From: a virus | Lineage: Duplodnaviria; Heunggongvirae; Uroviricota; Caudoviricetes | Virus record (IMG/VR): IMGVR_UViG_3300036801_000212 | Coordinates: 64,001 to 120,119 of that record | Direction: 5' to 3' (one strand) | DNA: 56,119 nt | Shown here: one piece after another, positions 1-56,119 of the stretch | Numbering within the stretch: position 1 is the first letter of the stretch | How the letters are laid out: every line of letters starts with the position of its first letter | The notes under the pieces: generated by a model | What the model saw: the letters and a program-made list of their open reading frames with translations, nothing else | Database searches by the model: none | Told to the model about the DNA's origin: nothing | Position numbers and translations under genes: made by a program

Positions 1-121
1 CAAGGCGATCTAGGAAGTCTCCCCAGTCAATCCGGGAATCGGCATACCAGCCGGCGTACACTTCCTCGGCCGCTTCTAGTAGCTCTGACTCGTCCAACGT
101 TTCACTCCTAACTTGAGTCGA

Positions 122-175
122 GAGTTCTTTCTTTAAAAAGAAAAAAACACTTCAATCTTTTAAAGAATAGAACTC
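122..175. repeat. AT-rich imperfect inverted repeat (~20-bp arms)
   Basis: GAGTTCTTTCTTTAAAAAGA (122-141) versus TCTTTTAAAGAATAGAACTC (156-175); strongly AT-rich in a GC-rich genome. Confidence 0.7.
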
Positions 176-248
176 CTCCCAGAATTCAATCTCGGAATCA
201 TGTTGCAACATTTCCGCTCTTTCTGATACTGCTAGAGCTATCGTAACC

Positions 249-473
249 TCATGTGGCAGCATAGAGCGTGTCATCCCAAATTCTCCCAGCGGTGTGCTGA
301 TGGTCTCTCACCTGCCACGTATTGCGCTCCGACTCACTGATGTGTCGCCACGATGACGTGGGGCACGGGGAAACAAACATTCCGGCATCCGAGATGTAAG
401 CTGGACGATACTGTCCGTTGATCCGGACGCGACCCCAAACTGTACTCATGACTCTCCTTTTTTGGTTGATCAT
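249..473 (-). CDS. small hypothetical protein
   Basis: 74-aa ORF in a leftward cluster of small phage-type genes; no recognisable motif. Confidence 0.45.
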   Translation of the reverse strand: MINQKRRVMSTVWGRVRINGQYRPAYISDAGMFVSPCPTSSWRHISESERNTWQVRDHQHTAGRIWDDTLYAAT

Positions 474-519
474 GTCTTCGTGAGAGCATCTCTAGCTTTG
501 CGGCGGTAAATCTCGTCTA

Positions 520-750
520 TCATCTTCGGTGGCGATCTCGATACCGTCCACCTTGATGTCTTTCGTCGCTGACCACCAGGTGCGCGCTGAGCGCGTCAGC
601 CACAAGTTCGTGCAGCGTCTGAGGGTCGACGTTATCTAGGTCCCACTCTGAGGTATCGACAATGACAAAGATTGTCGCTTGCGTCTTGATTTTCACAGTG
701 CCTCCAAAATATCGATATTCCCTCGCCGGCCGGAAATAAACCTCTCCCAA
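520..750 (-). CDS. small hypothetical protein
   Basis: 76-aa ORF, same orientation as its neighbours; no motif. Confidence 0.4.
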   Translation of the reverse strand: MGEVYFRPAREYRYFGGTVKIKTQATIFVIVDTSEWDLDNVDPQTLHELVADALSAHLVVSDERHQGGRYRDRHRR

Positions 751-820
751 AATTCTCTCACGAGACGTGAGATCACTTCAAGAGTTGAGTAACCACGAAG
801 GATGGCCGGTCAACGAACAC

Positions 821-1204
821 TCAGCGGTACATGCGGTGACCATAGGTACGGATCATGTAAGCCACATCGTCGTGACTGTTGACCACCATAGACATTGCGT
901 GGTCCAAAGCATCGAGGGTGATCTCGTCACCGGTCTCACGTGCGGTGATGTAGGCGAGACGCCACGCAACTAGGGCACAGTCGTCGGTGTAGGAGCCGTA
1001 TGTCGAGAAACATTGGAGATGACCGGCGCGGTTGGTGCCATTGCAGGTGGGGCAGCTGTCGATGTCGACTTTGCGACCTTGGTTCCAGTGGTCACCGTGA
1101 CGGTCGGCGCACTGGGTCAGGTAGGTGATTCCCTCGGAACGGTTCATTTTCGACTCTCCGTCTACTATAGTGAACGTTTCAGCGGTCAAAGTGCCAGAAT
1201 TCAC
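821..1204 (-). CDS. hypothetical protein with CxxC motif
   Basis: CPTC motif; the true start may be the ATG at 1147. Confidence 0.45.
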   Translation of the reverse strand: MNSGTLTAETFTIVDGESKMNRSEGITYLTQCADRHGDHWNQGRKVDIDSCPTCNGTNRAGHLQCFSTYGSYTDDCALVAWRLAYITARETGDEITLDALDHAMSMVVNSHDDVAYMIRTYGHRMYR

Positions 1205-1309
1205 GGGCTGAGACCAACTATCGGCTCAAAACCGTGTCGGATAGTGGATATTTCGGTCGGACACCGCACGGCTCAGACGGGCTGAGACGCACGGAGACGG
1301 ACCAAACAC

Positions 1310-1561
1310 TCACACCCAAGACTGAGAGTCTCGGGACCACACTAACCCGTCAGGCTCCCACTCAGACCTTTCCTGCTCGGTCCACTCGGGTAGGGGCTTA
1401 GATCGTAGCTCGACAGGTGGTAACCGCAGTTCCCGTCGTCGCTCTGGCAGCATGGCACCTTTCCGATCTTGGGTAACTGACTCTCGCCTAAGACTTTCAC
1501 GTACGATCGTGCTCACTACTGTTACTTTTGTAGTGACCGTTCCAATATTTCCCTGGCTCAA
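1310..1561 (-). CDS. hypothetical protein
   Basis: ORF track only; start codon uncertain. Confidence 0.3.
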   Translation of the reverse strand: MSQGNIGTVTTKVTVVSTIVRESLRRESVTQDRKGAMLPERRRELRLPPVELRSKPLPEWTEQERSEWEPDGLVWSRDSQSWV

Positions 1562-1852
1562 TCAGCATTGATTCCTCGACTAAGCCTAACTTCGTACAGT
1601 TGTACAGAATTACGTACACTCGCCCACTTGTCTCTCGCGCGCGTATAAGTGGACGTTGTGTCCACTAAGTGTTTCCGCAGGTCAGAGACTGTTGATCATG
1701 TGCGAAAACGGTTGTTTCGACTTATGCGACGAGCGACATTCCGCACACGACATGTGCGACAAACGGGGTCTGGCGACCAGCACATATGCACTGGTCGCCA
1801 ACCGATGTTGATGTTCACCGTCTGTCGCACAACCGGCCGATTCCGCACAAGA

Positions 1853-2089
1853 TCAGACAGAGTGCAGGAAGGCACTTCGCCTAGCCACGACTCGAGCGGC
1901 GGCAATTACTTGCATGTCAGCATGATGTGCGGCTCGGGCTAGCATGCCGTCATCGTCACTAGTCCAGCTGTCCAGGTAGAGCTTGCTCGCTGCCTCTTGC
2001 TTGGTCAGCAGGGAGGCGAGCTCGGTGATTGCATTGTCTCGGGACTCTTCGGCAGCGTAGGCGGCACGGTAGTTGTACATCGTGGTCAT
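1853..2089 (-). CDS. hypothetical protein
   Basis: C-terminal 78 aa (MTTMYNYRAAY...) of the 1853..2266 ORF look protein-like; the upstream part overlaps the GATC-repeat region. Confidence 0.4.
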   Translation of the reverse strand: MTTMYNYRAAYAAEESRDNAITELASLLTKQEAASKLYLDSWTSDDDGMLARAAHHADMQVIAAARVVARRSAFLHSV

Positions 2090-2735
2090 TAGATGATCTC
2101 CTGTCCATTGCGTGATCAACAAGAGTTCAAGATCGAATGATCTTCTCTCCAGGTGATCACACAAGATCAAATGATCTTGACTTGCGTGATGGAAGATCAG
2201 CGATCTTGTGAGACCTGGTGATCTTCCTCCGGCCTGTGCCGCGCGGCGCACCCGAAACTTGATCACCCTGCGCCCGCTTGGCCTTCACCGCGCACGTCAC
2301 GCCGGCAGTCCGGTCGTGATCAAATCCTCGCGGGTGGTTCCTAGCGGCGGGTGGGGTCGGGATTGCGGCCAGCCATTGCCGGACCGGTAGCGACATCCAT
2401 TCAAGATCGTTGATCTTGTCCGGGGCTTTCCGGTGAAGTGATCTTGAGTCAAGCTGATCTTGACCCGGGACTCGGTGTCGAGCTCTTTCGCTTACAAGGT
2501 CTAATCTACCCGGCGCCAGACTTGGGACATACCGCCGAATGGGTGGTAGCTGAGAGTGATCAGTTGCTTCGGCTAGCTAACGAGATGGTTACGCCGGCTA
2601 ACGATATGATCGTTACCGAACCGTGATGTTGACCTTCTCAGGCAACCGTTACCGAACCGTGACTGATCAACTGAGAGTCCCCCCCACCTGTTCGTTAGGC
2701 TAACTAACAAAGGCAAGGGTTCATGATCTTGGTCA
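2090..2735. repeat. GATC-dense region with AAGATC-N3/4-GATCTT palindromes and a 16-bp direct repeat
   Basis: About 20 GATC counted by eye in ~645 bp. Palindromes at 2129-2144, 2162-2179, 2193-2207 and 2401-2418. CGTTACCGAACCGTGA at 2611 and 2647. Confidence 0.75.
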
Positions 2736-2823
2736 CCCCTACGCGCGGCCGGGTCCCCTTTTTGGTATTCGATTAGCCTCCGATGCCCATTTATATTTTT
2801 GCTAGCTACGTGCGCGAAGTTTT

Positions 2824-3300
2824 TTAGCCATGCTCTCTCAGATACTCAGCAGCACGTTCCATCCTCTCGGGATCATCATCGAAGTGTCCTAGCATTTTGT
2901 TGCAGCTGGAACACAGCAATTCCCTAATAATCCCCGTTTTGTGGCAGTGGTCCACCGCTAGTTTGATAGTGTTGCCGTTTTTCGCCACGGCTGTCTCAAG
3001 TCTTCTGCAGATGGCGCACACGCCGCCCTGTTTAGACAGCATCTCTTCGTACTGTCCACGGGTAAACTCCTTGCACTCGCCGCCGTAAGGGGCGTGCTCG
3101 GACGAGCAGTACGTCCGGGGTCGCCCCTGCTCGGTGTCCAGCGGGATGACGTTGCCGCACCAGCATGTCGTCGGCCTTGCGGTCTGTGCCTGTTCCCAGA
3201 GTTCGGTAACGCGTTGCCGAGTCAGTCCGAGTCGCTGACCGATGGCCTTGTAGTGTCAATCCTTCTTCACGCCACTTGACGATCTGCCGGGACCTCTCGG
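2824..3300 (-). pseudogene. frameshifted HTH / Zn-finger / endonuclease VII gene
   Basis: C-terminus CAIC...LAVDHCHKTGIIRELLCSSCNKMLG is Endo VII-like. The same frame is open upstream to ~3255 (AIGQRLGLTRQRV, CWCG...YCSSEH). IVKWREEGLTLQ joins it only after removing one base at ~3247. Confidence 0.6.
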
Positions 3301-3695
3301 GCAGCGTGCTTTCGGATGTATGCGGCCGCCTCGGTGAGAGTATCGGGGTTGTCGCTAGCGAAACCGAGACCTCGGTTGCATTTGGTGCACAAGAGTTTGC
3401 GAACTTTCCCCGTCGTATGGCAGTGATCGACACAGAGTTTCCCGCGCGGGGGTTCGGGGACCCCACAGATGGCGCAGTTTGCCCCCTGGGAGGCCCTGAG
3501 ATCGCCGTAGAGCGCACGGTTGGCCTTTGCCCGCCTCTGGCACTCAATGCAGAGGCGGCATCGCTTAGGGGCATCGTAGGGCTTAAGGCAACTCGAACAG
3601 CTGGTGCGCGGCTCGAGTTGCCGTCCGGACCGCTTGACGGGCTTTGCGTCTGTCGTATCTCGCACACACCCGAAGGCTACTAAGCCCCGCGCCAC
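3267..3695 (-). CDS. endonuclease VII family (homing) endonuclease
   Basis: CAICG...LCVDHCHTTGKVRKLLCTKCNRGLG...L.EAAAYI motif. Confidence 0.85.
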   Translation of the reverse strand: MARGLVAFGCVRDTTDAKPVKRSGRQLEPRTSCSSCLKPYDAPKRCRLCIECQRRAKANRALYGDLRASQGANCAICGVPEPPRGKLCVDHCHTTGKVRKLLCTKCNRGLGFASDNPDTLTEAAAYIRKHAAREVPADRQVA

Positions 3696-3738
3696 GATTG
3701 GTTAGTTTGAAAATTCCCGGCGCGTCGCGAGTGGCTTT

Positions 3739-4167
3739 CTAGGCAGAAGCTCGATTGAGGGAGGCAATCCCATCTTTCCGGTAGCAGCCACAAGACTTGG
3801 TGTTGCCCTTGAGTAGATGCCCGACGACAACTTTCCGCTGCTTGCCACATTCGCACTGGCACAGAACGGTGCGGTTGTGACCCGGCTGGATTTCTCCAAC
3901 GACGGTGAGACGTCCGAATCTCGCTCCAGGGATGACCTCGGTGTCGCAGTGGAGACTGGAGTCCCACGTTTTGCCTTTGTTGTGGTCGCGCTTCATGGTT
4001 CCCCGGGAGCAGCCACAGGAGAGGCTCTGTCCGGCACGGAGAAGGTGTCTCCACACTTCACGTTCGGTTCCGCACTTGCACTTGCACCAGACTTTCCGTG
4101 CCGTGTCGCTGGGGTTGAGGACGGTCCAGTCGCCGTAGTGATCTTCAAGAGGTTCGATTCTTCTCAT
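3739..4167 (-). CDS. Cys-rich two-repeat protein (N-terminal module typical of phage HNH/AP2 endonucleases)
   Basis: Two repeats of YGDWTV/FGRLTV...CxCxCG...HLL.G...SCGC; no nuclease domain in frame. Confidence 0.7.
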   Translation of the reverse strand: MRRIEPLEDHYGDWTVLNPSDTARKVWCKCKCGTEREVWRHLLRAGQSLSCGCSRGTMKRDHNKGKTWDSSLHCDTEVIPGARFGRLTVVGEIQPGHNRTVLCQCECGKQRKVVVGHLLKGNTKSCGCYRKDGIASLNRASA

Positions 4168-4210
4168 GTCGATACTCTAGCATGCCAGTCTTGGGACGTC
4201 TAGCCGTAAG

Positions 4211-4234
4211 AAAACCCTCCGCCGTGACGGAGGG
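4211..4234 (-). terminator. intrinsic terminator
   Basis: CCCTCCG/CGGAGGG stem with a T-rich tail on the minus strand, just after ORF 4251..4493. Confidence 0.65.
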
Positions 4235-4250
4235 CTCTTACCTACGACTC

Positions 4251-4493
4251 CTAGCGGCGGTTGGAGTAGTACATGCGCGGGTTCAGCGGCCCGTCGGGCG
4301 GCAGCTTCGGCGACGGTTCGACCGGCGGCGGCAGGGGAGGCTGTTCCGGCAGCATCAGGTCGATCGCACTGAGCACTAGCGCGAAGACGAAGAGGACACC
4401 GGCAGCCCCCAAGAGCACTGGGACCACGAAGCCGGCGAGGAAGCTGAAGAAGAACCCCGTCACCGCGGCGTCCGCCAGTTTCGACACGTTCAT
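4251..4493 (-). CDS. small membrane protein with Pro-rich tail
   Basis: AGGAGG RBS before the ATG at 4493; two hydrophobic segments. Confidence 0.6.
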   Translation of the reverse strand: MNVSKLADAAVTGFFFSFLAGFVVPVLLGAAGVLFVFALVLSAIDLMLPEQPPLPPPVEPSPKLPPDGPLNPRMYYSNRR

Positions 4494-4639
4494 AAGGGAC
4501 CTCCTGAAGACGATGCTGCCCAGTTGGTCCTGTCGACTGTACGCTGGCTGGCGGCGACGGGTGCGTCTCCTCCCTCCTCCGAGCACGGCCTTCGTGGCGT
4601 AACGCGCAGTCCGAAACGGACCCGGGAACAAAAAGAACA

Positions 4640-5095
4640 TCACAGTCTCTGTTTCCCGCAGCATCCGCAGAAGTTTCCCTCCGCGCCGGAACAGGATCGT
4701 GTCCCAGCAGCGTGGAACCACTCGTTCGATGCCGGCAGGAACATGGTGGCGAAGGCCATCACGCCGAGGATGAGCAGGAGCGGCACGAGAAGTGATGTCA
4801 GGTAGTGACCGTTGGCCAGGAAGATCAGCAGTCCGACTCCCCCGAGGAACACTCTCCCACCCCCGATGACGGCGAGGGTGATCCGCGCCCAGTTATGGCG
4901 AAGCATGAGGACCACCAGAACAGACATCACCACGTCAGCGGCGAGGGTGCCGACGAGCAGCCCCGTCTGAGCGGATGTCGGGTAGGTGGGGTAGCTGGAG
5001 ATGGTTCCGATCACTTCGGTGAAGATCGAAGCACCCCACAGTGCCACGGAGAGTTCGACCGTGTTCCTCCTGCTTTGGGTCGCGACTGTGGCCAT
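4640..5095 (-). CDS. multi-pass membrane protein
   Basis: About four hydrophobic segments. Confidence 0.6.
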   Translation of the reverse strand: MATVATQSRRNTVELSVALWGASIFTEVIGTISSYPTYPTSAQTGLLVGTLAADVVMSVLVVLMLRHNWARITLAVIGGGRVFLGGVGLLIFLANGHYLTSLLVPLLLILGVMAFATMFLPASNEWFHAAGTRSCSGAEGNFCGCCGKQRL

Positions 5096-5207
5096 GAGTT
5101 TTCCCCCTGATCTCGGGTTGATGTGGATCTATTTTCCCACGTTACAGCCGTTTTGTAGTTCGGCCAAGTGGGTGACTGTTTAATTTAACTCAATTCCTGG
5201 AGGGGTT

Positions 5208-7103
5208 GTGAAAGACGAAAACCCCGAGGTAATTGAGGCTACCCTCGATCAGTTGGAATTGTTCAAAAGGCTTAAAAGGAAAAGTGAACTTCTAGAGCGT
5301 GCGATTGCGTTGAAGTCGGCGGATAAACCTCGACCTTGGCATTCGAAGGCCCGCGAGAAACAATTAGAACCTCAAGGCGATTTCTCGGTATGGCTCGTAA
5401 TGGCGGGCAGAGGCTGGGGAAAGACGGAAGTCGGGGCGAACTGGCTCGCTGAACAGGCCGTGAAGAATCCCGATACTGAATGGGCCATCGTTGCTCCCAC
5501 TTGGCGGGATTGTAAGAAAACGTGCATCGAAGGCAAATCGGGACTTTTGAAGGCTTTCCTTCCGGGCGAGCTTGATTCATTGAACGCTTCCGACTTGACC
5601 GTGAGATTGAAGAACGGCTCCAAAATCTATGGGTATTCCGCTGATGGTTACGACAGATTACGTGGGTCGAACCTTTCCGGTGCATGGATAGACGAGGCCG
5701 CCGCGATGGGCTCCGTGGATGACATGTTCAGGGAGGCTTTGCTGCCTGCTTTGCGTATCGGCAAGAACCCTCGAGTTCTCATCACCACTACTCCTCGGCC
5801 GATTCAGTTCCTGAAGGAGCTAATCGCACGGGAGGACGGCTCGGTCTATGTAACAAAGGGTTCGACGTGGGAGAACGCGGAGAATCTATCCGAGAGCGCC
5901 TTGACGGAGTTGAGGGTTCGTTACGAGGACACTCGAATCGGCCGCCAGGAGCTTGAGGGCGAGCTTCTTGACGACATCGAAGGTGCTCTCTGGAATCATC
6001 AAACCTTGGAAGACACAAGGATACAGAAATCTGAACTTCCGCAGTTGTCGCGAATTGTTGTCGGCGTTGACCCAGCTGTTACTAGTGGTGACAAATCCGA
6101 CTTCACGGGAATTATCGTGGCCGGTCGCTGTCATGATGGTCATCTATACATTCTTGATGATTTAACGATGAAGGGCACTCCTCATCAGTGTATGGCCAAG
6201 GCCATTGGCGCTTACCACAAGTGGCACGCGGACAGAATTGTCGGCGAGGTCAATAACGGTGGGGACTACATCGAGTCTGTTCTGCGTTCGATTGATTCGA
6301 ATGTCGCGTATAAAACTGTCCGTGCGACAAGGGGCAAGTTGGTTCGTGCTGAACCTATCTCCGCACTGTGGGAGCAGGGTAGGGGTCATATTGTTGGGTA
6401 CCTTCCGAAGTTGGAAGACCAGATGGCCACTTATACGGCGGACGCCAAGAAGAGTCCCGATGAGCTCGATGCGTGCTTCATTGCGGGGACGCCGGTTCTG
6501 ACGTCTTCGGGCGAAGTTCCGATCGAGAAGGTAGTCCCTGGCGATCTGGTTTGGACCCGTGCTGGCTGGAAGCCTGTCCTTCGCAGTGAATGTACACGGC
6601 GTGATGCAACCGTGATGAGCGTCAAACTGTCGAACGGGAATATTTTAACGGGAACTCCAAGCCACCGGATATGGACAGGGAATGGTTGGACTCGTCTCGA
6701 TGATCTCGTTTGTGGTGATATCCTAGAAGGATGGACGACTACCCATCAAGTATCGAATTCCAAGGGTTCACCTAGCGTCTTGTGCCGTGCCCCGTCTGTA
6801 CCACTGAGTTCTGGCAGTCTAATTATCGCGCCAAGCCCGCGACGTGCAGCCTTAAGTGTAGTTGGGTTATTCGCCGAGCCCGCGAAGAAGGACGTCTACG
6901 ACCTGATGGTGGCGCAGCAGCATGAGTTTGTCGCCGCGGGCGCTGTAGTTCATAACTGCGTTTGGGCCTGTACTGAATTAAATATGGGCGCGTCGGCAGC
7001 CATTTGGCTGTCGGCGATTTCGTCTATGTGCGATAACCCTGACTGCGGTTTCGCTAACACAAAAGGTGCGGCTTTCTGTCTCAGATGTCGTGAGCCTCTG
7101 TAA
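5208..7103 (+). CDS. terL: terminase large subunit, intein-containing
   Basis: Walker A AGRGWGKT, Walker B WIDEAA, nuclease motifs VGVDPA and SPDELDA|CVWA; GGAGG RBS. Confidence 0.95.
   Translation: MKDENPEVIEATLDQLELFKRLKRKSELLERAIALKSADKPRPWHSKAREKQLEPQGDFSVWLVMAGRGWGKTEVGANWLAEQAVKNPDTEWAIVAPTWRDCKKTCIEGKSGLLKAFLPGELDSLNASDLTVRLKNGSKIYGYSADGYDRLRGSNLSGAWIDEAAAMGSVDDMFREALLPALRIGKNPRVLITTTPRPIQFLKELIAREDGSVYVTKGSTWENAENLSESALTELRVRYEDTRIGRQELEGELLDDIEGALWNHQTLEDTRIQKSELPQLSRIVVGVDPAVTSGDKSDFTGIIVAGRCHDGHLYILDDLTMKGTPHQCMAKAIGAYHKWHADRIVGEVNNGGDYIESVLRSIDSNVAYKTVRATRGKLVRAEPISALWEQGRGHIVGYLPKLEDQMATYTADAKKSPDELDACFIAGTPVLTSSGEVPIEKVVPGDLVWTRAGWKPVLRSECTRRDATVMSVKLSNGNILTGTPSHRIWTGNGWTRLDDLVCGDILEGWTTTHQVSNSKGSPSVLCRAPSVPLSSGSLIIAPSPRRAALSVVGLFAEPAKKDVYDLMVAQQHEFVAAGAVVHNCVWACTELNMGASAAIWLSAISSMCDNPDCGFANTKGAAFCLRCREPL
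6474..6956 (+). mobile_element. mini-intein in TerL (161 aa)
   Basis: Starts CFIAGTPV, block B TPSH, ends VYDLMV...VVHN followed by Cys+1; too short for a homing endonuclease. Confidence 0.9.
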
Positions 7104-7122
7104 TTTTAGTTAGGGAGGGTAC

Positions 7123-9063
7123 ATGCCGATTCGGCGCCCTGCCCGCATTACGCCCCGGCCTACACGACTTGCTGGTGACGCGTATCGTCGGGCTGCTGTA
7201 GAAGAAATCACCAAAGCGCTCAATCTACCCCGCGGTGCGACGACTCAGACGGCTCAACAGGTCACTGCGGGCTATATGGCGGCGCTTCAGCGCAACAATG
7301 CGGTCAGCGGATTTAACCCTCTCGCTCGTGACCCGGATGACGCATTGCCGTTCGGCCCGGGTTCGCCTCTTTTCCCGGCCCCGATTGCGCCACTTCTCCC
7401 GTCGGGTCGTCAACCTCCGCAGCGTCACGACTTTATGCCTGCGTGGAACCTCCAGACCACCACCACTCGCTTGGTGCCGTGGACCCTTTTGCGGGATGCT
7501 TCCATGCAGATTCCGCTCGTCCGCTCGTGCATGGACGTGTGCATTTCCGCGGTCACCGGCCTCGATTGGTCCTTCGGGATTGACACGGCGAAGGCTAGGG
7601 CGTTGGCGAAGAGGTCGAACACCTCCAGTCATGAAGTCATCAGCGACCTTCAAGATAAATTCGCTGACGATATTGACCGCTTGCATCAGTGGTGGATGAA
7701 GCCGGATCGGGTTAACAATTTGACGTTCGTCCAGTGGCTCACCATGCTACTGGAGGACGAACTCGCGTTGGATGCGGTGAGTATCTGGCCGCATTTCCAA
7801 ATGAATGGCGACCTTTATGCGGCGGAGATTATTGATTCCAGCACGGTGAAACCCCTACTAGATGACCGAGGCGCTGTTCCCCAGCCACCTTTCCCGGCGT
7901 ACCAGCAAATTCGTTACGGGTTCCCTCGGACCGAGTTCACCCAACCCGCTCCGCCGGAATTGATTGACTACGAGTTTACCTCTGTAGTTTACGGGAGACC
8001 TCAAGGTTCGTGGGCGATCACTGATCAGTTGATGTACAAGGTTCGGAATTGTCGCAGCAGCTCGCTTTACGGGTTTTCATGTGTCGAGCAAGCACTTCCT
8101 AGTATTGATCTGTGGTTGAAGCGTTGGGACTGGTTGCGGTCTGAATATTCCGCTGGTGTGACACCGGAAATGCTCGTCAACGTGGATATGACGATGGCGC
8201 CGGAACAGTTAAGGCAGTATGAAGCTGTTTTCAATGACGATTTGTCGGGTAGAACAGCCGAACGTCATAGGGCTCGTTTCCTCCCGGCCGGGTTTACTCC
8301 CATGTTCCCCGCGGGGTTGGATTCGAAGTTCAACTCAGATTTCGATCTGCATCTGGTGAGACTGATTTGCGCGTCGTTTGACGTTTTGCCTACTTCGCTT
8401 GGGTTCACGCCGAACCACAATGGCGGCTTGGCGGGACAGAGCGCTCAGGAGTCGGAGCAGGACACCCAGTTGATGCGAGGTACGAAGCCTAGGGTCAAAT
8501 GGCTTGTCGGCATCATCAACGAGATTTGCATCAACTATCTCGGCATGCCACCTGAGGTTACTTTTAACTTCCACGGCATCGATGATGAGGATGAGCAAAA
8601 AGAGGCCACTCTTCTCGAAGGCTATGTCACCACCGGTGGAATGGTGCTCAATGAGATGCGGGATAGGTTGAATCTGCCTCGCTATGGTATTGAGCAAGCA
8701 AACGAACCGTTCATTGCCACCCCTACAGGGCCCGCGTTCTTCAATCCTGATGTTCAGCCTGTCGGCATGCCGGGGAACCTTCCCTCCGCAGACCAGAACC
8801 GGCCGAGTAAACAGGTCGAGCCGTCCATGGATGTCGGCGCCGCCAAGGAACCTCGCGACCAGCAGGTTCAGGGAACGAGTAAGCAGGCAGAGCAGAAGGC
8901 CTTCATGTCCTGCGTCCGAGCTCAGGCGAAATCCGACCGGGAATGGCGGAATTTTACCTTCAAAGCCCACTCCCCGGTGATGGCCGAGGCCGCGAACCTT
9001 CTTGCCTCCGACGGGAATGTTGAAGCATGTAAGGCGTTGTTTGAGTACGCCGATGCGGCCTGA
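7123..9063 (+). CDS. portal protein
   Basis: Directly after TerL; portal-like segments such as LYGFSCVEQAL, ICASFDVLPTSLG and MVLNEMRDRLNL. Confidence 0.85.
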   Translation: MPIRRPARITPRPTRLAGDAYRRAAVEEITKALNLPRGATTQTAQQVTAGYMAALQRNNAVSGFNPLARDPDDALPFGPGSPLFPAPIAPLLPSGRQPPQRHDFMPAWNLQTTTTRLVPWTLLRDASMQIPLVRSCMDVCISAVTGLDWSFGIDTAKARALAKRSNTSSHEVISDLQDKFADDIDRLHQWWMKPDRVNNLTFVQWLTMLLEDELALDAVSIWPHFQMNGDLYAAEIIDSSTVKPLLDDRGAVPQPPFPAYQQIRYGFPRTEFTQPAPPELIDYEFTSVVYGRPQGSWAITDQLMYKVRNCRSSSLYGFSCVEQALPSIDLWLKRWDWLRSEYSAGVTPEMLVNVDMTMAPEQLRQYEAVFNDDLSGRTAERHRARFLPAGFTPMFPAGLDSKFNSDFDLHLVRLICASFDVLPTSLGFTPNHNGGLAGQSAQESEQDTQLMRGTKPRVKWLVGIINEICINYLGMPPEVTFNFHGIDDEDEQKEATLLEGYVTTGGMVLNEMRDRLNLPRYGIEQANEPFIATPTGPAFFNPDVQPVGMPGNLPSADQNRPSKQVEPSMDVGAAKEPRDQQVQGTSKQAEQKAFMSCVRAQAKSDREWRNFTFKAHSPVMAEAANLLASDGNVEACKALFEYADAA

Positions 9064-9715
9064 CGTTGCGGCGCTGGTGGCGTTAGCCGAAGCTAAGGCA
9101 GTCCGAGTTCGGCTGGTGAAAGCCCAGGCCACTGAGGCTGCGGTTTTGGCTGCATTGACCGCGTGGTTCGGCTCGAAAGACGCAATTTCCGCAGATCAAC
9201 TGCCGGATCAGATCGTCGACATGCTCGCACAGCTTGGGATTGACCGTAAGGCCGCGCTTCAGGTCGGTGAGATGGCGACGGTGAAAAGTCTCTCCGGGAG
9301 AGGGCGTCACGGTTCACCTTCGGATGACTCAACGCTCGTACGTCGTGTTGCTTCTGAAGAACCGCACATGCGTGCCATGTATGTCCTCGCCGCGTCTCGC
9401 CGACTCTCCAGTGCTGACCGTTTCGACGATGCGCTATCCACAGAGAATACATATCTTATGGCCCACGTAAGGGCTGGCCAGAACCGTAGACGTGCTGCGA
9501 AAAAGGTAGACGGCCTAGGTGACCACGTTTTGGTGTGGCGAACCGCTGGCGACTCAAAGGTCGAGGCGGCATGCGCGTCCCTCGAGGGTCGTCTATTTAC
9601 GGCCAACACTCTCCCCGGTGGCGCGATTCCAGGCGCGGTCACTCCAAGGTGCCGCTGCCATGCGGAAGTTTACGGTCGGGGGCCATTGCTGGATTGGGGA
9701 CTGTCGCAACATTGA
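9053..9715 (+). CDS. head morphogenesis protein (MuF-like)
   Basis: WRTAGDSKVEAACASLEG...PGAVTPRCRC C-terminal motif; position after portal. Confidence 0.75.
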   Translation: MRPDVAALVALAEAKAVRVRLVKAQATEAAVLAALTAWFGSKDAISADQLPDQIVDMLAQLGIDRKAALQVGEMATVKSLSGRGRHGSPSDDSTLVRRVASEEPHMRAMYVLAASRRLSSADRFDDALSTENTYLMAHVRAGQNRRRAAKKVDGLGDHVLVWRTAGDSKVEAACASLEGRLFTANTLPGGAIPGAVTPRCRCHAEVYGRGPLLDWGLSQH

Positions 9716-9835
9716 CAGGGTGTCCCGTGGCGGCTTCGAACGCATGTTCAAGTAGCCTGGGGAGTTGTCAGAGAGCCCCAGGCGGTGTTGACGCACCCCT
9801 GGGGCGTGGCTCGGCCAGTCAGGAGCTAGCCGAAC

Positions 9836-10750
9836 GTGGCTAAAGGTACATGCAGTACGGGTGGTTGCGATAGAGATGTCACCAAACGGGGGATGTGCGA
9901 GTCGCACTACCGCAAGGAGCTCCGACACTCCAGGGACCCGTGTACCGCCGCTGGTTGCGAAACCAAGCAGGAAATCGGCGGCTTGTGTCAGAAACACTAC
10001 AGCCGACAGCGTCGGTGGGGCACGATGGACGACCCGACCCCGACTCGACCGCTGGGTGCGTGTTCGGTCCCCGACTGCGGCAAGACGGTTAAAGCCAAGG
10101 AGTTGTGCGCGATGCATCTTCAGCGGGTTAGCCGCTGGGGCAGTACAGACCTTCGTCCGCGCTCAGAGACTAGGACGTGCAAGCAATGCAACCGTCCGTG
10201 GCCAAGATGTCAGTTCCCGACCACGGTGCCGGTCTGCGAGTATTGCTATCCGCAGTACATGCTCAAGAGGCATGGTCCTTGCTCGGATGATGGGTGCGAA
10301 CGTGTTGTACAAGCGCTCGGATTGTGCAGCCTGCACTACGCACGCTTTCGCGCGCACGGGACGACCGCACTTCCTGGTCCGAAGCCCACGTTGAGGTGTG
10401 TCCACTGCGGCGAGGACGTCCCGCGTGCTGAGTACAACATCAAGAACGGTGCCTGCAATCAGTGCTATCCGCTCGTCAAGCAGGAGCGTAGGGCTAAGCG
10501 GCTTAGTCGGGCCAGCGGGGTATCGCGAAGCGCCGCGGAACTTCGGAAAGAGCAGGATGGCAGATGTGCAATTTGCGGTGTCCTTGAAGAAGATGCCGCA
10601 CGCGGACGCCTGGCCGTCGACCACGACCACGAGACGAATGCGATCCGTGGATTATTGTGCAATAACTGCAACGTCGGACTGGGTCACTTCAAGGACAATG
10701 AGAAACTACTTCTAGCGGCCATTGAATACCTAGCGCGCACGGCCGCCTAG
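9836..10750 (+). CDS. endonuclease VII family protein with repeated Cys/His Zn-finger modules
   Basis: Four C..xC...LC..H repeats; C-terminal CAICG...LAVDHDHETNAIRGLLCNNCNVGLG. Confidence 0.85.
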   Translation: MAKGTCSTGGCDRDVTKRGMCESHYRKELRHSRDPCTAAGCETKQEIGGLCQKHYSRQRRWGTMDDPTPTRPLGACSVPDCGKTVKAKELCAMHLQRVSRWGSTDLRPRSETRTCKQCNRPWPRCQFPTTVPVCEYCYPQYMLKRHGPCSDDGCERVVQALGLCSLHYARFRAHGTTALPGPKPTLRCVHCGEDVPRAEYNIKNGACNQCYPLVKQERRAKRLSRASGVSRSAAELRKEQDGRCAICGVLEEDAARGRLAVDHDHETNAIRGLLCNNCNVGLGHFKDNEKLLLAAIEYLARTAA

Positions 10751-10762
10751 CCAAACGCCGCC

Positions 10763-10801
10763 AAAAACCCCCAAGGCTCCATACCGGTCTTGGGGGTTTT
10801 T
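10763..10801. terminator. probable bidirectional intrinsic terminator
   Basis: AAAAACCCCCAAG...CTTGGGGGTTTTT. Confidence 0.7.
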
Positions 10802-10835
10802 GCTGCGCGCTTTATTCACTTGGGGAGCAATGCTA

Positions 10836-12575
10836 ATGAAGATGACGTCGGTCTTTGCGCCGATCCTGAAGAGTACCGAAAATGATGACGGCACTCTTTA
10901 CGTGTACGGCAAGGCCACGGGGCCAGATTTGGACCTTGACCAACAGCGGTGCGACCCCGACTGGCTGAAGCGCGCAATGCCGGAATGGTTCGGCGTTGGC
11001 GGAATCGGCACTGGTGGGAATATTCGTGAACAACACGACGAAAGAAAGGCCGCCGGCAGGGCTGTCGAGCACGACATCCTTGAAGATGGCCATTACATCA
11101 AGGCTCACATCGTTGATCCGGTGGCGGTTCTAAAGACCAAGGCTGGCGTGTACACGGGTTTTTCTATCGGGATCGGCCAACCGCGTATCGAGAAGTCCAC
11201 GAATGCTCCAAACGGAATAATTCGTGATGGAAAGATATTTGAAGTATCGCTCTGCGATAGGCCATGCCTGCCTACGGCGACTTTTACGATGTGTAAGTCC
11301 GCTAAGCCGGGAATGAAGATTAAGAACTCCGATTTCGATGCTCAACGTCTCTTGGTGCGGTGCGAAGAATTCGTCGAGAAGTCTGATGACTCGAGTGAGA
11401 TGACGGTCAGCATCGGCGATGCCATGTCCCCGGCGAAGGCCCGTGAGTTCGAGGAGAAGTTCGGCCGCGAAGTTGCCGATAAAGCTGTCGAGCCGGTCCT
11501 GGAGAAAGTCGAGAACGCTGTCGATGAACCCGACAGGGACGAGCGGTGGGAGTGGTTGCGCAAGTCCTACACCGGTGAGTTTGACCGCCAGGCCGCATTG
11601 GACCTGATCAAGGCTGAGAATGATCTTCCCCCAGAGTATGACTCTGAGCAGGTCGACATTGAGAATGCTCAGTCGGCGATCGCGATTCTCTCCCAGCTGA
11701 TCATCTCTGAGGCTAGTGAGATGTGCGACAACCCGGCCGAGGATTGTGACATCCAGATTCTCTTGGAGGCCGTGCAGGCGCTGCGGTGCTTTATCCATCG
11801 TGAGCAGCAGCAGGCCATGGGTGCGGATGTCATCAAGAAGCCGGTTCCAGTGTTCCTGTCTGTCGATCCGGATTTGAACAAGGCCAAGTACTCCGCTGAT
11901 CAGTTGCGCCAGATGCTCAAAGAGGGCAAAGCGATGCGCAACCCGGCTGGTGAGCCGTCGTATCCAATCGGCGACAAGAAAGACCTCTCAAACGCCATTC
12001 ACGCGGTCGGCCGCGGTTCTGGCGACCACAACGCGATCCGTGCGTATATCAAGCGCAGGGCGAAGGCGCTAGGAGCATCAAACATGATCCCAGAAGACTG
12101 GAACAGCGACGGTTCGAACAAGTCCGCTGAGCCGACTGAAGTCGAGACCGTCGGGGAGGCTCAGGGTGACGAGGTTCTAAAGAGCGCCGAGTCCGACGCC
12201 GAAGAGATCACCAAGTCCGTTGAGGCCGAAGAGCCTCCGGCCGACGTTTTGTTCAAGGCCTTCTCCGCACTGTTGGAGAAGGATGACAATCCACTATTGA
12301 AGAGTTTTGAAGCCATCATTGAAAAGTCGACGGCGGCCACCGCTGCGCAGCTCGGGGAGCTGGGCGAGCGGTTGGGTCGGGTCGAGCAGATGGCAACCCC
12401 TGGTGGTCCGTCTTTGAAGCGGACCGAAGTTGAGCGCACCGTAGCCCGCAAGCAGGACCTTGATCGAGAGGTTTCGCGGTTCAAGGCGCTCGCAAGCGCA
12501 GCTGAGGATCACGTGCTTCGGAAGGGCTATATGGCCAAGGCCTCCAGTCTGGAAGCCGAACTCAAAGCGCTGTAA
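10836..12575 (+). CDS. prohead protease / scaffold fusion
   Basis: N-terminal IREQH, GFSIG and EVSLCDRP motifs (HK97-type protease); acidic and coiled C-terminal part; precedes the capsid gene. Confidence 0.8.
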   Translation: MKMTSVFAPILKSTENDDGTLYVYGKATGPDLDLDQQRCDPDWLKRAMPEWFGVGGIGTGGNIREQHDERKAAGRAVEHDILEDGHYIKAHIVDPVAVLKTKAGVYTGFSIGIGQPRIEKSTNAPNGIIRDGKIFEVSLCDRPCLPTATFTMCKSAKPGMKIKNSDFDAQRLLVRCEEFVEKSDDSSEMTVSIGDAMSPAKAREFEEKFGREVADKAVEPVLEKVENAVDEPDRDERWEWLRKSYTGEFDRQAALDLIKAENDLPPEYDSEQVDIENAQSAIAILSQLIISEASEMCDNPAEDCDIQILLEAVQALRCFIHREQQQAMGADVIKKPVPVFLSVDPDLNKAKYSADQLRQMLKEGKAMRNPAGEPSYPIGDKKDLSNAIHAVGRGSGDHNAIRAYIKRRAKALGASNMIPEDWNSDGSNKSAEPTEVETVGEAQGDEVLKSAESDAEEITKSVEAEEPPADVLFKAFSALLEKDDNPLLKSFEAIIEKSTAATAAQLGELGERLGRVEQMATPGGPSLKRTEVERTVARKQDLDREVSRFKALASAAEDHVLRKGYMAKASSLEAELKAL

Positions 12576-12624
12576 TCGCTAACAAATCTTACCCCTCTTT
12601 GGGGCTTTCGTTAAGGAGAAAAGG

Positions 12625-14289
12625 ATGGCTGACTGCCCTCCTAACGCATCCGCGATGTTCGGGGATTCTGATGACCCGATGGAGATCGCCGAGCGTTTTG
12701 AAACCTACAAGTCTGAACTGAATAAGAGTACGGCAAACCCGCGGCCGCTTCCTGGCTCGCGTCGCGAGCAGAACAGCGTCGAGGCACTTCAGAAGGCGCT
12801 CGGCTCGGCTGATGTCTCCAAGGCATTGTCACCAGAGCTGGTGGACTCTGTCCGCAACGCTCTGGCCCAGTCTGACGTCGGCAAGGCTGGCGCGGCTGAG
12901 TGGACCACCACCAACCCAGTTCCGCAGGGTCTGGCCGCGTTCGACCTGGAGGCTCCGGCGAAACTGCTGGCTCCGAGGCCGACGCCGTTGCGTAACCGGC
13001 TTCCCCGGCGCCGGGGCGTGGGCTTGGCCCACCGCTTCAAGCGCATCACCGGCTTCACCGGTACTGGAACTGGCGGCGTGGGGATTTTCTTCCCCGGCAT
13101 CACCGAGGGCGGCACTGTCGCCGGCGGGAGTCAGTTCACCCAGGGTGGCTGGACGCCTCTGCGCGGTTCGACGATCCAGTACGCCGGTGATGACCAGGTC
13201 ATCCCGTACAAGCAATACAGTGTCAGTGACACTGTCGCGTGGGACGCACAGTTCGCCGGGCAGGGCTATCAGGACGTTAGGCAGTTGTCGCAGACCGCGC
13301 TTCTATGGTCTTCAATGCTGCTTGAAGAGCGCATGCTTCTGGGTGCTCGAGGTACGGACAGTGCTTTTGCTGGCGCAATTGTTCCGACGATCACCCTGGC
13401 TGTCGGTGCGACCTCTGGCGGTATCACCAACACCATTACCACGAACGTGTGGGTCCAGGTTGTTGCTCACGGTATCTGGGGCACCAGTGCGATCACGACC
13501 AATGCGAGCGTCGCGGCGGCCACTAACGACACGATCGTAGTGACCTTCACCAACGCCAATACCAGCGGCGCTCTGTCGCACGACATTTACTGGGGTACCG
13601 GTGCGTCGGCGCCGGCGGCGACGAGCATGTTCTTCGTCGCCAACACCACTAGTAGCACCTACACCCTTTCTGGGGCTTTGCCTGCGTCTGGGACGAATGC
13701 GTCGACCGCTCCGTCGAGCGACACCACCGCATATGCAACTGGCTATGACGGTCTGCTGACTTATTGCACCGGCGCGAACAGCGGATATGTGAGCCACGTT
13801 AACGGCACGCTGTCCACCATGAACCCAGGCAACGAGTTCAACTTGGCTTTCGCCAGCCTGTACGACAGCGTGAAGGCCTCGCCGGACGAAATCCTTGCGA
13901 ATGGCCATGATCGCAAGCAGCTGTCGGACACTCTGAAGTCCAACAGTGGAAACTCCTACCGCATCATGGTGGACAGTGCATCTCAGGCGCATAACGCGCA
14001 GATCGGTGCGCTTGTTACTGGTGTGCAGAATGAGGTCACTGGGGACATGGTGGACGTGACGGTCCATCCTTGGTTGCCTCAAGGCACGATGCCCATTATT
14101 TCCTGGACGCTGCCGCTTCCTGACTCGAATGTGTCGGACTGCTTCGCGGTGTACAACGTGCAGGACTACATGGGGATCGAATGGCCAGTGAACCAGTTCC
14201 TCTACGAGTCCTCGAGCTACTGGTACGGGACTTTCGTGGCATACGCGCCAGCCTGGTCGGGCGCCGTGATGGGGATCACCGCAACCTAG
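12625..14289 (+). CDS. major capsid protein with Thr/Ala-rich beta insertion
   Basis: Strong AAGGAG RBS; FDLEAPAKLL...TPLRNRLPR motif; synteny; terminator follows. Confidence 0.85.
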   Translation: MADCPPNASAMFGDSDDPMEIAERFETYKSELNKSTANPRPLPGSRREQNSVEALQKALGSADVSKALSPELVDSVRNALAQSDVGKAGAAEWTTTNPVPQGLAAFDLEAPAKLLAPRPTPLRNRLPRRRGVGLAHRFKRITGFTGTGTGGVGIFFPGITEGGTVAGGSQFTQGGWTPLRGSTIQYAGDDQVIPYKQYSVSDTVAWDAQFAGQGYQDVRQLSQTALLWSSMLLEERMLLGARGTDSAFAGAIVPTITLAVGATSGGITNTITTNVWVQVVAHGIWGTSAITTNASVAAATNDTIVVTFTNANTSGALSHDIYWGTGASAPAATSMFFVANTTSSTYTLSGALPASGTNASTAPSSDTTAYATGYDGLLTYCTGANSGYVSHVNGTLSTMNPGNEFNLAFASLYDSVKASPDEILANGHDRKQLSDTLKSNSGNSYRIMVDSASQAHNAQIGALVTGVQNEVTGDMVDVTVHPWLPQGTMPIISWTLPLPDSNVSDCFAVYNVQDYMGIEWPVNQFLYESSSYWYGTFVAYAPAWSGAVMGITAT

Positions 14290-14306
14290 AAATTCTCTGA
14301 CAGATA

Positions 14307-14339
14307 GAAATGCCGCTGGCTACCTGTCAGCGGCATTTC
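14307..14339 (+). terminator. hairpin terminator after capsid gene
   Basis: GAAATGCCGCTG/CAGCGGCATTTC 12-bp stem. Confidence 0.7.
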
Positions 14340-14368
14340 TATTCCACGTCTTCAAAGGAGTTCTGCGT

Positions 14369-14593
14369 ATGTCTTCCCCCGTGAAGGCGCAGCCCGAGAA
14401 ACGACGTCCCGGCCGCCCACGTAAGACACCGGAAGTCGAGCCTGCCGTCGAATCGGGATCGGAAGAACGAGTGCGGTTCCCGTCAGATGAGCGAATTGGC
14501 CAGTCCGTCGATCCGGCTTGGGTCAGGATTGGCTTCATGGATGGCCGTCAGTATCGAATCGAAAATGGCGTCATCGTCGAGAGGACACATTAA
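14369..14593 (+). CDS. small hypothetical protein
   Basis: AAGGAG RBS; RRPGRPRK AT-hook-like motif. Confidence 0.65.
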   Translation: MSSPVKAQPEKRRPGRPRKTPEVEPAVESGSEERVRFPSDERIGQSVDPAWVRIGFMDGRQYRIENGVIVERTH

Positions 14594-14659
14594 TGTTGTC
14601 ACCGTCGTCATCGATCCCGTTCGGCGTTGTGGCCGCAGACGCGTAAGGAGGATGTTGCT

Positions 14660-14920
14660 TTGGGAAGGCTCCTTTCCCCCGACGACAAGTGCCTTGGTGT
14701 TGATGTGCCGTACGGCCAGCGCCATGGCAGCTACGACGGGACCGTAATCGACGTGTCCGATCCGTATCACGAGCGCCTCCTCAGGAAGGCCGGCTACACC
14801 GTGGGTGACGTCTCCGGTGCCCCGTCCAAGGCGGACGGGTTCGAATGTGCGTCGTGTCGCTTCCGCTCGTACTTCCGCATCTGTTCTAAGTGCGGTTCAG
14901 AATGTGAGAGGCCGGCCTAA
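14660..14920 (+). CDS. small Zn-ribbon protein
   Basis: AAGGAGG RBS before TTG 14660; CASC...CSKC. Confidence 0.65.
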   Translation: MGRLLSPDDKCLGVDVPYGQRHGSYDGTVIDVSDPYHERLLRKAGYTVGDVSGAPSKADGFECASCRFRSYFRICSKCGSECERPA

Positions 14921-14961
14921 GTGACTTAACCGGCCATATTTGGACTATTAGGGGGTGTGTC

Positions 14962-15837
14962 GTGATTGCGACGCAAGTCTCCACAATGGGGATTCCAGTC
15001 CCCTACATTACATTAGCCGAGTTCAAGCGCTCCCCTATCTCGAATCAGCTCCAAAAGTTGGTGCCGAACTCTTCCCCCGCTGATTTAGATGGGGAACTGA
15101 ACCAAATAATCCGCCGTATCACAGGGTCGATCAATTCTTATTGTGGCCAGAATCTAGCCGCGACGGTAGATACCGAGATCGGGCAGATGGTGGTGGGGGA
15201 CGATGGTGGGCTGCGTATCCATACACGCGGGAATCCTATTGTCCAGGTTTTGAATGTCTCGATCGGTAACACAGTTTCGAGTCTCGCACCCGTCACTGAT
15301 TTGTCCAACATCGTTTTAGATGCATGGCGGATTACCATTCCGCAAGCTAACGGACTTCTCGGCCTCAATCAGAATCTTCAGTTCGGGAGACGTCCAGGTC
15401 AGAGGCTGTGGTGTCAGTGGACCTATATCAACGGCTATCCGGTGACGACTCTAGCTTCCCCCGCAAGCGCTGGTGACACTGAAATCACCGTGGTCGATGC
15501 GACGGGGATTTTGCCAACATCGGCGCAGCAACCAACTTCTCTCAATATGGAGGATGGGAAGTATTTCGAGTCTTTCTTCCCTTCCGCGGTGAGCGGGAAT
15601 GTTCTCACTGTCCCTCCGTTGCTGTATTCCCATGCTGTCGGTACGGGTGTTTCGAATCTTCCGGACGACGTGAAGGAAGCTTTGTTGCTTCTTGTTTCGA
15701 GAATCCACGATTCGTGGTCTAAGTCTTCCGGGTCTATCTCACATGATGAGACGGGGGCGCGACGTCCCGGTGGTGGTTCGAAATTCAAACTGTGCGATCC
15801 GGCGGATATTCTGAAACCGTATAGGCGTGTGCTTTGA
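14962..15837 (+). CDS. head-to-tail adaptor
   Basis: PYITLAEFK N-terminus, LPDDVKEALLLL C-terminus; synteny. Confidence 0.7.
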   Translation: MIATQVSTMGIPVPYITLAEFKRSPISNQLQKLVPNSSPADLDGELNQIIRRITGSINSYCGQNLAATVDTEIGQMVVGDDGGLRIHTRGNPIVQVLNVSIGNTVSSLAPVTDLSNIVLDAWRITIPQANGLLGLNQNLQFGRRPGQRLWCQWTYINGYPVTTLASPASAGDTEITVVDATGILPTSAQQPTSLNMEDGKYFESFFPSAVSGNVLTVPPLLYSHAVGTGVSNLPDDVKEALLLLVSRIHDSWSKSSGSISHDETGARRPGGGSKFKLCDPADILKPYRRVL

Positions 15838-16226
15838 GCAAGTACAACGATATTCGGAAAACGTTGGGTGCGGCGCTACAGAGTTTCAATCCCGCGTTGA
15901 ATGTTTATTTGTATGTGCCGGACAGTTTCGTTATGCCGGCGGCGATCATCAAACCCCAACCTCATAGAACCATAGGTTATTTGGAAGCTCAGTCTTCGAA
16001 TATGGCCTGCTGGTATTTCTATGTCCAGATCGTCATTGGCGAAGTGTACGAGGAAGCAGCACAGGATGCCGCTGGGGAATTGATCTCCCCGGGGTCTCCT
16101 TTAATCGTGGCGCTGCAGAATTGTATGCGATTCGTTCAAGTAACGGATTCTGGGATTAGCTCCATGGGAACCCCCGATGGGGGCACTTACACCTATGCGC
16201 AGCTTTCTTTGATGGTCCAGGCTTAA
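15834..16226 (+). CDS. tail terminator / completion protein
   Basis: Size, position and 4-bp overlap with the adaptor gene. Confidence 0.6.
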   Translation: MSKYNDIRKTLGAALQSFNPALNVYLYVPDSFVMPAAIIKPQPHRTIGYLEAQSSNMACWYFYVQIVIGEVYEEAAQDAAGELISPGSPLIVALQNCMRFVQVTDSGISSMGTPDGGTYTYAQLSLMVQA

Positions 16227-16259
16227 TTTCTTCCACAGCCCCCTTCTTGGCGGGCTTTT

Positions 16260-16505
16260 TTGTTGTCCCCAAAACAAGAAAGGCGTGCTGTGCCAGTTTC
16301 TAAACAGTACGAAGTCATCCGACCTTTCCGGCGGACGGACCCTAGGACGGGTTTCGACACCCACTTCAAGGTCGGCGACGCATTCACAGGCGCGATCGAC
16401 AAGCCGTATCTGCTGGACCCAGATGGTCCAGACGGCAAAGGCTCCTTAATCGCCGAGAAGTCAGCTCCTCCCGCACCCATTGACTCCAGCGACAAGGAGA
16501 AATAA
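16260..16505 (+). CDS. small virion-region protein
   Basis: YEVIRPF-type small protein between terminator and tail tube genes. Confidence 0.55.
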   Translation: MLSPKQERRAVPVSKQYEVIRPFRRTDPRTGFDTHFKVGDAFTGAIDKPYLLDPDGPDGKGSLIAEKSAPPAPIDSSDKEK

Positions 16506-16508
16506 CTC

Positions 16509-17291
16509 ATGGCCATTGACCTCAATCAGGTGACGGTCGCCTACCCCGGATATAAAGCGCAGTGGGGTCTAGAACAGTACCTGTTCGGCGCGCAGGGTAA
16601 CGACATCGAGCATTCTCGTAAGGCCGATAAGATCGACGGTTCGGGTTTCGGCACTCGTGTGCGGAACTCTCTTCCGGGTATGCAGGAAGGCTCTTTGAAG
16701 ATCAAGGGTCTTGCCGCGATGGACCGGGGGAGTTTGAACTGGCAGATCAACCAGTGGTTCGGTCGGAAATCTCCGGTCAATGCGTGGTATGCGCTGGAAG
16801 GTTTGACGGCACTGTCGCCGATCACCATGCAGCCTTCTTCCATCATTGACGCCTCGATCTCGGCGAAGTTGAAGGACGCGGTCGACTTCAACTTGGAGTT
16901 GGATGCGAGAGGTGCTTACAACGACGGTTTCATTCTGCTTTCCCCGCAGAATCTTCTGACCGGCGCCTCCGGTGTCGGTTCGAGCATGAACGACACTACC
17001 TATTACGGCGGTGCCACCACCACCGGCGGTGTTGGGCAATTGCACGTGTGGGCGTTTGACGGTGGAACTACACCGTCTGTCACCGTGACCATCCAGCATT
17101 CCCCGGATGGGACGACCTGGACGAACCTTATCGCGTTCGCCGCGCAGTCGACTTTGGGTTCGCAGCGGATCACCCTTCCCTCGACGACCACGATTAACCC
17201 GTACATCCAGGCTATTTGGAGCGCCACCGGTTCGCCGACCGACGTGCAGGTTTTGTGTGCTTTCGCCCGTGGTGTGAACCTGGACGTGTAA
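16509..17291 (+). CDS. major tail (tube) protein
   Basis: AAGGAG RBS; beta-rich; IDGSGFG...LPGMQEGSL motif; upstream of the chaperones. Confidence 0.8.
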   Translation: MAIDLNQVTVAYPGYKAQWGLEQYLFGAQGNDIEHSRKADKIDGSGFGTRVRNSLPGMQEGSLKIKGLAAMDRGSLNWQINQWFGRKSPVNAWYALEGLTALSPITMQPSSIIDASISAKLKDAVDFNLELDARGAYNDGFILLSPQNLLTGASGVGSSMNDTTYYGGATTTGGVGQLHVWAFDGGTTPSVTVTIQHSPDGTTWTNLIAFAAQSTLGSQRITLPSTTTINPYIQAIWSATGSPTDVQVLCAFARGVNLDV

Positions 17292-17293
17292 CA

Positions 17294-18037
17294 GTGCCGA
17301 TGCTGCCGGATGACCCTAGATGTGTTTTTTCCTCGCAAGTGGAACCGGAGGCTCTTCGGGAAATTCTTAGAGCTCTCGATCCCAAGGAAATCACGGAGCT
17401 GGGGTGTCGGGTCATCAAGCAGCCCGGTGCTTGTGCGCTTTGCGTGGCCAATGACGACTGCAACAAAGTACCAATGCACAACCACTGTTTCCCGGCGGAA
17501 ACGCATGTGATGGCCTCGGGAGTCAAGCGTGCGTATCGACGCTGGTACGAGGGTGAAATGGTCGAGATAGATACGACCAACGGGGATGTCCTGCGTGGCA
17601 CCCCGAATCACCCGATCCTCACCGAAAGGGGATGGGTCGCGCTAGGTGGACTCGACAAAAACGATCACGTTGTCAGCGACCCATCCCACCAGAGCGTCCC
17701 AGGCTCTCAGAATATCCCCATCGGTGAGATTTTTGATTCGGCTGCGGGTCATCGCCACTCGGCAATGGGACAAAGAGCAGAGTTTCACGGCGACGGGTTC
17801 GACGGTGAGATTGTGACCGTGACCAATGACGCCGTAACGCTTGGCAGAAGTCTTGATGGGCTAGCCGGAATGATCAAGCTCGATCAGGTTGTTAAGGTCC
17901 GCCGATTCCCATTCAAGGGTGATGTTTACAACCTTGAAACAGTCAGTGGCTGGTATGTGGCTAACAACATCCTGGTCAAAAACTGCCGCTGTAAGCCGGA
18001 ATTCTTCCTCATGAGGGACTACATCGAAGCGGAGTAG
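17294..18037 (+). CDS. small MuF-C-terminus-like Cys/His protein carrying a mini-intein
   Basis: Exteins read ...GACALC...PMHNH|CRC; HINT motifs between them. Confidence 0.75.
   Translation: MPMLPDDPRCVFSSQVEPEALREILRALDPKEITELGCRVIKQPGACALCVANDDCNKVPMHNHCFPAETHVMASGVKRAYRRWYEGEMVEIDTTNGDVLRGTPNHPILTERGWVALGGLDKNDHVVSDPSHQSVPGSQNIPIGEIFDSAAGHRHSAMGQRAEFHGDGFDGEIVTVTNDAVTLGRSLDGLAGMIKLDQVVKVRRFPFKGDVYNLETVSGWYVANNILVKNCRCKPEFFLMRDYIEAE
17486..17983 (+). mobile_element. mini-intein (166 aa, non-canonical KN end)
   Basis: Starts CFPAETHV, block B TPNH, ends VYNLETVSGWYVANNILVKN followed by Cys+1. Confidence 0.85.
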
Positions 18038-18093
18038 GCGTGACTCGCAGAAAACGTCTAGTCCCTAAGCCTATTCCTAGGAGCACCACCTCT

Positions 18094-18513
18094 ATGTCCG
18101 ACGCCGAAGAGATCGACTTCGAAATTGTCACCAACGTTCGCATGCTTGCGCCTCCCCCCGCATTGCGGCATGAACCTATCACCTTGAAGGACTGGAAGAC
18201 GACGTCCGGCAAGAAGGCTCGATTCTTGGTGTGGGAATTGACCGCCGCTGATCACGCTGACTGGATTGAGTCGGGTCGGGTTTACACCAAGGATGGTGTG
18301 TTCAAACGGTTCGACAACAAAGACAACGACATTCGCTTCCTGGCGTATGTTTTGCGCGATCCTCACGGGAACCGGTTGTGGCACACGGTGGAGACCGCGA
18401 AGGCTGTTTTGGGGAGTATCGGCCGAAGCGACATTGAGGCACTGCTTGAGTTGGCGAACAAAGTGAATTCGGCGAAGGATGGTGCTACGGAGGGAAACTC
18501 CGAGGAAATCTAG
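18094..18513 (+). CDS. tail assembly chaperone
   Basis: AGGAG RBS; between tail tube and tape measure; slippery heptamer near the 3' end. Confidence 0.8.
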   Translation: MSDAEEIDFEIVTNVRMLAPPPALRHEPITLKDWKTTSGKKARFLVWELTAADHADWIESGRVYTKDGVFKRFDNKDNDIRFLAYVLRDPHGNRLWHTVETAKAVLGSIGRSDIEALLELANKVNSAKDGATEGNSEEI

Positions 18514-18821
18514 AGCGCCTGATTGCTCTAGATTTCGCCTTCGAGTGGGGTTTCCCTTCTGCCGACATGCTGTTGCAGTCCATTCCCGGTCCGGTGTGGA
18601 AGGAGTGGGTTGAGTGGGTGAAGATTCGCGGTCCTATAGGTCCCGCACGTCAAGACCAATATGTAGCCTTCTTGGCGATGCAGATCGCTTTGACGAATCC
18701 GCATCGGAAGGATATTAAGTTTAGTGATTTCGTTTCCCCGTGGTTGAGGCCCGATGAAGTCGACCCTCTGCTATTTGTGAGGCCGTGGATCGATACCCGG
18801 GGAACCGGAGAAGAAGACTGA
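18492..18821 (+). CDS. tail assembly chaperone extension via programmed -1 frameshift
   Basis: G GGA AAC at 18492-18498 in X XXY YYZ phase; the -1 frame is open from 18492 to 18821. Confidence 0.8.
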   Translation, partial: GKLRGNLERLIALDFAFEWGFPSADMLLQSIPGPVWKEWVEWVKIRGPIGPARQDQYVAFLAMQIALTNPHRKDIKFSDFVSPWLRPDEVDPLLFVRPWIDTRGTGEED

Positions 18822-18830
18822 GGTTGTCCT

Positions 18831-21800
18831 GTGCCGAACTTTAACGTTAACTTCATCGGTGACTGTTCCCAGCTGACTAACACGATCGACACCGCCAAGT
18901 CCGCTATGCGGTCGCTGGACGGTACGCAGGCTCGGCTGGGAATTTCGGCGCCGGGTGCGCAGCAGGCTATCAACCAGGTTGGCGATTTGGGCGCTGCGGC
19001 TAGAGAGCTGGATGGCACCGGCGTCACCCTCGGAGTGAATGCTGGCCAAGTCACTGCCGCGGCGGGGAGGGTTCGTGCGCTCAGCAACGAGATCGACGGT
19101 CTATCGGGGAAGGTCTCCGCTGGTCTAGGCAGCCTCAATCTTGACGTGGATTCCAGTTCGGTCGGCAGGTTGGCCGGTGAGCTACGTGGAGTTAGCGCTC
19201 GGCTCGGCGACCTGTCGGGTGGTTCGGGTGTTCTCGGCCGGCTCGACCGGGATGCCAGCGAAGCGTCGAAGTCGGTCGGTGCGCTCAACGAGAGCGGCGC
19301 GAAGCTAAATGCGACGCTCGCTAACACCGGGGCTTCAGCGGCTGAATCGATGGACAAGATCGGTGCGTCGGCCGAGGGAAACATGGGCGCATTACGTGCC
19401 AGTGCCGATGAGGGGACGGGCGCGCTCGGCCGTTTCGGTGCCGCGCATGAAGCGGCCGCGGGTGCGGCGCAGCGTCAGTCAGCGTCGGTCGGGTTGTTGT
19501 CGCGCGACATGTCGGATTTCGAGCAGGAGTTTTCGGCCCGTGCCGGCAACGTTGGGAAATCGGCGCAGCGGATGAGCGAGAAGATCGCGGGTGCTCGGCG
19601 GGTGGCGACGTTCGGTGCCCCCCTCAGCGACGAGCAGCTGCTGAGTGGGACCGGCGTCCCCGGTACGGGTGGCGGCCCTCCGCGTAGGCCGCGGGGTCCG
19701 GGCGGCGGTGGTGGTGGTGGTGGTGGCGGCGGTGGCCATCATGCCAGGGTGCCGGGCGGCGGGGAGTCCGGTGGCGCCGGTGACGTGTTGGACACCGTTG
19801 GAGAGCTGGCCGCCCCGGCGATGATGGGCGCGATGGTCGGCGGTCTGGCGATGGCCGCGACTGCCGCAGTCGGCTTGGGTTCCGTCTACGAAACCATGAA
19901 GCAAATGCCGGTTGCGATGTCCGAAGCGACGATGGCACTCGGACAGTTCAACCACGGTCTGGAACAGACGGTCGGCATGGCGGACGTTTTCGGTAACGCC
20001 GGCGAAATTGAGATGAAGGCGGCTGACCAGCTAAAGGGATTAGGTTCGAAGCTGAACGACTTCGGGGCTGAGGTCGGTAACGTCGGCTTGCAGAACATGA
20101 ATGCCGCACTCAAGGACGCGAACGATTTCGTCTCACAACTCACCCCGGCGTTGGACAGACTTGAACCGGCCATCACCCCGGCTATGAATGGTTTGACCGC
20201 TCTCGGCGATGCCGTTGTGCAGGGTGTTTCCAGTCCGGGCGCGGTTCAAGCTATTACCGCTTTAGGTAACACCCTTTCCGACCCGAAGGTTGAGCAGGGT
20301 ATCGCCGGTCTGGTCTCGGGCGTTGTTACTTCCGGTGGCGTTCTCGGCACTGTCATGGCGAATGTGGCGGGTGCGATCGGTGGGAGTGTCAACGATAGCC
20401 CAGCGATGCAGTCGGCTTTAGACGGTGCCCTCTATGGGGCGATGACGGGCAAAGGAACCCTCGGCAAGCTGAGCAGCGCGGGTATCGGCGGAATCCTGAT
20501 GGGTGCCGGGGCGTATGACCAGAGTCAAGGCATCGACCCCACCGAGGGGTTCATTAGTGGTGGGTTGGGCGCGCTCGGTGGAGGCGCATTGGGAAGGTCT
20601 CTCGGCGCCCGGGCTGGGCTCGGCGAGGAGGGTGCGGCGAGGAGCGGCAAGCTCGGCGGGATAGCGGGTGCACTCGCTGGTGAGGGCGTTGCTTACGGCG
20701 CGCAGAAGCTCGATAAAGCGACCGGTACGGACACCTACGGCAACATGCTGCAGGGTGCTTGGGATGCCGCCGCGACTACGTTCGCGGTCACCAAAAGCCC
20801 GCTTGCCACCGGGGTGGCCGCCGCCGCTGGTGCCCTCGCCGGTCTGCCATCTAAGGACAAGAACGTTTTGGGTGCGATGGGTGATTTCGGCGTGGACGTC
20901 CTGCAGTCTCCGGGTAAGTGGGCTGAGCACCAGCCGACCAATCTCGATAAGTCCGGGAAAGATTTGCAGCAGGCACTGGCGAACGCGACACCTCCGTCGG
21001 GTCCTCTCGGCGGGATGTTCGGCCCACAATCCGGTACGCCCGGCGGTAGCGGTCCTGGTGGCGCGCAACTGCCGATCCCGGGCATGGACAAAACCCTACT
21101 GTCGCCAGGCACCGGTGCGGCGAGCAATACCCAGATCACACCTAAGGGAATTTATTCAGGTTCGCGGGATGCCAATGGCAACTTGACATACAAGAACACC
21201 GGCACGGACGGTAGCAGCGGCGCCTACACCTCGACCCCGGGTGGTCCGAGCCAGTACGACTACACGGGTCCGACCGCGAGTGGTGGATGGCAGCATCAGA
21301 TCGTCACGGAAACCCCTGACGCGCACCAGTTCATTCAGACTGAGGGTACCGACCAGTTCGGCAATGCTTTGCCGTCGAGTAATGTTTCCGCGACACCGGG
21401 TGACCCGGGCTATTTCGGTGGCGGTGCTGGTCCGGGCCAATCGGTGGGTTCGATTTCTCCGAAGCACCTAGCGCAGCTGTACGGCGCCTCCGATCCGTCA
21501 GGTAGGTCAGGGGCGGCTTTTCCAGCATTCCCGGGTGTTAACGACCACCAGCTTCCACCCGCAAATGAACTGGGGCGAATAGCGGCACGCCGGGCAGCGG
21601 CACAACACGCTGGCGCGGCACCTCAGGGCGCCCCGACGGCGAAAGACGGGGGCGCTCATGCGGTGCACGCCGGTTTCGGGATGGGCGCACATGAGGTACC
21701 GGCTGACGTGCTGCAAAAGCTGAACGAGGGTCTCGCCACAGCGAACAAGCAGGGAGGGCTGAGCCAGCAGGGCGGCGCCGTGCAGTCGGGGCCTATGGTG

Positions 21801-23549
21801 CAGAGCGGCACCGCGGGGAGGGAGCTGCAGGCCCAGGGTGGTACCCCGGTCGACAAGTCGGCGGGTGGCGGCCATGGAGGCGCCCCCGCCCCCCATGCAC
21901 CGGGGCAGGCTGGGGGGCAAGGGCCGGGGCAGGTGGCGACAGGTCTTATGTCCGCACCTCCACCGATCATGCTTCCCGCCACTGCCGGGATAGCGCAGGC
22001 ACGCCAAGCGGCGGCGTTCGCGGCGTCGAAGTATGGCGCCCCGGCCCCTGATACCACGCCGTCACTTGAAACTCATGCCTTCGACACCAGCATCGCCTAC
22101 CACGGCATGGCGGACGCCAAAACAGGTGTGCATACTTTCGACACGAAAACGGGAATCGAGTACACCGACCCTCATCTCGGGCCGCCCAGGCCGCTGTCCT
22201 GGCACGAGTTGAACGATCCGATTGGGCCGAAAGCGACTTCGGTGTCCCCGGCCGCGGGGCCGGGTGTGGCGAGTTCGGGGGATTTCGGTATGAAAGGTTT
22301 CGCGTCGCTGCAGTCCGCTGTTGCCGCCGCGCAAGCCCACCCGACCCCGACAGGGCCTCCGGGGCTAGCCCAAGTCAGTCCGGGTCTGCAGTCGGGGTTG
22401 GGCCAAAAATCGGGCCTGGCGGGCATCGGGCTCGGAACTATGGGCCATCCGGGTTCCGCGCTGGGCAATCTAGGGCCGACGATGGGCAGGATCACCCAGG
22501 CCATGACCGCCTATACGAGCGCCGCGAAAACGGCGACAAGTACAAACCAGTCGTTGGCGCCGTCGCTTCACAGTGTCAACCAAAACGCGCAGAGCCAACA
22601 ACAGAGCCAGCACCAGCAGACACCACAACAGGTGGTGCAGTCGCACAACGCGTTGGCACAGTCGGCAGCGTCGGTCGCTACCGGCGCTGCCGCCGCATCG
22701 ACTGGGATGGCGGGGCTGGGGAGCAGCTTGCAAAACGCGATGCATTCCGCCCTCGGGTTACAGAAGTCCGCCCCCCACGCGATTGCGTCTACTGCCCATG
22801 CGGCCGCCGGTGCGTCCGCCGCGATGACTGGTTTGTCGGGTGTGGCGGCGGCGGCGGGTGCCAGTGCGTCCTCCGCAATGGCCGGGGGCATTGCGTCCGG
22901 GGCCGGGCACGCTTCCGCGGCCGGAGCCGGAACGGCCAGCGCGGCGGGGCACGGCGCGGCCGGCGCGGCGGGTACACATTCCCCGTCCACGGTGTTCATG
23001 CAGATCGGCATGTGGATGGGGGAAGGTCTCGAAATCGGCTTGCGGGATAGCACCCCGCAAGCCGCCGCCGCGGCCGGGGCAATGGCTCAAACCGCGGTCG
23101 CCGCGGCTACCAACAGCGCCGCTCAAACCACCCTCAACAGCACACTCGCTGGTGGATTCGGTGCCGGTCTGATCTCTGCATCCAACGGTGTCACCCCCAT
23201 CGCTCAAGATTACGGGCTAATGTTGGGTTATTCGTGGGCCGAGAATGTGGTAACCGGGGCGCAGAATGTGTTGCAGTCGAGTCAGTTCCAGGCGTTGACG
23301 GTGCCGAAGTTCGAATCGGCACTAGCGCAAGCGACAGAGGGTGCGTTGGGATTGCTACCTCCGGCCGGTAGTGGCGCTGAGTACTACACCACCACTTCTG
23401 GTTCGGCTGGGATGGTGTCGATGACACCGACGGTGAATGCCACGATCATGGTGAGCGTGGACGGCACACCTTTGCAGGTGATTGCACAGCAAGTGGTGAA
23501 TGCGTCGATGATCAGCTTGGCTTCGTCGATCGACAACCAACGCGGGTAA
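18831..23549 (+). CDS. tape measure protein
   Basis: 1572 aa, Ala/Gly-rich, follows the chaperones; C-terminal THSPSTVF..IG...EGL motif. Confidence 0.9.
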   Translation: MPNFNVNFIGDCSQLTNTIDTAKSAMRSLDGTQARLGISAPGAQQAINQVGDLGAAARELDGTGVTLGVNAGQVTAAAGRVRALSNEIDGLSGKVSAGLGSLNLDVDSSSVGRLAGELRGVSARLGDLSGGSGVLGRLDRDASEASKSVGALNESGAKLNATLANTGASAAESMDKIGASAEGNMGALRASADEGTGALGRFGAAHEAAAGAAQRQSASVGLLSRDMSDFEQEFSARAGNVGKSAQRMSEKIAGARRVATFGAPLSDEQLLSGTGVPGTGGGPPRRPRGPGGGGGGGGGGGGHHARVPGGGESGGAGDVLDTVGELAAPAMMGAMVGGLAMAATAAVGLGSVYETMKQMPVAMSEATMALGQFNHGLEQTVGMADVFGNAGEIEMKAADQLKGLGSKLNDFGAEVGNVGLQNMNAALKDANDFVSQLTPALDRLEPAITPAMNGLTALGDAVVQGVSSPGAVQAITALGNTLSDPKVEQGIAGLVSGVVTSGGVLGTVMANVAGAIGGSVNDSPAMQSALDGALYGAMTGKGTLGKLSSAGIGGILMGAGAYDQSQGIDPTEGFISGGLGALGGGALGRSLGARAGLGEEGAARSGKLGGIAGALAGEGVAYGAQKLDKATGTDTYGNMLQGAWDAAATTFAVTKSPLATGVAAAAGALAGLPSKDKNVLGAMGDFGVDVLQSPGKWAEHQPTNLDKSGKDLQQALANATPPSGPLGGMFGPQSGTPGGSGPGGAQLPIPGMDKTLLSPGTGAASNTQITPKGIYSGSRDANGNLTYKNTGTDGSSGAYTSTPGGPSQYDYTGPTASGGWQHQIVTETPDAHQFIQTEGTDQFGNALPSSNVSATPGDPGYFGGGAGPGQSVGSISPKHLAQLYGASDPSGRSGAAFPAFPGVNDHQLPPANELGRIAARRAAAQHAGAAPQGAPTAKDGGAHAVHAGFGMGAHEVPADVLQKLNEGLATANKQGGLSQQGGAVQSGPMVQSGTAGRELQAQGGTPVDKSAGGGHGGAPAPHAPGQAGGQGPGQVATGLMSAPPPIMLPATAGIAQARQAAAFAASKYGAPAPDTTPSLETHAFDTSIAYHGMADAKTGVHTFDTKTGIEYTDPHLGPPRPLSWHELNDPIGPKATSVSPAAGPGVASSGDFGMKGFASLQSAVAAAQAHPTPTGPPGLAQVSPGLQSGLGQKSGLAGIGLGTMGHPGSALGNLGPTMGRITQAMTAYTSAAKTATSTNQSLAPSLHSVNQNAQSQQQSQHQQTPQQVVQSHNALAQSAASVATGAAAASTGMAGLGSSLQNAMHSALGLQKSAPHAIASTAHAAAGASAAMTGLSGVAAAAGASASSAMAGGIASGAGHASAAGAGTASAAGHGAAGAAGTHSPSTVFMQIGMWMGEGLEIGLRDSTPQAAAAAGAMAQTAVAAATNSAAQTTLNSTLAGGFGAGLISASNGVTPIAQDYGLMLGYSWAENVVTGAQNVLQSSQFQALTVPKFESALAQATEGALGLLPPAGSGAEYYTTTSGSAGMVSMTPTVNATIMVSVDGTPLQVIAQQVVNASMISLASSIDNQRG

Positions 23550-23550
23550 T

Positions 23551-23580
23551 AGATAGCCGTCTCGAAAGGGGCGGCTATCT
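23551..23580 (+). terminator. hairpin terminator after tape measure gene
   Basis: AGATAGCCGTCTC-GAAA-GGGGCGGCTATCT followed by a pyrimidine run. Confidence 0.65.
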
Positions 23581-23608
23581 CTCTTCTTCTTCTTAAATAG
23601 GTGGTCTT

Positions 23609-25270
23609 GTGACGTCTCCGTTGACCATTGTCACCTATCAACCGACTTCGAGTCCGCAATTGGGTTCGTGGTCGGTTGTTGGCGCCGCGACAGGGTGGCA
23701 GGCTGTTTCCAGCGGCGGCAACACAGAATATGTAGAACTCGCTTCGGGGATTTGTAGACTTGCATCTCAAGTCATCCAGTTCGGTTTCCAAACACCTTCA
23801 CTCCCATCTGGGGCGCAAATCTATTCGGTAGGTATCGAACGCACGGTACAGGCAGCGCCTACTGGTTCCCAGGTCACCTGCTTCCATTGGTTTGAATGTT
23901 TGAGCGGGACAGTCATTGTCTCCGGCCAATCCCCTAAACCGGCGACGACGTTCTTTTCGTCCCCGCTTCCCACTAATACAGTGGCGAATCAGTGGATCAC
24001 CGAGACTGTCTATACGTCTACTACAGCACCGGATGGGACCGCGTGGAATCCGGCGACGAATCTGTTGTCGGGGAACTTCGCCTACGAGATGGGCCGAGGT
24101 GATCTATCCAGTGTTCCGATTCTGGTTTCTAATGTTTCTCTGGTAATCACATATCAGTCCGAGTCGGGCGTAGCTGTGACCGGTCCGACTGGGACGGTAT
24201 CGACAACTCAGCCGACGATCACATGGACATATTCTAACGCGAATTCCCAGCCACAGCAGGGATATCAGGTCGCGGTTTATACCTACGCGCAGACCACGGC
24301 GCTGGGCTTCGTTCCATTCGAGACGACACCTATCGATGGGACCAATGGTTTCATATTAGGTGAAGACCAGCAGTGGACGATGAACATCGACATCGCTAAC
24401 GGCCAGTACGCCGCCTACGTCCAGGCGGAGTCCCAGTGGGCCGGTCCGGGAAGTTTCTTGTCGGCTATCGGATCGACCACGTGGACTCGTTCAGCATCCT
24501 CGCCACCTTCGGATGCGGTGTTCTCTTCGGCAACGTTCGATGCGGAAAACAATAGGGTGGCATTGACGTTTTCTCCGGGTAGTTCTTCCCCGGCCACGTT
24601 GGCGTTCACAGTTTATGCCAGCCGTGACGGCGGGCAATCCTATCTTCCTATTCCAAGCTTGTCTTACGTCCCGGCGCAAGGTATGAGTGCGATCACCAAG
24701 TATGACTACGTCGCGCCGCTGAACACGCTCTCGGAGTATTTCGTGCTGGCATACGGCGGGTCACCGTTCGAGGCGGCAGCTGGAGCTTCGGGAGTTCTGT
24801 CGGTTACCCCGACAGGTGATCAACCGTGGCTGAAGGACCCGTTGAATCCGATTCTGAATACGATTCTGCCGATCGCCGCTCCGAAACAGAGCGAAGACGG
24901 AATCAAGATCACGAAGAGAAGGATGCAGGGGACCTTTCAACTGCTGGGTGGTCAAGGCTCCCAAGTTCTGCCTTTTATTGTCTCCGGGCCGACCTATGGG
25001 GATGAGTACGAGTTTGAGCTCATATTCATTCAGGGTGATCCGAACTATCCAATGACGCTGTGGGCGCCGGTGGATGAACTCGATCGCTCCGGAAATACTT
25101 TGTTGCTGCAACTGCCGGACGGCACACAGCTTTGGGTGGTCACCGGTCCGGGTGCGACAAGTCAAGACACCACGGAAAAGTACAACGCGGTCCCCGGAGC
25201 TCCATCTGTCACAGCGTGGCGACGTCGCAAACTCACGATGACACAAGTGGATCAGCCACCGTGGTTTTAG
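23609..25270 (+). CDS. minor tail protein (distal-tail-like, Ig/FN3-like domains)
   Basis: First gene after tape measure; beta-rich; WLKDPLNP motif. Confidence 0.7.
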   Translation: MTSPLTIVTYQPTSSPQLGSWSVVGAATGWQAVSSGGNTEYVELASGICRLASQVIQFGFQTPSLPSGAQIYSVGIERTVQAAPTGSQVTCFHWFECLSGTVIVSGQSPKPATTFFSSPLPTNTVANQWITETVYTSTTAPDGTAWNPATNLLSGNFAYEMGRGDLSSVPILVSNVSLVITYQSESGVAVTGPTGTVSTTQPTITWTYSNANSQPQQGYQVAVYTYAQTTALGFVPFETTPIDGTNGFILGEDQQWTMNIDIANGQYAAYVQAESQWAGPGSFLSAIGSTTWTRSASSPPSDAVFSSATFDAENNRVALTFSPGSSSPATLAFTVYASRDGGQSYLPIPSLSYVPAQGMSAITKYDYVAPLNTLSEYFVLAYGGSPFEAAAGASGVLSVTPTGDQPWLKDPLNPILNTILPIAAPKQSEDGIKITKRRMQGTFQLLGGQGSQVLPFIVSGPTYGDEYEFELIFIQGDPNYPMTLWAPVDELDRSGNTLLLQLPDGTQLWVVTGPGATSQDTTEKYNAVPGAPSVTAWRRRKLTMTQVDQPPWF

Positions 25271-25288
25271 TCCCTTTGGGGGGTGCTA

Positions 25289-25675
25289 ATGCAGGGATTC
25301 TCTGACGCTTTCGCTGAAACCGTCCAAAACCCCCACACCGCCGTTGTATTGGTGCAGGCAATCCAGAACGGAAAAGTGGTCGCCACGCTCGAGGTGGTCG
25401 CCGGGTCGATAAACGCCGACCGGACCGCGGCGCAACTGCGAACAATGCAATTCGAAATCATCGACCGCGATGGCACTCTCACCCCCACTGGGATGTCTTC
25501 TCTCCTGGCGCCTTTCGGGACACGGGTCCAACTGTATCGGGGGGTTCGAATCAAAAACGTGGAGACATTGAGCGCGGTCTATGACGCGGCGAATCCGTGG
25601 ACGCCACAAACCTCGGTTGGGGATATGAACGGCGTGAAGATCGACAGCGATGGCGCCCTCGCGCTCGGACCGTAG
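25289..25675 (+). CDS. baseplate hub-like protein, N-terminal part
   Basis: GSINADRTAAQLRT...LLAPFGTRVQLYRGV resembles the N-terminus of actinophage hub (DUF5047-like) proteins; ends after ~128 aa. Confidence 0.6.
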   Translation: MQGFSDAFAETVQNPHTAVVLVQAIQNGKVVATLEVVAGSINADRTAAQLRTMQFEIIDRDGTLTPTGMSSLLAPFGTRVQLYRGVRIKNVETLSAVYDAANPWTPQTSVGDMNGVKIDSDGALALGP

Positions 25676-25690
25676 TTTTGGAGTTGATGA

Positions 25691-26215
25691 ATGACCGCAT
25701 ACGTGGTGAGCGCCTCGGTAAGCAATACCGGAACTTCGTTCGTCTCATTATTTGTCAGTCCAGCCTCGTTTGAGATACGCGTTGCTCAGGTTCAATACGC
25801 CTATCAGGCTAACGCATATAACGAAGTTCTCATGACGGCCACCGCGGGGTACTACAGCTCGGGGATGTCTGGGGGCTCTACGGCGACGATCGGCCCTATG
25901 CGTGTGGGTTCTCTTGCCGCGACCGCGACCGCAAAATCGGGCGCTACGGGCTCGGGCACCTTCTTCACAATGGGTGAGTATCTGACCGGACAGTACGTGA
26001 ACAACTCGATCGGCCCAGACAATACGATTATCCAAGGCGTAATTGTCGAGGGCGGCTCGTACACGTTTTCGCCACCGTTTGATCTGATTCTCTCTCCTGG
26101 GACTGCTTTCGCCACGACCCTCAGGGCTGACGCTGCCACTGGCGGCGATGATGCTGGCGGGACGCTCGTTATCGTCATTTATTTCGAAGAGCTGCGGCTT
26201 TCTTGGCCTTACTAG
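25691..26215 (+). CDS. minor tail protein
   Basis: Ser/Thr/Gly-rich beta protein in the tail module. Confidence 0.55.
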   Translation: MTAYVVSASVSNTGTSFVSLFVSPASFEIRVAQVQYAYQANAYNEVLMTATAGYYSSGMSGGSTATIGPMRVGSLAATATAKSGATGSGTFFTMGEYLTGQYVNNSIGPDNTIIQGVIVEGGSYTFSPPFDLILSPGTAFATTLRADAATGGDDAGGTLVIVIYFEELRLSWPY

Positions 26216-26230
26216 CCATTCACTAAGGAG

Positions 26231-26680
26231 TTGCTAGTGGCTAACTTATTCTCTGAATACGCCTACGGCCGTTGGATCGACAAATACAGTCTGCCGCTTG
26301 GTGGCGACAACATCCTTATTGTTCTCGTCCAGTCGACCAGTCTGCCATCTGACGGCGCATTCGCTGGCTATCAGTATCTCTCCCAGGTGTGGTCCGGCGG
26401 TGGCATTGAGGCGACGTTTACTAACTACTCAAGACTCTCGATTACCACCGGTATCACGACCACGGTTGGCGCGACCACCACGGTGAGTATTCCGAGTCAA
26501 GTGTGGAATTCAGCGGGTGGTGCTACGAACAACTCGTTAGGCGCGTTGCTCACTTGCTATAAGCCCACCTCGATCAGCGCTGATTCTGCTATCCAGTTGA
26601 TGACGAAGCACGATTTCGTGGCCACCACAACGGGCGGCAATTTGACTGCGGTGATCACCAACATTGGTTCGGTGACGTAA
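26231..26680 (+). CDS. minor tail protein
   Basis: EATFTNYSR...AGGATNN...LMTKHDF...TTGGNLT motif familiar from actinophage tail genes. Confidence 0.65.
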   Translation: MLVANLFSEYAYGRWIDKYSLPLGGDNILIVLVQSTSLPSDGAFAGYQYLSQVWSGGGIEATFTNYSRLSITTGITTTVGATTTVSIPSQVWNSAGGATNNSLGALLTCYKPTSISADSAIQLMTKHDFVATTTGGNLTAVITNIGSVT

Positions 26681-27466
26681 GTGCCGGCGACATTGCAGTT
26701 TTTCGACATGTCTGTGTCGGTGACCCCGCCAACCGGCCATCAAGAACCACTGCCGATCACGCTCGGTCCGAACTGGCAGCCGAACGACTATAGGTTGCTG
26801 TTCCTTTCTGGGTCCGGGGCCGAACAGCAATCCCCCAGCGTGACCGCGACCGAGATGAAGATGAACACCGACCCACCCGCCACATTCACCAAAGCCTACG
26901 CATTGAACGTGGGGAAAGAAACCCATGGTGTCTACTACCGGCAGTTGGTGTCTGGCGATGTGGATCAGTTTGTGACGTGGGCGAAGCCGTCGAACTGGCG
27001 CCACTACATGGTGGGTTTCCTTACCGTCCGCGGGGTGAGTCCGGGGAGCACTATCACGGCCGGGTCACTGTCGGGGTGGCGCGGCGGCGCTAATGGCATC
27101 CAGTACACCATCGCCGACACAACAGACTCCGCAACGGTGACCTCGGTGACGGTTCCCGGTGCCGGCACAATGATTTTCGCTGTGGGGAACGTCGCGGCTC
27201 CCACCCAAATCAACTGGCCTAACTGGCCGGTAGCGATGGGCGTGCCGACCGGCTGGACGGCATTAGTCGCAACACCGAATAGTGGTGACACGTTTTTCGA
27301 GTACGACACGAATCCGTGTTTCAACATCGTCGCAAGTTCTTACGGCTCGTCCGGGTCGACCGGGTCTGTGGTGTTCCCTGCCGGTCAAGGCGCGCCGGCG
27401 TTTGCCGGGCTTTATGCGTTTATAACTCCGGCACCTGACGTGTCGGTGACGGTAGGGGCGGCATAG
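26681..27466 (+). CDS. minor tail protein
   Basis: Beta-rich; abuts its neighbours. Confidence 0.6.
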   Translation: MPATLQFFDMSVSVTPPTGHQEPLPITLGPNWQPNDYRLLFLSGSGAEQQSPSVTATEMKMNTDPPATFTKAYALNVGKETHGVYYRQLVSGDVDQFVTWAKPSNWRHYMVGFLTVRGVSPGSTITAGSLSGWRGGANGIQYTIADTTDSATVTSVTVPGAGTMIFAVGNVAAPTQINWPNWPVAMGVPTGWTALVATPNSGDTFFEYDTNPCFNIVASSYGSSGSTGSVVFPAGQGAPAFAGLYAFITPAPDVSVTVGAA

Positions 27467-29089
27467 ATGGCTGAAGTCGACACCGCATCAGTAATCACCC
27501 CCAGTATCTCCACGGCTGTCACCTACGTCATCGGTACAGCGTTTGAAGCCAATACCGCTGGACAGGTTTTCAATCCTCTAATCGGATACTGGATTTCTGA
27601 TCCCTTGGTGCTACCGGGTAACGCGGTAACAGGTTCGGTGGTTCGCTGGGTTGCGAATACTCCGATAGGTACATCGGTTACTGTTCAAACAAGTATCAAT
27701 AACGGCGCAAGTTGGAATTTGGTCACCAATGACCAGGCCGTGCCAAGATTGTTGAATGGTGACACCACCACCCAATCGGTGTTGGCGAAGATAACTTTCA
27801 CCCGAGCGGTGGCTCCGTCGTTTTTCCCGAGTCCATCGATTTATCCGAGTCCATCACTCTATCCGAGTGGCGGTGGACCTTCGGTGAGCTATTTCGAGTT
27901 GGATGTCTCAGTCGATGCTTCCGTGGATGAATTAGTGCCTATCGGTTTGGGCATGATCGATAGTGTCACTACGCACGCTATCAGCGGAACTACGGGTGGT
28001 GGTTCGACCACGAATGCTTCTTCGACTACCGCGGTGATCAGCCAGGGTGGTGGTCAAACCGGTGGCGGCACTGTTATTAAGGTGCACGCCAACGATTTGA
28101 GTTACGCCATCAAAAGAAATGTGTGGCAGCAGCCGTTCACTGTTCCCGGCGGGCAGTTGTATACGAACGCCATTCAAGCGATGGTGCAAAACCGTCTCCC
28201 GTCGCAGATCGCGTTTAATCTGTCGACTACCACTGAAGTAACCCCACTCTTGGTGTACGGCGCCTCTCAGGGTGGCGATCCGTGGCAGGACATTATGGAA
28301 CTGGCCGCGGCGATCGGTTTTGAGGTTTTCTTCGACGCCACCGGAATATGTGTAGTTAGACCTATCCCAGACCCGTCCACGGGTGATCCGGTGTGGGCTT
28401 TCGACGAAAACATTGTCCAGCTTGTCGCCGAGGCGGAATTCGATTTATCTTCTGAGCAGACGTTCAACGACATTGTTGTCATCGGACAGTCAACTTCTTC
28501 AGAGAACCCTTTCTCGGCGGAAGCCTTTGACAACGACCCAAACTCCCCCACTTATATTCTTGGCAATTACGGGAGAGTCACGCAAAGGGTTAACTCGTCG
28601 CTGATTGGTTCCCAATATCAAGCGCAGGCCATGGCCTATTCGGCTTTGTACGCTTCGCTCGGAGCGGCGAACACTGTCACTTTGACCGTTGTTCCAATGG
28701 CAGCTTTGGAACCCGGGGATCTGATCTTGATTGTGTGTTCGGACGTGAAAGCGAACGGCATCTACATGATCAACTCAATGGTTACCCCATTGTCCCCGGC
28801 GTATCCGATGACGTTGACCTGCTTCCGCCAATCCACCAGCGGAACATTGGGTCTGGCCGGAGCCTTCGGATTCACCGACGGGATCACAATCAACGGCTCG
28901 AATGTGATCACATCCAATTCGGCGGACTTCACCTCAGGTGATGTTGGTGCTTCTGTCTACGGCAATGGAATTCCCGTCAACGCCACCATTTCTTCGGTGA
29001 CCAATTCCACCACCGCGGTGATGTCGGCGAATGCCACTGCCTCCGCTACTGACGTTTACATCGTCGTCAGCGTCGGGTCCGGAACTTAA
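27467..29089 (+). CDS. baseplate hub-like protein, main / C-terminal part
   Basis: ELVPIG, GDPWQDIMELAAAIG, FNDIVVIG and LEPGDLI motifs of hub-like tail proteins. Confidence 0.7.
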   Translation: MAEVDTASVITPSISTAVTYVIGTAFEANTAGQVFNPLIGYWISDPLVLPGNAVTGSVVRWVANTPIGTSVTVQTSINNGASWNLVTNDQAVPRLLNGDTTTQSVLAKITFTRAVAPSFFPSPSIYPSPSLYPSGGGPSVSYFELDVSVDASVDELVPIGLGMIDSVTTHAISGTTGGGSTTNASSTTAVISQGGGQTGGGTVIKVHANDLSYAIKRNVWQQPFTVPGGQLYTNAIQAMVQNRLPSQIAFNLSTTTEVTPLLVYGASQGGDPWQDIMELAAAIGFEVFFDATGICVVRPIPDPSTGDPVWAFDENIVQLVAEAEFDLSSEQTFNDIVVIGQSTSSENPFSAEAFDNDPNSPTYILGNYGRVTQRVNSSLIGSQYQAQAMAYSALYASLGAANTVTLTVVPMAALEPGDLILIVCSDVKANGIYMINSMVTPLSPAYPMTLTCFRQSTSGTLGLAGAFGFTDGITINGSNVITSNSADFTSGDVGASVYGNGIPVNATISSVTNSTTAVMSANATASATDVYIVVSVGSGT

Positions 29090-29099
29090 GAGAGGTCCC

Positions 29100-29411
29100 A
29101 TGGCAACCGGTTCTCCCATCGATCGGGCCGCCCGAGCTATCAAAAAAGCGGGCAGCACCAGCCCCGCTTGGGTGCAACGTACCCAACAAATGAGCATGCA
29201 TCAAGGAACCTTAACTCGGGTCGACACCTACAACGGTGTGGCCGACTTTCAGTTCCCTGATCAACTCATCATTCCTTCGGTGAACTACATCCGTCCCTAC
29301 ACCGACACCAACCTTCCCCAAGTGGGACATGTTGTGTGGGGTATCAACAACGGCACCGATTTCATGATTTGGGGCCAACACCAGGTTCTCAATGGGCTGG
29401 TGAGCATGTGA
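29100..29411 (+). CDS. small tail protein
   Basis: GAGAGG RBS; PQVGHVVW motif typical of genes after the hub. Confidence 0.6.
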   Translation: MATGSPIDRAARAIKKAGSTSPAWVQRTQQMSMHQGTLTRVDTYNGVADFQFPDQLIIPSVNYIRPYTDTNLPQVGHVVWGINNGTDFMIWGQHQVLNGLVSM

Positions 29412-29719
29412 CCATTCCCCTAGCATTCGGGTTCGTCCCGATCCCCGGGACGATGTTTCTCAATCAGTATTCTGATTTCGTCACCGAGATCATCTCCGAT
29501 GCGGGTTCGTGGCCGGACGGATGCTCTATAGAGTTCCGATTCCAGCCGAGCAACACCACCACGTGGACCACATGGCCTGCCACCATTACCGGAGCAACAG
29601 CGTCGTGGGATGTTCTGCCGGCCGATGTAGCGACGTTAGTGGCGACCCAGACGCTACCCGCTTCGAGCGAGTGGATTTTCGGTCAGCATTCGGTGCTTAA
29701 CGGCTCCGTGACGATGTGA
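29408..29719 (+). CDS. small minor tail protein
   Basis: GTGA overlap with the upstream gene; beta-rich. Confidence 0.55.
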   Translation: MTIPLAFGFVPIPGTMFLNQYSDFVTEIISDAGSWPDGCSIEFRFQPSNTTTWTTWPATITGATASWDVLPADVATLVATQTLPASSEWIFGQHSVLNGSVTM

Positions 29720-29726
29720 GCGCCCC

Positions 29727-30113
29727 GTGACCACTCCACGCTTGACCACCCTGGTATATCCCCTAGTGATCCCACAAGGCGCTGACTGGCCTGGGACGAA
29801 TTTCCCGATCGTCGGCCCTGACGGCACCCCGTATGACCTGACCGGCTGCACCGCGAAGGGGCAAATCAGGCCCTTCCCCGGGTCGGGCGAGCTCTACTAC
29901 ACCTGGTCAACGAGCCCCAGTGCAGGTCAGGGGCTAATCACTTTGTCCGGGAGCACGTTGACCATTCGGGTGCTCGCCGACGAATCCGCGTTGTGGACGT
30001 TCATTCGAGGCGCCTACGACATTCTGCTCACCAACCCTGCCGCTCCCGTCGGGCTAAAGGTGTCCCGGGTGGCGATGGGCACCGTCACGGCTTCCCAAGA
30101 AGTCACGATATAA
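29727..30113 (+). CDS. minor tail protein (BppU/LtfC-like Ig fold)
   Basis: LVIPQGADW...PYDLTGCTAKGQIR...GAYDILL...G.VT pattern. Confidence 0.65.
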   Translation: MTTPRLTTLVYPLVIPQGADWPGTNFPIVGPDGTPYDLTGCTAKGQIRPFPGSGELYYTWSTSPSAGQGLITLSGSTLTIRVLADESALWTFIRGAYDILLTNPAAPVGLKVSRVAMGTVTASQEVTI

Positions 30114-30136
30114 ACATAGCTGCTTAAGGAGCACAT

Positions 30137-30397
30137 GTGCCCACTGTTCGTCTCGGCAACCGCGCCGCCATCGACCGGGGTCAAATCCTGGAAGGGAACC
30201 GGGTAACCACAATTCAGATACTCGACGAGAACGACCTCGGCTCGCGGATGCGCACCATCACTCATGCTGACGGTCTATGGCCCAACATGTCTGTTCACCC
30301 CGCCGCGTGGGTTGAGTGTGACGACGATTCTGAGCTGGAAAGCGCGCTTGCGACGCATTTCGGCTGCCCGGTCGGCATGCCCGCCAGCTGGATCTAG
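30137..30397 (+). CDS. small hypothetical protein
   Basis: AAGGAG RBS; 86 aa. Confidence 0.6.
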   Translation: MPTVRLGNRAAIDRGQILEGNRVTTIQILDENDLGSRMRTITHADGLWPNMSVHPAAWVECDDDSELESALATHFGCPVGMPASWI

Positions 30398-30535
30398 CAA
30401 ACGACCAACCAGGTGCGCGGCCTTCTCTGCGACGCCTGCAACAAGGGTCTCGGCGCATTCAAAGATGACACGGTACGCCTGTCGGCGGCCATCGATTACC
30501 TAGAACGGGCTGCCTCGCCTCTAGTCGCAGGCTAA
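30398..30535 (+). pseudogene. endonuclease VII C-terminal remnant
   Basis: Translates [39 protein letters not shown]; no start codon and the DHxH motif is missing. Confidence 0.8.
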
Positions 30536-30548
30536 TCAAATCAGATTA

Positions 30549-30587
30549 CAGAATGGGCACTCCCCGATCCGAGGAGCGCCCATTCTG
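30549..30587 (+). terminator. stable hairpin
   Basis: CAGAATGGGC/GCCCATTCTG stem with inner CTCC/GGAG pairing. Confidence 0.5.
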
Positions 30588-30617
30588 TCGTGCACGTAAA
30601 TCGAAAGGGCAAGTTCA

Positions 30618-31262
30618 ATGCGGGTAAACTCTGGCGCCGATGCTCAGGCGTGCGCGATGGGTGGCGACGTGGCCGGTTACACCGGTACCGCCTCCGGTAC
30701 GACGACGACTACCACGCTTACTGCTACGGGTACGCCATGGGTAGCAAGTGCGTTCGTCGGCCACATTGTTGTGACCACGTCAGCGCCGATGGCGTATGGG
30801 GTCATCACCGCCAACACGACGAGTGTGCTGACGGTGGATCGGTGGTACGCCCCTGGGAGCCCTGGTGGCGCGGCCACAACTACCCCGAGTAACACTACGA
30901 CCTTTGCTGTCCTTCCGGGCAATGCTCCGTACTGGTACATGGCTCTGACTGCCAACGCCTCTGCGGCGTTGGCTACCGACACGGCCTTGACCGGCGAGAT
31001 CACCACAGCTGGCGGTGGTCTGATCCGTCAGCTGGCCACCTATGCTCACACGACTGGCGCGTCTTCCTACTCGTTGGCCGCCACGTTCACGGCCAATGGT
31101 TCTGACTCGTTGGGTTCACCGGTGACCATCGCTAAGATCGGCATTTTTAACACGCTGACCGGTGCAACTGGGCGTATGCAGTTCGAGACGCTGCTGTCTG
31201 CTACCGCCACGATTACCGCCATTGGGGACGCACTGACCGTAACTGACACGGTCAGCCTTTAA
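30618..31262 (+). CDS. minor tail protein
   Basis: Thr/Ala/Gly-rich; DTALTGEI...GLIR...YAHT pattern. Confidence 0.7.
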   Translation: MRVNSGADAQACAMGGDVAGYTGTASGTTTTTTLTATGTPWVASAFVGHIVVTTSAPMAYGVITANTTSVLTVDRWYAPGSPGGAATTTPSNTTTFAVLPGNAPYWYMALTANASAALATDTALTGEITTAGGGLIRQLATYAHTTGASSYSLAATFTANGSDSLGSPVTIAKIGIFNTLTGATGRMQFETLLSATATITAIGDALTVTDTVSL

Positions 31263-31354
31263 TGGATCACGTCCAACATGGGCGACCGCAGGTCAACGTC
31301 ACACAAACCATCACCATGTAGTTGGTGCTCACTACCCAGACGAGGGGTGAGATC

Positions 31355-31567
31355 ATGGCGGAGCTATACCGCCTCATTGAAACCGGTGGCGCCTATCCGG
31401 CGCGGCCGCCAATCGGATATGTCGACTTCCTTGGCTCCGTTGATCCTGGGTCATTGATGCGGGTCGGTGATACCTGGACGCAAACACCATCACCACCAGG
31501 TGGGTATTCGCCTGTTGTCCAGTTCAGGGTGTCTAGGCGTTGCTGGCTGCTTGGTCGGAGTCGTTGA
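31355..31567 (+). CDS. small protein
   Basis: GAGG RBS; YPARP...GDTW motif resembles C-terminal modules of actinophage tail proteins. Confidence 0.4.
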   Translation: MAELYRLIETGGAYPARPPIGYVDFLGSVDPGSLMRVGDTWTQTPSPPGGYSPVVQFRVSRRCWLLGRSR

Positions 31568-33513
31568 TGGCGGGTCCAACCGCACCTCCGACGGGAACGA
31601 GGTTTTCCACCGGGGAAGACCTTTCATTGTTGAATGGACCTACGTCCGCGCCGCCGGGAGCAGTTGTCGTCGCTCCCGGCGGCACCGGGCTAGACAATGC
31701 CACCATCGCCAACCCGGCAGGTGCCACGTTTTACCTGCTCGCTGGCACACACGTATTGGGCGGTGGCTCGCCAAACGAGTTCAACCAGGTCCAGCCCAAG
31801 GCCGGAAACACCTACATCGGTGCGCCCGGCGCGATCCTGAACGGCCGCAACATCAACCGGTACGCGTTCACCGGCACCGCCGCCGGGGTGACCCTCCGCT
31901 ATTTGGAGGTCACCGGCTTCGCCTGTTTCATCGACCAGTTCGTGGTCAACCACGACGCCGGCTCCGGGTGGACGCTTAGTTACTGCAACATCCACGGCAA
32001 CACCGGCGCCGGAGTCGGTATCGGTATCGGCGCGGTGCTATCGCACTGCTGGCTGCACGACAACTCCCAATACGGGTTTTCTTCGTACAAGCCGCCAGTC
32101 GATGCGGGCGCCACCTCGGCGATCACCAACGTCACCGTCGATCACTGCGAGATCGCGCACAACGGGACGCTGTCCGACGAGGTCAACGCGAACGGAACAC
32201 TCACCGGCAACGGCCGTAACGGTGCCTGCAAATTCTGGGACACTAACGGCATCACGGTCACCGACAATTGGGTGCACCACTCCAACTGGGTTGGTATCTG
32301 GGCTGACACGAACAATATCGGTTGCCAAGTTGATGGAAATCTTGTTGAGTACAACGCCGCCATGGCGTTCATGTACGAAATCTCGTACAACTTCTCCATC
32401 ACCAACAACACGTTCCAGTACAACGCCATTTATGCCGGGTTGAACTTCGCCAGCCGGTCAGACAACTTCCCGGTGCCGGCGGTGTACATCTCCGAATCGG
32501 GAGGTGACTCCGGTGCGTCGAGCACCTATGCGGCCAGCGTCATCTCGGGCAACACATTTTTGAACAACTGGGGAGACATCACGCTCTGGGAGAGCGCCGA
32601 TAGGTTCTGCAATTCTCCCGCGAACAGCTCCGGCAAGATTTACAAACCACGCCACGGCGGCGCATCCCTCGCGGTGTGCAACAACCCCGCACCGAAGGTG
32701 CTGACGGTCAGCTTTACTTCGGGTTCGCCCAGCTTCACCGTGACCTCTGGGACGCTGGAATCCACCGACGAAGGTCGACCGGTCAGCGGTATTGGGATAC
32801 CCGCCGGTACGAAAGTGAACGAGCCGACCTCGGCAACCGGCCCAGTCGGATATCTCTCGCCCACGTCGGGTCAAATGAACCAGAACGCCACCATCACAGG
32901 CAGCTCAACTATCACCCTGGCCGCTGGCACCATTAACGTCAATCCGGCCTATACGGCGTGTCGTTGGCATACCCAGAACATCACCATTTCGGGCAACATT
33001 TTCAAACACGATTCAGCTACTGTCCTCAACGGGCAATCATTGCCTTCCGGTGTGATCACTGGCAAGATTGCTCTCCTGTCCCAGTACGGTAGTTATCCCG
33101 CGTGGTCCCCCTACCAGGGATGGACCATCGCGGACTCGATCACGTACAGCCAGAACAACGTATGGTCGGGCAATACGTATCAGGGCGATTACTCGTGGAT
33201 GCCACACGACACAAGCATGGCGGTCACTTTTGCTGCGTGGCAAGCGACATATGGGCAAGATGCCGGGTCGACATTCGGGTCATTCGGCGGGAGTGCCGCC
33301 GTCTCGGATTCGTTGAATGCGGCGGATAGCGCGTCTCGGTCGGTGCGACTTGTGCGTTTTACCACTGATGCGGTTCTCGCCGCAGACACGGCACGCGGTC
33401 CCTCACGCGTGGGCCTACCAGTCTGGACAACCCTCACCGGAACCGGCCGTGTCCCGGTGACCTTATACGCCGAGACCGCCAGCGGCCGTGTCCCAGCAGT
33501 GATCGGAGCCTAA
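31567..33513 (+). CDS. right-handed beta-helix tailspike / putative polysaccharide depolymerase
   Basis: Many PbH1-like repeats (NIHGNTGAGV, WLHDNSQYG, WVHHSNWVGIWAD, VEYNAAMAF). Confidence 0.8.
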   Translation: MAGPTAPPTGTRFSTGEDLSLLNGPTSAPPGAVVVAPGGTGLDNATIANPAGATFYLLAGTHVLGGGSPNEFNQVQPKAGNTYIGAPGAILNGRNINRYAFTGTAAGVTLRYLEVTGFACFIDQFVVNHDAGSGWTLSYCNIHGNTGAGVGIGIGAVLSHCWLHDNSQYGFSSYKPPVDAGATSAITNVTVDHCEIAHNGTLSDEVNANGTLTGNGRNGACKFWDTNGITVTDNWVHHSNWVGIWADTNNIGCQVDGNLVEYNAAMAFMYEISYNFSITNNTFQYNAIYAGLNFASRSDNFPVPAVYISESGGDSGASSTYAASVISGNTFLNNWGDITLWESADRFCNSPANSSGKIYKPRHGGASLAVCNNPAPKVLTVSFTSGSPSFTVTSGTLESTDEGRPVSGIGIPAGTKVNEPTSATGPVGYLSPTSGQMNQNATITGSSTITLAAGTINVNPAYTACRWHTQNITISGNIFKHDSATVLNGQSLPSGVITGKIALLSQYGSYPAWSPYQGWTIADSITYSQNNVWSGNTYQGDYSWMPHDTSMAVTFAAWQATYGQDAGSTFGSFGGSAAVSDSLNAADSASRSVRLVRFTTDAVLAADTARGPSRVGLPVWTTLTGTGRVPVTLYAETASGRVPAVIGA

Positions 33514-33551
33514 TGACCACTTTTGTCAATGACGCGGCACGGGGATATTAG

Positions 33552-34232
33552 ATGCCTAATTCCATTTCGGCGGTTGGTACCGCCGTTGTATCAAGCTTTA
33601 CCGCTCCGCTGCCCGCGTTCAATGTGAATCCGACCGCTGTCGGCAACATGATCGGCCTTGGCATATTGCTGATCGGCAGTTCCGGGGCGACTGGGGTATC
33701 TGGCGGAAACTGCACCTGGACCCGCATAAACACCTCCCCTCCTAACACGGGAGGACTTGGCACAGTCTGTGATCTGTGGCTGGGCGTTGCCACCAGTACC
33801 GGTTCAGCGGCATTGACGGTAACCGGCGGCAGCAGCGGCGGTGACCTTCAGTACCAGCAGTTCGCCGGGGGTGGCGCGGGCACTGTCTGGTCCGTGGACG
33901 GCACCCAACAGGGCACCACGAATTTAAATACTTCTTCCACGTCGTTAGCGTTCCCGACTCTCGTTCCGGGCGGCGCAAGCCGGCTCTATTTTGGCTTTGC
34001 GGGCACCGCCAGTGCGAGCAGCGGCGTGACCTCGGGTTACACCCTGCAAGACCTATCGGCGACCAACGCCGTTGACATCATTTACAACGTGTCGGTATCG
34101 ACGTCACAAAGCCCGGTGGTGACACAAGGTAGTAGCCCGTATCAAACGTGCGGGGCATTGATCATCGCCGCCAGTCCCTCCGCTGCTGCGACGCCCGTAC
34201 AGGTTGTCTCGCAATACAACAGCTTCTTCTAA
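33552..34232 (+). CDS. minor tail protein
   Basis: Ser/Thr/Gly-rich beta protein. Confidence 0.6.
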   Translation: MPNSISAVGTAVVSSFTAPLPAFNVNPTAVGNMIGLGILLIGSSGATGVSGGNCTWTRINTSPPNTGGLGTVCDLWLGVATSTGSAALTVTGGSSGGDLQYQQFAGGGAGTVWSVDGTQQGTTNLNTSSTSLAFPTLVPGGASRLYFGFAGTASASSGVTSGYTLQDLSATNAVDIIYNVSVSTSQSPVVTQGSSPYQTCGALIIAASPSAAATPVQVVSQYNSFF

Positions 34233-34309
34233 CCGCTAAGGCAGCCCCGTCGGCTCTCCCGGCGGGGTTTTTTCGTGCCCGAAACACCCTTGAAAGGGAC
34301 AAAACTCTC

Positions 34310-34777
34310 ATGGCGCGTTACTCCACGATCGCTACCTCTTCAGCCGCTCTCGCCGCCAACACCGCATTCGCCGCCCTAGTGCCCGGCGCCAGCGTCGCGT
34401 TCAAATTGCGTCGTGTCACCCTCGGCGTCATCGCTGGTTCTTCCGCCCCCACCTCGCAGCAGGTGACTGTGGGAATTAACCGTGGCACCGCACGAGGTAC
34501 CGCGTCCACTACCGCTACGCCGCAGCAGCTCGACCCGAGATCACCAGCCAGCGCGATCACCGGGCTGGACACCGCCTGGTCTGTCGCGCCCACCTTGGCG
34601 TCGGCTGACCAGTTTGTGGTGTCGTTCAACACCCAGTCTGGTGTTGATCTGCCTTGGGAGCTGTTGGAAGAATTCGTTTCCGCCACGGGAACCGCGAACC
34701 CGATTGTGTTTGTGAACCGCACCAACGCACTCCCGGCGTCTCATTCGTTCACGATTTCGGTAGAGCACGAGGAGTGA
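34310..34777 (+). CDS. minor tail protein
   Basis: GAAAGG RBS before ATG 34310; follows a T-tailed hairpin at ~34245-34273. Confidence 0.65.
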   Translation: MARYSTIATSSAALAANTAFAALVPGASVAFKLRRVTLGVIAGSSAPTSQQVTVGINRGTARGTASTTATPQQLDPRSPASAITGLDTAWSVAPTLASADQFVVSFNTQSGVDLPWELLEEFVSATGTANPIVFVNRTNALPASHSFTISVEHEE

Positions 34778-34822
34778 CCTGACGTCACTTAGCCCCTCCA
34801 CTTCAAGAGAGGACGTAGCGGG

Positions 34823-36628
34823 GTGAATCGTCGCTGGCGGAATCTACTGATTCGGCGTCAACGCTTTTTTCATGTACCCACTCGGGTCGCCGCGTCGCTG
34901 TCTCGCACAGTTTCCGACAACGCTTCCGCTAGCGATACACCCACCAGAAACTTAACATTCACCCGGTCGGTGGCGGACAACGCAGCCGCCGGTGATTCGG
35001 CTTCACGGCTGCTTGCTGAGTCCCGCGCCATCGCCGATGCGGTAGCCGCAACTGACGTCGTCACGCGGAGTGTTGCTGAGTCCCGATCGGTCGCGGACAC
35101 TGCGGCGTCGTCTGATTCCGCTACTCGTTCTGCTCTGGTGTTCATCCGGGCGGTGTCGGATTCAGCCGCAGCCTCGGATTCTGCTGTCCGGTCGCTGGTC
35201 ACAACACGTAATGTTGTCGATACCGCTTTGGCGTCGGATTCCTCTGTCCGGTCGCCGCAGGTCTACAGCCGGGCCGTTACAGATTCGGCGCCCGCTACGG
35301 ATTCGGCTAGCCGCAACGTTCAAGCCTTCGCTCGTAGTGTTTCCGATTCGGCGCTGGCCAGTGATGCGGTGGCCCGGGCGCAAAGCTTCACCCGCAGTGT
35401 TTCTGACTCTGCTTTGGCGTCCGATGCCGCGACGCGTGCACCCCAGGCGTTCACCCGTGCTCGTAGTGACACGGCGTTGGCGTCCGATTCGGTTGTTAGG
35501 TCTGCGCAGTCGTTTACGCGGACGGTCACCGATGCAGCGGCGGCCACAGATTCCGGTGCGAGGGCCTCGCAGTCCTTCACGCGTACCTGTAGCGATACAG
35601 CGGCTGCGGTTGACTCTGCTGTCAGGGCCGGTGTTGAGGCTCGGACGGCCGTTGACAGTGCTACCGCAAGTGATGTAGCGACCCGATCGCAGGTTAAAGC
35701 CCGCACTGTTACTGATGCTTCAGCGGCAGCCGATACGGTTGTTAGGGCCGCGCAGGTGTTCACCCGCACCTGTAGCGATTCGGCGTTGGCGTCCGACGTG
35801 GCCATCCCGGGCGGCGGGATAATTCGCGCGGTGGCTGATACGGCCTCCGCGACAGATTCGACCACTAGAACGCTTGTTGAAGCCCGCGTTGTCGCAGATT
35901 CCGCATTCGCGGCGGATGCGGTCGCGCGAGGACTTACCTCCACCCGCCCTGTCGGCGATTCGGCCGCGGCGAGCGACGCCGCTGTTCGATCGGCGCAAAA
36001 CGCTACCCGTCTAGTCGCCGATTCAGCACCGGCTGTCGATACCCCCACACGGTCGTCGCACTTCACGCGCTCGGGCAATGACACCGTCGCGGCCGGTGAC
36101 AACATTGTCCGGCTTGTCGTTATTCCCCGCGCCGTCAGCGACAGTGCCGGAGCCAACGACACCGCCAGTGGCGCTGTGCCAAGTATCGGAGCTGTCGCGG
36201 ACTCCGCGTTGGCCGCCGACGCAGCTGCTCGTTCATTGTTGCTGTTGCGTGTTCTCACCGACACCGCTGCCGTAGGGGATGCAGCTAGCCGCAGCTTCAA
36301 TGGTGCCCGAGCGGTCGGCGACACCGCACCCGCATCAGATTCGGCAGCCCCGGTCCCACTTAATTCCGGGTTTGTTGCCGATTCGGCGTTCGCCACCGAT
36401 GCCGCTGCCCGTAACGGTCTGGTGTTCATCCGGATCGTTCTAGATGCGGCGGCGTGCTCTGACGTTGCTACAGCACATCTGCGGCAGTGGGAAGCGTTTT
36501 CGCTGTTCCCCACTTTGACGCGGGGGGTGTACGCCTCCAACCCCGCCGCACTGGGCGCTGTCACCGCGACTTCGGGTGTGGCTGTAGCCGGTGCTCATTC
36601 TGATTCCCCGTCCCCCGTTCTTCGCTAG
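34823..36628 (+). CDS. highly repetitive Ala/Ser/Asp/Arg fibre-like protein
   Basis: More than 20 imperfect ~19-21-aa repeats (R.V.D.A.ASD...R). Confidence 0.75.
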   Translation: MNRRWRNLLIRRQRFFHVPTRVAASLSRTVSDNASASDTPTRNLTFTRSVADNAAAGDSASRLLAESRAIADAVAATDVVTRSVAESRSVADTAASSDSATRSALVFIRAVSDSAAASDSAVRSLVTTRNVVDTALASDSSVRSPQVYSRAVTDSAPATDSASRNVQAFARSVSDSALASDAVARAQSFTRSVSDSALASDAATRAPQAFTRARSDTALASDSVVRSAQSFTRTVTDAAAATDSGARASQSFTRTCSDTAAAVDSAVRAGVEARTAVDSATASDVATRSQVKARTVTDASAAADTVVRAAQVFTRTCSDSALASDVAIPGGGIIRAVADTASATDSTTRTLVEARVVADSAFAADAVARGLTSTRPVGDSAAASDAAVRSAQNATRLVADSAPAVDTPTRSSHFTRSGNDTVAAGDNIVRLVVIPRAVSDSAGANDTASGAVPSIGAVADSALAADAAARSLLLLRVLTDTAAVGDAASRSFNGARAVGDTAPASDSAAPVPLNSGFVADSAFATDAAARNGLVFIRIVLDAAACSDVATAHLRQWEAFSLFPTLTRGVYASNPAALGAVTATSGVAVAGAHSDSPSPVLR

Positions 36629-36690
36629 GAGACCTTGCGGGCGATGACGTAGTAGCCCCCGGCGAAGGTTTTCGTTCTTAAAGGAGCCAC

Positions 36691-37863
36691 GTGACTCTCC
36701 CTACTGATCCAGTCCCAACCTTCGTCGACAGTCCGTCGACTTCCACGCCGCTCGACTCGGCGAATCTGAACGAGTACTCGACCGCTATTGTGCAGCTCCA
36801 GACCTATGTGGCGGGGCTGCAGGTGTACATCCCGTTCACTGGAGTTCAGACCGCGAGCACTGTCACCGCGTCGGCGAACACGTATGTGTTGGTGGACACC
36901 ACTTCAAACTCGGTGACGGTAGATTTTCCCACCGCGCCGACGAACTTCACTGTCGTCGGAGTCAAGCAGGTGACTCGGGGTGGCACTAACACGGTCACCG
37001 CACAACTGGGTGGTTCGGACCATTTCGACACCACCACTGGTTCTCAAACGGCGACACTGACATTGCAGGGTCAAGCCGGTGTGTGGCAATACAACTCGTC
37101 CACTGCTGTATGGGTCCGCATGGCCGATGATCTGCCTTTGTCCCAGCTTGATTCACGATATGTGGCTTCCGGCGGGAGTGTCGTCACCTCGGTTACCGCT
37201 GGGGACTCGACGATCACTATGGGCGGAACTGGCGCCGCGCCGACAGTCAAGGTCGCACAGGGCAACTTGACTCTGGCCGAATCGCAGGTCACTGGGCTAA
37301 CTGCCGCATTGAACCCGACCTATTCGGCGGGTAGTGCATGGGGTCCGAACGTTTATGGCACGTTGATGGAGAATACTGAAAGAGACGATGTCACCAGCAC
37401 TTACGCAATGACGTCGAGCCTAAAAACTCTGCTGGTACTGATCGGACTATGTCCGGCGGCCTCTTATTCGGTATTCAAAACCTTTCAGACTGTTGCTCAA
37501 TCGGGCGGGACACTGACAGCCGCTCTCTATAGTTCGGCGACTATTTCTGGCACATCGTGGTCGCGTCTCGGATCCGGCAATATCACTGCCACGCTCTCGT
37601 CGGGTATCGCCTCGAACTCGCTACCGTTCACGTTGTCGTCACCTGCATTTGTGGCACTCCTGATGTCTTTCACGAGCAGCCCGACAACGTACCCAACACT
37701 CTCGGCTACTGCCGCCGGTGCAGTCCAAGCTGGATTGTTTCAGCCAGCCTCGGGGTGCCCGCTATCCGCGGATCAGAGCGGCGCGGTTACGCCAGGGGCG
37801 ACGTTAAATCCGTTGTCAAGTTTCACGACCATCACTCAAAAGATTTGGTGCGCACTCGCCTGA
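36691..37863 (+). CDS. minor tail / fibre protein
   Basis: AAGGAG RBS; STPLDSANLN N-terminal motif; Thr/Ser-rich. Confidence 0.7.
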   Translation: MTLPTDPVPTFVDSPSTSTPLDSANLNEYSTAIVQLQTYVAGLQVYIPFTGVQTASTVTASANTYVLVDTTSNSVTVDFPTAPTNFTVVGVKQVTRGGTNTVTAQLGGSDHFDTTTGSQTATLTLQGQAGVWQYNSSTAVWVRMADDLPLSQLDSRYVASGGSVVTSVTAGDSTITMGGTGAAPTVKVAQGNLTLAESQVTGLTAALNPTYSAGSAWGPNVYGTLMENTERDDVTSTYAMTSSLKTLLVLIGLCPAASYSVFKTFQTVAQSGGTLTAALYSSATISGTSWSRLGSGNITATLSSGIASNSLPFTLSSPAFVALLMSFTSSPTTYPTLSATAAGAVQAGLFQPASGCPLSADQSGAVTPGATLNPLSSFTTITQKIWCALA

Positions 37864-37885
37864 CCTCAGAAAAGACGGGGGACAT

Positions 37886-38323
37886 ATGCCTTGGCGGTGG
37901 TTGAAAAAATTCCCGGGGGTGAAATCCAGCAGACGTAGAACCGTCTGCCTCCTCATGGGGTTAGCGTGGGTAGCCTACGGGTTCGGAGTCCTATCCGATC
38001 CCTACCCTGAAGCCAGGTTCGGGAAGGTTATTACTTTCCTCACAGCGTTTCTTGACAGCCCCACCACAGGTTTAGTCTGGGTGATCGCGGGTATAGTGGG
38101 GATTGCCGCGGGGTTATCACTGTTGACTGAGTCGATGGCGTTCAGCGCTTTAGTGATACCGCCCGCCGTGTGGGGAATGCTGTACACGTGGTCGTGGGTG
38201 ACCTGGTGTGTTTTCCGCGACCATGGCAACGGTAGGGGGTGGGTTTCGGCAACGGCGTGGTTCGCGTTAGCTTTAATGCTTTCAGTTACAGCTGACTGGC
38301 CCGACGTTAAGGAGAAGGAATGA
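37886..38323 (+). CDS. four-TM membrane protein (lysis region)
   Basis: Four hydrophobic segments. Confidence 0.7.
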   Translation: MPWRWLKKFPGVKSSRRRTVCLLMGLAWVAYGFGVLSDPYPEARFGKVITFLTAFLDSPTTGLVWVIAGIVGIAAGLSLLTESMAFSALVIPPAVWGMLYTWSWVTWCVFRDHGNGRGWVSATAWFALALMLSVTADWPDVKEKE

Positions 38324-38736
38324 TCTCCTGGATCGCGGCTCACTCCACGCTGTCACTGTCCATCCTCGGTGGGGTTATGGTTCCTCTCTTCGTGGCGTTT
38401 TGGTCACACCGAACGGGGAAGCAATCCATCAAGGCGCAGACGAGACAAGCTGACGCCTCCGCCTACGACACCGCAAGAGAAATCTGGGGTGACCTCCTCG
38501 ACGACCTGAAAGAGCAGATCAGTGTTCAACGTCGTGAGATAGGTGCGATGAAGAAGCGCTTCGACGAAGAGATGAAAACTCTTCGTTCCCGGCTGGAAGA
38601 TTTAGAGTCTCAACGTGCCGGTGACCGGAGAGCTATCCACCTCTGGAGGGAATACGCTAAAGCATTGTTGCGGGCATTGAAATCGAACGGCATCGAACCT
38701 CCTCCGCATCCCGACGGTCTCGACTTGGATGAGTGA
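38320..38736 (+). CDS. single-TM coiled-coil membrane protein
   Basis: N-terminal TM followed by a heptad-rich region; AAGGAG RBS. Confidence 0.7.
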   Translation: MISWIAAHSTLSLSILGGVMVPLFVAFWSHRTGKQSIKAQTRQADASAYDTAREIWGDLLDDLKEQISVQRREIGAMKKRFDEEMKTLRSRLEDLESQRAGDRRAIHLWREYAKALLRALKSNGIEPPPHPDGLDLDE

Positions 38737-39239
38737 TGGGGAAACATTTTCATCGCCCACGGCGTTGGTCACGTTTTCGTCCGTCCCCAACATCGCGTCG
38801 CAACGTTCTCCTACTTGTCGCCGCACTGGGAGCTGGATGGCTATCCGGACATGTAGGTCCACATCCTGGTTCCGACACTCCCCAAATGGTGCCACAAGCC
38901 GAAGCGGCGAGTAGGGCACAGAAGTTCGCGAACGATGTGATCGGTCAGTGCAACATCAACCCAGGTGGGTGTACCACTCAGCTCACGGGCGAAGCGGCCG
39001 AGGTCGCATCTACTCCCATCCATGACGGGGTCGACGGTAAGGACGGAGCCGATGGCAACGACGGGAAAGACGGCAAGCCGGGGAAAGATGGCAAGGACGG
39101 GAAGGACGCTCCCGACGTAATGGAAATCTTCAAGTTCCCGAACGGCACCGCATGGGCGTGTCCCCGTACTGGCGCAACAGGTACTACTTCTATCCACGAC
39201 TGCACGTCCGCGAAGATTGAACAACCGGAAGGTAAATAA
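38733..39239 (+). CDS. membrane-anchored collagen-like protein
   Basis: TM segment, (G-K-D)n triplets and two Cys pairs. Confidence 0.7.
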   Translation: MMGKHFHRPRRWSRFRPSPTSRRNVLLLVAALGAGWLSGHVGPHPGSDTPQMVPQAEAASRAQKFANDVIGQCNINPGGCTTQLTGEAAEVASTPIHDGVDGKDGADGNDGKDGKPGKDGKDGKDAPDVMEIFKFPNGTAWACPRTGATGTTSIHDCTSAKIEQPEGK

Positions 39240-39240
39240 T

Positions 39241-39447
39241 ATGCGACGCATCATGGCCGTCTTGGCCGCCGCGGCTATTGGCGTACTCGGCGCCGGCAGC
39301 GCGCAAGCTCACGACTTCCATCGCCACCCCCATCCTCAGCTTTGCAACATTCTCTTCAACTGCCCGACCTACCCCGAATTCTCATACCACCACGACTTTG
39401 GACATGACTTTGGACATGGCCATTCCACCGGAAGGCGGCAGCACTGA
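39241..39447 (+). CDS. small secreted His-rich peptide
   Basis: Signal peptide MRRIMAVLAAAAIGVLGAGSAQA followed by a His-rich mature part. Confidence 0.65.
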   Translation: MRRIMAVLAAAAIGVLGAGSAQAHDFHRHPHPQLCNILFNCPTYPEFSYHHDFGHDFGHGHSTGRRQH

Positions 39448-39448
39448 T

Positions 39449-40432
39449 ATGAAGATTCTGTATTCGCTGATGGCGATTCTTGCCGCGCTGGCAATGACTA
39501 CCGGCGTGGCTCAGGCTAACGGTCACGGTCCACACGGCCATGGCCATTCCATTTCGTGTACCGGTACCGCAGGTGGCACCTGTACCCCGACTCTTCCTAA
39601 CGGGCACATTCTCCCGCCGTGCACCATCACTACCGGCACCACGTGTTCAGACACTGTCGGCGGTTTCGGTGGCCGTGGCGGTTTGGGTGGGCGTTTCGGT
39701 GGCTACCCGGGACTTCCGATGGGATTCCCGCAACTGCTGAATGGCAACCTTCTCTCCCTCGAAGCTTTGGGTGTCGTCGGAGTCAACGCCAATATCGACG
39801 TGTGCGGCTACCCGTCGTTCCAGGATTTCGATGCCTTCGCTGGTCCGCACTATGGTGCCGGTTGGGGAATGGCTCGGGGTCGTTGGTTCCAGGCTCAGCA
39901 GGCCCAGCAGGAATGGCTGGCATTGCGTAATGCCGCCGGGTGTGGCACAGTGCTTAACAGTTTCAACCAGTTCAACGGATTCAACGAGTTCCCGGGGATG
40001 CTGAACGGCCAGAATTTCAACCTCCAGCAGTATGGTGGGGGTCTGGTGAATCTCTGCGCCTATTCGAACTTCAACTCTTTCGATGGCTACCTGGGTTCTC
40101 GCCTCGGTTCTCGCTGGGGTGGTCGTGGCGGTCTGCGTGGACGCTTCGGTAATCAGAATGCGTGGTCGAACAACTTCAACCAGTTACGCAACCAGGTTGG
40201 CTGTCCGGTAGTTGTTACTCCCGGCGCGTATCAGCCTCCCGTGATCCAGCCGCAGCCTGTGATTCAGCCTCAGCCTGTTGTGGAACCGCAGCCTGTGATT
40301 GTTCCTCAGCCCGCTCCGGCACCCGCGGTGACTCCCGCTCCTCCGGTTGGCCCGACCATCATCGAGGTTCCGGAAGGTCCGCCGAATACTGGGGATTCCG
40401 GTCTCGCGCCGGATGCTAGGTGGGTCGACTAG
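39449..40432 (+). CDS. secreted protein, candidate sortase substrate
   Basis: Signal peptide ending AQA, two Cys-bounded repeats, PQPV stalk and C-terminal VPEGPPNTG. Confidence 0.75.
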   Translation: MKILYSLMAILAALAMTTGVAQANGHGPHGHGHSISCTGTAGGTCTPTLPNGHILPPCTITTGTTCSDTVGGFGGRGGLGGRFGGYPGLPMGFPQLLNGNLLSLEALGVVGVNANIDVCGYPSFQDFDAFAGPHYGAGWGMARGRWFQAQQAQQEWLALRNAAGCGTVLNSFNQFNGFNEFPGMLNGQNFNLQQYGGGLVNLCAYSNFNSFDGYLGSRLGSRWGGRGGLRGRFGNQNAWSNNFNQLRNQVGCPVVVTPGAYQPPVIQPQPVIQPQPVVEPQPVIVPQPAPAPAVTPAPPVGPTIIEVPEGPPNTGDSGLAPDARWVD

Positions 40433-40434
40433 AG

Positions 40435-41055
40435 ATGTTGCGAGTCCTTGGACTCATGCTGGTGGGAATGCTGGTGTCTTGTGGCTCCGGCATTCCCACT
40501 GCCGACCCGGTGCTGACTCCCGCGGCGATGCCGAGTTCAGCACCGGCTGTGCCCGCTCTCTCCTCCCGGCGGGTTATTCCCGTGGCTATTCGGATTCCCT
40601 CGATCAAGGTCGATGGTCGACAGATCATGGCGCTTGGACTGAACGGTGATCATTCGCTTCAGGTGCCACCGCTGAAGAATCCATTGGTCGCAGGCTGGTA
40701 CACCGGAGCGCCAGTACCCGGGAACCCAGGAAGTGGAATCATGGCCGCGCACGTCGATGCTGGAGGGGTTAAAGGACTCTTCTATCGTCTCTCCGAGATG
40801 AAGCCGGGCGACCTCGTCTTCGTCGACCGCTCGGATGGCAAAACGGCTGAGTTTAAGACCGCGAGCGTGGATAAATATTGCAAGGACGCAGTCGGTTGCC
40901 CGGCGGGCGAGAAAGTGTTCCCTTCGAAGCTGTTCTATAGCAGCCAGCCTCAAGCGCAACTGCATCTCACGACTTGCGGCGGCAGATATGACGCGAAAGA
41001 TCGTAACTACCTGGAATCCATAGTCGTGATTTCAACTCTGGTAAGCATGAGCTGA
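40435..41055 (+). CDS. class F sortase (lipoprotein)
   Basis: LVSC lipobox; P..IRIPSI, VAGWY..AP.PG..G..IMAAHVD, LFYRL..MKPGD.V and LHLTTCGG motifs. Confidence 0.85.
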   Translation: MLRVLGLMLVGMLVSCGSGIPTADPVLTPAAMPSSAPAVPALSSRRVIPVAIRIPSIKVDGRQIMALGLNGDHSLQVPPLKNPLVAGWYTGAPVPGNPGSGIMAAHVDAGGVKGLFYRLSEMKPGDLVFVDRSDGKTAEFKTASVDKYCKDAVGCPAGEKVFPSKLFYSSQPQAQLHLTTCGGRYDAKDRNYLESIVVISTLVSMS

Positions 41056-41064
41056 GAGGCTTCG

Positions 41065-41964
41065 ATGACTTCTGGCCTCGATTACTACAGTGGCGCCACG
41101 ATCAACCCTGCGGACATCGCGGCGGCCAATTATTCGTTCGTCTGCCGCTACGTAGACAACCCTGTTTATGGCCTCGGCGCGAAAGACATCACCCAGGTCG
41201 AGTACTACGAGTTGATCCGTGCTGGACTGAGTGTCTATCTCGTCTTCGAACACACCGCACAGGACTACGCTGCCGGGTTCCTGGGCGGTGTGGTAAATGC
41301 GCAAAGAGCGTTAGCTGGCGCGCAGTGGCTCGATTACTCTGGGCCGATATTCATGTCAGTTGACACGCATCTCGACGCGCAGCAAATTCCCGTAGCCATC
41401 AGCTATCTTGACGGAGCTCAACACATCCTCGCGACCAAGCTGGGTGTCTATGGCTTCAGTGAACTGATCCAGGCATGCCAGGCCCAGAATGTCGGGGCTT
41501 ACTTTTGGCAGGCCGGCGATAAACCAGCGCCGAATTCCGGCGTGCATCTATGGCAGGAAAACAACAACACGGTAACCATCGATGGCACCCCGTGCGACGT
41601 CGACTTGATGTTACTTCCGATGCCGCCTCCGGAGGAAGATATGACACCCGATCAATCGGCGATGCTCACGGCGCTCTACCAGTATGTATCCGGCAGTGCC
41701 GAGGTCGTTCCGCAGGGAACATCATGGCCGGGATGGCAGACGTGGCCGGGAGGATCAGACCAGAGTCTCTCAGCGACAGACTATCTCCGCCAAGCCAATG
41801 TGGACATCACTCTCCTGAAAGCCGAGATCGCAGCTATCAAAGCCACTATGGATTCACTTTCTGTGGGTCAAGAAGGTAGCTTCGGTAATCTCTCGCCGGA
41901 GGACATTTCCCGAATCGCCGCGGCGGTGATGGAGTCAATGGCAAGTAAACTCGGTGGCTCCTGA
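41065..41964 (+). CDS. endolysin, DUF1906 / GH25-like glycoside hydrolase
   Basis: GLDY...FVCRYV...VYLVFE...PIFMSVD...GVYG...YFWQ...HLWQ...CDVD pattern. Confidence 0.85.
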   Translation: MTSGLDYYSGATINPADIAAANYSFVCRYVDNPVYGLGAKDITQVEYYELIRAGLSVYLVFEHTAQDYAAGFLGGVVNAQRALAGAQWLDYSGPIFMSVDTHLDAQQIPVAISYLDGAQHILATKLGVYGFSELIQACQAQNVGAYFWQAGDKPAPNSGVHLWQENNNTVTIDGTPCDVDLMLLPMPPPEEDMTPDQSAMLTALYQYVSGSAEVVPQGTSWPGWQTWPGGSDQSLSATDYLRQANVDITLLKAEIAAIKATMDSLSVGQEGSFGNLSPEDISRIAAAVMESMASKLGGS

Positions 41965-42171
41965 ATGTGTCGCTACGTCTGGTTCGCATGGCTCGGTGTC
42001 GGCATATACCTTGAGTGGCGCGGTTTCAACCACGATTGCCATCGTACGTTTTCCCGGGAAGTGCACCACTGGACCCATGTGAAGCGCTGTCAATGGTCGC
42101 CGCTTCTATGGGTCGCACTAGGGATCTGGTTCTCTTACCATCTTCGCGTACTCAAAGATTTGGAAGCTTGA
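41965..42171 (+). CDS. small membrane protein
   Basis: Two Trp-rich hydrophobic stretches. Confidence 0.5.
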   Translation: MCRYVWFAWLGVGIYLEWRGFNHDCHRTFSREVHHWTHVKRCQWSPLLWVALGIWFSYHLRVLKDLEA

Positions 42172-42464
42172 TGTTCACCTGGGTTTTCTGGAAGGCCACA
42201 CTATCTGCGGCGATTACCGCTTTCGCATACACGCTTATTGGCGTCTTGGGTACGGGACCGTCGGGGCTTGACTTCTTCTCGATCGATTGGAAGCACGCGC
42301 TGGGCGTCTCGCTTGTGGTCGCGCTGGTTGCGATTTTGCACGCCATTGTGCCGGTCGCACCGCAGGTGGCAGCAGTGCGACGTCTCCGCACTTCGCCGAC
42401 CGTTCCGATGGCCCCCGTGGAGGCAGTCCCTCATCGGGGTGAACACGAGGCGCCGGATTCGTAA
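42171..42464 (+). CDS. holin (r1t-like)
   Basis: FWKA...AITAFAYTLIGVLG...IDW..ALGVSLV pattern; after the endolysin. Confidence 0.75.
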   Translation: MFTWVFWKATLSAAITAFAYTLIGVLGTGPSGLDFFSIDWKHALGVSLVVALVAILHAIVPVAPQVAAVRRLRTSPTVPMAPVEAVPHRGEHEAPDS

Positions 42465-42667
42465 ATGTCCACACTGCGGTTTGGTGTTCCGCAGGTGGAC
42501 GACACGCAACGCGATTTTGGATAGGGACCTGCACGCCGTGGTGTGCCCTCTGAATCCGCCTAGGTGAGAGCTCCGGAATTCGGGACCGGGGACCCTTAGG
42601 TGGAGTGTCTCCCCGTGCGCCTTGCAGCCTCTGGCTCGGCGCCGGGGAGATGCTTTACGACAAGAAT

Positions 42668-42712
42668 TGGCCTAGCTTCTCTTAACTGAGAGGCTAGGCC
42701 ATCTTTTTTTTT
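42668..42712 (+). terminator. intrinsic terminator ending the late operon
   Basis: TGGCCTAGC/GCTAGGCCA stem followed by a 9-T run. Confidence 0.85.
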
Positions 42713-42734
42713 GCCCAAAATCAGCGCAAGAAAG

Positions 42735-42765
42735 GACCCCCGCCACGTAGCCTGTGACGGGGGTC
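42735..42765 (-). terminator. terminator hairpin downstream of the ncRNA pair
   Basis: GACCCCCGTCAC/GTGGCGGGGGTC 12-bp stem followed by CTTTCTT. Confidence 0.7.
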
Positions 42766-42799
42766 AGCAAGTTAGACCGCGAAGAACGCTGCCACAGTT

Positions 42800-42912
42800 G
42801 ACGACAGATCAACTTGAGGGTCGGTGTGCGATGCCGTTACGCCACGGGGGTATGGATTTTGGCACCCCCGCCGGGGGTCGAACCCGGGTCCCACCAATCG
42901 GTGCCTGTCGCC
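42800..42912 (-). ncRNA. circularly permuted tRNA-like RNA (YrlA-like), unit B
   Basis: 5'->3': GGCGACAG, TGGTG, T arm CCGGG-TTCGACC-CCCGG, CGGGGGT-GCCAAAATCCAT-ACCCCCG looped acceptor stem, D arm GCG-TAACGGCAT-CGC, CACCG, CTGTCGTC. All stems pair. Confidence 0.7.
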
Positions 42913-42949
42913 CGAAGATGCAGCGAATGCAGTTGTCAGTAACTTGGAG

Positions 42950-43062
42950 CGTGCGAGAATAACCTTGGGGTCGCAGCCTGGCGCCTCTGCCAATTGGGCT
43001 ATCCCGGCATGTGGTGCCGGGAGTAGGGTTCGAACCTACACTGAACAGGCTAGCGGTGACAC
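42950..43062 (-). ncRNA. circularly permuted tRNA-like RNA (YrlA-like), unit A
   Basis: 5'->3': CGCTAGCCTG, T arm GTAGG-TTCGAAC-CCTAC, TCCCGGC-ACCACAT-GCCGGGA looped acceptor stem, D arm GCC-CAATTGGCAGA-GGC, CAGGCTGCG. Outer boundaries are approximate. Confidence 0.65.
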
Positions 43063-43114
43063 GGAAAAGAATCTTAATCTTGCGCTCCTGCGCACCACTA
43101 GCCTAGCACGATTT

Positions 43115-43855
43115 CTAGTCGAACAGGTACCCAAGAATCCGTGCACCGACTACGGGCTCCACAGCTTCCACGCGGTTCGCCTGCTCCCGTGCCGCATGAA
43201 CCGCGGCACGCAGCGTGGAAATGCGACGAAGCAACGTCTCTCGACGAGATACTGGTACCGCACCTGAGAACTTGATTCGCGTCCACGTCCCAGCGGTGAC
43301 CTGCTCGGCAACCACCTGGGCCTGCGCCTGATGCTTATCGGTGGCCGCCGCCAGGGTGATTACCTTGTGCTGCTGCACCTGCCGAGAGGTCTTGACTGGA
43401 GTGGATTTATACACGCCGCGAGACTCCGCAAGCTCCCAAATCGTGCTCGGGCTGTGCGTGGGGATGCGGGTCACGAACGCCTGCAGATCATCCAACTGGC
43501 GGTCCAGCCACAGAATGTACGGGACCGGCGCACTCTCAACCAGTGTCTGCTCTCCGACTATGATGTCAGCCATCGCGGTGCCAGAGGAGTTGGTGAAGTC
43601 TCGAGCAGCGGTGACGTCGAAGAGGCTCGCCAGAGTTTCCCGGGTGGCCTCGACCATCTCCTCAACGGTGGCCTGCACCCGAGCTCCCTCAGATGGAAGC
43701 TGCTCTCCTCCGTCGAAGGCCGGCTCGTAATCGCCGGTCAGCCCTTCCAGAAGCGCGGGCTTGTCGAGCGCGTGGTAAGTGTCGGTCAACTTCCGTGCCG
43801 CTGCCTTGCGAACGTCAGCCTCGATCGCTACGACCTGGCCAAGATACTTCGTCAT
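43115..43855 (-). CDS. conserved uncharacterised protein (DUF7873-like)
   Basis: GEQLP.E..RVQ, LFDVTA.RD..N, PVPY.L.L..QL.DL and KFSGA.P motifs recalled from a widespread actinobacterial family. Confidence 0.7.
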   Translation of the reverse strand: MTKYLGQVVAIEADVRKAAARKLTDTYHALDKPALLEGLTGDYEPAFDGGEQLPSEGARVQATVEEMVEATRETLASLFDVTAARDFTNSSGTAMADIIVGEQTLVESAPVPYILWLDRQLDDLQAFVTRIPTHSPSTIWELAESRGVYKSTPVKTSRQVQQHKVITLAAATDKHQAQAQVVAEQVTAGTWTRIKFSGAVPVSRRETLLRRISTLRAAVHAAREQANRVEAVEPVVGARILGYLFD

Positions 43856-43960
43856 GCGGGATTCTCCCGATAGTTGATACGAAAAATCATCACTGTTGCA
43901 AATCTACCAGATTGAGCGGCTGAAGGGTGAGGCGAGGTGCAGAAGCGACGGTAAGGTCAG

Positions 43961-44176
43961 CTAGCAGTCGGCTACCACTATGCAGTTGTCCCAATCCAAA
44001 TCAGCGACATGCTCAGCACCCCACTCGCGCCGGACGAGTTCCTTCGCCCACTCAAAATAATCTTCTCCCCACGGGTGATCGAAGAAGAACTCTTCATTGT
44101 CGTCACCCTTAATGGTGTGGCCACAGCATCCCGTTGCGCAGCCAAACCCTGAGTGGTATACAACGATCTTAGCCAT
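43961..44176 (-). CDS. small acidic protein with CxxGCCGH motif
   Basis: Overlaps the upstream gene; YHSGFGCATGCCGH. Confidence 0.6.
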   Translation of the reverse strand: MAKIVVYHSGFGCATGCCGHTIKGDDNEEFFFDHPWGEDYFEWAKELVRREWGAEHVADLDWDNCIVVADC

Positions 44177-44744
44177 TCGTCTCCCGGATGATCGTGGTGA
44201 GCTGATTAATACTCACCGGCCGCCAGTCCCACATGTCAACACCTACGTTAATCTGGCGATCCTTCACTTTCCACGCATCCTGTACATGACCGTGGATCAA
44301 CCAAAGTCCAGTGTCCTTCAGTCGGTAGGTCGTGTAACGCTCATCCTCCGTGTGATCTCCCCCGTAGGGGAAGTGACTTAAGAGAACATCCTGACCGTCT
44401 ATTCGACGTCGTGCATAAGCCTGTACTGACTCCCAGACTTCAAGCCACGTACGTTGGTGTCTGTGTGAATCTTTATGTCCGGGCCATACGTCATCATGAT
44501 TACCGGTGATCAAATGCTTGTGGCCGTTGAGTCGGGAAACTCTCTCGAGGATTCCCGCTTCCGAACCCATCCCGACATCCCCGAGATGCCAGACTTGATC
44601 TCCCGCGCGGACGATCTTGTTCCACTCTTGGATCAGATGCTCGTCGTGTTCTTCGACTGTCTCAAAAGGTCTCCAGCCTTTACCTTCGGCGGCCATAGCT
44701 TTGTGGCCGAAGTGGGAATCGGCTGTGAACCAGATTTCAGTCAC
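44169..44744 (-). CDS. calcineurin-like metallophosphoesterase
   Basis: FTADSHFGH, WHLGDV, ITGNHD, LSHFP and IHGHVQ motifs. Confidence 0.9.
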   Translation of the reverse strand: MTEIWFTADSHFGHKAMAAEGKGWRPFETVEEHDEHLIQEWNKIVRAGDQVWHLGDVGMGSEAGILERVSRLNGHKHLITGNHDDVWPGHKDSHRHQRTWLEVWESVQAYARRRIDGQDVLLSHFPYGGDHTEDERYTTYRLKDTGLWLIHGHVQDAWKVKDRQINVGVDMWDWRPVSINQLTTIIRETNG

Positions 44745-45446
44745 TCAAACGTCAACTTTCCTCCGACACACATATAGTCGATCGTGCAGTCCAGCCCATT
44801 GCGGGATGTCCACCGATTCTATCTCTTCGAAGAGGGATTCAGTGCTGCAGCTATCGCAAGTTTCTTGACCTTCGTCATGCCAGCAGTTGTCACTCAATCC
44901 CAGAAGTGAATGCATCTTGTCGTCTCCGGTGCATCCGCCATTACCTTCGCCGATATAAATTATCGTATCGCCGGAGTAGAGTTCCACAACTTCATGCGTC
45001 CAGTCCTCGGAATAGCAGGGCCAACAGAGGAGTAGCGTACGATTTGGCGAACCGATAACCACGGTGTGATCACCAGTCAAGACCTCGGTGAAAGGTTCCG
45101 AAAGCGACCAACTGTCATCCCCGGGAGTCTTGTCGAACGCGAGCACATCAAGTCCGCGCTGGCGAAGAAGCGAAGCCCAATAACCCGCACCGGCACCGAT
45201 CTCAATCAGGCCAGTTGGGGAGTAGCGAATGATGGCATCCAAGGCTTTGTCATTCGGAATGGCCCAAGACCATGTCCGACGTTTTTCGTGCTGATGCTCA
45301 CCGTAATCTCGACATTCGATGCAGTATTCCCACGGCTGTCGTATATCTCCGCATAGACTCGGCATCGCGGAACCGTGACTCATCTGATGGTTGAGCATGC
45401 GTTCGTACTCGTCCAGATATGGGTTGTCTATTTGCTCAGTCAGCAC
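44745..45446 (-). CDS. class I SAM-dependent methyltransferase-like protein
   Basis: LIEIGAGAGYWA...VLAFD and LLLCWP motifs. Confidence 0.75.
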   Translation of the reverse strand: MLTEQIDNPYLDEYERMLNHQMSHGSAMPSLCGDIRQPWEYCIECRDYGEHQHEKRRTWSWAIPNDKALDAIIRYSPTGLIEIGAGAGYWASLLRQRGLDVLAFDKTPGDDSWSLSEPFTEVLTGDHTVVIGSPNRTLLLCWPCYSEDWTHEVVELYSGDTIIYIGEGNGGCTGDDKMHSLLGLSDNCWHDEGQETCDSCSTESLFEEIESVDIPQWAGLHDRLYVCRRKVDV

Positions 45447-45516
45447 TCCAGTTCAGCCTTCCGAATGTCGATCTCCGAGAAAATCTCGGACCACAGGTGC
45501 TCGAGGTCGACGTTAC

Positions 45517-46608
45517 TCATGATCTGACATCTCGCTCGAACGACGCGACGCCGCCAAGCCAGTCGCGGCGCTGTCGAACGACGCTGGTGCCCAGGGCCAC
45601 GCCGATGAACACCACGCCGAGGGAACCGACCAGCCACTCCGGCAGGTGCACGCCGTACAGCTTCAACAGCATCACCACGCCCAGGAGCAGAATGGCCCAA
45701 TGGGCGCCGTGTTCGAGGTACCGGTACTTGGCGAGGGTGCCGGTGCGGACGAGATGCACGGTCATGGACCGGACCCACATGGCGCCGGCTCCGAGACCGG
45801 CCATGATGACCAGGACGGCGGTAGTGATGGCGAACGCCCCGATCACCCCGTCGAACGAGAACGAGGCGTCCAGCACCTCCAGTCGGATGAACATGATGCC
45901 GGCAGCAGCACCGATCAGTACTTGCACTCTCTGCGTTTCACCCTCGTCGGGGTTGTCAAACGCGGCGCCGAACATGTCGAGGCCGACGTGCAGCAGCACC
46001 CCGATGATCGCGGCAACGAACACGGGAGTGCGCTGTCCGTCATCGACGGTGAAGAACGCGACCACCGCGACGGCGATCATGACGAAGATGGTGATGTTGT
46101 CGAATCGGCCCAGCGGGGCCAGACGCGACTCCAGCCAGCCGATCCAGTGGACGTCTTTCTCGGCGTCAAGGAAGTAGCTGACTCCGATCATGAGCAGGAA
46201 CGTGCCGCCGAACGCGCCGATCATCGGTCCGGCCTGCACCAGGTGCTGTGCGTACACGGCTGGCTGATGGACGGCCAGGTTGACGACGTCCCCGAAGGAC
46301 AGCCCGGCGGCGAGTTGCACGATGAAGATGGGCAGCGCGAACCGGACCACGAAGACGGCGACCAAGATGCCGGCGGTCATGAACGCCTTCTGCCAGACCG
46401 GGGACATGCGGGTGACCAGTTTCGAGTTGACGACAGCGTTGTCGAAGCTGAACGTCACCTCAAGGAGGGTCAGGATGACCGCGGTGAGTAGCGTCGCTGG
46501 GCCGGCCGCGACGGCGACAGCGGCCCAGGCGAAGACGGTGACGGCAGCGGAAGGGCCGTAGATGCCCCACAGGTTTACCCGGCTCCGCGCTGGGGCAGAA
46601 GCAGTCAC
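45517..46608 (-). CDS. TerC-like integral membrane protein (DUF475 type)
   Basis: LEVTFSFDNAVVN, LEVLDASFSFDGVIGAFAIT and YLEHGAHWAI motifs; GTG start overlaps the vWA stop. Confidence 0.85.
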   Translation of the reverse strand: MTASAPARSRVNLWGIYGPSAAVTVFAWAAVAVAAGPATLLTAVILTLLEVTFSFDNAVVNSKLVTRMSPVWQKAFMTAGILVAVFVVRFALPIFIVQLAAGLSFGDVVNLAVHQPAVYAQHLVQAGPMIGAFGGTFLLMIGVSYFLDAEKDVHWIGWLESRLAPLGRFDNITIFVMIAVAVVAFFTVDDGQRTPVFVAAIIGVLLHVGLDMFGAAFDNPDEGETQRVQVLIGAAAGIMFIRLEVLDASFSFDGVIGAFAITTAVLVIMAGLGAGAMWVRSMTVHLVRTGTLAKYRYLEHGAHWAILLLGVVMLLKLYGVHLPEWLVGSLGVVFIGVALGTSVVRQRRDWLGGVASFERDVRS

Positions 46609-47378
46609 GACAGCACGCCGGCCTTCGCCGCGGCGGCGACCCAGGAGTCCCACTCGTCGGCCATGGCGTCGGCGAACACCAGATCGGACACCGATGCGGG
46701 GTCGGCGAAGAACTGTGCGTTGACGTTGTCGAGTAGCCGGTTGTCGGGGCTCATGTTGTCAAGCTCATTGAGATAGGGGACGTCGCGGATGGCCAGGAAC
46801 TTCAGGAACACCGGGTAGCTCGCCAGCTTGCACACGATGTCGGTCGTCGCCGGCTGGGAGTTCGGGTTGCCGTCGGTCACAACCGCGCAGAAGATCGGCT
46901 CGGTGGTGGTCTCCGCCAGCTCCCGGACCGCGATGAGAGCCGATGCCAAATCGGTGGTGCCCATTCGCTCCGGCCGCCAAATCCGCTGGTTGACGACGCC
47001 GCGGTAGTTGTCGACGGTCACATCGACGGCGGGATGGACGCACGAGTCAAACGGGATCACGGGGACGGTGCCGTCCAGGTCGATCTGCAAGGCGAACCCC
47101 AACACCCGCTCCACGAGGGTCTGGACCTTGCCGTTGGCGTAATCGGCGCGCATCGACCCGGAGTGGTCGAGCGCCAACACAGCCTGCGCGCGAATCCCGG
47201 CCAGGCCCCGCTTGGACAGGGCGATACCGGCTTTGTCGGCGCGCTTGGCCAGGTCGATGTGTCCGGCGTCGCGGACCTTCGACAGATTGATCGCTGAGTT
47301 TCCGGTGGAATCCTTGATCAGGTTGACGGTCCGCGACGGACGGAAAACGTCACCGCCTTTACGATTGAACAAGCGCAT
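46605..47378 (-). CDS. vWA-domain protein (Ter-associated)
   Basis: MIDAS motif LALDHSGSM, GTTD, VVTDG; LDNVNAQF. Confidence 0.85.
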   Translation of the reverse strand: MRLFNRKGGDVFRPSRTVNLIKDSTGNSAINLSKVRDAGHIDLAKRADKAGIALSKRGLAGIRAQAVLALDHSGSMRADYANGKVQTLVERVLGFALQIDLDGTVPVIPFDSCVHPAVDVTVDNYRGVVNQRIWRPERMGTTDLASALIAVRELAETTTEPIFCAVVTDGNPNSQPATTDIVCKLASYPVFLKFLAIRDVPYLNELDNMSPDNRLLDNVNAQFFADPASVSDLVFADAMADEWDSWVAAAAKAGVLS

Positions 47379-47406
47379 GCCAGTTGCCTCTCGAATAGGG
47401 ATGGGA

Positions 47407-47988
47407 TCAGCCGATGTGGTACGCGGTTACGAGCCCCTGGAGTTCACTGGTGAAGCCATCACCGATGGCCCGGAAATTCCACGCCTGCCCGCGGCGGTAC
47501 AGCTTGCCGAACACCAGCGAGTTGACCCCGGCGTTGGTGTCCTCGGTGAGGTCGTAGCGGGCCAGCTCGGTATTGGTGGTCTCGTCGACAACGCGGACGA
47601 AAGCGTCCTCCACCAGCCCGAAGTTCTGGCCACCTCTCGCCTTGGCCTCGTGGATCGTCACCGCCACCACCAGTTCGGTAACGTCGGCCGGTACTCGTGC
47701 CAGGTCGATCAGGATTTGCTCGTCGTCGCCGTCGCCACCGCCGGTGAGGTTGTCGCCCTGATGCACGATCACGTCGCCCGGGGCCGCCATGTGGTTGTAG
47801 AAGACGAACCATTCGGGGCTCGCACACGCGCCCGAGGAGTTGAGTCCGATGATGGAAGCGTCGAGGTCGTAGGCGGGTCCGTCGGTACGACGGACGTCCC
47901 AACCCAATCCGATGCGGACCTTGGTGAGAGCGCCACCGGCTTCCTTGGACAGGTCCACCTTGCCGCCCTTGGACAGGTTGATCGCCAT
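47407..47988 (-). CDS. terD: TerD-family protein
   Basis: INLSKGGKVDL, GLGWD, DLDAS, FVFYN, GDNLTG.GDGDDEQI and WNFRAIG motifs; GAAGGG RBS before ATG 47988. Confidence 0.9.
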   Translation of the reverse strand: MAINLSKGGKVDLSKEAGGALTKVRIGLGWDVRRTDGPAYDLDASIIGLNSSGACASPEWFVFYNHMAAPGDVIVHQGDNLTGGGDGDDEQILIDLARVPADVTELVVAVTIHEAKARGGQNFGLVEDAFVRVVDETTNTELARYDLTEDTNAGVNSLVFGKLYRRGQAWNFRAIGDGFTSELQGLVTAYHIG

Positions 47989-48435
47989 GAGATTTCCCTT
48001 CGTGGGTTTACCGGTGATGACCACGCCTGTGGGGGCGGTGGCCAATGTCATGCCGATGTCACACAACCACGGGTGCAGCGGTGTGTCGGCCAGGTTGGAA
48101 AGTTCGTGGGTGTCGCGGTGGAGCCCAATGTCTGAGGTGCGGCAGATTCCGGTCGCTACCACAGAAATGCCGTTCCACTGGCCGACCTGCATCCAGTCAG
48201 TAGGGTCGACGGCCATGATGACCGCACCCCAATGGTTGGCCAGAGCGGTGGGAATGTAGGTGTCGCGGCCAGCCATCAAGTCGGTGGAGCGACCACCGGC
48301 CGTGCTGACGAACTGGCGGAGCAGGTACCAGCCTCGGTTGGTGACGATGAGCCGGTGAGCGGGAAGGTCGCTGGCGGTGAGTCCGAGGTCGGCCCGACTG
48401 CCGGGTGTCCAGTGCGTGACCACGTGTCGAAGCAT
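47989..48435 (-). CDS. in-frame N-terminal extension of TerD (possible fusion)
   Basis: 149 open codons in frame with terD, starting at an ATG. Confidence 0.35.
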
Positions 48436-48490
48436 ATCTGACTGAGTGGTACTGCGTCACTAATCTAGTCGGGTCATGTCGTGTAGAGTC

Positions 48491-48567
48491 GGCAAGGCAA
48501 GGCTTGGCAAGGCAGGGCGCGGCGTGGCGGGGCAAGGCGAGGCAGGGGAAGTACTGAGTGGCCAGCA
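48491..48567 (+). repeat. orphan GGC-NN pentamer unit (truncated)
   Basis: 11 perfect GGCNN pentamers then GGGAAGTACTGAGTGGCCAGCA; 48541-48567 is identical to 53210-53236. Confidence 0.9.
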
Positions 48568-48577
48568 CGGCACGAAC

Positions 48578-48855
48578 CAAGATCATGGGGCGGATTTTGG
48601 GGCAAACTGGGTTTCACGGTCCGACACGTTTTCGACACTCTCCGATGTAATCCGACTGCAGACGCTACTTATAGTTACCTCAATGCGACCAACCTGGGAC
48701 TTTACCCCTCCGTCGCGCTGACTCTTAATCAGCGGGTTCGGGGTTCGAGTCCCTGGCGGCGCACTCTAACTACATAGCTCTGACCAGCGGAAACGCCGAT
48801 TCTAAGATCATATCTCACTGGTCCGCCACAAGATCATGGGGCAAAAATGGGGCAG
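48578..48855. other. attP: core = 3' part of tRNA-Lys(CTT) at 48717-48764, flanked by arm-type repeats
   Basis: GCTGA-CTCTTAA-TCAGC anticodon arm plus T arm GTTCGAGTCC, with no acceptor 5' strand or D arm. CAAGATCATGGGGC at 48578 and 48829, with extra TGGGGCA copies. Adjacent to int. Confidence 0.85.
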
Positions 48856-49993
48856 GTGGGTTGCGACTGCCAGCCAGCGCGGCGCGAACCTCATCGTGAC
48901 CGTCGTCCTGAAGATGTGAGTACCTTTGAGTCGTCGTGATCGACTCGTGGCCAAGCAGATATTGCACTCGCGCCAGGGAGACGCCGGCGGTGACCAGACG
49001 GCTGGCGTAGGTATGTCGACAGTCGTGCACCCGGGCGTGGCCCACCTCTGCTCGAGCCAGGGCACGCTTCCAGGTGACGTTGTTGAAGTTGTGCGGATCA
49101 ATCACCGCACCCTTCGGGCCGACCACGACAAGCTCTGATCGGCACACTGACCCTTTCGCGTGAGTGAAGCCACACTTCCTCGCCGAATTACTACTCTGCA
49201 GTAGTACTGTGTGTAGATGCCTGGACATCGGGATGGTCCTACGTTTTTTTCCCTTGGGGTAGGACTCGATGACCCTGTCGTACTGGTTCCATTTCTCGAC
49301 CACGTCGATAGTCCCCCGGTCGAAGTCGAGCCGATGCCGATGCAGTCCCACCGCTTCCCCCAGGCGCAGCCCGGTCTCCAGCAGGATGGTGGTCAGTACC
49401 CAGTACGGCCCGGACATCCGCGCGAGGATGAGTTCGACCTCATCGGCGGTGAAGTATCTTTCCGGCGCCGGAGGAAGGGTCGGCAAGGTGACCGCGTAGC
49501 ACGGAGAGTGATCAATGACGTTGGCCCGGATCGCGTCCTTCATTGACCGACTGAGCTGGTAGTAACACTGCCTCACCGTGGACGCGGAAAGATTCGGGCT
49601 CTTGGCGAGTTTGTTGATCCACACCTGGATGTCGGCATGTTCGATTTCGTTGAGCGGGACATCTTTCCAGCGGGGCTTGACATGCTGGTCCCTGAGGGTA
49701 ACCTGAGAACGCATGGTGCCGGCCTCCAGACTTCGGGTGGGCCACCATCGATCGCACCAATCCCCCCAGCGCATCCGGCCCTTGGACGGGTCGCGTCTGC
49801 TTCCCTCGATGACTTTTTGTTCCTGGGCACTGGCCCAGCGGTAGGCGCCTCGTTTGTGAACGAAAACCTGGGAGCGCTTGCTGCCATCGGCCAAACGGTA
49901 GATGCCCCGAACTTTCACTATCCCGGTCTTATCCGGGGGCAAATCTTCGGTCCAGGCCATGGCTTGATCCTTTCGCGACAGAGCGGCCGGCAT
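48815..49993 (-). CDS. int: tyrosine integrase
   Basis: TGLRLGE, PKGKKRR, HDCRHTYA, LGHESITTTQRY catalytic motifs. Confidence 0.95.
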   Translation of the reverse strand: MPAALSRKDQAMAWTEDLPPDKTGIVKVRGIYRLADGSKRSQVFVHKRGAYRWASAQEQKVIEGSRRDPSKGRMRWGDWCDRWWPTRSLEAGTMRSQVTLRDQHVKPRWKDVPLNEIEHADIQVWINKLAKSPNLSASTVRQCYYQLSRSMKDAIRANVIDHSPCYAVTLPTLPPAPERYFTADEVELILARMSGPYWVLTTILLETGLRLGEAVGLHRHRLDFDRGTIDVVEKWNQYDRVIESYPKGKKRRTIPMSRHLHTVLLQSSNSARKCGFTHAKGSVCRSELVVVGPKGAVIDPHNFNNVTWKRALARAEVGHARVHDCRHTYASRLVTAGVSLARVQYLLGHESITTTQRYSHLQDDGHDEVRAALAGSRNPPAPFLPHDLVADQ

Positions 49994-50052
49994 AACCGGC
50001 GGCGGACGGGAATCAGATGGGGCGACAGCGGGCTGTCACGAAAGGTTGCTGA

Positions 50053-50334
50053 TCAGCGCTGAAGGCTGCGCAACGGAATGACTGGCGCGACACTATCGCT
50101 GGCGGGCAGAAGGTTTATCGCACACAGTAGCTTGACCGCGGCCACCCACAGTCCCGTGCCTATTTCAGGAGCGCTGAGACTCGCCGGCATTAGGACGGTC
50201 CCACTGGCCCCGTCGACGTAAATTTTGTCTCGTACTTCGATGCGCACGGCCAGGCCTGTCAACGCCTGGAACGCGCGCATTGCGAAGTCCAGATTATGAT
50301 CTTTGCATGATCGTTCCGCGAGTGAGTGGTCCAC
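50053..50334 (-). CDS. hypothetical protein
   Basis: ORF in the immunity/integration operon; no motif. Confidence 0.4.
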   Translation of the reverse strand: MDHSLAERSCKDHNLDFAMRAFQALTGLAVRIEVRDKIYVDGASGTVLMPASLSAPEIGTGLWVAAVKLLCAINLLPASDSVAPVIPLRSLQR

Positions 50335-50495
50335 GGAGCACCCCGTCCCTACGAAGTCCAGTTGGCCCCGGCGAGGTCTAGGCCGTGAGGGTGCGGTACC
50401 CCGAGCCCCAGAACTATCTCACTAAGACGGGTTACGCCTAGTGGTCCGATCGAGTGAATACGGTCAGGCGGGGTTTAACTTGCGTTCACGCGCCG

Positions 50496-50810
50496 TCACC
50501 TGTGCTCTTCACCCCCGTGGTTATTAATGACACCTCTGCGCAGGTCGATGCTAAATCGTTGCAGAGCTGGACCGATGAGCCCAGCTTCCTCGGCGGTGAG
50601 ATACCCGGCGGCGACCATGGCGTGCAACATGGGAATGTCCAGTGCGGTGGCAAATTTCCGCAGGTCAGTTACCGAGGGTTGCACGTCTTGACTGATCCAC
50701 TGAGAGAGCACGTCGACGGGCACACCCGTCAGTCGAGCGACGTCAGAGACGTCCCAATCGCGCGCGGCCAGCTCTGCGCTGACCCACTTCCCCCAGGTTG
50801 AGGCTGTCAT
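50496..50810 (-). CDS. XRE-family HTH regulator
   Basis: WDVSDVARLTGVPVDVLSQWI...PSVTDLRKFATAL...AAGYL. Confidence 0.85.
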   Translation of the reverse strand: MTASTWGKWVSAELAARDWDVSDVARLTGVPVDVLSQWISQDVQPSVTDLRKFATALDIPMLHAMVAAGYLTAEEAGLIGPALQRFSIDLRRGVINNHGGEEHR

Positions 50811-50934
50811 GCGGCGGATAGTATGTCCTCATCGCACTCTCAGGAAGCTTTTTCATCAACCTTGGTGAGAAGGTATCCCAGAAGAGATACCTGAGAGCGG
50901 AAGCGTAGTCAGTGTTTACACTCCCGTATAACGC

Positions 50935-51342
50935 TCAGTTACGCGCGCGCTCTTCCTCGTCGTCCGACTCTGAGCTGCTCATCGTTCGGCTGCGGATGTC
51001 GATCTCGAAACGAGCGCCGCGGTCACCGACGGCCCGACGTTGGATTTCCGTCGACAGCATGCTTAGTTCCGCTAACGTCCTGTTGAACCTCGCCAGCAGC
51101 TCGCCACTGGTCAAATCTTCCAGCACCACCCCCGTCGTCGAGGTCGTACCGACCGGGAGTAGGTTGTCGTCCAGTCGCAGCACGGCGCGAAGCTTCGCCA
51201 GCCGGTTGCGAGGGATCGTCCCCTCTTTCTCCCAGCTCAAATATGTCGATCTATGCACCCCGACGAGATCGGCGACCTCCTGCTGCTTCATGCTCAGAAG
51301 CTCGCGCGCCTCGCGGAGTCGGTCCCCGTCGAGTCGTGTCAT
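50935..51342 (-). CDS. XRE-family HTH protein, probable immunity repressor
   Basis: LREARELLSMKQQEVADLVGVHRSTYLSWE; divergent from the excisionase gene. Confidence 0.85.
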   Translation of the reverse strand: MTRLDGDRLREARELLSMKQQEVADLVGVHRSTYLSWEKEGTIPRNRLAKLRAVLRLDDNLLPVGTTSTTGVVLEDLTSGELLARFNRTLAELSMLSTEIQRRAVGDRGARFEIDIRSRTMSSSESDDEEERARN

Positions 51343-51576
51343 GGGTCCAATCATGGGACTCGGGGCAGCACGAATCAACATTTTTGTCGCACCCAGTCGG
51401 GTGACCTGCACGACAGCCATGTGGCCCAATGTCGCATAGAATCCGACATTGATCCGACACACATCGACATCACCCAAAGGGGCGAGTGACACTCCCCGTC
51501 TCAACCCGCTACCGTTCCGACATCGCAAGGAACTGCCCAGGGTCACGACCCTGAGACGACCTGAAGGTGGCGTGGA

Positions 51577-51771
51577 GTGGTGCTTGTCCGCGAGTGGTAC
51601 AGACCCCGTGAAGTCGTGAAGCTCACCGGCTGGAGTCGGACCACCGTGTACGACGCGCTCTGGTCTGGCCGGCTCAAGGGTCACCAACCGGCCAAGGGCC
51701 AGCCTTGGCGCATCTCCGTGTCCGCACTCCGCGAATGGATGGACGGAACCCCGGAAGATGGTGCAGCCTGA
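51577..51771 (+). CDS. excisionase / Cro-like HTH protein
   Basis: WYRPREVVKLTGWSRTTVY...GRL...WRI pattern. Confidence 0.8.
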   Translation: MVLVREWYRPREVVKLTGWSRTTVYDALWSGRLKGHQPAKGQPWRISVSALREWMDGTPEDGAA

Positions 51772-51905
51772 AATGGCGGTCGCAATCACCGACGAGCTAC
51801 CCCAGCGAGCTGACTGCTATTGAAGGCGCGAGAACTCACCGACAAAATCAAGATCGCGATTGACGACACCTGACAGTTGACACACCTCAAGGAAGGGCTA
51901 GGAAG

Positions 51906-52487
51906 ATGATCATTAATCTGACCGGCAGCACCCCGCTAATGATGCACAGCAGCAGACTGGCGGACTCTGACGATTTCTTTACCAGAGCCATCGCCAAGAT
52001 CGTGGCCAAGCGCACCAACATGACCGACGATGACCGGCTTGAGAAGTCTCGACTGCAGTTCGCCGGCGGTCTGTACCACGACGAAGAAATCGGCCCCTAC
52101 CTCCCCGGACCGAACCTGGTTCGGTCTCTGCGGACTGCCGCACACCTGGTCAAGCACAACAAGGGTGGCGGGGAGATTGAGCGGGGATTCATTCTCCTCT
52201 CGGAGCGCGCACCCCTGGACTACGCGGGGCCTCGCGCCCTCGACGATCTCTGGAATGAAGGCGAATCCAAGTTCGTCGACCGCCGCATGGTGAAGATCGG
52301 TAAGTCGACCGTGTCCACCACTAGGCCGATTTTCGTCAACTGGGGGGCCCAGTTTGAGTTCGAACTGGACCCGAGCGAGATCGACGTCGAGGACTTCCAG
52401 GCCTATGCCGAGAAGTCCGGCAAGGTCGGGGTCGGTGACGCCCGCAAGATTGGGTACGGCCGATTCTCTGTCAAGATCGCCGACTAA
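51906..52487 (+). CDS. stand-alone Cas7/RAMP-like protein (Vipr-like)
   Basis: N-terminal INLTGSTPLMMH strand, YLPGPNL.RSL..AA helix and C-terminal Gly-rich loop GVGDARKIGYGRF; AAGGAAGG RBS; upstream of the GGCNN array. Confidence 0.75.
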   Translation: MIINLTGSTPLMMHSSRLADSDDFFTRAIAKIVAKRTNMTDDDRLEKSRLQFAGGLYHDEEIGPYLPGPNLVRSLRTAAHLVKHNKGGGEIERGFILLSERAPLDYAGPRALDDLWNEGESKFVDRRMVKIGKSTVSTTRPIFVNWGAQFEFELDPSEIDVEDFQAYAEKSGKVGVGDARKIGYGRFSVKIAD

Positions 52488-52510
52488 CTAAAGCGGTTGG
52501 AGTCTCCATC

Positions 52511-53041
52511 ATGGCGTTGAGTCCTTTTTCTCCCGCTGACGGAAAAGTGTCTCGGCTGCGACACTGTTACGGCCTCGTGGCTTCACGCGAAGCTGGCGAT
52601 GTGATTTCAGTTGAAGAGGTGATGGAGCTTTGCGACTGTGATCGGCCTACCGCGATTCAGGCCATGTGGAGTGTGAAGGCTCCCCTTGAGCGGGATGGTC
52701 TCAACTCGCTTGAGATCATCCGTCCCGGGGGTGGTGGCCGGGCATACGGCTGGCGCATATTGGATCGAGGCGTTCGCAATCTTGATGTTGTGGATGCGCG
52801 GGTTGCTAAGTCGCGCCGTGCTCAGGTTCGGGTGAGCCGTCTGATTAACAACACCGAGCGTGACCGTCTTGATCAGGTCGGTCGGATGCGCTACGACCGG
52901 CTGCAGTCGCACGCGTTGCGGGCCGCGGTGCTCTACGAGCGGAGGCCGTCGAGTTTGGCGGATTTACAGCGCAAGGCGGAGGAGCAGCGCCGCAAGCAGT
53001 TGCCTGGGCGTGATCCGGATGACGGCTCGAGAACGGCCTGA
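52511..53041 (+). CDS. accessory protein between the RAMP gene and the array
   Basis: GGAG RBS; possible winged-HTH N-terminus (SVEEVMELCDCDRPTA...YGWRI); basic helical C-terminus. Confidence 0.7.
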   Translation: MALSPFSPADGKVSRLRHCYGLVASREAGDVISVEEVMELCDCDRPTAIQAMWSVKAPLERDGLNSLEIIRPGGGGRAYGWRILDRGVRNLDVVDARVAKSRRAQVRVSRLINNTERDRLDQVGRMRYDRLQSHALRAAVLYERRPSSLADLQRKAEEQRRKQLPGRDPDDGSRTA

Positions 53042-53051
53042 GGACTTTCAA

Positions 53052-53598
53052 GGCGCGGCGCGGCATGGCGCGGCAAGGCGTGGCTAGGCGAGGCGAGGGA
53101 AAGCAGATGGGCGGATGGCATACACCCAGGTTCGAGTCTTGGGCGCCCACGCACGGCGTGGCATGGCATGGCGGGGCATGGCTGGGCTTGGCGTGGCAGG
53201 GCCGGGCAGGGCAGGGGAAGTACTGAGTGGCCAGCAGGCACCGACGTGCGAGCCGTCGGCACTCACGCACGGCGCGGCTCGGCACGGCGTGGCCGGGCAG
53301 GGCTGGGCAAGGCGTGGCGAGGGATAGCTGGAGAGCGGACGGCATACATCGAGGTTCGGGTCCTCGACGCTCACGCACGGCTAGGCAAGGCCCGGCTCGG
53401 CTGGGCATGGCTGGGCAAGGCTAGTCAGGGCGAGGGAAGTTCGGCGGGTGAACGGCATACACCGCGGTTCGAGTCTGCGGCACCCACGCACGGCGTGGCA
53501 TGGCACGGCGGGGCCCGGCACGGCGAGGCAAAGCGAGGCGAGGGAAGCAGATGGGTGAATGGCATGCACTCGGGTTCGAGCCCCGAGCACCCACGCAA
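53052..53598 (+). ncRNA. array of five GGC-NN repeat RNAs with tRNA-minihelix-like tails
   Basis: Units start at 53052, 53155, 53271, 53379 and 53492 with 9, 12, 10, 11 and 10 pentamers. Each is followed by GGGA(A/T), a two-helix covarying tail and CGCA(C/A). Confidence 0.85.
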
Positions 53599-53610
53599 CA
53601 AACAAGTGAA

Positions 53611-53641
53611 GGGGTCGCGCGCCGGCAAGCACCGCGACCCC
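53611..53641 (+). terminator. hairpin closing the array
   Basis: GGGGTCGCG/CGCGACCCC 9-bp stem; no U-tract. Confidence 0.5.
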
Positions 53642-54333
53642 CTCCAACCACACACTCCCCGAAAGAAGAAGCTGCATGATCCCCCAAAACAATACAGTCA
53701 GCTCCCTTCAAGCGCTACCGGCGGTGACGCACCGCTCCCCAGTGCGTCGCAGAGGCCAGATAGGTGACAGCGGTCCAATCCTGCGAGTCCCCGGTCGTCC
53801 CGGTCCCCCGACCCCCACAGGTCGTGTATCCCACCGGAGAGGTTTGCCGGGAACCGAACATGTAACCGAGTTGATCGCGCGCATCACTGGATGTGCAAAA
53901 TGATCCGGTTATCGCTGTATCAGCGAGCGCAACTCGTCTGCGCCGTGTCAATGATTGGCTGGGCGATGGCCGCTAAGGCTGTCCCAGTCGTGGCCAGCCT
54001 CCTCTTTCGAGGCCATACGTGAGCGACGCGAAACATCGTCTGACACCGGCCGACGAGGATGAACAACTTCTCAAACGATTCGACGGACTCCAGGCTTCCA
54101 TGTCCTGGCCATGGTCTGAACCGTGGTCAGATGACGAAGTAATAGGCCAAGCGTTAGCTGCTGAATTCGCGGCGAAGACATAGTGCTCGGTTTTTCCGCG
54201 CCGGGTAACGATTCAATTCACCGTATCGAATTGTCGGTAGCTTTTGACTACGACAATGTCGAAGTAATCACAACGTGCGGGATTGTGCTCAAAATTCACG
54301 CGGCGGAAAGTAAAAAGGTTTTCGCCTTAAGCG

Positions 54334-54618
54334 ATGAAATGTGCGCTTCCTGCTGGAGATGAAATGACCGCAACAATGGAAGAGCAGCCGACTTGTTTCG
54401 CTAAGAAACTTCGTGAACTTCTCTGTGAAACGTATGGTTTCGTGCCCCGGTGTATGTCCGATACTTTCGCCCGTGACATTGACGCGGAGATCGCGCAAAC
54501 TCAATACGACTGGAAAATGTGGCTGATGCACGATGCTGTGCGAAGTGGAGTCAACCCCGAAATCGTGTGTGATTGTCTGGACGAGTTCCGCGCTATTCAG
54601 ATTCGAGAAATGTTGTGA
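54334..54618 (+). CDS. hypothetical protein
   Basis: ORF track; GGAG upstream of an internal ATG. Confidence 0.5.
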   Translation: MKCALPAGDEMTATMEEQPTCFAKKLRELLCETYGFVPRCMSDTFARDIDAEIAQTQYDWKMWLMHDAVRSGVNPEIVCDCLDEFRAIQIREML

Positions 54619-54800
54619 AGAAGTCGCACCTCGAGGTGCTGGGCGAGGCCTGGGAGTTCCTCATGTTCGACACATCTATTGAGGCCGCGAATAGGAGAGA
54701 CTGCTACACGGACGCTATGCGTTTATTGCGAAGCGGTTCTGTGACGAGTTTCGTCGTCGACGCATACGAGGATGCCTCAACACTATTGGGGACGAGGTGA
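54615..54800 (+). CDS. hypothetical protein
   Basis: GTGA overlap with the upstream ORF. Confidence 0.4.
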   Translation: MKKSHLEVLGEAWEFLMFDTSIEAANRRDCYTDAMRLLRSGSVTSFVVDAYEDASTLLGTR

Positions 54801-54903
54801 ACATCTTCTGCCTTATAGGCGCGGTTTCTTTAGGCATACTCACATTGCGGGTCGTCTGGTGGGGGATTGTTTCTTTCGCTCAGAGACTTTTGGGACGTTC
54901 TGA

Positions 54904-55302
54904 GTGAAACTTCAGATGGGTATCGCATTGGCTCTCGGGACAAATTGTCTTATTCGCGGTGGCGTATTTCATGAGCAGGATGGTGATTTCCGCGTGGTTG
55001 GGAGTTCGGTGACCTGGGAAGAGTGGGCCAAAAAGCGGTGTGCGGAAGTAAATCTGGTGCATGAACCCACCCGTATTGAGTTTCTGTCGAGACAGTTGCG
55101 GGGAATGGCTAGACGTGTGGGGGAGTTCCGCAACGCACATCGCGAACTTCAGAAACAGCTAATCAGCGCCAGGGATAGTGCGAACTTCTGGCATGACCAC
55201 TGGTTTAAAGCTTTGGACATCATCGGCGAGCAAGGATACGAACTCATCCAGGCCGAGGATCAGAGTAGTAATTGTTCCGAATGCCAGGCGAGGCGAAGTT
55301 AA
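54904..55302 (+). CDS. hypothetical protein with coiled coil and C-terminal CxxC
   Basis: ORF track; CSEC near the end. Confidence 0.5.
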   Translation: MKLQMGIALALGTNCLIRGGVFHEQDGDFRVVGSSVTWEEWAKKRCAEVNLVHEPTRIEFLSRQLRGMARRVGEFRNAHRELQKQLISARDSANFWHDHWFKALDIIGEQGYELIQAEDQSSNCSECQARRS

Positions 55303-55372
55303 TGTTGTGGTTGATATTGTTCTGCGTCATCTTTTATCTGTGCGTGAGCGGACCTTATGAGTAAGGAGCACA

Positions 55373-55879
55373 TTGCCACACCGTGAACCGAACCCCGGAT
55401 TCGATAGGGGCTATTTCGGGATTGCCGTCTATCAGCCGAAGACCGAGGTCAACATCGGAAGTCTCTGGAGATCAGCTTCTGCTTTCGGAGCTGCTTTTAT
55501 CGCCACCGTAGGGAGGCGTTACCCAACTCGGCAAGCATCAGACACGACTTACGCCTCGAAGTACATCCCGTTATTTAACTTCCCGACCATGGATGATCTA
55601 CTAGGACATCTCCCCAATTCCTGTCCTCTAGTGGGTGTCGAGCTCGACACCCGAGCGAAGAGTTTGAACACATATCATCATCGGGAACGAGCGCTGTATT
55701 TGCTTGGCGCGGAAGATAGAGGTATACCTCCGAAGGTTTTGGACATGTGTCACGATTTGGTGCAGATTCCCACCGTGACACCGTGGTCCATCAACTTAGC
55801 CTGCGCTGGGTCGATTCTTCTTGCGAGCCGCCACATGTCCCACCTTCTCCTAAAGACCGCAATGAACGAGGAGGCATAG
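55373..55879 (+). CDS. SpoU/TrmH-family RNA methyltransferase
   Basis: NIGSLWRSA.AFG, LVGVE, LLGAEDRGI and SINLA SPOUT motifs; AAGGAG RBS. Confidence 0.9.
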   Translation: MPHREPNPGFDRGYFGIAVYQPKTEVNIGSLWRSASAFGAAFIATVGRRYPTRQASDTTYASKYIPLFNFPTMDDLLGHLPNSCPLVGVELDTRAKSLNTYHHRERALYLLGAEDRGIPPKVLDMCHDLVQIPTVTPWSINLACAGSILLASRHMSHLLLKTAMNEEA

Positions 55880-55883
55880 CCCC

Positions 55884-56119
55884 ATGGCTGAATGTACTGT
55901 CCGAACGCAGGCTGAGCTGGACCGTGCAGTCGCAGACCGGATCGAACGGATTGAGATTCGCTCCGACTCTGGGGTGTGGATCGACGTCACCTCAAGCGAC
56001 TCGTCCACGGTGACGGCCTACGACTCGTCCACGGTGAGGGCCTACGGCTCGTCCACGGTGACGGCCTGCGGCTCGTCCACGGTGACGGCCTACGACTCGT
56101 CCACGGTGACGGCCTACGG
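55884..56119 (+). CDS. octapeptide-repeat (beta-solenoid) protein, truncated by the window end
   Basis: GGAGG RBS; five 24-bp repeats from 55998 encoding (D/G)SSTV(T/R)A(Y/C). Confidence 0.8.
   Translation, partial: MAECTVRTQAELDRAVADRIERIEIRSDSGVWIDVTSSDSSTVTAYDSSTVRAYGSSTVTACGSSTVTAYDSSTVTAY

Follow-up and report, generated by a model that had tools for sequence, protein, structure and literature searches.

A conserved class F-type sortase and candidate substrate gene pair beside the lysis genes of an uncultured soil phage

Introduction

Why would a phage encode a sortase, and on which protein would such an enzyme act? Class F sortases are common in actinomycetes, and to our knowledge the literature assigns them neither a physiological role nor an agreed recognition motif. 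Deletion of all four class F sortases in Actinoplanes gave no phenotype (PMC13251363). The question is raised here by two adjacent genes of an uncultured soil phage, a putative actinophage whose genome of 120 kb was found in soil metagenomes (IMG/VR record IMGVR_UViG_3300036801_000212). The window referred to below is the whole stretch of DNA analysed, 56,119 nucleotides covering positions 64,001 to 120,119 of that record. Among 50,697 records of cultured phages, neither the sortase (tblastn) nor the 24 kb surrounding it (megablast) had a match, and the nearest cultured phages share only 25-32% identity in their portal or endolysin.

Results

Identity of the phage enzyme

The translated sortase gene (Table 1) begins with an n-region, a hydrophobic stretch and the lipobox L-V-S-C, and contains a His and a Cys of catalytic type in the contexts AAHVD and LTTCGG. 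It matches the Pfam Sortase family (PF04203, peptidase C60) at an E value of 3.3e-15 and 56.4 bits, above the cut-off of 26.6. The best class model is NCBIfam class_F_sortase (NF033748), with an E value of 4.3e-40 and 136.9 bits over 147 of 155 model positions; the class E HMM gave only 23 bits. Since class F is the best class, yet its score lies under the curated NF033748 cut-off of 166 bits, we name the enzyme class F-type, or class F-like. With that wording, the original prediction of a phage-borne class F sortase that is a lipoprotein with His and Cys residues is borne out: His106 and Cys181 are invariant across 19 relatives, and the lipobox around Cys16 is also found in the sortases of close relatives.

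A Cys-x5-Cys insertion (Cys149/Cys155) is specific to the close relatives. A sortase is expected to have a catalytic Arg on the strand that follows the Cys. Arg184 is invariant in close relatives only and position 190 is Arg or Lys; farther away in the family, Arg or His is found at 190/191, and there is no one fixed Arg column after the Cys. Arg132 is invariant yet falls outside the modelled interface described below, at which residues 184 and 190 are placed.

An AF2 model of the sortase (pLDDT 85) had as its best Foldseek matches sortases E, A and C at E values of about 5e-9. There were 118 fold matches in the PDB at E <= 0.001, and all 50 of those listed are sortases, in agreement with the eight-stranded sortase barrel. 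When PDB sequences were searched, phmmer returned nothing for the sortase and the sortase profile returned weak sortase C/E matches only. No PHROGs family matched the sortase or the candidate substrate, and BFVD held no convincing viral structure match for the sortase model. In a sortase tree, the clade of the window enzyme is well supported (100/99) and the cellular clade is separate (99/96); the tree took in four wrongly cut rows (L002, L044, L070 and L071) and was used for clades, not for the direction of transfer.

Table 1. Positions, within the window, of the gene pair, its sequence features and its neighbours
Feature	Position	Strand	Remarks
Four-helix membrane protein gene	37886-38323	+	phrog_4026 'minor tail protein' match; no holin family match
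One-helix coiled-coil protein gene	38320-38736	+	no holin family match
Membrane-anchored collagen-like protein gene	38733-39239	+	
Small secreted His-rich protein gene, 76 aa	39217-39447	+	ends 1 nt before the candidate substrate gene
Candidate substrate gene, 327 aa (P0048)	39449-40432	+	
Predicted signal peptide, residues 1-23	39449-39517	+	Sec-type; ends ...GVAQA, followed by NG
Sorting-type motif V-P-E-G-P-P-N-T-G, residues 307-315	40367-40393	+	fits the consensus of the family; putative scissile bond Thr314-Gly315
Acidic 12-residue tail, DSGLAPDARWVD	40394-40429	+	past the motif; replaces the usual membrane helix and basic tail
Stop codon TAG of the candidate substrate gene	40430-40432	+	2 nt ahead of the sortase ATG
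Class F-type sortase gene, 206 aa	40435-41055	+	
Lipobox Cys16 codon	40480-40482	+	
His106 codon	40750-40752	+	
Cys181 codon	40975-40977	+	
Endolysin gene, Rv2525c-like glycoside hydrolase domain	41065-41964	+	PF08924 E 3e-12; phrog_13480 'endolysin'
r1t-type holin gene (Phage_r1t_holin)	42015-42464	+	PF16945 E 2e-07; phrog_443 'holin'
Strong terminator-like hairpin	42668-42709	+	after the holin gene; 14 pairs then T8
Tyrosine integrase gene	48815-49993		

A conserved two-gene module

The pair is a conserved two-gene module. In all 14 phage contexts examined, down to relatives with an E value of 7e-05, the substrate gene precedes the sortase gene, mostly with gaps of -4 to +6 nt, and the module lies between tail genes and endolysin/holin genes; every member of the substrate family with a known context has a sortase gene directly 3'. 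Because the arrangement recurs in 14/14 phage contexts and the C-terminal motif in 40/41 family members, the adjacency is, on these comparisons, more than chance. A survey of phage genomes for sortase genes, as had been suggested at the outset, was productive in IMG/VR, where a scan with an alignment of the close-relative sortases found five contigs (IMG/VR gave no match when scanned with the sortase by itself or with an alignment of the substrates), and it was unproductive in the cultured-phage records cited above.

As originally described, both genes are on the late strand beside the lysis genes, separated from each other and from their neighbours by gaps of 1, 2 and 9 nt, the last between the sortase stop and the endolysin start. 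The sortase ribosome-binding site AGGTGG is located within the final codons of the substrate gene. A position between holin-like genes and the endolysin had also been claimed: the pair is indeed directly upstream of the endolysin, but the two membrane-protein genes on its 5' side match no holin family, and the sole recognisable holin sits 3' of the endolysin. The match to that holin family spans residues 57-114 only, so the true start of the holin may be the ATG at 42171. The three upstream genes for envelope proteins are kept in synteny in L002, L004 and L008. Counterparts of the 76-aa His-rich protein, for which there was no Pfam, PHROG or NCBIfam match, occupy the same place in close relatives (L002 8493-8702, L004 6693-6995 and L078 4766-5098). 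The hairpin that follows the holin gene, terminator-like by its sequence, would close the late transcription unit. The endolysin was considered as a target of the sortase and rejected; it contains 'VVPQGTSWPGW' but lacks the T/A-G-D/G core.

The candidate substrate and its C-terminal signal

After its signal peptide the upstream protein has a His/Gly-rich N-terminus, eight conserved Cys, two repeats of ~70 aa (residues ~95-165 and ~185-250) and a Pro-rich linker (~255-302) that leads into the C-terminal signal. A signal peptide, a folded head and a Pro-rich stalk are the usual build of wall-anchored proteins. The family is small, with only 31 representatives among 1.84e9 proteins, and the protein had no Pfam, PHROG or NCBIfam match. 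Its AF2 model gave no informative fold match (best atlas TM 0.25; best VIA Z 3.6, for small cytochrome c, PB1 and FF domains), which we regard as uninformative and not as proof of a new fold.

The protein ends ...TIIEVPEGPPNTGDSGLAPDARWVD, so that its translation shows, as first reported, VPEGPPNTG plus 12 residues, with the stop 2 nt before the sortase gene. Canonical LPXTG signal features are not found, VPEGPPNTG being followed by the acidic 12-mer, and the earlier reading of the motif as an LPxTG-like 'PNTG' signal has to give way to a longer one, [VI]PxGxxx[T/A]G[D/G], of the GVDTG type. The tail consensus [VI]-P-x-G-x-[VPI]-x-[T>A,D]-G-[D>G] is present in 40 of 41 family members checked. 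Thr is not invariant: it precedes the invariant Gly in 25/40 tails, the others having Ala, Asp, Gly or Ser. Where the window protein has EGPPNTGD, its relatives have GVDTGDGS, GSVDTGDGS or GIDTGDGS. A membrane helix and a basic tail normally hold a sortase substrate at the membrane. Their absence past the motif had been remarked upon for this protein, and it extends to the whole substrate family, the tails of which stop 7-15 residues past the motif with a longest hydrophobic run of 9.

The same type of motif occurs in cells. At almost every Streptosporangiaceae/Trebonia locus where the gene ahead of the class F sortase is clear (~36/51 loci examined), that gene encodes a same-motif protein, and such proteins also precede the sortase in Cellulomonas, Streptacidiphilus and Streptomyces; the example from Cellulomonas terrae reads VPRGGIATGDGSSLAGP, then a helix and RARR. 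The GVDTG_CTERM model (NF058571) was matched by 7 of 8 cellular partner proteins tested and by P0058. It had no match in residues 270-327 of the window protein or in P0081 at E <= 1, and none over the whole phage genome at E <= 10. Since the cellular class F partners end in this motif too, but with a helix and basic tail running on from it, the phage signal is best read, by this likeness, as a truncated GVDTG-type signal.

Modelling of the sortase with its partner

The model of the complex between the sortase and the upstream protein scored 0.71 (best control 0.00), a mark reached by 58 of 80 solved complexes and by 2 of 110 mismatched pairs; the score possibly reflects the model's memory of solved sortase-peptide complexes, and the input alignments were self-made. 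The runs share at least 93% of contacts, with a partner pLDDT of at least 73. In the model Cys181 contacts Gly315 of the putative scissile bond, Thr314-Gly315; sortase residues 107-108 contact substrate residues 315-320, Pro312 is placed among sortase residues 75/77/104/179, and substrate residues 322-325 run along sortase residues 183-185. Conserved adjacency, the tail motif common to cellular class F partners and the complex model together make the upstream 327-aa protein a very good candidate substrate of the sortase, as had been proposed.

Discussion

Proposed mechanism and alternatives

We lean towards the view that this is a self-contained phage sortase cassette that fixes the phage's own protein to the envelope of the infected cell, an attachment that would probably occur just before lysis. 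Cleavage, acceptor, timing and benefit to the phage are the parts of this scheme that we infer. Both genes would be read as part of the late transcript of tail and lysis genes, with their translation coupled. The 327-aa protein would be exported by Sec and lose its signal peptide, and the sortase would be exported and kept by its lipid anchor on the outer face of the membrane. The enzyme would bind the VPEGPPNTG signal together with the 12-residue tail; because the substrate lacks a membrane helix, its capture would rely on docking of that tail onto the sortase. Attack by Cys181 on Thr314-Gly315 would release the tail and form a thioester, and the protein would then be handed to an amine in the envelope of the host, most probably that of the peptidoglycan precursor or cross-bridge, leaving a two-repeat head anchored through its Pro-rich stalk to the infected cell's wall. 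The phage might benefit by coating the wall against re-adsorption of progeny to debris, by blocking superinfection or by aiding lysis. Receptor masking, superinfection exclusion and lysis control, the roles put forward originally, are likewise conjecture.

A more specific version is tentative, and taken as a whole we think it possible but doubtful. Here the sortase signal would be free of any membrane anchor, with the short tail docking so as to add a strand to an enlarged hairpin in the lipid-anchored phage sortase, such that a soluble, Lys-free secreted protein is caught and ligated. Soil actinophages would use the cassette as a whole within their lysis programme, perhaps to coat wall or debris or to ready the wall for the endolysin.

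An unlikely alternative is that the sortase processes its partner without fixing it to the wall. The tail might be clipped off in maturation, or the protein might be ligated to itself into rings or head-to-tail chains, its new C-terminus joined to its own N-terminus, which is the sole amine left once the Lys-free protein has matured. The substrate has no membrane-retention segment, its predicted mature N-termini across the family are Gly/His-rich, and the N-terminal amine is almost the only one: in the window protein Lys is absent after maturation (0, background 2.4%), and with it any pilin-motif Lys nucleophile of the kind looked for in class C pilus polymerisation, while mature family members have 0-3 Lys at non-conserved places where about 7 would be expected. 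Against this, no single first residue is conserved among the predicted mature proteins, which begin with Asn, Ala, Arg or Asp; a Pro-rich stalk ahead of the signal is typical of wall-spanning anchors, and complete anchoring signals are present in the cellular proteins that share the motif.

We hold it to be improbable that GVDTG-type proteins of the host are the main targets of the sortase, with the upstream protein acting as a docking regulator or as a pseudo-substrate in the active site. The motif does equal that of the cellular class F partners, such a tail occurs only once in the 120-kb genome, and the modelled interface is unusually long, with about 175 contacts that include the tail past the scissile bond. 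However, the partner is built in every respect like a displayed protein, and about 40 diverged members retain the invariant Gly, in most cases preceded by Thr. The sortase loop type and the tail type also vary together, as fits a dedicated pair, the co-variation covering only about four groups.

Similarly low odds attach to the pair being lysogenic-conversion cargo (a moron), expressed from the prophage to alter the lysogen surface and not in the lytic cycle. The phage encodes a tyrosine integrase (Table 1), and the interval between tail and lysis genes is a common site for such cargo. Yet the pair is embedded by gaps of only 1-9 nt, and from the tail genes to the hairpin after the holin gene a simple scan, limited for promoters to the sigma-70 consensus, found no promoter-like site and no other strong terminator-like site, the remaining plus-strand terminator matches being weak stems of 5-6 pairs at 38190-38373. 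In addition, 185,579 species genomes scanned with the alignment of the substrates yielded no relative, and hence no prophage copies are known. This alternative concerns timing only and is compatible with attachment of the protein to the envelope.

Finally, decoration of the virion by the sortase, as the original prediction had entertained, or a functionless chance or decaying acquisition is very improbable: the pair does come after the tail genes, but both proteins have export signals whereas virions assemble in the cytoplasm, and the pair, its catalytic residues and its motif are retained between relatives only ~35% identical.

Fixation of the phage's own protein to the host envelope, if correct, has several consequences. 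The family would be a whole set of substrates without the membrane-retention part thought necessary in cells, and the constant place of the pair beside the endolysin hints at an unrecognised accessory step in lysis or release of phages of Gram-positive hosts. The class F motif and acceptor could conveniently be defined in so compact a pair of co-evolving enzyme and substrate, and an enzyme that reads a long non-LPXTG motif with a docking tail could serve as an orthogonal protein-ligation tool. Should the anchor-free reading of the signal prove true, it would give a first handle on the roles of class F sortases and of the GVDTG signal.

Comparison with known systems

The nearest likeness is to cellular class F sortases of Actinomycetota (NF033748) and GVDTG-CTERM proteins (NF058571). 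As in the phage, the substrate is encoded directly upstream; the enzymes belong to the same sortase subfamily by best HMM match, and the core motif P-x-G-x-x-x-T/A-G-D/F-G is common to the phage and cellular class F partners. The cellular partners include DUF4397 proteins in Streptosporangiaceae/Trebonia MAGs and an ice-binding-like protein in Cellulomonas terrae, and we found no paper in the literature on DUF4397 with a sortase or on a GVDTG signal. Cellular signals run on into a helix of ~20 residues and an Arg-rich tail, whereas phage substrates end 7-15 residues past the Gly; cellular class F sortases have an N-terminal membrane helix, whereas the window enzyme and most of its phage relatives are lipoproteins, some with the Cys-x5-Cys insertion.

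Class E sorting signals are of the form LAXTG. Class E sortases (S. coelicolor SrtE1 and Thermobifida fusca SrtE, PDB 9iok) are the best structural matches of the phage model, with Foldseek E values of 5e-9 to 2e-8 and TM of about 0.5-0.6, at an identity of only 17-20%.

SrtF of Propionibacterium (Cutibacterium) acnes is the one class F sortase known to have been characterised (Di Girolamo et al. 2019, cited in PMC8225981 and PMC13251363); it has a housekeeping function and reportedly recognises LPXTG. It shares with the phage enzyme the nominal class and, by prediction for the latter, the Cys transpeptidase type and the link to Actinomycetota. The partner of the phage enzyme has no LPXTG.

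Phage sortases were first published in October 2026, as class B enzymes in sortase B and substrate modules of gut huge phages (bioRxiv 10.64898/2026.10.24.761521). Those modules resemble the pair described here in that a putative substrate bearing a signal peptide is encoded immediately upstream, and the role proposed for them is likewise to present a protein of the phage on the wall of its host. They differ in that the enzymes are class B and Bacillota-related, from phages of >200 kb in animal guts, whereas ours is class F-type, from a 120-kb soil phage. Their substrates carry a full signal (PXTG, helix and basic tail); here the substrate has only a truncated signal, and the lysis genes adjoin the cassette. 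The pair thereby extends phage sortases from class B in gut huge phages to the class F type in soil phages that are putatively actinophages.

The sortase and its neighbor

The 206-aa product matched Pfam Sortase with 56 bits against a cut-off of 26.6. Its best NCBIfam match was class_F_sortase (E 4e-40), the class named in the original prediction, at 137 bits, under the curated cut-off of 166; class E reached just 23 bits. When an AlphaFold2 model from an alignment of 19 relatives (pLDDT 85, pTM 0.74) was compared with solved structures, the best matches were all sortases (T. fusca SrtE, SrtA and SrtC; E ∼5e-9); no convincing match was found among predicted viral structures. His106 and Cys181 are invariant among the 19 aligned relatives. 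Of the columns that could supply the catalytic Arg, 184 is fixed as Arg in close relatives only and 190 holds Arg or Lys, with Arg or His at 190/191 in more distant relatives. A lipoprotein signal (LVSC) forms the N-terminus; most close metagenomic relatives share this lipobox, cellular relatives having instead a plain N-terminal membrane helix.

After a cleavable Sec signal, the neighboring protein has an N-terminus rich in His and Gly, two repeats of ∼70 residues (modelled at pLDDT 80–90), a Pro-rich stalk and a conserved C-terminus; eight of its Cys are conserved. It had no family match in Pfam, PHROG or NCBIfam and no match to known folds at a useful level, and only 31 family members turned up when 1.84 billion representatives were searched with a profile. 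The mature protein has no Lys in the window copy and 0–3 in relatives, as against a background of ∼2.4% across the remaining long reading frames of the phage.

Conservation of the pair

We compared 14 phage contexts, that is, contigs of up to 124 kb with tail, endolysin and r1t-holin genes (the window; loci L002, L004-L007 as one, L008/L009 as one, L010, L011, L015, L074, L076 and L077-L081; and one 124-kb ENA contig known from its gene table only). The adjacency from which a candidate substrate had originally been proposed holds in all 14: a family member, or a short form of 145–169 aa, is followed directly by a sortase gene, the two mostly overlapping or 0–6 nt apart, even for members matching the family profile at only E 5e-26 and 7e-05. 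In every context the pair lies between tail and lysis genes, adjoining the endolysin or separated from it by 1–2 (once three) small genes. In one phage-like lineage (L012 54-2059, L013 2256-4261) an IS605/TnpB-type transposase gene replaces the partner and overlaps the sortase start by 4 nt.

In the window the gaps are 1 nt between the small His-rich gene and the substrate, 2 nt between substrate and sortase, and 9 nt between sortase and endolysin, and the AGGTGG ribosome-binding site of the sortase sits inside the final codons of the substrate gene. The small secreted protein (∼50 mature residues, up to one third His; HDFHRHPHP...HHDFGHDFGHGH) also directly precedes the substrate in close relatives (L002 8493-8702; L004 6693-6995, missed by the gene caller; L078 4766-5098). 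Since the mature substrate likewise begins with a His/Gly-rich stretch, the module may also involve metal binding or pH sensing.

Features of the window around the sortase pair and elsewhere
Feature	Position	Strand	Remarks
Large terminase subunit	5208-7103	+	Hint/intein-splicing domain matches at residues ∼423-583, C-terminal to nuclease domain
Tail-region repeat protein, 601 aa	34823-36628	+	∼30 degenerate ∼19-residue repeats (xSRxVxDxAxAxDSxxR) over nearly whole length
Three envelope-protein genes	37886-39239	+	Downstream of tail genes
Secreted His-rich protein, 76 aa	39217-39447	+	Directly before candidate substrate
Candidate substrate, 327 aa	39449-40432	+	
Sortase	40435-41055	+	
Rv2525c-like endolysin	41065-41964	+	
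r1t-type holin	42015-42464	+	
Strong terminator-like hairpin	42668-42709	+	Stem 42668-42701, then T8
TerC-like/DUF475 membrane protein and TerD-domain protein (tellurite or stress-resistance type)	45517-46653 and 47407-48435	-	Beside integrase gene
Tyrosine integrase	48815-49993		

A convergent terminator-like hairpin on the minus strand (42765-42735) opposes the plus-strand stem, the two dividing the late operon from leftward genes.

The putative sorting signal

Forty of the 41 phage tails checked could be aligned, with the consensus [VI]-P-x-G-x-[VPI]-x-[T 25, A 7, D 4, G 2, S 2]-G(40/40)-[D 26, G 12, N 2]. The absence of a transmembrane segment or basic tail, noted originally for the window protein, extends to all 40, which stop 7–15 residues past the invariant Gly and have no hydrophobic run longer than 9 residues.

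For comparison we fetched 58 loci around cellular class F relatives from Streptosporangiaceae/Trebonia, Acidothermaceae, Cellulomonas, Streptacidiphilus and Streptomyces genomes. Nearly all Streptosporangiaceae/Trebonia loci in which the upstream gene is clear, ∼36 of 51 loci examined, encode a DUF4397-type protein ahead of the sortase (cellular loci L016-L056, about 2000-3000). In these Streptosporangiaceae/Trebonia MAGs the partners end ...PPxGGVxTGFGGTAxHGPGSPxPW, then a helix, then RLRR. The ice-binding-protein-like partner of Cellulomonas terrae ends VPRGGIATGDGSSLAGP, almost identical to the phage sequence VPEGPPNTGDSGLAPD, then a helix, then RARR. Cellular partner tails matched NF058571 (GVDTG_CTERM) in 7 of 8 cases tested, as did protein P0058. 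The phage tails, which have neither helix nor basic tail, did not match, as those two elements make up the bulk of that 44-position model. The PNTG motif first proposed as the signal therefore closes a longer GVDTG-type signal shared with cellular class F partners, of which the phage family bears a truncated version. A short sub-family (L015, L079, L080) retains a weakly hydrophobic segment and an end rich in Arg, its sortases having a plain N-terminal hydrophobic anchor, and looks like an intermediate form. Our literature search found no paper on the GVDTG signal, which databases already tie to class F sortases, and none connecting DUF4397 with sortases.

Predicted fit of tail and enzyme

Complex prediction from our own alignments, using sortase residues 44-206 and partner residues 280-327, scored 0.71 (best of three controls, 0.00), a level attained for 58 of 80 solved complexes and for 2 of 110 mismatched pairs. 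Since structures of sortases with peptides have already been solved, part of the score may be the model's memory of them. Contact agreement between runs was at least 93% and partner pLDDT at least 73. In the model Cys181 contacts Gly315, residues 107-108, adjoining His106, contact partner 315-320, Pro312 lies among sortase 75, 77, 104 and 179, Pro308 contacts 75 and 168, and tail residues 322-325 run alongside 183-185 in the hairpin after the Cys. This modelled geometry is as one would expect if Thr314-Gly315 were the bond attacked, and it points to docking of the tail on the sortase, which could substitute for membrane retention. Among the few clades compared, hairpins of the form CGGR[YF]xAxx[RK]NY pair with GD[SA]G[LI]APD... 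tails and CGPGDL...NY[LQ]QQT with GG[FD]xxA[YF]...AH, a co-variation consistent with docking. We consider it highly probable that sortase and partner are a working enzyme-substrate pair.

The phage

The window is the final 56 kb of a 120,119-bp record of even G+C (∼57%), labelled 'linear' and 88% complete by IMG/VR. The first and last 135 bp (genome C1:1-135; window 55984-56118) are 99% identical and lie inside a short tandem repeat, so the genome is probably complete, the record having been opened within a repeat. It encodes terminase, portal, tape-measure and tail proteins, a tyrosine integrase and TerD/TerC-like proteins, and its DNA is also present in soil metagenomes from eight studies. 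The Hint insertion in the terminase is a probable intein. The 601-aa repeat protein had no family match; its repeats are mirrored by a long antisense open frame.

Proposed function and comparison with known systems

On balance we favor a dedicated pair: the partner would be made alongside the late genes and then joined covalently by the sortase to an amine in the envelope of the infected cell, peptidoglycan being the likeliest acceptor. A wall coating against progeny loss on debris, a superinfection block or a lysis aid would each be compatible, as a possible benefit, with the fixed place beside the endolysin. It is improbable that the sortase processes the partner without anchoring it or ligates it to its own N-terminus, the sole amine in the Lys-free protein. 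We give still less weight, and equally little to each, to a partner serving as regulatory pseudo-substrate for a sortase whose targets are host GVDTG proteins, and to a pair that is conversion cargo expressed from the prophage. Export of both proteins makes virion decoration, an option in the original prediction, unlikely.

An October 2026 preprint describes sortases as previously undocumented in viruses and reports, from huge phages of the gut, 24 class B enzymes whose substrates are canonical (bioRxiv 10.64898/2026.10.24.761521); the window enzyme, in contrast, is class F-type and its substrate signal truncated. The class F sortase of P. acnes is reported to use LPXTG (PMC8225981, PMC13251363). 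Actinomycete class F sortases are without known role, and a quadruple deletion in Actinoplanes gave no phenotype (PMC13251363). Signals of cellular class F systems continue into a helix and Arg-rich end, whereas the phage signal stops within 15 residues of the Gly. What is new here is the combination: the enzyme is class F-type and lipid-anchored, its substrates form a private family, their signal is truncated, and the site by the lysis genes is fixed.

What the first reader, a model, noticed from the sequence alone, without database searches (positions are those of the whole stretch)
42800..43062. Tandem pair of circularly permuted tRNA-like RNAs (YrlA architecture) with no Ro60 gene in view
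Seen: in both units the T arm and 3' acceptor strand (with CCA) come before the 5' acceptor strand and D arm. The acceptor stem is closed by a 7- or 12-nt loop, and the 5' and 3' ends pair in place of the anticodon arm. Stems differ in sequence yet all pair, and the units share CACCG and GACCC(T)CAAG. A terminator follows. Established: bacterial YrlA Y RNAs have this topology and partner Ro60/Rsr. No TROVE gene is in the window. Inference: decoys or hijackers of host Ro60/PNPase or of anticodon nucleases, or permuted tRNA precursors.
Basis: partly seen in the sequence, partly recalled or inferred. Interest (0 to 1): 0.8.

Follow-up and report, generated by a model that had tools for sequence, protein, structure and literature searches.

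The report
Two-headed tRNA-mimic RNA beside DUF7873
The two back-to-front tRNA look-alikes are real, but they are two domains of one roughly 380-base folded RNA that follows an unstudied protein gene (DUF7873) in phages and in many soil bacteria, so it probably works with that protein, not with Ro60.

Summary
Observation confirmed. On the minus strand, 43039-42983 and 42887-42828 each read T arm, 3' acceptor strand plus CCA, short loop, 5' acceptor strand, D arm. Each unit is closed by a stem where a tRNA has its anticodon arm. A strict pattern for this layout hits only these two sites in the whole 120-kb phage genome (0.065 expected per shuffle).

The units are not separate ~110-nt genes. They are the two tRNA-like domains of one ~380-nt RNA (about 43105-42726) directly 3' of a DUF7873 gene (43855-43115). 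The same gene-plus-RNA pair, with the same ~145-nt spacing, follows DUF7873 in 72 of 80 metagenomic phage loci, 73 of 78 bacterial chromosomal loci and 10 of 11 GenBank phages. tRNA tertiary signatures that played no part in selecting the loci are nearly invariant.

No Rfam family reaches threshold. The window's genome has no Ro60 gene, nor do 9 of 10 other phages. Among bacterial carriers, 38 of 96 in the Streptomyces-family sample and 5 of 10 others have none. DUF7873 has no detected fold relative and models as a homodimer.

Best reading, with binding inferred and not shown: a Ro60-independent RNA-protein particle of the Y-RNA kind. No transcript data exist. This scan has noted the same module before on other DNA, in at least 127 genomes; I reached it independently and then tested it.

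The parts
43115..43855 (-). DUF7873 gene (246 aa), the constant upstream neighbour of the RNA
   Evidence: Pfam PF25283, E 1.4e-74. AF2 model pLDDT 92.9. Homodimer model ipSAE 0.75 against a best control of 0.00.
42726..43105 (-). Whole structured RNA, about 380 nt; ends are inferred from family conservation and have not been mapped
   Evidence: Family alignment of 39-47 loci.
43073..43093 (-). 5' leader: hairpin GCGC-AGGA-GCGC and the family motif GAGCGCAAGAUUAAG
   Evidence: Aligned with GAGCRCAAG... in relatives.
43046..43055 (-). Closing stem of unit A, 5' strand: CGC(U)AGCCUG
   Evidence: Pairs with 42980-42972. The closing stem recurs in register across the family.
43023..43039 (-). Unit A T arm (5 bp, loop UUCGAAC)
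43002..43022 (-). Unit A capped acceptor stem: 7 bp, discriminator A, CCA, 7-nt loop
42983..42999 (-). Unit A D arm (tRNA-Leu-like), preceded by U8 A9; A14, G18 G19 and A15:U48 are present
   Evidence: 91% identity over 34 nt to phage tRNA-Leu genes..
42972..42980 (-). Closing stem of unit A, 3' strand: CAGGCUGCG
42911..42971 (-). Linker with repeated CAAG-type words and the motif UUAUUCUCGCACGCUCCAAG (family consensus UUAUYGCUC); holds GCUGC (42924-42920), which pairs with GCAGC at 42792-42788
42892..42910 (-). Unit B closing stems, 5' strands: CGACAG (42910-42905) and UUGGUG (42897-42892). GGCGAC at 42912-42907 is a one-mismatch GNCGAA.
42871..42887 (-). Unit B T arm (5 bp, loop UUCGACC)
42845..42870 (-). 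Unit B capped acceptor stem: 7 bp, discriminator G, CCA, 12-nt loop
42828..42842 (-). Unit B D arm, preceded by U8 G9; A14 and GG are present; A15 faces C48, which is non-standard
42802..42826 (-). Unit B closing stems, 3' strands: CACCGA (42826-42821) and CUGUCG (42807-42802), flanking the internal-loop motif CCCUCAAGUUGAU
42735..42765 (-). Terminal 12-bp hairpin with loop AGGCUAC; it is conserved in the family (loop GGNUAY) and is followed here by a U-rich tail (42734-42713)

Best explanation
The flagged pair is the core of one ~380-nt non-coding RNA encoded directly after a DUF7873 gene. RNA and gene form a two-part module that is conserved in phages of several bacterial phyla and, as a single chromosomal copy, in about two thirds of sampled Streptomyces-family species.

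The RNA displays two L-shaped tRNA mimics. Each has a T arm, a D arm, a capped 7-bp acceptor stem with a discriminator base and often CCA, and a long helix in place of the anticodon arm.

Working model, inferred and not shown:
1. The RNA is made with or just after the DUF7873 message.
2. A DUF7873 homodimer binds the non-tRNA parts: the internal loops and repeated CAAG-type words beside each head, and the terminal hairpin.
3. The two heads engage enzymes that recognise the tRNA elbow and acceptor end (RNase P, the CCA-adding enzyme, modification enzymes). These enzymes recognise M. smegmatis and Salmonella YrlA in this way.
4. The particle would then act like a Ro60/Y-RNA particle, as an adaptor or decoy in tRNA or RNA quality control, but without needing Ro60.

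In a phage the module would serve tRNA upkeep during infection.
For: SHOWN:
1. Specificity: only two strict pattern hits in the 120-kb genome, against 0.065 per shuffle.
2. Linkage to DUF7873: units lie directly downstream on the same strand in 10 of 11 GenBank phages, whose hosts are Gordonia, Arthrobacter, Rhodococcus, Pseudanabaena, Rhizobium, Vibrio, Klebsiella and Ralstonia. The same holds for 72 of 80 IMG/VR loci, with only 3 minus-strand hits anywhere in them, and for 73 of 78 bacterial loci, 58 of them with both units, spaced 137-172 nt. The window's spacing is 152 nt.
3. tRNA fold, at positions not used to pick the loci: U8 in 105/105 and 104/105; A14 in 103/105 for each unit; GG in the D loop in 104 and 103; pair 15:48 is A:U or G:C in 99/105 and 104/105, with 16 G:C swaps in unit 2. 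D stems covary.
4. Closing stems exceed swapped-partner controls in 200 of 200 trials.
5. Re-permuted in a script, 44 of 47 unit-1 copies and 45 of 47 unit-2 copies are called tRNAs by ARAGORN. None is called in native order.
6. CCA sits at positions 74-76 in 24/47 and 21/47 copies. The discriminator is A in 36/47 of unit 1 and U in 35/47 of unit 2.
7. Ro60 independence: there is no TROVE gene in this genome, in 9 of 10 other carrier phages, in 5 of 10 bacterial carriers, or in 38 of 96 DUF7873-positive genomes of the Streptomyces family.
8. In the two genomes checked that have both systems, separate YrlA-like RNAs sit beside the TROVE gene: Rhizobium phage RHph_Y65 and Streptacidiphilus rugosus.
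9. DUF7873 homodimer model: score 0.75, best of 3 controls 0.00. That mark was reached by 20 of 30 proteins solved as pairs of one chain and by 1 of 23 solved as single chains. The runs agree in at least 98% of contacts and the partner's pLDDT is at least 89.

FROM THE LITERATURE: M. smegmatis YrlA has a 7-bp acceptor stem, is cut by RNase P and gains CCA in vivo; Salmonella YrlA is modified by the tRNA enzymes DusA and TruB (PMC4201824).
Against: - There is no transcript, RNA-end, binding or processing datum for any member.
- DUF7873 is mildly acidic (pI 6.0; family median 6.1) and has no recognised RNA-binding domain or fold relative. Synteny alone does not prove binding.
- The RNA could be a cis-acting 3' element of the DUF7873 message.
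- The window copy lacks the family's best-conserved internal-loop words. It has AUCUUCGGG / UCAACUGUG where most members have AUCGA / UUAAACG. Unit B has A15 opposite C48.
- Links to Ro60 remain. A one-mismatch Ro-type motif (GGCGAC) sits where YrlA has GNCGAA. TROVE and DUF7873 co-occur slightly more often than chance in the Streptomyces family (odds ratio 2.1, p 0.04, not corrected for phylogeny). The two genes are neighbours in one species.
- An earlier check in this scan reported that the gene-RNA pairing was detected much less often among far relatives of the gene. I tested only relatives of about 30% identity or more.
Confidence: 0.55

Rival explanations
1. The RNA is a cis-acting 3' element of the DUF7873 message. 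The tRNA-like heads serve as RNase P / 3'-end processing and stabilising signals (tRNA 'punctuation'), and the RNA has no function as a free particle.
For: - The RNA always lies immediately 3' of the gene on the same strand.
- No sigma-70-type promoter was found between gene and RNA in the window.
- 7-bp acceptor stems followed by CCA are good RNase P determinants (PMC4201824).
Against: - About 380 nt with two complete tRNA elbows goes far beyond what a cutting signal needs.
- Several sequence motifs outside the heads, and a fixed ~145-nt spacing between them, are conserved across phyla.
- The consensus promoter scan does not cover actinobacterial promoter types.
Confidence: 0.15
2. The units are split tRNA-like molecules. 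RNase P and 3' trimming open each capped acceptor stem. This leaves nicked heads with true 5'-P and CCA-3' ends that are aminoacylated; unit 1 would be charged by LeuRS, which does not read the anticodon. The charged heads would feed a tRNA-dependent enzyme or sense charging status.
For: - CCA directly follows the discriminator in about half of the copies, against an expected 1 in 64.
- The discriminator is A in 36 of 47 unit-1 copies.
- The unit-1 D arm matches tRNA-Leu genes.
- M. smegmatis YrlA is cut by RNase P and gains CCA in vivo.
- That A73 and tertiary features, not the anticodon, define E. coli tRNA-Leu identity is recalled from memory and was not checked here.
Against: - About half of the copies lack an encoded CCA at 74-76.
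- Many unit-2 loops carry a 20-36-nt insertion before the 5' strand.
- No processing or charging data exist.
- Chen et al. saw no such cleavage for Salmonella YrlA.
Confidence: 0.12
3. It is a Ro60-dependent Y RNA (a divergent YrlA) that the phage uses to capture the host's Ro60/Rsr and PNPase.
For: - The topology matches YrlA, and the YrlA model aligns unit B over all 114 positions.
- GGCGAC sits at the position of the GNCGAA Ro motif.
- The family's conserved linker word GAUCGAA resembles that motif.
- TROVE is common in the likely host group, in 81 of 151 Streptomyces-family genomes, and is weakly associated with DUF7873.
- The Rfam threshold is also missed by RNAs that do sit beside TROVE genes, which score 34-38 bits.
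Against: - The exact motif is absent from the RNA strand.
- Scores of 21 and 14.7 bits are far below 69.
- No TROVE gene in this genome or in 9 of 10 other carrier phages.
- 38 of 96 carriers in the Streptomyces-family sample, and 5 of 10 other bacterial carriers, have no detectable TROVE gene.
- In the two genomes checked that have both systems, separate YrlA-like RNAs lie beside TROVE.
- The invariant neighbour is DUF7873, not TROVE.
Confidence: 0.08

Closest known systems
YrlA, the tRNA-like bacterial and mycobacteriophage Y RNA bound by Ro60/Rsr (Rfam RF02553; Chen et al. 2014, PMC4201824)
   Same: - Same permuted order: T arm, loop-capped acceptor stem, D arm.
- The 5' and 3' flanks form a long helix in place of the anticodon arm.
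- Same tRNA tertiary signature, including 15:48 covariation.
- Y RNAs also often occur as two RNAs in tandem.
- M. smegmatis YrlA likewise has a 7-bp acceptor stem.
   Different: - Two tRNA-like heads sit in one ~380-nt RNA at a fixed ~145-nt spacing.
- The constant neighbour is DUF7873, not a TROVE gene.
- There is no exact GNCGAA motif.
- Scores fall far below the Rfam threshold.
- The RNA has its own conserved motifs: UUAUYGCUC, AUCGA / UUAAACG, and a terminal GGNUAY hairpin.
- It is present in many genomes that lack Ro60.
Circularly permuted tRNA genes (Cyanidioschyzon merolae and some archaea; recalled from memory, with reviews listed)
   Same: The 3' half (T arm, 3' acceptor strand) is encoded before the 5' half (5' acceptor strand, D arm).
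   Different: Those genes mature through a circular intermediate into ordinary decoding tRNAs with an anticodon loop. Here no anticodon loop exists, and the flanks continue into long conserved helices.
Two-piece (permuted) tmRNA
   Same: T arm and CCA end lie upstream of the 5' acceptor strand. Maturation at the acceptor end is by RNase P and 3' trimming.
   Different: - Rfam tmRNA_permuted scores 8.7 bits against a threshold of 47.
- There is no G3:U70 pair, no tag reading frame and no pseudoknot region.
- ARAGORN finds no tmRNA.

Membership tests
YrlA / Ro60-bound Y RNA (RF02553) | tRNA-like module in the order T arm, capped acceptor stem, D arm, closed by pairing of the flanks | tested here: met
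YrlA / Ro60-bound Y RNA (RF02553) | Reaches the Rfam gathering score (69 bits) | tested here: not met
   Unit B scores 21.0 bits and unit A 14.7 bits. Caveat: RNAs that do lie beside TROVE genes in RHph_Y65 and S. rugosus also score only 34-38 bits, so this test discriminates weakly.
YrlA / Ro60-bound Y RNA (RF02553) | Encoded within about 4 kb of a Ro60 (TROVE) gene, on the same strand | tested here: not met
   No TROVE match in the whole 120-kb record, which is estimated 88% complete.
YrlA / Ro60-bound Y RNA (RF02553) | GNCGAAN0-1G Ro-binding motif near the 5' end | tested here: inconclusive
   There is no exact match on the RNA strand between 42720 and 43115. The one-mismatch GGCGAC at 42912-42907 is placed by the model at the motif's position.
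YrlA / Ro60-bound Y RNA (RF02553) | Physical binding to Ro60/Rsr | not testable with these tools
   Needs a pull-down or gel shift.
DUF7873-associated double tRNA-like RNA (unnamed; absent from Rfam 15) | Starts within about 60-130 nt after the stop codon of a DUF7873 gene, on the same strand | tested here: met
   The gene ends at 43115 and the unit A T arm starts at 43039.
DUF7873-associated double tRNA-like RNA (unnamed; absent from Rfam 15) | Two permuted tRNA-like heads 137-172 nt apart | tested here: met
   152 nt in the window.
DUF7873-associated double tRNA-like RNA (unnamed; absent from Rfam 15) | Terminal hairpin with a GGNUAY loop, and CAAG-type words beside each head | tested here: met
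   Hairpin 42765-42735 with loop AGGCUAC. The motif searches used were loose.
DUF7873-associated double tRNA-like RNA (unnamed; absent from Rfam 15) | Internal loop AUCGA / UUAAACG in the long stem of head 2 | tested here: not met
   The window has AUCUUCGGG / UCAACUGUG at that place. The family frequencies are 53/58 and 49/58 in bacteria. The window copy is a divergent member.
Functional tRNA gene (ordinary or permuted) | Anticodon stem with a 7-nt anticodon loop | tested here: not met
   ARAGORN finds none in the window. The Rfam tRNA model gives 15.5 bits against a threshold of 29, on a different register. The closing stems continue into long helices without a loop.

The most novel reading that the evidence does not exclude
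DUF7873 and this RNA form a previously undescribed, widespread ribonucleoprotein. A symmetric protein dimer would hold a two-headed tRNA mimic. [quoted passage not shown] The particle would act in tRNA or RNA surveillance as a Ro60-independent counterpart of the Ro/Y-RNA particle, in Streptomyces-type bacteria, Chloroflexota, cyanobacteria and myxobacteria, and phages would have borrowed it into their tRNA gene clusters.
Probability: 0.35. Interest if true: 0.85.

Novelty: new variant of a known kind. Interest (0 to 1): 0.72.

Why it matters
- **A missing RNA family.** If the reading holds, a large structured RNA family with an obligate protein partner has been overlooked in some of the best-sequenced bacteria. 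It is in 96 of 151 sampled Streptomyces-family species and in many cultured phages, where it sits unannotated inside tRNA gene arrays.
- **A wider view of tRNA mimicry.** It would show that Y-RNA-style tRNA mimicry is not tied to Ro60.
- **A first function for DUF7873.** The family currently has none.
- **A testable link to phage tRNA biology.** It offers a handle on how phages with large tRNA sets manage or protect tRNA during infection.
- **It is tractable.** Carrier phages such as Phendrix, GodonK and Ziko on Gordonia terrae 3612, and carrier bacteria such as Kitasatospora setae, are culturable.

Tried and rejected
**Searches for relatives that found nothing useful**
- Megablast of the region against GenBank phages gave no match.
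- A single-protein search of IMG/VR found no close relative.
- A DNA pattern built from the two units found only chance matches in coding DNA.

**Folding**
- Minimum-energy folds of the single units are not better than shuffles. In the 431-nt fold, an 11-bp alternative helix (43103-43093 with 43058-43048) displaces the unit A closing stem. This helix is not seen in relatives.
- A global consensus fold of the whole RNA gave only partial long-range helices. I did not settle the pairing of the leader, linker and tail.

**DUF7873 fold and function**
- PDB sequence search, Foldseek on PDB, VIA-align wide (best Z 7.5, helical bundles only), the ESM Atlas shape search and the Atlas feature search named no relative other than DUF7873 itself.

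**Expression**
- No RNA holder was listed for the window in either run search, so no reads were laid.
- Ten Streptomyces-family carriers that I named are not model strains, and I had no run search left to use on them.

**Literature**
- No paper in the library mentions DUF7873.
- Searches for a Ro60-independent tRNA-like phage RNA found nothing specific.

**Readings rejected**
- Phage attP with a tRNA 3' fragment: it would not explain the 5' acceptor strand and D arm that follow.
- tmRNA: see Closest known systems.
Full report
**1. What is in the sequence**

Read on the minus strand, the flagged range holds two units with the same layout.

Unit A:
- T arm 43039-43023 (GUAGG-UUCGAAC-CCUAC).
- Seven-pair acceptor stem closed by the loop ACCACAU (43022-43002). 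CCA follows discriminator A.
- U8 A9, then a D arm (42999-42983).
- Closing stem: CGC(U)AGCCUG (43055-43046) pairs with CAGGCUGCG (42980-42972).

Unit B:
- T arm 42887-42871.
- Seven-pair acceptor stem with a 12-nt loop (42870-42845). CCA follows discriminator G.
- D arm 42842-42828.
- Nested closing stems: UUGGUG/CACCGA and CGACAG/CUGUCG.

ARAGORN and Rfam at gathering thresholds report nothing in the window. Single-unit folds are not better than shuffles, as is usual for tRNA-sized RNAs.

A strict layout scan finds exactly these two sites on both strands of the whole 120,119-base virus record. It requires a 5/5 T stem, a UUCRANN loop, a 7/7 acceptor hairpin and a D stem. Local shuffles give 0.065 hits per genome.

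**2. Surroundings**

The window is the right-hand 56 kb of an IMG/VR phage record. That record carries two ordinary tRNA genes elsewhere.

- The plus-strand lysis genes (sortase, endolysin, holin) end at about 42567.
- A minus-strand block runs towards them: TerD, a TerF-type vWA protein, a TerC/DUF475 membrane protein, a methyltransferase-like protein, a phosphoesterase, and last a 246-aa DUF7873 protein at 43855-43115.
- The RNA starts some 20-75 nt after the DUF7873 stop codon.

**3. The RNA travels with DUF7873**

tblastn found DUF7873 in 72 GenBank phages. I fetched ten of them: Gordonia Phendrix and Ziko, Arthrobacter Racecar, Rhodococcus NiceHouse, Pseudanabaena Pam2, Microcoleus My-WqHQDG, Rhizobium RHph_Y65, Vibrio D520, Klebsiella KpLz-2_45 and Ralstonia RSL1.

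In each, an unannotated gap of 170-1160 nt follows the gene. In all but My-WqHQDG that gap holds one or two units of the same layout, with entirely different stem sequences. In several of these phages the module sits inside a tRNA gene array.

| Set of DUF7873 loci | Loci with at least one strict unit downstream, same strand | Loci with at least two | Hits elsewhere |
|---|---|---|---|
| IMG/VR phage loci | 72 of 80 | 44 | 9 on the plus strand, 3 on the minus strand |
| Bacterial species genomes | 73 of 78 usable | 58 | 0 on the plus strand, 2 on the minus strand |

- The bacterial loci come from Streptomyces, Nonomuraea, Streptosporangium, Kitasatospora, Nocardia, Herpetosiphon, Ktedonobacter, the cyanobacteria Dapis and Okeania, and Sorangium.
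- Spacing between the two units is 137-172 nt, mostly 143-147. The window has 152.
- In a Planotetraspora chromosome the module stands alone among unrelated genes.
- DUF7873 is a single-copy gene in 96 of 151 sampled genomes of the Streptomyces family, and is in none of 14 model organisms.

**4. The heads are tRNA-like in depth**

The loci were chosen by T-stem and acceptor-stem pairing, so covariation in those two stems is partly circular. The independent evidence is as follows.

- D stems covary.
- In 105 non-identical two-unit loci:

| Feature | Unit 1 | Unit 2 |
|---|---|---|
| U8 | 105 of 105 | 104 of 105 |
| A14 | 103 of 105 | 103 of 105 |
| GG in the D loop | 104 of 105 | 103 of 105 |
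| Levitt pair 15:48 is A:U or G:C | 99 of 105 | 104 of 105 (88 A:U, 16 G:C) |

- The single A:C exception in unit 2 appears to be the window's unit B, which has A15 opposite C48.
- Closing stems in the tRNA register (ending 4-6 nt before the T stem, starting 0-2 nt after the D arm) are longer than with swapped partners. The mean is 5.26 against 4.20 for unit 1 and 5.09 against 4.26 for unit 2. No control out of 200 reached the observed value.
- Re-permuted in a script with a synthetic anticodon loop, 44 of 47 unit-1 copies and 45 of 47 unit-2 copies are called tRNAs by ARAGORN. None is called in native order. A control with a swapped stem strand still passed 37 times, so this test reflects mainly the acceptor/D/T geometry.
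- CCA follows the discriminator in 24/47 and 21/47 copies. The discriminator is A in 36/47 of unit 1 and U in 35/47 of unit 2.
- The D arm of the window's unit A is 91% identical over 34 nt to tRNA-Leu genes of Streptomyces phages.

**5. One RNA, not two**

Family alignments show conserved sequence outside the heads:
- a leader with a small hairpin and GAGCRCAAG;
- a linker motif UUAUYGCUC;
- a long stem around head 2 with an internal loop AUCGA / UUAAACG;
- a terminal hairpin with loop GGNUAY.

In most relatives it is followed by YCGCC, not by a run of U. Here a U-rich tail follows, so it may also terminate transcription.

The window copy keeps most of these features. In place of AUCGA / UUAAACG it has AUCUUCGGG / UCAACUGUG, so it is a divergent member. 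I did not resolve the pairing of leader, linker and tail.

**6. Relation to YrlA and Ro60**

The literature defines YrlA by a tRNA-like module in this order, by a GNCGAAN0-1G motif near the 5' end, and by a position within about 4 kb of Ro60 on the same strand. M. smegmatis YrlA has a 7-bp acceptor stem, is cut by RNase P and gains CCA (PMC4201824).

Against membership:
- The Rfam model gives 21.0 bits for unit B (full length) and 14.7 bits for unit A, against a threshold of 69.
- No Rfam family reaches threshold in the gaps of six other loci.
- The exact motif is absent from the RNA strand.
- TROVE is absent from this genome, from 9 of 10 other carrier phages and from 5 of 10 bacterial carriers.
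- In the Streptomyces-family sample the counts are 58 with both genes, 38 with DUF7873 only, 23 with TROVE only and 32 with neither.

For a link:
- The model places GGCGAC (42912-42907) at the motif's position.
- The family word GAUCGAA resembles the motif.
- The odds ratio in that sample is 2.1 (p 0.04, uncorrected for phylogeny).

Where both systems occur together, they have separate RNAs:
- In RHph_Y65, two YrlA-like RNAs (34 and 37 bits) carrying UUGCGAA/UUGCGAU lie upstream of the TROVE gene. The DUF7873-adjacent RNA (36 bits) has CAAG-type words instead.
- In Streptacidiphilus rugosus, a YrlA-like RNA (38.5 bits) precedes the TROVE gene, and the DUF7873 module follows 1.7 kb downstream on the same strand.

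The two RNA classes are therefore related in design but separate. Ro60 cannot be a general requirement. The Rfam threshold alone is a weak discriminator, since RNAs beside TROVE genes miss it too.

**7. The protein**

- DUF7873 folds confidently (pLDDT 92.9, pTM 0.78) into long helices packed on a beta sheet.
- No fold or sequence relative was found.
- The best-conserved stretch is ATDKHPAQ.
- The family is mildly acidic.
- Two copies are modelled as a symmetric, extensive dimer. The score is 0.75 and the best of 3 controls 0.00. That mark was reached by 20 of 30 proteins solved as pairs of one chain and by 1 of 23 solved as single chains. The runs agree in at least 98% of contacts and the partner's pLDDT is at least 89.
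- A dimer facing a two-headed RNA is an attractive match, but it is an inference.

**8. Mechanism and odds**

- Best reading (0.55): a DUF7873-RNA particle that uses tRNA mimicry to engage tRNA-end and elbow-recognising enzymes, and works like a Ro/Y-RNA particle without Ro60.
- Shown: the RNA's conservation, its fold signatures, and its linkage to the gene.
- Inferred: binding, processing and role.
- Rivals: a cis-acting 3' processing or stability element (0.15); split heads that become aminoacylated (0.12); a Ro60-dependent Y RNA (0.08).
- A decoding permuted tRNA and an anticodon-nuclease decoy are rejected, because there is no anticodon loop.

**9. Novelty**

The RNA is absent from Rfam 15. 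DUF7873 is absent from the searchable literature. A catalogue of 10,006 phage RNA candidates does not describe it. I could not read Burroughs and Aravind 2016.

This scan has flagged the same module before in at least 127 other genomes. I reached the DUF7873 link independently before reading those notes, and my counts agree with them. The transcript and binding data that an earlier check found missing are still missing.

Noticed in passing
window 44169-48435, minus strand: A Ter-type block lies upstream of DUF7873: TerD (47407-48435), TerF-like vWA protein (46605-47378), TerC/DUF475 membrane protein (45517-46653), a weak methyltransferase-like protein (44745-45446) and a calcineurin-like phosphoesterase (44169-44744). 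In other phages DUF7873 sits among tRNA genes instead, so this context is specific to this phage.
   Followed up: partly
window 40420-42464, plus strand: A sortase-domain gene (40420-41055) lies next to the endolysin (41065-41964) and holin (42015-42464) in the lysis cassette.
   Followed up: no
window 42668-42701: A 14-bp hairpin followed by a run of T ends the plus-strand lysis genes. It faces the end of the minus-strand RNA, so the two transcription units converge within about 30 nt.
   Followed up: no
window 43093-43103 with 43048-43058, minus strand: An 11-bp alternative helix (GGCUAGUGGUG with CACCGCUAGCC) overlaps the 5' strand of unit A's closing stem and wins in the minimum-energy fold of the long region. 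It is not seen in relatives. It may be chance, or a local switch.
   Followed up: partly
L008 3209-3737 (Gordonia phage Phendrix, MN096369.1): The Rfam tmRNA model matches at 89 bits in a stretch of the tRNA array where the GenBank record annotates nothing.
   Followed up: no
L008 10421-10478 (Phendrix), between tRNA-Val and tRNA-Thr: A further T arm plus acceptor-type hairpin passes the strict scan away from DUF7873. It has no clear D arm, and its nature is unknown.
   Followed up: no
L205 (Streptacidiphilus rugosus, G075:C4:4558500-4565600): A YrlA-like RNA (1951-2061, 38.5 bits), a TROVE gene (ORF 1812-3734), two small ORFs and the DUF7873 gene (5451-6185) with its RNA all lie on one strand within 5 kb. 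This is the only case seen of the two systems as neighbours.
   Followed up: partly
Streptomyces-family genomes G056, G096, G141, G158: DUF7873 and a TROVE gene lie 68-101 kb apart on the same contig in four genomes. This suggests shared chromosomal neighbourhood, not an operon.
   Followed up: no

Follow-up and report, generated by a model that had tools for sequence, protein, structure and literature searches.

By its repeat grammar and homology, the isolated block of GGC-NN pentamers beside the predicted attP of this phage is a vrRNA gene of the phage's own VIPR system, i.e. a gene of a kind already published, and on balance we regard the unit as probably still a working guide acting in trans, which appears more likely to us than a young relic. 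The assignment as a vrRNA gene follows from the identity of a neighbouring ORF as Vipr, from the published grammar of such RNAs and from homology to the array units of the same genome. The source record in IMG/VR comprises 120,119 bases, of which the stretch analysed here, referred to as the window, is the right-hand 56 kb (56,119 nucleotides); positions are those of the window unless stated otherwise (Table 1).

VIPR is a CRISPR-like, RNA-guided DNA-silencing system described in 2026, whose vrRNAs are defined as having 9-16 GGY-NN repeats and, behind them, a conserved 3' tail; the NN pairs read double-stranded DNA and leave out one base after every two (bioRxiv 10.64898/2026.04.26.720920). 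Cryo-EM of the system of Escherichia phage SUSP1 revealed one Vipr protomer per repeat, held through the GGY motifs, with the tail seen only as a 3' cap beside which DNA unwinding starts (bioRxiv 10.64898/2026.04.26.720927), and according to Lopez et al. the consensus tail is what makes a vrRNA competent (bioRxiv 10.64898/2026.10.15.759431). The idea of a guide RNA with a gapped code is thus not new, being contained in both bioRxiv 10.64898/2026.04.26.720920 and 10.64898/2026.10.15.759431.

Table 1. Features around the orphan vrRNA unit, with hairpin-less units of related VIPR loci in the last row.
Feature	Position	Strand	Evidence or remark
TerD-domain gene, first of leftward operon	47407..48435	-	PF02342 E 1.7e-66
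Weak candidate promoter	48438..48466	+	CTGACT 48438-48443, 17-nt spacer, TAATCT 48461-48466; below consensus-scan threshold
Guide tract of orphan vrRNA unit	48491..48545	+	11 GGC-NN pentamers; grammar as published for vrRNAs
Tail remnant	48546..48576	+	GGGAAGTA motif, acceptor-like stem 5' strand (TGAGTG), linker; homology to A2 and B1
Two tandem arm-type repeats, P arm of attP	48578..48606	+	CAAGATCATGGGGC and GATTTTGGGGCAAA
attP core, tRNA-Lys(CUU)-like 3' half (anticodon arm, T-arm, 3' acceptor strand)	~48717..48763	+	by eye
Tyrosine integrase	48815..49993	-	PF00589 E 2.7e-25; phrog_1 E 1.6e-59
Arm-type repeat, P' side	48829..48845	+	repeat comparison
vipr, Vipr (RAMP-like) protein, candidate loader of the guide in trans	51906..52487	+	PDB 36pp_D; phrog_4652
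Accessory (vap-like) gene of the VIPR operon	52511..53041	+	no family match; role by position only
Array A, five vrRNA units, all with a tRNA-like minihelix at the end	53052..53600	+	unit 2 (A2) = 53155-53269
Hairpin-less units in related loci	L008 60-104 and 1281-1340; L007 both units; L012 186-230; L015 7792-7836; L148 11159-11208		

Identification of the orphan unit as a vrRNA gene

Direct reading of the tract gave GGCAA GGCAA GGCTT GGCAA GGCAG GGCGC GGCGT GGCGG GGCAA GGCGA GGCAG, with GGC exact in 11/11 pentamers, and confirmed the NN string AA AA TT AA AG GC GT GG AA GA AG given by an earlier, sequence-only reading of this DNA. Eight GGC-NN pentamers in a row were counted 17 times across the window, each time within the orphan or array A, and 0 times in 100 shuffles. 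The NN string had been called unique and indeed recurs in none of the 10 further units of the genome; its last two pairs (GA, AG) are semi-conserved across the whole set of 11 and could be part of the handle. The orphan agrees with the definition of a vrRNA in these respects: its 11 tandem GGY-NN pentamers lie within the range of 9-16, GGY is conserved and NN hypervariable among the paralogues, and a cognate Vipr is available from the same genome.

This Vipr is the product described in the sequence-only reading as a RAMP protein. The ORF of 193 residues matched the PDB entry of the 'SUSP1 Vipr protein' (36pp_D) with an E of 9e-17, the match covering residues 3-191 and hence almost the whole length of the ORF product, and homologues with approximately 41-43% identity are encoded by Gordonia phage Trine and Mycobacterium phage LittleE (40.6% for the latter). 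An RNA of 11 triplets for a TRAP-like ring protein had also been considered, and was dropped when the neighbouring ORF matched a solved Vipr. Single-protein searches with the integrase and with Vipr revealed no close relatives of the phage among the records covered, and a pattern search for relatives with the tail variant of the orphan gave only a chance match inside a coding region. At gathering score, Rfam showed no match in the window, with only sub-threshold chance matches near the orphan.

The Vipr operon and two vrRNA arrays

The orphan lies on the same strand as vipr, the vap-like gene and array A. The stretch just upstream of vipr (51856-51890), which faces a divergent HTH repressor-like gene, contains repeats of TTGACGACACCT and TTGACACACCT 8 bp apart; these repeats could be a promoter or operator pair for the VIPR operon.

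The orphan is not the only unit outside array A when the whole genome is considered: a second array, B, of five units with 8-17 pentamers each is located outside the window at genome positions 56767-57311 (-) (L003:1068-1612), 59 kb away from vipr, and the genome has no detectable second copy of vipr. The tails of arrays A and B match almost base for base in a different order (B1 = A2, B3 = A3, B4 = A4, B5 ~ A1), and their guides are unrelated. The tail variant that the orphan has in common with A2 is also that of B1 and thus occurs at three loci, each time with an unrelated guide. Shared tail variants, changed order and unrelated guides together indicate that units are duplicated and moved and that guides turn over while tails stay fixed, and the occurrence of one tail variant at three loci and the reordering between A and B fit the earlier proposal that units spread by recombination. 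One or two non-GGC triplets interrupt 5/10 array units, and the orphan is more regular than those.

Tail remnant and breakpoint

The last pentamer of the orphan together with GGGAAGTACTGAGTGGCCAGCA (48541-48567) is identical to 53210-53236 of array unit 2, as had been noted for 27 nt, and the homology can be followed past a 1-nt indel through GGCAC to 48573, possibly 48576, for 33 nt in all. It ends where the T-stem of the tRNA-like minihelix should begin; in array units the T-stem is the next element, and in the orphan it is CAAGATCATGGGGC. The T-arm, present in 5/5 units of array A, is absent here, in agreement with the sequence-only reading, so that the orphan tail consists of the first 27-33 nt, including the clade-wide GGGAAGTA, and lacks both the hairpin and the 3' acceptor strand. 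The gap of 10 bp previously given between the unit and the arm-type site shrinks to 1-4 bp once the extended homology is counted. A stray 3' half of the minihelix, which would have marked an insertion, was found nowhere else in the window, including the region upstream of vipr. A 9-nt direct repeat flanking the tract, ACTGAGTGG, was no better than those in shuffled sequences and was discarded.

The attP site and its surroundings

The site next to the orphan combines a core resembling a tRNA 3' fragment with repeats to either side of it and a neighbouring integrase gene. CAAGATCATGGGGC at 48578-48591 recurs exactly at 48829-48842, and a third, partial copy occupies 48593-48606. ARAGORN detected no tRNA genes in the window, and the core was called by neither ARAGORN nor Rfam. 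Since there is no complete tRNA and arm-type repeats flank the core on both sides, the site is read as attP, and by these features it is of the tRNA-targeting tyrosine-integrase type. The tRNA-type att cores of small Gordonia phages match this core with 90-96% identity, which hints at a Gordonia-like or related host. A slightly longer segment, 48717-48775, matches part of the repressor genes of GRU3, GMA5, Emperor and other small Gordonia phages, likewise with 90-96% identity; in these phages, attP probably lies within the repressor gene.

Between the orphan and vipr, 3.3 kb are occupied on the opposite strand by attP, the integrase, a 93-codon ORF and the HTH repressor-like gene. If this attP is used, it follows that the orphan and the vipr gene end up at opposite prophage ends, as had been predicted: the orphan would lie at one extreme end and vipr about 3 kb from the other.

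On its other side, the orphan lies 55 bp from the start codon of the TerD gene, which has the divergent orientation. The TerD-domain, vWA/TerF-like and TerC/DUF475 genes at 45400-48435 form an island of 64% GC in a genome with 50-60% GC elsewhere, and the leftward six-gene operon goes on from these Ter genes to a methyltransferase-like gene, a metallophosphoesterase and DUF7873. The orphan thus sits at the seam between the Ter island of 64% GC and the integrase module of 60% GC. At the far right of the window, a SpoU-type RNA methylase gene (55373-55879) is followed by five copies of a 24-nt tandem repeat (55997-56118, 93% matches) that run into the record end, where the assembly probably broke.

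Comparison with known VIPR systems

The Type II VIPR system of SUSP1 comprises Vipr, Vap1 and four vrRNAs, one upstream and three downstream of the operon (bioRxiv 10.64898/2026.04.26.720920). The present locus resembles it in the homologous Vipr (E 9e-17), in the two-gene operon followed by an array, in the 9-16 GGY-NN repeats and in having one guide apart from the array, upstream and on the same strand. In contrast, the SUSP1 tail is a pseudoknot, whereas the tails here are tRNA-like minihelices and the orphan is without that part; here, 3.3 kb of opposite-strand attP, integrase and repressor-like genes separate orphan and vipr; and SUSP1 is lytic on E. coli, whereas the present phage is of temperate type with relatives among actinophages.

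As a single vrRNA gene away from an array, the orphan also recalls the solo vrRNAs of F5 satellites and of VIPR-null phages of the SUSP1 family, which work in trans, or are proposed to do so, on Vipr produced elsewhere (bioRxiv 10.64898/2026.10.15.759431). However, solo vrRNAs in the sense of Lopez et al. 2026 are defined by the absence of Vipr from the contig or from the surrounding 20 kb, and the orphan is not one of them, with vipr 3.4 kb away on the same strand. Solo vrRNAs further keep the full consensus tail, whereas the orphan is truncated, and their targets are known (REP elements, vipr genes), whereas none was found for the orphan.

A further counterpart is the VIPR locus of LittleE (JF937101.1; 8660-8910 and 10150-10470), whose genes are annotated only as hypothetical proteins. 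Its operon of gp34 (Vipr-like) and gp33 lies between tape-measure and minor-tail genes and is accompanied by five vrRNA units with tRNA-like minihelix tails, two upstream and three downstream of vipr. Unlike in the present phage, no LittleE unit lies more than 0.5 kb from gp34 and gp33; all are embedded in the tail-gene block, and none lies beside attP or is truncated by another module. The gp35 CDS annotated in LittleE overlaps the upstream vrRNA units in antisense and is unlikely to be a real gene. In Trine (MH271318.1, 9565-9840), gp41 is the Vipr homologue; downstream of it come a minihelix, a single intact vrRNA and then a second unit with a decayed GGC frame, and the annotated start of gp40 overlaps these RNA units. 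A related phage has an array, at L012:230-2000 (IMGVR_UViG_3300035670_012729), whose vrRNA units are long (18-23 pentamers) and carry tRNA-like tails; its final unit is hairpin-less and is followed by a tandem series of at least six small paralogous genes (MTEPDW..APSWAQWF..), and not by vipr.

The tRNA-like modules are also comparable with the hammerhead-interspersed arrays of types I and V VIPR, in which a structured RNA module between units cuts the array into single guides (bioRxiv 10.64898/2026.04.26.720920). Self-cleaving ribozymes do this there, whereas the tRNA mimic found here would presumably recruit host tRNA-processing enzymes. It is by analogy with these hammerhead ribozymes, which separate units in other VIPR types, that we read the tRNA-like module as punctuation.

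Target searches

The gapped-pattern target search that had been suggested as a check on the orphan was run on the phage's own genome, IMG/VR, GTDB genomes, metagenomes and related VIPR loci, and the outcome was at chance level throughout. The best match of the guide in its own genome covered 16/22 NN bases, the level of shuffled guides, and no self-target at >=80% NN was found in that genome, neighbouring genes included, which agrees with the published absence of self-targets for real guides. The notion that the guide spells the gene next door did not hold when the neighbouring genes were tested. In IMG/VR, an exact search with NN 1-9 gave one chance match, in a phage with 27% GC, and one with NN 3-11 gave no match. 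Exact 9-NN searches yielded 34 scattered matches in GTDB genomes, 0 of them in actinobacteria, and 83 stretches in metagenomes with no convincing match extension; the related VIPR loci held no target of the orphan guide. As the collection scans were exact and allowed no mismatch, a target matching at 80-95% would be missed by them.

Working guide or relic

The sequence-only reading had presented the orphan as either a trans-acting guide or a relic. Sequence alone cannot decide between the two, and the evidence collected here leans to the guide. Compared with A2, all 55/55 constrained positions of the orphan are identical (33 GGC and 22 tail bases), while only 9/22 NN bases agree (Fisher p = 2.7e-9). 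Arrays A and B differ from each other in the same way, with constrained positions kept and NN variable, and neutral point decay of a dead copy cannot be the source of such a pattern. What a truly decayed unit looks like is illustrated, by contrast, by the second unit of Trine, which has lost about half of its GGC triplets and kept its tail.

That every unit of the phage's own arrays carries the minihelix favours a relic. Hairpin-less units are common in related VIPR loci (Table 1), where they end in GG(G)AAGTA followed by an RBS and gene or by a terminator, and the last unit of the LittleE array likewise has no minihelix and ends at a terminator. GGGAAGTAC is kept in the orphan. From these comparisons, the T-arm looks dispensable for a guide. 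The way in which SUSP1 Vipr protomers assemble on the GGY motifs, with the tail visible only as a cap, likewise favours function. Units upstream of vipr are the rule in relatives, as seen for the two of LittleE and in L008, L011 and L015.

With the same observations, the orphan could instead be a young dead relic, a possibility that we hold to be real and of lower probability. A unit of an older array or of an upstream position would then have been cut through its tail by the incoming attP-integrase module or by the Ter island, leaving a guide that is no longer made or no longer matured and that has had too little time to decay. Truncation within 1-4 bp of the outermost arm-type site is what such an event predicts, and the seam of two mosaic modules of distinct composition is a place where a leftover is expected. 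The distance to vipr is also uncommon, given that all units in 11 related loci with 10-kb flanks lie within approximately 2 kb of vipr. At consensus thresholds, neither a promoter nor a terminator was detected at the orphan; patterns such as CTGACT-17-TAATCT, the weak candidate of Table 1, are common by chance, and a second TANNNT (TAGAGT) lies at 48484-48489. The orphan with its downstream 230 nt folds no better than shuffles (z = 0.31), from which we conclude that the lost 3' structure has not been replaced, and the target searches were likewise empty. The capping role of the structured SUSP1 tail, with DNA unwinding beginning beside it, and the weight that Lopez et al. place on the consensus tail also count against function, as does the lack of a stray minihelix half in the window. 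Against a relic speak the 11/11 GGC triplets and 27/27 tail bases that are intact next to a guide unrelated to that of any paralogue, and for this reason a relic would have to be very recent or derived by recombination from an unseen array. Its greater regularity than 5/10 array units and the normality of hairpin-less units in relatives argue in the same direction.

It is very unlikely that the tract acts as DNA, either within the P arm of attP through intasome spacing or bending, or within the promoter or leader region of the leftward operon headed by TerD. It is true that 33 bp separate the tract from the arm-type repeats, that the start codon of TerD is 55 bp distant and that the six-gene operon needs a promoter somewhere in 48436-48700; however, tract and tail are homologous to RNA genes of a known system, nothing similar is found beside the P' arm, and a period of 5 bp, being half a helical turn, gives no net bend. 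We give still less weight to the idea that the repeat-tail junction is kept as bait for anti-VIPR guides of rival phages. Lopez et al. predict vrRNA-targeting vrRNAs with footprints across this junction (bioRxiv 10.64898/2026.10.15.759431), and the junction is preserved exactly in the orphan, but no guide matching it was found in the related VIPR loci analysed, and the idea, being pure conjecture, adds nothing beyond the two main readings.

Proposed function and history

Repeat grammar, homology with its breakpoint, the identity of Vipr and the comparative pattern are demonstrated by the present analysis, and for the working guide we infer transcription, loading, target and history as follows. 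The orphan would be transcribed rightwards from its own weak promoter, located in the 55-bp gap after the TerD-domain gene, and each of its 11 GGC triplets would be bound by one Vipr protomer encoded by vipr at a distance of 3.4 kb. In reading a DNA target, the NN pairs would pass over one base after every two, and the outcome may be silencing of a gene of a competing mobile element. The ancestor of the orphan was presumably a unit with the same tRNA-like tail as A2 and B1, whose T-arm and everything beyond were replaced by the integration module with its arm-type sites, attP core and integrase. A likely history is that of a former 'upstream vrRNA' which was later parted from vipr by the integration and immunity cassette and lost the end of its tail in the process. 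The lost part may be the punctuation that lets tRNA-processing enzymes cut arrays, which a lone unit could do without.

An unlikely variant of the working guide, slightly more probable in our view than a role as DNA, is one whose 3' end depends on the integration state. In the free phage genome, the orphan transcript would run through attP into the integrase gene in antisense, whereas in the prophage, with the orphan at attR, it would pass through the tRNA-Lys fragment into host DNA and stop at the terminator of the host tRNA gene. If true, the guide would be matured only, or differently, in lysogens, as an RNA counterpart of integration-dependent immunity, and the tRNA-like module would not be needed for Vipr loading.

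Implications

One phage can spread 11 guides over three loci, namely the orphan, array A and array B, the last at a distance of 59 kb. Mycobacterium phage LittleE and Gordonia phage Trine can be cultivated and carry the same system, which is thus amenable to bench tests; the practical gain is small but real. The orphan is mainly of interest for what it may reveal about the vrRNA tail of actinophages, namely which part of it can be dispensed with. If it works, it represents a natural deletion experiment on actinophage VIPR guides, in which the tRNA-like module would only punctuate arrays, while the GGC repeats and the short GGGAAGTA motif would suffice for a guide.

What the first reader, a model, noticed from the sequence alone, without database searches (positions are those of the whole stretch)
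53097..53598. Array units are punctuated by covarying tRNA-minihelix mimics
Seen: every tail has a 6-nt outer strand, an 11-nt linker (GGCA core), a 6-bp stem, a 7-nt T-loop and then CGCA. Outer stems: TGGGCG/CGCCCA, TGAGTG/CACTCA, GAGCG/CGCTC, GGGTG/CACCC, TGGGTG/CACCCA. Inner stems: CCCAGG/CTTGGG, CCGACG/CGTCGG, TCGAGG/CCTCGA, CCGCGG/CTGCGG, CTCGGG/CCCGAG. Loops: TTCGAGT, TGCGAGC, TTCGGGT, TTCGAGT, TTCGAGC. The 6+6 stack equals the 12-bp acceptor/T helix of tRNA. Established: RNase P and RNase Z recognise such minihelices. Inference: host tRNA-processing enzymes replace Cas6 to cut the array into single guides.
Basis: partly seen in the sequence, partly recalled or inferred. Interest (0 to 1): 0.88.

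Follow-up and report, generated by a model that had tools for sequence, protein, structure and literature searches.

The report
tRNA-like tails punctuating a VIPR guide array
The five hairpins are real, strongly covarying mimics of the tRNA acceptor/T-arm "elbow" that end each guide RNA of a phage VIPR system (a CRISPR-like system described in 2026). The same element also follows ordinary genes in Streptomyces phages that have no VIPR, so it most likely marks where host tRNA-processing enzymes cut, though no RNA ends have been mapped.

Summary
Observation confirmed. Window 53052-53597 (+) holds five units, each with 9-12 GGC-NN pentamers, a GGGAW pentamer, a 5-7 nt spacer, a 40-nt minihelix and then A-CGCA.

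The locus is a VIPR system, known from 2026 bioRxiv preprints. ORF 51906-52487 matches the solved SUSP1 Vipr protein (PDB 36pp, E = 9e-17). ORF 52511-53041 is a vap-like gene. The pentamer tracts are vrRNA guides.

What those preprints and Rfam 15 do not describe is the tail. It has a 5-bp acceptor-like stem, an 11-nt linker and a 6-bp T stem closed by G-C, with a T-loop of consensus TTCGAGN. Across 63 homologues 99.6% of cells pair. Two pairs that were never used for selection covary: one inside the linker and one between the linker and the T-loop.

The same element occurs 6-10 times per genome, just after stop codons, in Streptomyces phages and complete metagenomic phages that lack vipr. It is therefore a free-standing actinophage RNA module that was co-opted into VIPR arrays.

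Cleavage by host RNase Z, possibly also RNase P, is the best-supported mechanism but is untested. A cut on the 3' side fits the anatomy better than a 5' RNase P cut.

The scan had already noted tRNA-like hairpins in VIPR arrays on other DNA. Verdict: a new variant of a known kind.

The parts
51906..52487 (+). vipr gene (193-aa RAMP-fold Vipr protein, P0001)
   Evidence: phmmer against PDB gives 36pp_D 'SUSP1 Vipr protein', E = 9e-17, over residues 3-191. It matches phrog_4652 at E = 4e-37. The ESM Atlas model has pTM 0.87 and a RAMP superfamily structural neighbour. Homologues are present in 85 of 121 loci fetched only for their GGCNN runs, almost always on the same strand as the runs.
52511..53041 (+). 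vap-like accessory gene (176 aa, P0002), probable DNA-binding protein
   Evidence: It sits between vipr and the array, as vap does in published loci. Its family occurs in 26 of the fetched loci. It is 29% identical (E = 7e-7) to Gordonia phage MakoManhole gp77, annotated 'DNA binding protein', in the same position. There is no Pfam, PHROG or NCBIfam hit and no detectable similarity to SUSP1 vap1.
53052..53101 (+). vrRNA 1 repeat tract: 9 GGC-NN pentamers plus GGGAA
   Evidence: Read directly from the sequence, with the register fixed. It starts 10 nt after the vap stop codon, with no minihelix upstream.
53109..53148 (+). tail 1: tRNA-like minihelix (GGGCG / 11-nt linker / CCCAGG / TTCGAGT / CTTGGG / CGCCC)
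   Evidence: Model R1 scores it 70.2 bits, E = 5.5e-14.
53150..53219 (+). vrRNA 2 repeat tract: CGCAC, 12 GGC-NN pentamers, GGGAA
   Evidence: The pentamer phase starts one base after the preceding stem.
53225..53264 (+). tail 2: variant minihelix (AGCA at the GGCA position, loop TGCGAGC)
   Evidence: R1 scores it 58.5 bits, E = 2.9e-11. An identical tail occurs in array B and in the orphan unit.
53266..53325 (+). vrRNA 3 repeat tract: CGCAC, 10 GGC-NN pentamers, GGGAT
53333..53372 (+). tail 3: minihelix (GAGCG / TCGAGG / TTCGGGT)
   Evidence: R1 scores it 67.5 bits.
53374..53438 (+). vrRNA 4 repeat tract: CGCAC, 11 pentamers (one is GTCAG), GGGAA
53446..53485 (+). tail 4: minihelix (GGGTG / CCGCGG / TTCGAGT)
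   Evidence: R1 scores it 70.5 bits.
53487..53546 (+). vrRNA 5 repeat tract: CGCAC, 10 pentamers (one is AGCGA), GGGAA
53553..53592 (+). tail 5: minihelix (GGGTG / CTCGGG / TTCGAGC), followed by A-CGCA
   Evidence: R1 scores it 67 bits. It is about 90% identical to single intergenic copies in 29 Streptomyces phage records.
53612..53645 (+). G+C-rich inverted repeat after the array; a possible terminator without a T-run
   Evidence: Read from the sequence. The consensus terminator scan did not report it, so this is inference only.
48491..48567 (+). orphan, truncated sixth unit: 11 pentamers plus the first half of a tail-2-type minihelix, with the T arm missing
   Evidence: Self-blast and own-genome search and the sequence itself. 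It lies beside attP.

Best explanation
What it is. The region is the vrRNA (guide RNA) array of a phage VIPR system. A Vipr protein (51906-52487) and a vap-like protein (52511-53041) are followed by five contiguous guide units. In each unit the NN dinucleotides of 9-12 GGC-NN repeats are the programmable part, as published for VIPR. The 3' tail is a 40-nt mimic of the tRNA acceptor/T-arm elbow.

Tail anatomy. The tail has a 5-bp acceptor-like stem starting with G-C. An 11-nt linker acts as a miniature D-arm: it contains one internal covarying pair, and its GG aligns with tRNA G18 and G19. A 6-bp T stem is closed by an invariant G-C, and the loop is a TTCGAGN T-loop. Two further pairs join the linker to the loop: N19 with N34, which covaries, and C20 with G33, which is invariant. 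The fold is therefore a compact pseudoknotted elbow.

Proposed mechanism (inferred).
1. The array is transcribed as one precursor, because the units abut with no room for promoters.
2. The host's tRNA 3'-end machinery (RNase Z, or an equivalent endonuclease that reads the elbow and acceptor stem) cuts just after the purine that follows the stem. That cut simultaneously makes the 3' end of one guide-plus-tail RNA of about 107-116 nt and the 5' end (CGCNN-GGC...) of the next guide.
3. RNase P may also cut at the 5' side and release the minihelix. This is less likely to be the main route, because it would strip the guide of its tail.

Origin. The element was not invented for VIPR. It is a free-standing, multi-copy actinophage RNA module that also follows ordinary genes in vipr-less phages, and VIPR arrays of one actinophage clade have co-opted it. 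It plays the role that hammerhead ribozymes play in other VIPR arrays and Cas6 plays in CRISPR.

What is shown and what is inferred. Shown: system identity, tail structure, covariation, distribution and junction geometry. Inferred: transcription as a precursor, which enzyme cuts, and where. The confidence given is for the whole statement including the inferred cleavage mechanism; the identity of the locus as a VIPR array with tRNA-like tails alone I would put at about 0.95.
For: System identity:
- P0001 matches the SUSP1 Vipr structure 36pp at E = 9e-17.
- Published VIPR anatomy is a Vipr protein, a vap gene, and vrRNAs of 9-16 YNNGG repeats with a conserved structured 3' tail. The units here have 9-16 repeats.
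- Vipr homologues occur in 85 of 121 loci fetched only for GGCNN runs, on the same strand as the runs.

Tail structure:
- On 63 homologues, 99.6% of cells pair. Ten of the eleven stem pairs show changes on both sides.
- The unselected pairs covary: columns 12-18 are 98% paired with 31 double changes, and columns 19-34 are 100% paired with 29 double changes.
- T-loop positions T54, C56, R57, N59, and the G53-C61 pair are invariant, as are the second G of the linker GG and the linker C of the C20-G33 contact.
- The one variant tail changes the G18-like and U55-like positions together.

Independence from VIPR:
- There are 10 copies each in Streptomyces phages phiCAM and SunsetPointe, and 6 and 8 copies in two complete metagenomic phages. 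None of these has a vipr homologue.
- In phiCAM and SunsetPointe each of the 8 copies examined starts 7-41 nt after an annotated stop codon, most of them 7-14 nt, on the gene strand.
- The same arrangement is seen in a Glycomyces tenuis genome.

Tail is not tied to the Vipr protein:
- Close Vipr relatives use arrays without this tail, either staggered or short-tailed.
- SUSP1 uses an unrelated H-type pseudoknot.
- In Gordonia phage Trine a minihelix with no guide before it separates the vipr stop codon from the first guide. There are 13 such 'tail first' cases overall.

Cut site:
- After the stem comes a purine in 117 of 125 cases, and then C in 110 of 125.
- The next GGY run starts exactly 6 nt after the stem in 26 of 56 cases, and in the same phase in 10 more. 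The upstream spacing varies from 4 to 24 nt.
- In candidate host genomes 76 of 157 tRNA genes lack an encoded CCA, and the CCA-less tRNA-Lys trailers also begin with C.

Reliance on host enzymes:
- The carrier phages examined encode no CCA-adding enzyme and no RNase Z-type metallo-beta-lactamase.
- This phage encodes no RNase P RNA.

Precedent:
- Hammerhead-interspersed VIPR arrays have been confirmed by small-RNA sequencing.
Against: - No RNA ends are known for any of these arrays, and no RNA run holds this phage.
- The acceptor-like stem is 5 bp and the stack is 11 bp, against 7 bp and 12 bp in tRNA. There is no encoded CCA. Whether actinobacterial RNase Z or RNase P accepts such a substrate is untested.
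- The first guide (53052) has no upstream minihelix, so another activity must make its 5' end. Candidates are an internal promoter or trimming back to the bound protein.
- In SUSP1 the tail is a structural cap of the Vipr filament and assembly appears to start near it. The tail here could serve mainly that purpose.
- The fixed 3' junction could simply reflect compact unit duplication.
- Folding energies are no better than those of shuffled sequence.
Confidence: 0.5

Rival explanations
1. The minihelix is mainly the Vipr-binding 3' handle or filament cap, the functional equivalent of the SUSP1 pseudoknot tail. It would nucleate Vipr assembly and protect the 3' end. The array would then be cut by something unrelated to tRNA processing, such as RNase E, J or III, Vipr itself acting like Cas6, or exonucleolytic trimming back to the bound protein. 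This is not mutually exclusive with the main reading.
For: - In the SUSP1 cryo-EM structures the 3' pseudoknot caps the RNA, and the protomers nearest to it are always resolved.
- Every intact guide here carries a tail.
- The tail is itself pseudoknotted through linker-to-loop pairs.
- tRNA-like tails are concentrated in one Vipr clade: 16 of 19 fall in a clade of 22 rows.
- The first guide lacks an upstream minihelix but presumably still matures.
Against: - The same element, with the same invariant positions, occurs 6-10 times per genome in phages that have no vipr.
- Vipr proteins inside the same clade work with staggered or short-tailed arrays.
- The spacing between the repeat tract and its own tail varies (4-24 nt; 5-7 nt after GGGAW in this array), which is unexpected for a fixed protein-RNA geometry.
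- Trine has a tail with no guide in front of it.
Confidence: 0.25
2. The minihelix is a generic RNA stability or termination hairpin, acting as a 3' exonuclease block or a factor-independent terminator. Its resemblance to tRNA would be incidental or inherited from a tRNA fragment.
For: - It sits directly after stop codons or after guides, on the transcribed strand.
- Its stems are G+C-rich, and it is the minimum-energy fold.
- Actinobacterial terminators often lack a U-tract (own knowledge).
Against: - A plain hairpin would not need an invariant T-loop, an invariant linker G, a covarying linker-internal pair or a covarying linker-to-loop pair.
- Five terminators in series with no intervening promoters would silence guides 2-5.
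- There are 6-10 copies inside what look like single operons of early genes.
Confidence: 0.1
3. The element is a tRNA-mimic decoy or sponge. It would titrate a host or rival factor that reads tRNA elbows, such as a defence nuclease or a modification enzyme. In vipr-less phages it could instead be a tail-only decoy for rivals' Vipr.
For: - It is multi-copy and elbow-specific in its conservation.
- Solo vrRNAs that hijack a rival's Vipr have been published.
- A SpoU-family RNA methyltransferase gene lies 1.8 kb downstream.
Against: - There is no anticodon arm, so it cannot decoy anticodon nucleases.
- Strict placement after stop codons and between guides looks like punctuation, not a dedicated sponge gene.
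- SpoU is absent from the comparison set as far as examined, and the enzyme's subfamily is unassignable.
Confidence: 0.06
4. It is a DNA-level feature, such as remnants of attP or tRNA 3' ends, recombination sites, or protein-binding repeats, with no RNA role.
For: - The phage integrates at a tRNA-Lys 3' end, and a truncated unit lies beside attP.
- T-arm plus acceptor 3' strand is what att cores look like.
Against: - Both strands of both stems are present, and they covary so as to keep pairing, with G-U pairs allowed only in the RNA sense.
- The orientation always follows the flanking genes.
- Each copy has different stem sequences, unlike att repeats.
Confidence: 0.03

Closest known systems
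Type II VIPR systems of Escherichia phage SUSP1 and a Pseudomonas fulva prophage (bioRxiv 10.64898/2026.04.26.720920, .720927 and 10.64898/2026.10.15.759431)
   Same: - A small Vipr RAMP protein; this one matches the solved SUSP1 protein at E = 9e-17.
- An adjacent small accessory gene.
- Guides made of 9-16 GGY-NN pentamers followed by a conserved, structured, pseudoknotted 3' tail.
- Phage-borne, with extra 'solo' arrays elsewhere in the genome.
   Different: - The tail is an acceptor/T-arm elbow mimic, not the SUSP1 H-type pseudoknot.
- The units abut with no spacer, so they must come from one precursor.
- The accessory protein shows no detectable similarity to SUSP1 vap1.
- The host is an actinomycete.
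- None of the four VIPR preprints mentions tRNA, RNase P or RNase Z.
Hammerhead-ribozyme-interspersed vrRNA arrays (VIPR types I and V, fig. S19 and S20 of 10.64898/2026.04.26.720920)
   Same: A structured RNA module sits between consecutive guides and is presumed to cut the precursor into single guides without a Cas6-like protein.
   Different: Those arrays are self-cleaving. The element here has no ribozyme signature (no Rfam hit) and would need a trans-acting host enzyme.
tRNA-like processing signals: engineered polycistronic tRNA-gRNA arrays, MALAT1/mascRNA, mitochondrial tRNA punctuation (own knowledge, not checked here)
   Same: A tRNA-shaped element between functional RNAs or genes directs RNase P and/or RNase Z to liberate them. 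The gene-punctuating copies in Streptomyces phages resemble mitochondrial punctuation, and the array resembles engineered tRNA-gRNA arrays.
   Different: - It is not a full cloverleaf: there is no anticodon arm and no D stem, the acceptor stem is 5 bp, and extra linker-to-loop pairs are present.
- Cleavage is not demonstrated.
tRNA-like domain of tmRNA and bacterial/phage Y-RNA-like YrlA (Rfam models included in the scan)
   Same: An acceptor stem plus T arm, with a D-loop analogue contacting the T-loop and no anticodon arm.
   Different: - There is no match to either Rfam model at E up to 10.
- The element is only 40 nt, with no CCA end, no tag reading frame and no Ro-binding stem.

Membership tests
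VIPR system | Vipr RAMP protein encoded beside the repeats | tested here: met
   P0001 matches PDB 36pp 'SUSP1 Vipr protein' at E = 9e-17 over 189 residues. tblastn finds SUSP1 and SUSP2 at 30% identity over 98% of the query. The Atlas structure has a RAMP neighbour.
VIPR system | vrRNA tracts of about 9-16 tandem GGY-NN pentamers with variable NN | tested here: met
   Ten tracts of 8-16 units in the two arrays. GGC is fixed, and the NN strings differ even between units that share an identical tail.
VIPR system | Conserved structured 3' tail after each tract | tested here: met
   A 40-nt minihelix follows every tract, supported by covariation. The fold differs from the published SUSP1 pseudoknot.
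VIPR system | vap accessory gene | tested here: inconclusive
   P0002 occupies the vap position and its family recurs in 26 loci. It has weak similarity to a 'DNA binding protein' in MakoManhole, none to SUSP1 vap1, and no family hit.
VIPR system | Guides match natural DNA targets by the 1-nt skip rule | tested here: inconclusive
   Nothing exceeded shuffled controls in 1.5 Mb of local sequence. Three exact 10-unit scans of IMG/VR gave 0, 0 and 2 homologous hits. The hits are in codon phase, but the other six units match only 3 of 12 bases, which is about chance level.
tRNA gene | Cloverleaf with anticodon arm and 7-bp acceptor stem | tested here: not met
   ARAGORN finds no tRNA in the window. 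Rfam RF00005 does not match even at E = 10. An 11-nt linker replaces nucleotides 8-48, and the acceptor-like stem is 5 bp.
tRNA-like substrate of RNase P / RNase Z | Coaxial acceptor plus T helix of about 12 bp with contiguous 3' strands | tested here: inconclusive
   The 3' strands are contiguous. The helix is 11 bp in this subtype (12 in three of the five units here, through an unconserved U-A pair) and 12 bp in the GATGGTCG subtype of related phages.
tRNA-like substrate of RNase P / RNase Z | Canonical T-loop with G53-C61 closure and a GG partner forming the elbow | tested here: met
   T54, C56, R57 and G53-C61 are invariant. U55 and A58 are at least 90% conserved. Of the linker GG, the second G is invariant and the first is at least 90% conserved. 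A linker-to-loop pair covaries.
tRNA-like substrate of RNase P / RNase Z | Actual cleavage at the helix ends | not testable with these tools
   No RNA runs are listed for this phage. Indirect evidence only: a purine then C after the stem, and a fixed 6-nt offset to the next guide.
CRISPR array | Direct repeats of 20-40 nt separating unique contiguous spacers, with Cas6 or another processing nuclease | tested here: not met
   The units are pentamer tracts plus tails whose stems differ in sequence. No Rfam CRISPR repeat family matches. The only RAMP gene is vipr.
Hammerhead-interspersed VIPR array | Hammerhead ribozyme core between guides | tested here: not met
   No Rfam ribozyme match at the gathering threshold or at E up to 10.

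The most novel reading that the evidence does not exclude
The 40-nt elbow minihelix may be an undescribed, widespread actinophage RNA family that recruits the host's tRNA-maturation enzymes to cut phage transcripts. In Streptomyces phages it would punctuate early operons gene by gene, a bacterial-virus counterpart of mitochondrial tRNA punctuation. In one clade of VIPR systems it would have been co-opted as a Cas6-free, ribozyme-free way to mature guide RNAs, making it a natural version of engineered tRNA-gRNA arrays.
Probability: 0.4. Interest if true: 0.8.

Novelty: new variant of a known kind. Interest (0 to 1): 0.6.

Why it matters
VIPR was described only in 2026, and how its guide arrays are matured is largely open. 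The preprints report separate transcripts, staggered arrays and hammerhead ribozymes.

A third, host-dependent solution based on a tRNA mimic would show that guide maturation in these CRISPR relatives is modular and repeatedly reinvented. It would also supply a compact 40-nt natural processing tag for multiplexed guides in actinobacteria.

Independently of VIPR, a structured RNA present in about 10 copies per genome after the early genes of well-studied Streptomyces phage groups (Camvirus, Likavirus) is absent from Rfam 15. I found it in none of the papers searched. It would bear on how these phages process or stabilise their mRNAs.

Cultured carriers make all of this directly testable: Mycobacterium phage LittleE, Gordonia phages Trine and MakoManhole, and Streptomyces phage phiCAM.

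Tried and rejected
- **Rfam.** No family matched the window at the gathering threshold. An E-value scan of 52900-53800 gave only two chance-level hits, AniS and MIAT. There was no match to tRNA, tmRNA, YrlA or any ribozyme.
- **ARAGORN.** No tRNA in the window. The genome has two real tRNAs elsewhere.
- **Early ideas dropped once the Vipr match appeared.** These were coding pentapeptide repeats, a TRAP-like protein sponge, G-quadruplex or R-loop DNA, and a Rho-loading site on the antisense strand.
- **Expression data.** Runs holding the stretch are soil metagenome DNA only, and no RNA holder was listed.
- **Promoter and terminator scans.** Nothing was found. The scan covers only sigma-70-type promoters and T-run terminators, which may not fit an actinobacterial host.
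- **Thermodynamic significance of the tails.** Not significant, with z-scores from -0.35 to -1.05. The repeat tract plus tail gave z = +0.68.
- **Target search by the 1-nt skip rule.**
  - Own genome plus all fetched loci (1.5 Mb): best scores equalled the shuffled controls. The skip-3 'hits' are the arrays themselves.
  - Exact 10-unit scans of IMG/VR for guides A2 and B2: none.
  - Guide B4: two homologous contigs (L285:6126, L286:11084), in codon phase within a 363-aa ORF of unknown function. The remaining units do not match, and I estimate the combined chance probability at about 0.1-0.15, so this is not used as evidence.
- **Host identification from attP.** The 42-nt tRNA-Lys(CUU) core is identical in more than 120 genomes from many actinomycete families, so the host is not resolved.
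- **Phage-encoded tRNA enzymes in five carrier genomes.** There is no PolyA_pol/CCA-adding enzyme and no Lactamase_B_2/RNase Z. The SpoU-family ORF could not be assigned to a subfamily.
- **Literature.** Searches on tRNA-like elements in actinophages or Streptomyces phages, and on tRNA-like guide processing, found nothing relevant.
Full report
**1. What is in the sequence**

Window 53052-53597 (+) consists of five head-to-tail units. Each unit has these parts in order:
- a tract of 9-12 perfect or near-perfect GGC-NN pentamers;
- a conserved GGGAA or GGGAT pentamer;
- 5-7 variable bases;
- a 40-nt hairpin-within-a-hairpin;
- an A followed by CGCA.

ViennaRNA returns exactly that minihelix as the minimum-energy fold of each tail. 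The energies are no better than those of shuffled G+C-rich sequence, with z-scores from -0.35 to -1.05. ARAGORN finds no tRNA in the window, and Rfam 15 finds nothing at gathering scores or at E up to 10.

**2. Genome context**

The window is the second half of a 120,119-bp IMG/VR phage contig. Its two ends share 24-nt tandem repeats.

- A second array of five units lies on the opposite strand about 60 kb away (contig 56705-57310, which is L005:1496-2100). Four of its five tails are identical or nearly identical to tails of the first array, but its NN strings are different.
- A truncated eleventh unit lies at window 48491-48567. It sits beside attP, which is a 42-nt tRNA-Lys(CUU) 3' end at 48722-48763 that is identical in many actinomycete genomes. 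A tyrosine integrase is encoded at 48815-49993.
- A covariance model built from homologues (R1) finds exactly ten matches in the genome. All are in the two arrays, with E = 1e-14 to 3e-11.

**3. What the system is**

In 85 of 121 of these loci, the fetched DNA encodes a homologue of window ORF 51906-52487. The homologue is almost always on the strand of the pentamers and lies directly upstream or downstream of them.

That ORF (P0001) matches the solved 'SUSP1 Vipr protein' (PDB 36pp) at E = 9e-17. This identifies the locus as a VIPR system, described in 2026 preprints. In that description:
- Vipr is a small ancestral RAMP protein that polymerises on a vrRNA made of 9-16 GGY-NN repeats.
- The NN dinucleotides read double-stranded DNA with one skipped base per unit.
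- A conserved structured 3' tail caps the RNA.

ORF 52511-53041 occupies the vap position. It recurs in 26 loci and weakly resembles a 'DNA binding protein' at the same position in Gordonia phage MakoManhole.

This scan has also met VIPR many times before.

**4. What is new: the tail**

A pattern scan that imposed no base pairing recovered 46 distinct sites in IMG/VR and phage records, and 41 of them had a perfect 6-bp inner stem. An ungapped alignment of 63 distinct copies (A1) shows the following:
- A 5-bp outer stem, 100% paired, with all five pairs showing changes on both sides.
- A 6-bp inner stem, 99.7% paired, with five pairs showing double changes and an invariant closing G-C.
- A sixth outer pair that is not conserved (9 of 63).
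- Two pairs that played no part in selecting the sequences. Linker position 2 pairs with linker position 8 (98% paired, 31 double changes). Linker position 9 pairs with the last base of the 7-nt loop (100% paired, 29 double changes across A-U, G-C, C-G and U-A).
- An adjacent C-G contact between linker and loop, and the second G of the linker GG with its loop partner C, all invariant. The first G is at least 90% conserved.
- The only variant tail (unit 2 here) changes the first G and its loop partner U together.

Read in tRNA numbering, the loop is T54-U55-C56-R57-A58-N59-N60 closed by G53-C61. The linker GG sits where G18 and G19 contact U55 and C56. The element is therefore a miniature tRNA elbow: an acceptor stem, a T arm and a D-loop surrogate, locked by an extra linker-to-loop helix.

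The whole structure scores 0.65-0.74 for covariation against 0.17-0.19 in shuffles (0 of 500 shuffles as high). Pairing collapses to 25-50% when the partners are slid.

**5. Distribution**

The element exists without VIPR:
- R1 finds 10 copies each in Streptomyces phages phiCAM (Camvirus) and SunsetPointe (Likavirus), all on the gene strand.
- It finds 6 and 8 copies in two complete metagenomic phages.
- None of these genomes has a vipr homologue.
- In phiCAM and SunsetPointe each of the 8 copies examined begins 7-41 nt after an annotated stop codon, most of them 7-14 nt, and lies 28-53 nt before the next start codon.
- A Glycomyces tenuis genome shows the same arrangement in what looks like a prophage.

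Only about 6% of the unbiased VIPR loci carry a tRNA-like tail. These fall mostly in one Vipr clade: 16 of 19 lie in a clade of 22 rows, with support 91/85, next to the SUSP1 group. That clade includes cultured phages:
- Mycobacterium phage LittleE;
- the M. abscessus prophage prophiBWHA-1;
- Gordonia phages Trine and MakoManhole.

Some of these use a second subtype, with linker GATGGTCGNA, a 7-bp T stem and loop TTCGACT, giving a 5+7 = 12 bp stack. The same clade also contains staggered and short-tailed arrays. SUSP1 itself uses an unrelated H-type pseudoknot. Tail type is thus exchangeable between close Vipr relatives.

**6. Mechanism**

The units abut with no room for a promoter: the stem is followed by one purine and then by the first pentamer of the next guide. 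A precursor must therefore be cut, unless Vipr assembles on the uncut RNA. Several observations point to the 3' edge of the minihelix as the cut site.
- The base after the stem is a purine in 117 of 125 copies and the next base is C in 110 of 125, in both VIPR and non-VIPR contexts. This resembles a discriminator base plus C74 with no encoded CCA.
- About half of the tRNA genes in candidate host genomes lack CCA, and the CCA-less tRNA-Lys genes there also continue with C.
- The next GGY run starts exactly 6 nt after the stem in 26 of 56 cases and in the same phase in 10 more, as A-CGCNN-GGY. The distance from a guide to its own tail varies from 4 to 24 nt.
- In Trine, a minihelix with no guide before it separates the vipr stop codon from the first guide.
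- A 3' cut alone would give guide-plus-tail RNAs of 107-116 nt. This is close to the roughly 100-nt vrRNAs, with retained tails, reported for SUSP1.

The carrier phages encode no CCA-adding enzyme and no RNase Z-type protein, and this phage encodes no RNase P RNA. Any tRNA-type processing would therefore be done by the host.

RNase P cleavage at the 5' edge is possible and would release the minihelix. However, it would strip the tail from the guide. I therefore rank RNase Z-type 3' cleavage first and cleavage on both sides second.

None of this has been observed. No RNA data are available for this phage. The first guide of this array has no upstream minihelix, so at least one end must be made in another way.

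**7. Rivals**

- **Vipr handle or cap.** The tail may chiefly be the Vipr handle or cap, as in SUSP1. Its presence in vipr-less phages, its absence from close Vipr relatives and its loose spacing to the repeat tract argue against this as its primary or original role. The two functions can coexist.
- **Plain stabiliser or terminator.** This would not need the invariant T-loop, the conserved GG or the tertiary pair.
- **DNA-level readings.** These are contradicted by strand-specific, G-U-tolerant covariation.
- **Decoy reading.** This cannot be excluded, but it does not explain the punctuation-like placement.

**8. Guide targets**

I could not establish natural targets.
- The 1-nt-skip patterns of all ten guides score no better than shuffled guides against 1.5 Mb of local sequence.
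- Of three exact 10-unit scans of IMG/VR, one gave two homologous hits in codon phase, but the rest of that guide does not match.
- I treat this as inconclusive.

**9. Comparison and novelty**

The system is a member of VIPR. Vipr, the repeat tracts and a structured tail are all present; vap is probable; targeting is untested.

The four VIPR preprints in the library list separate transcripts, staggered arrays, hammerhead-interspersed arrays and single guides. None mentions tRNA, RNase P or RNase Z. Rfam 15 has no family for the element, and literature searches on tRNA-like elements in actinophages found nothing.

Earlier follow-ups of this scan had already noted a tRNA-like hairpin between VIPR guides, and tRNA-like cassettes or tRNA genes beside VIPR arrays, on other DNA. 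The idea is therefore not new within the scan.

- the family-level structure, including the tertiary pairs;
- the two tail subtypes;
- the clade distribution;
- the junction geometry, which favours a 3' cut;
- the finding that the same module punctuates genes in vipr-less Streptomyces phages.

Verdict: a real feature that is a new variant of a known kind. The mechanism is plausible and readily testable, but unproven.

Noticed in passing
L005:1496-2100 (contig G000:C1:56705-57310, minus strand; outside the window): A second, 'solo' array of five vrRNA units lies about 60 kb from vipr on the opposite strand. Four of its tails are identical or nearly identical to tails of the window's array, but in a different order and with different NN strings.
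   Followed up: partly
window 48722-48763 and 48815-49993: attP core: a 42-nt 3' end of tRNA-Lys(CUU), identical in more than 120 actinomycete genomes (Kribbella, Saccharothrix, Glycomyces, Pseudonocardiaceae and others). It lies next to a tyrosine integrase. On integration, the VIPR locus would sit about 4 kb from one prophage end.
   Followed up: partly
window 55373-55879 (+): A SpoU-family RNA 2'-O-methyltransferase ORF (Pfam E = 4e-20) lies 1.8 kb downstream of the array. The subfamily (RlmB, TrmJ or TrmL) is not assignable. A link to the tRNA-like tails is possible but untested.
   Followed up: partly
window 55997-56118 and contig start (G000:C1:1-179): 24-nt tandem repeats occur at both contig ends. 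The contig is probably a circularly closed or terminally redundant genome, although IMG/VR classes it as linear.
   Followed up: no
L002 (Streptomyces phage phiCAM, record 44.5-49.6 kb), L003 (SunsetPointe), L008, L009, L016, L018: Ten copies per genome of the same elbow minihelix follow the stop codons of consecutive small early genes in vipr-less Streptomyces phages. None is annotated, and the element is not in Rfam.
   Followed up: partly
L001:2425-2770 (Mycobacterium phage Donkeykong gp48); L157:3079-3336 (Gordonia phage Trine gp40, 5' part): Annotated 'hypothetical protein' CDSs are drawn across vrRNA pentamer arrays, which stay open in all frames. These are probable mis-annotations in GenBank records.
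   Followed up: no
L285:6126-6154 and L286:11084-11112: There is an exact 20/20 match, in codon phase (peptide LIDCCICTND), to the ten tail-proximal units of guide B4 in a 363-aa ORF of unknown function. It appears on two related IMG/VR contigs, one labelled as a giant-virus MAG. It may be chance.
   Followed up: partly
L289:872-1466 (G000:C1:40672-41266, minus strand): Rfam match to Sernc389, a Saccharopolyspora sRNA (165 bits, E = 3e-42). This hints at a Pseudonocardiaceae-type host or a shared mobile sequence.
   Followed up: no
G000:C1:38703-38900: The phage carries two conventional tRNA genes, Met(CAT) and Pro(TGG), so real tRNAs and tRNA mimics coexist in one genome.
   Followed up: no
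L126, L142, L043, L044, L089 (IMG/VR VIPR loci): Other array architectures are visible in the fetched loci: very long uninterrupted pentamer runs, runs separated by 4-nt phase shifts (staggered arrays), and short unstructured separators.
   Followed up: no
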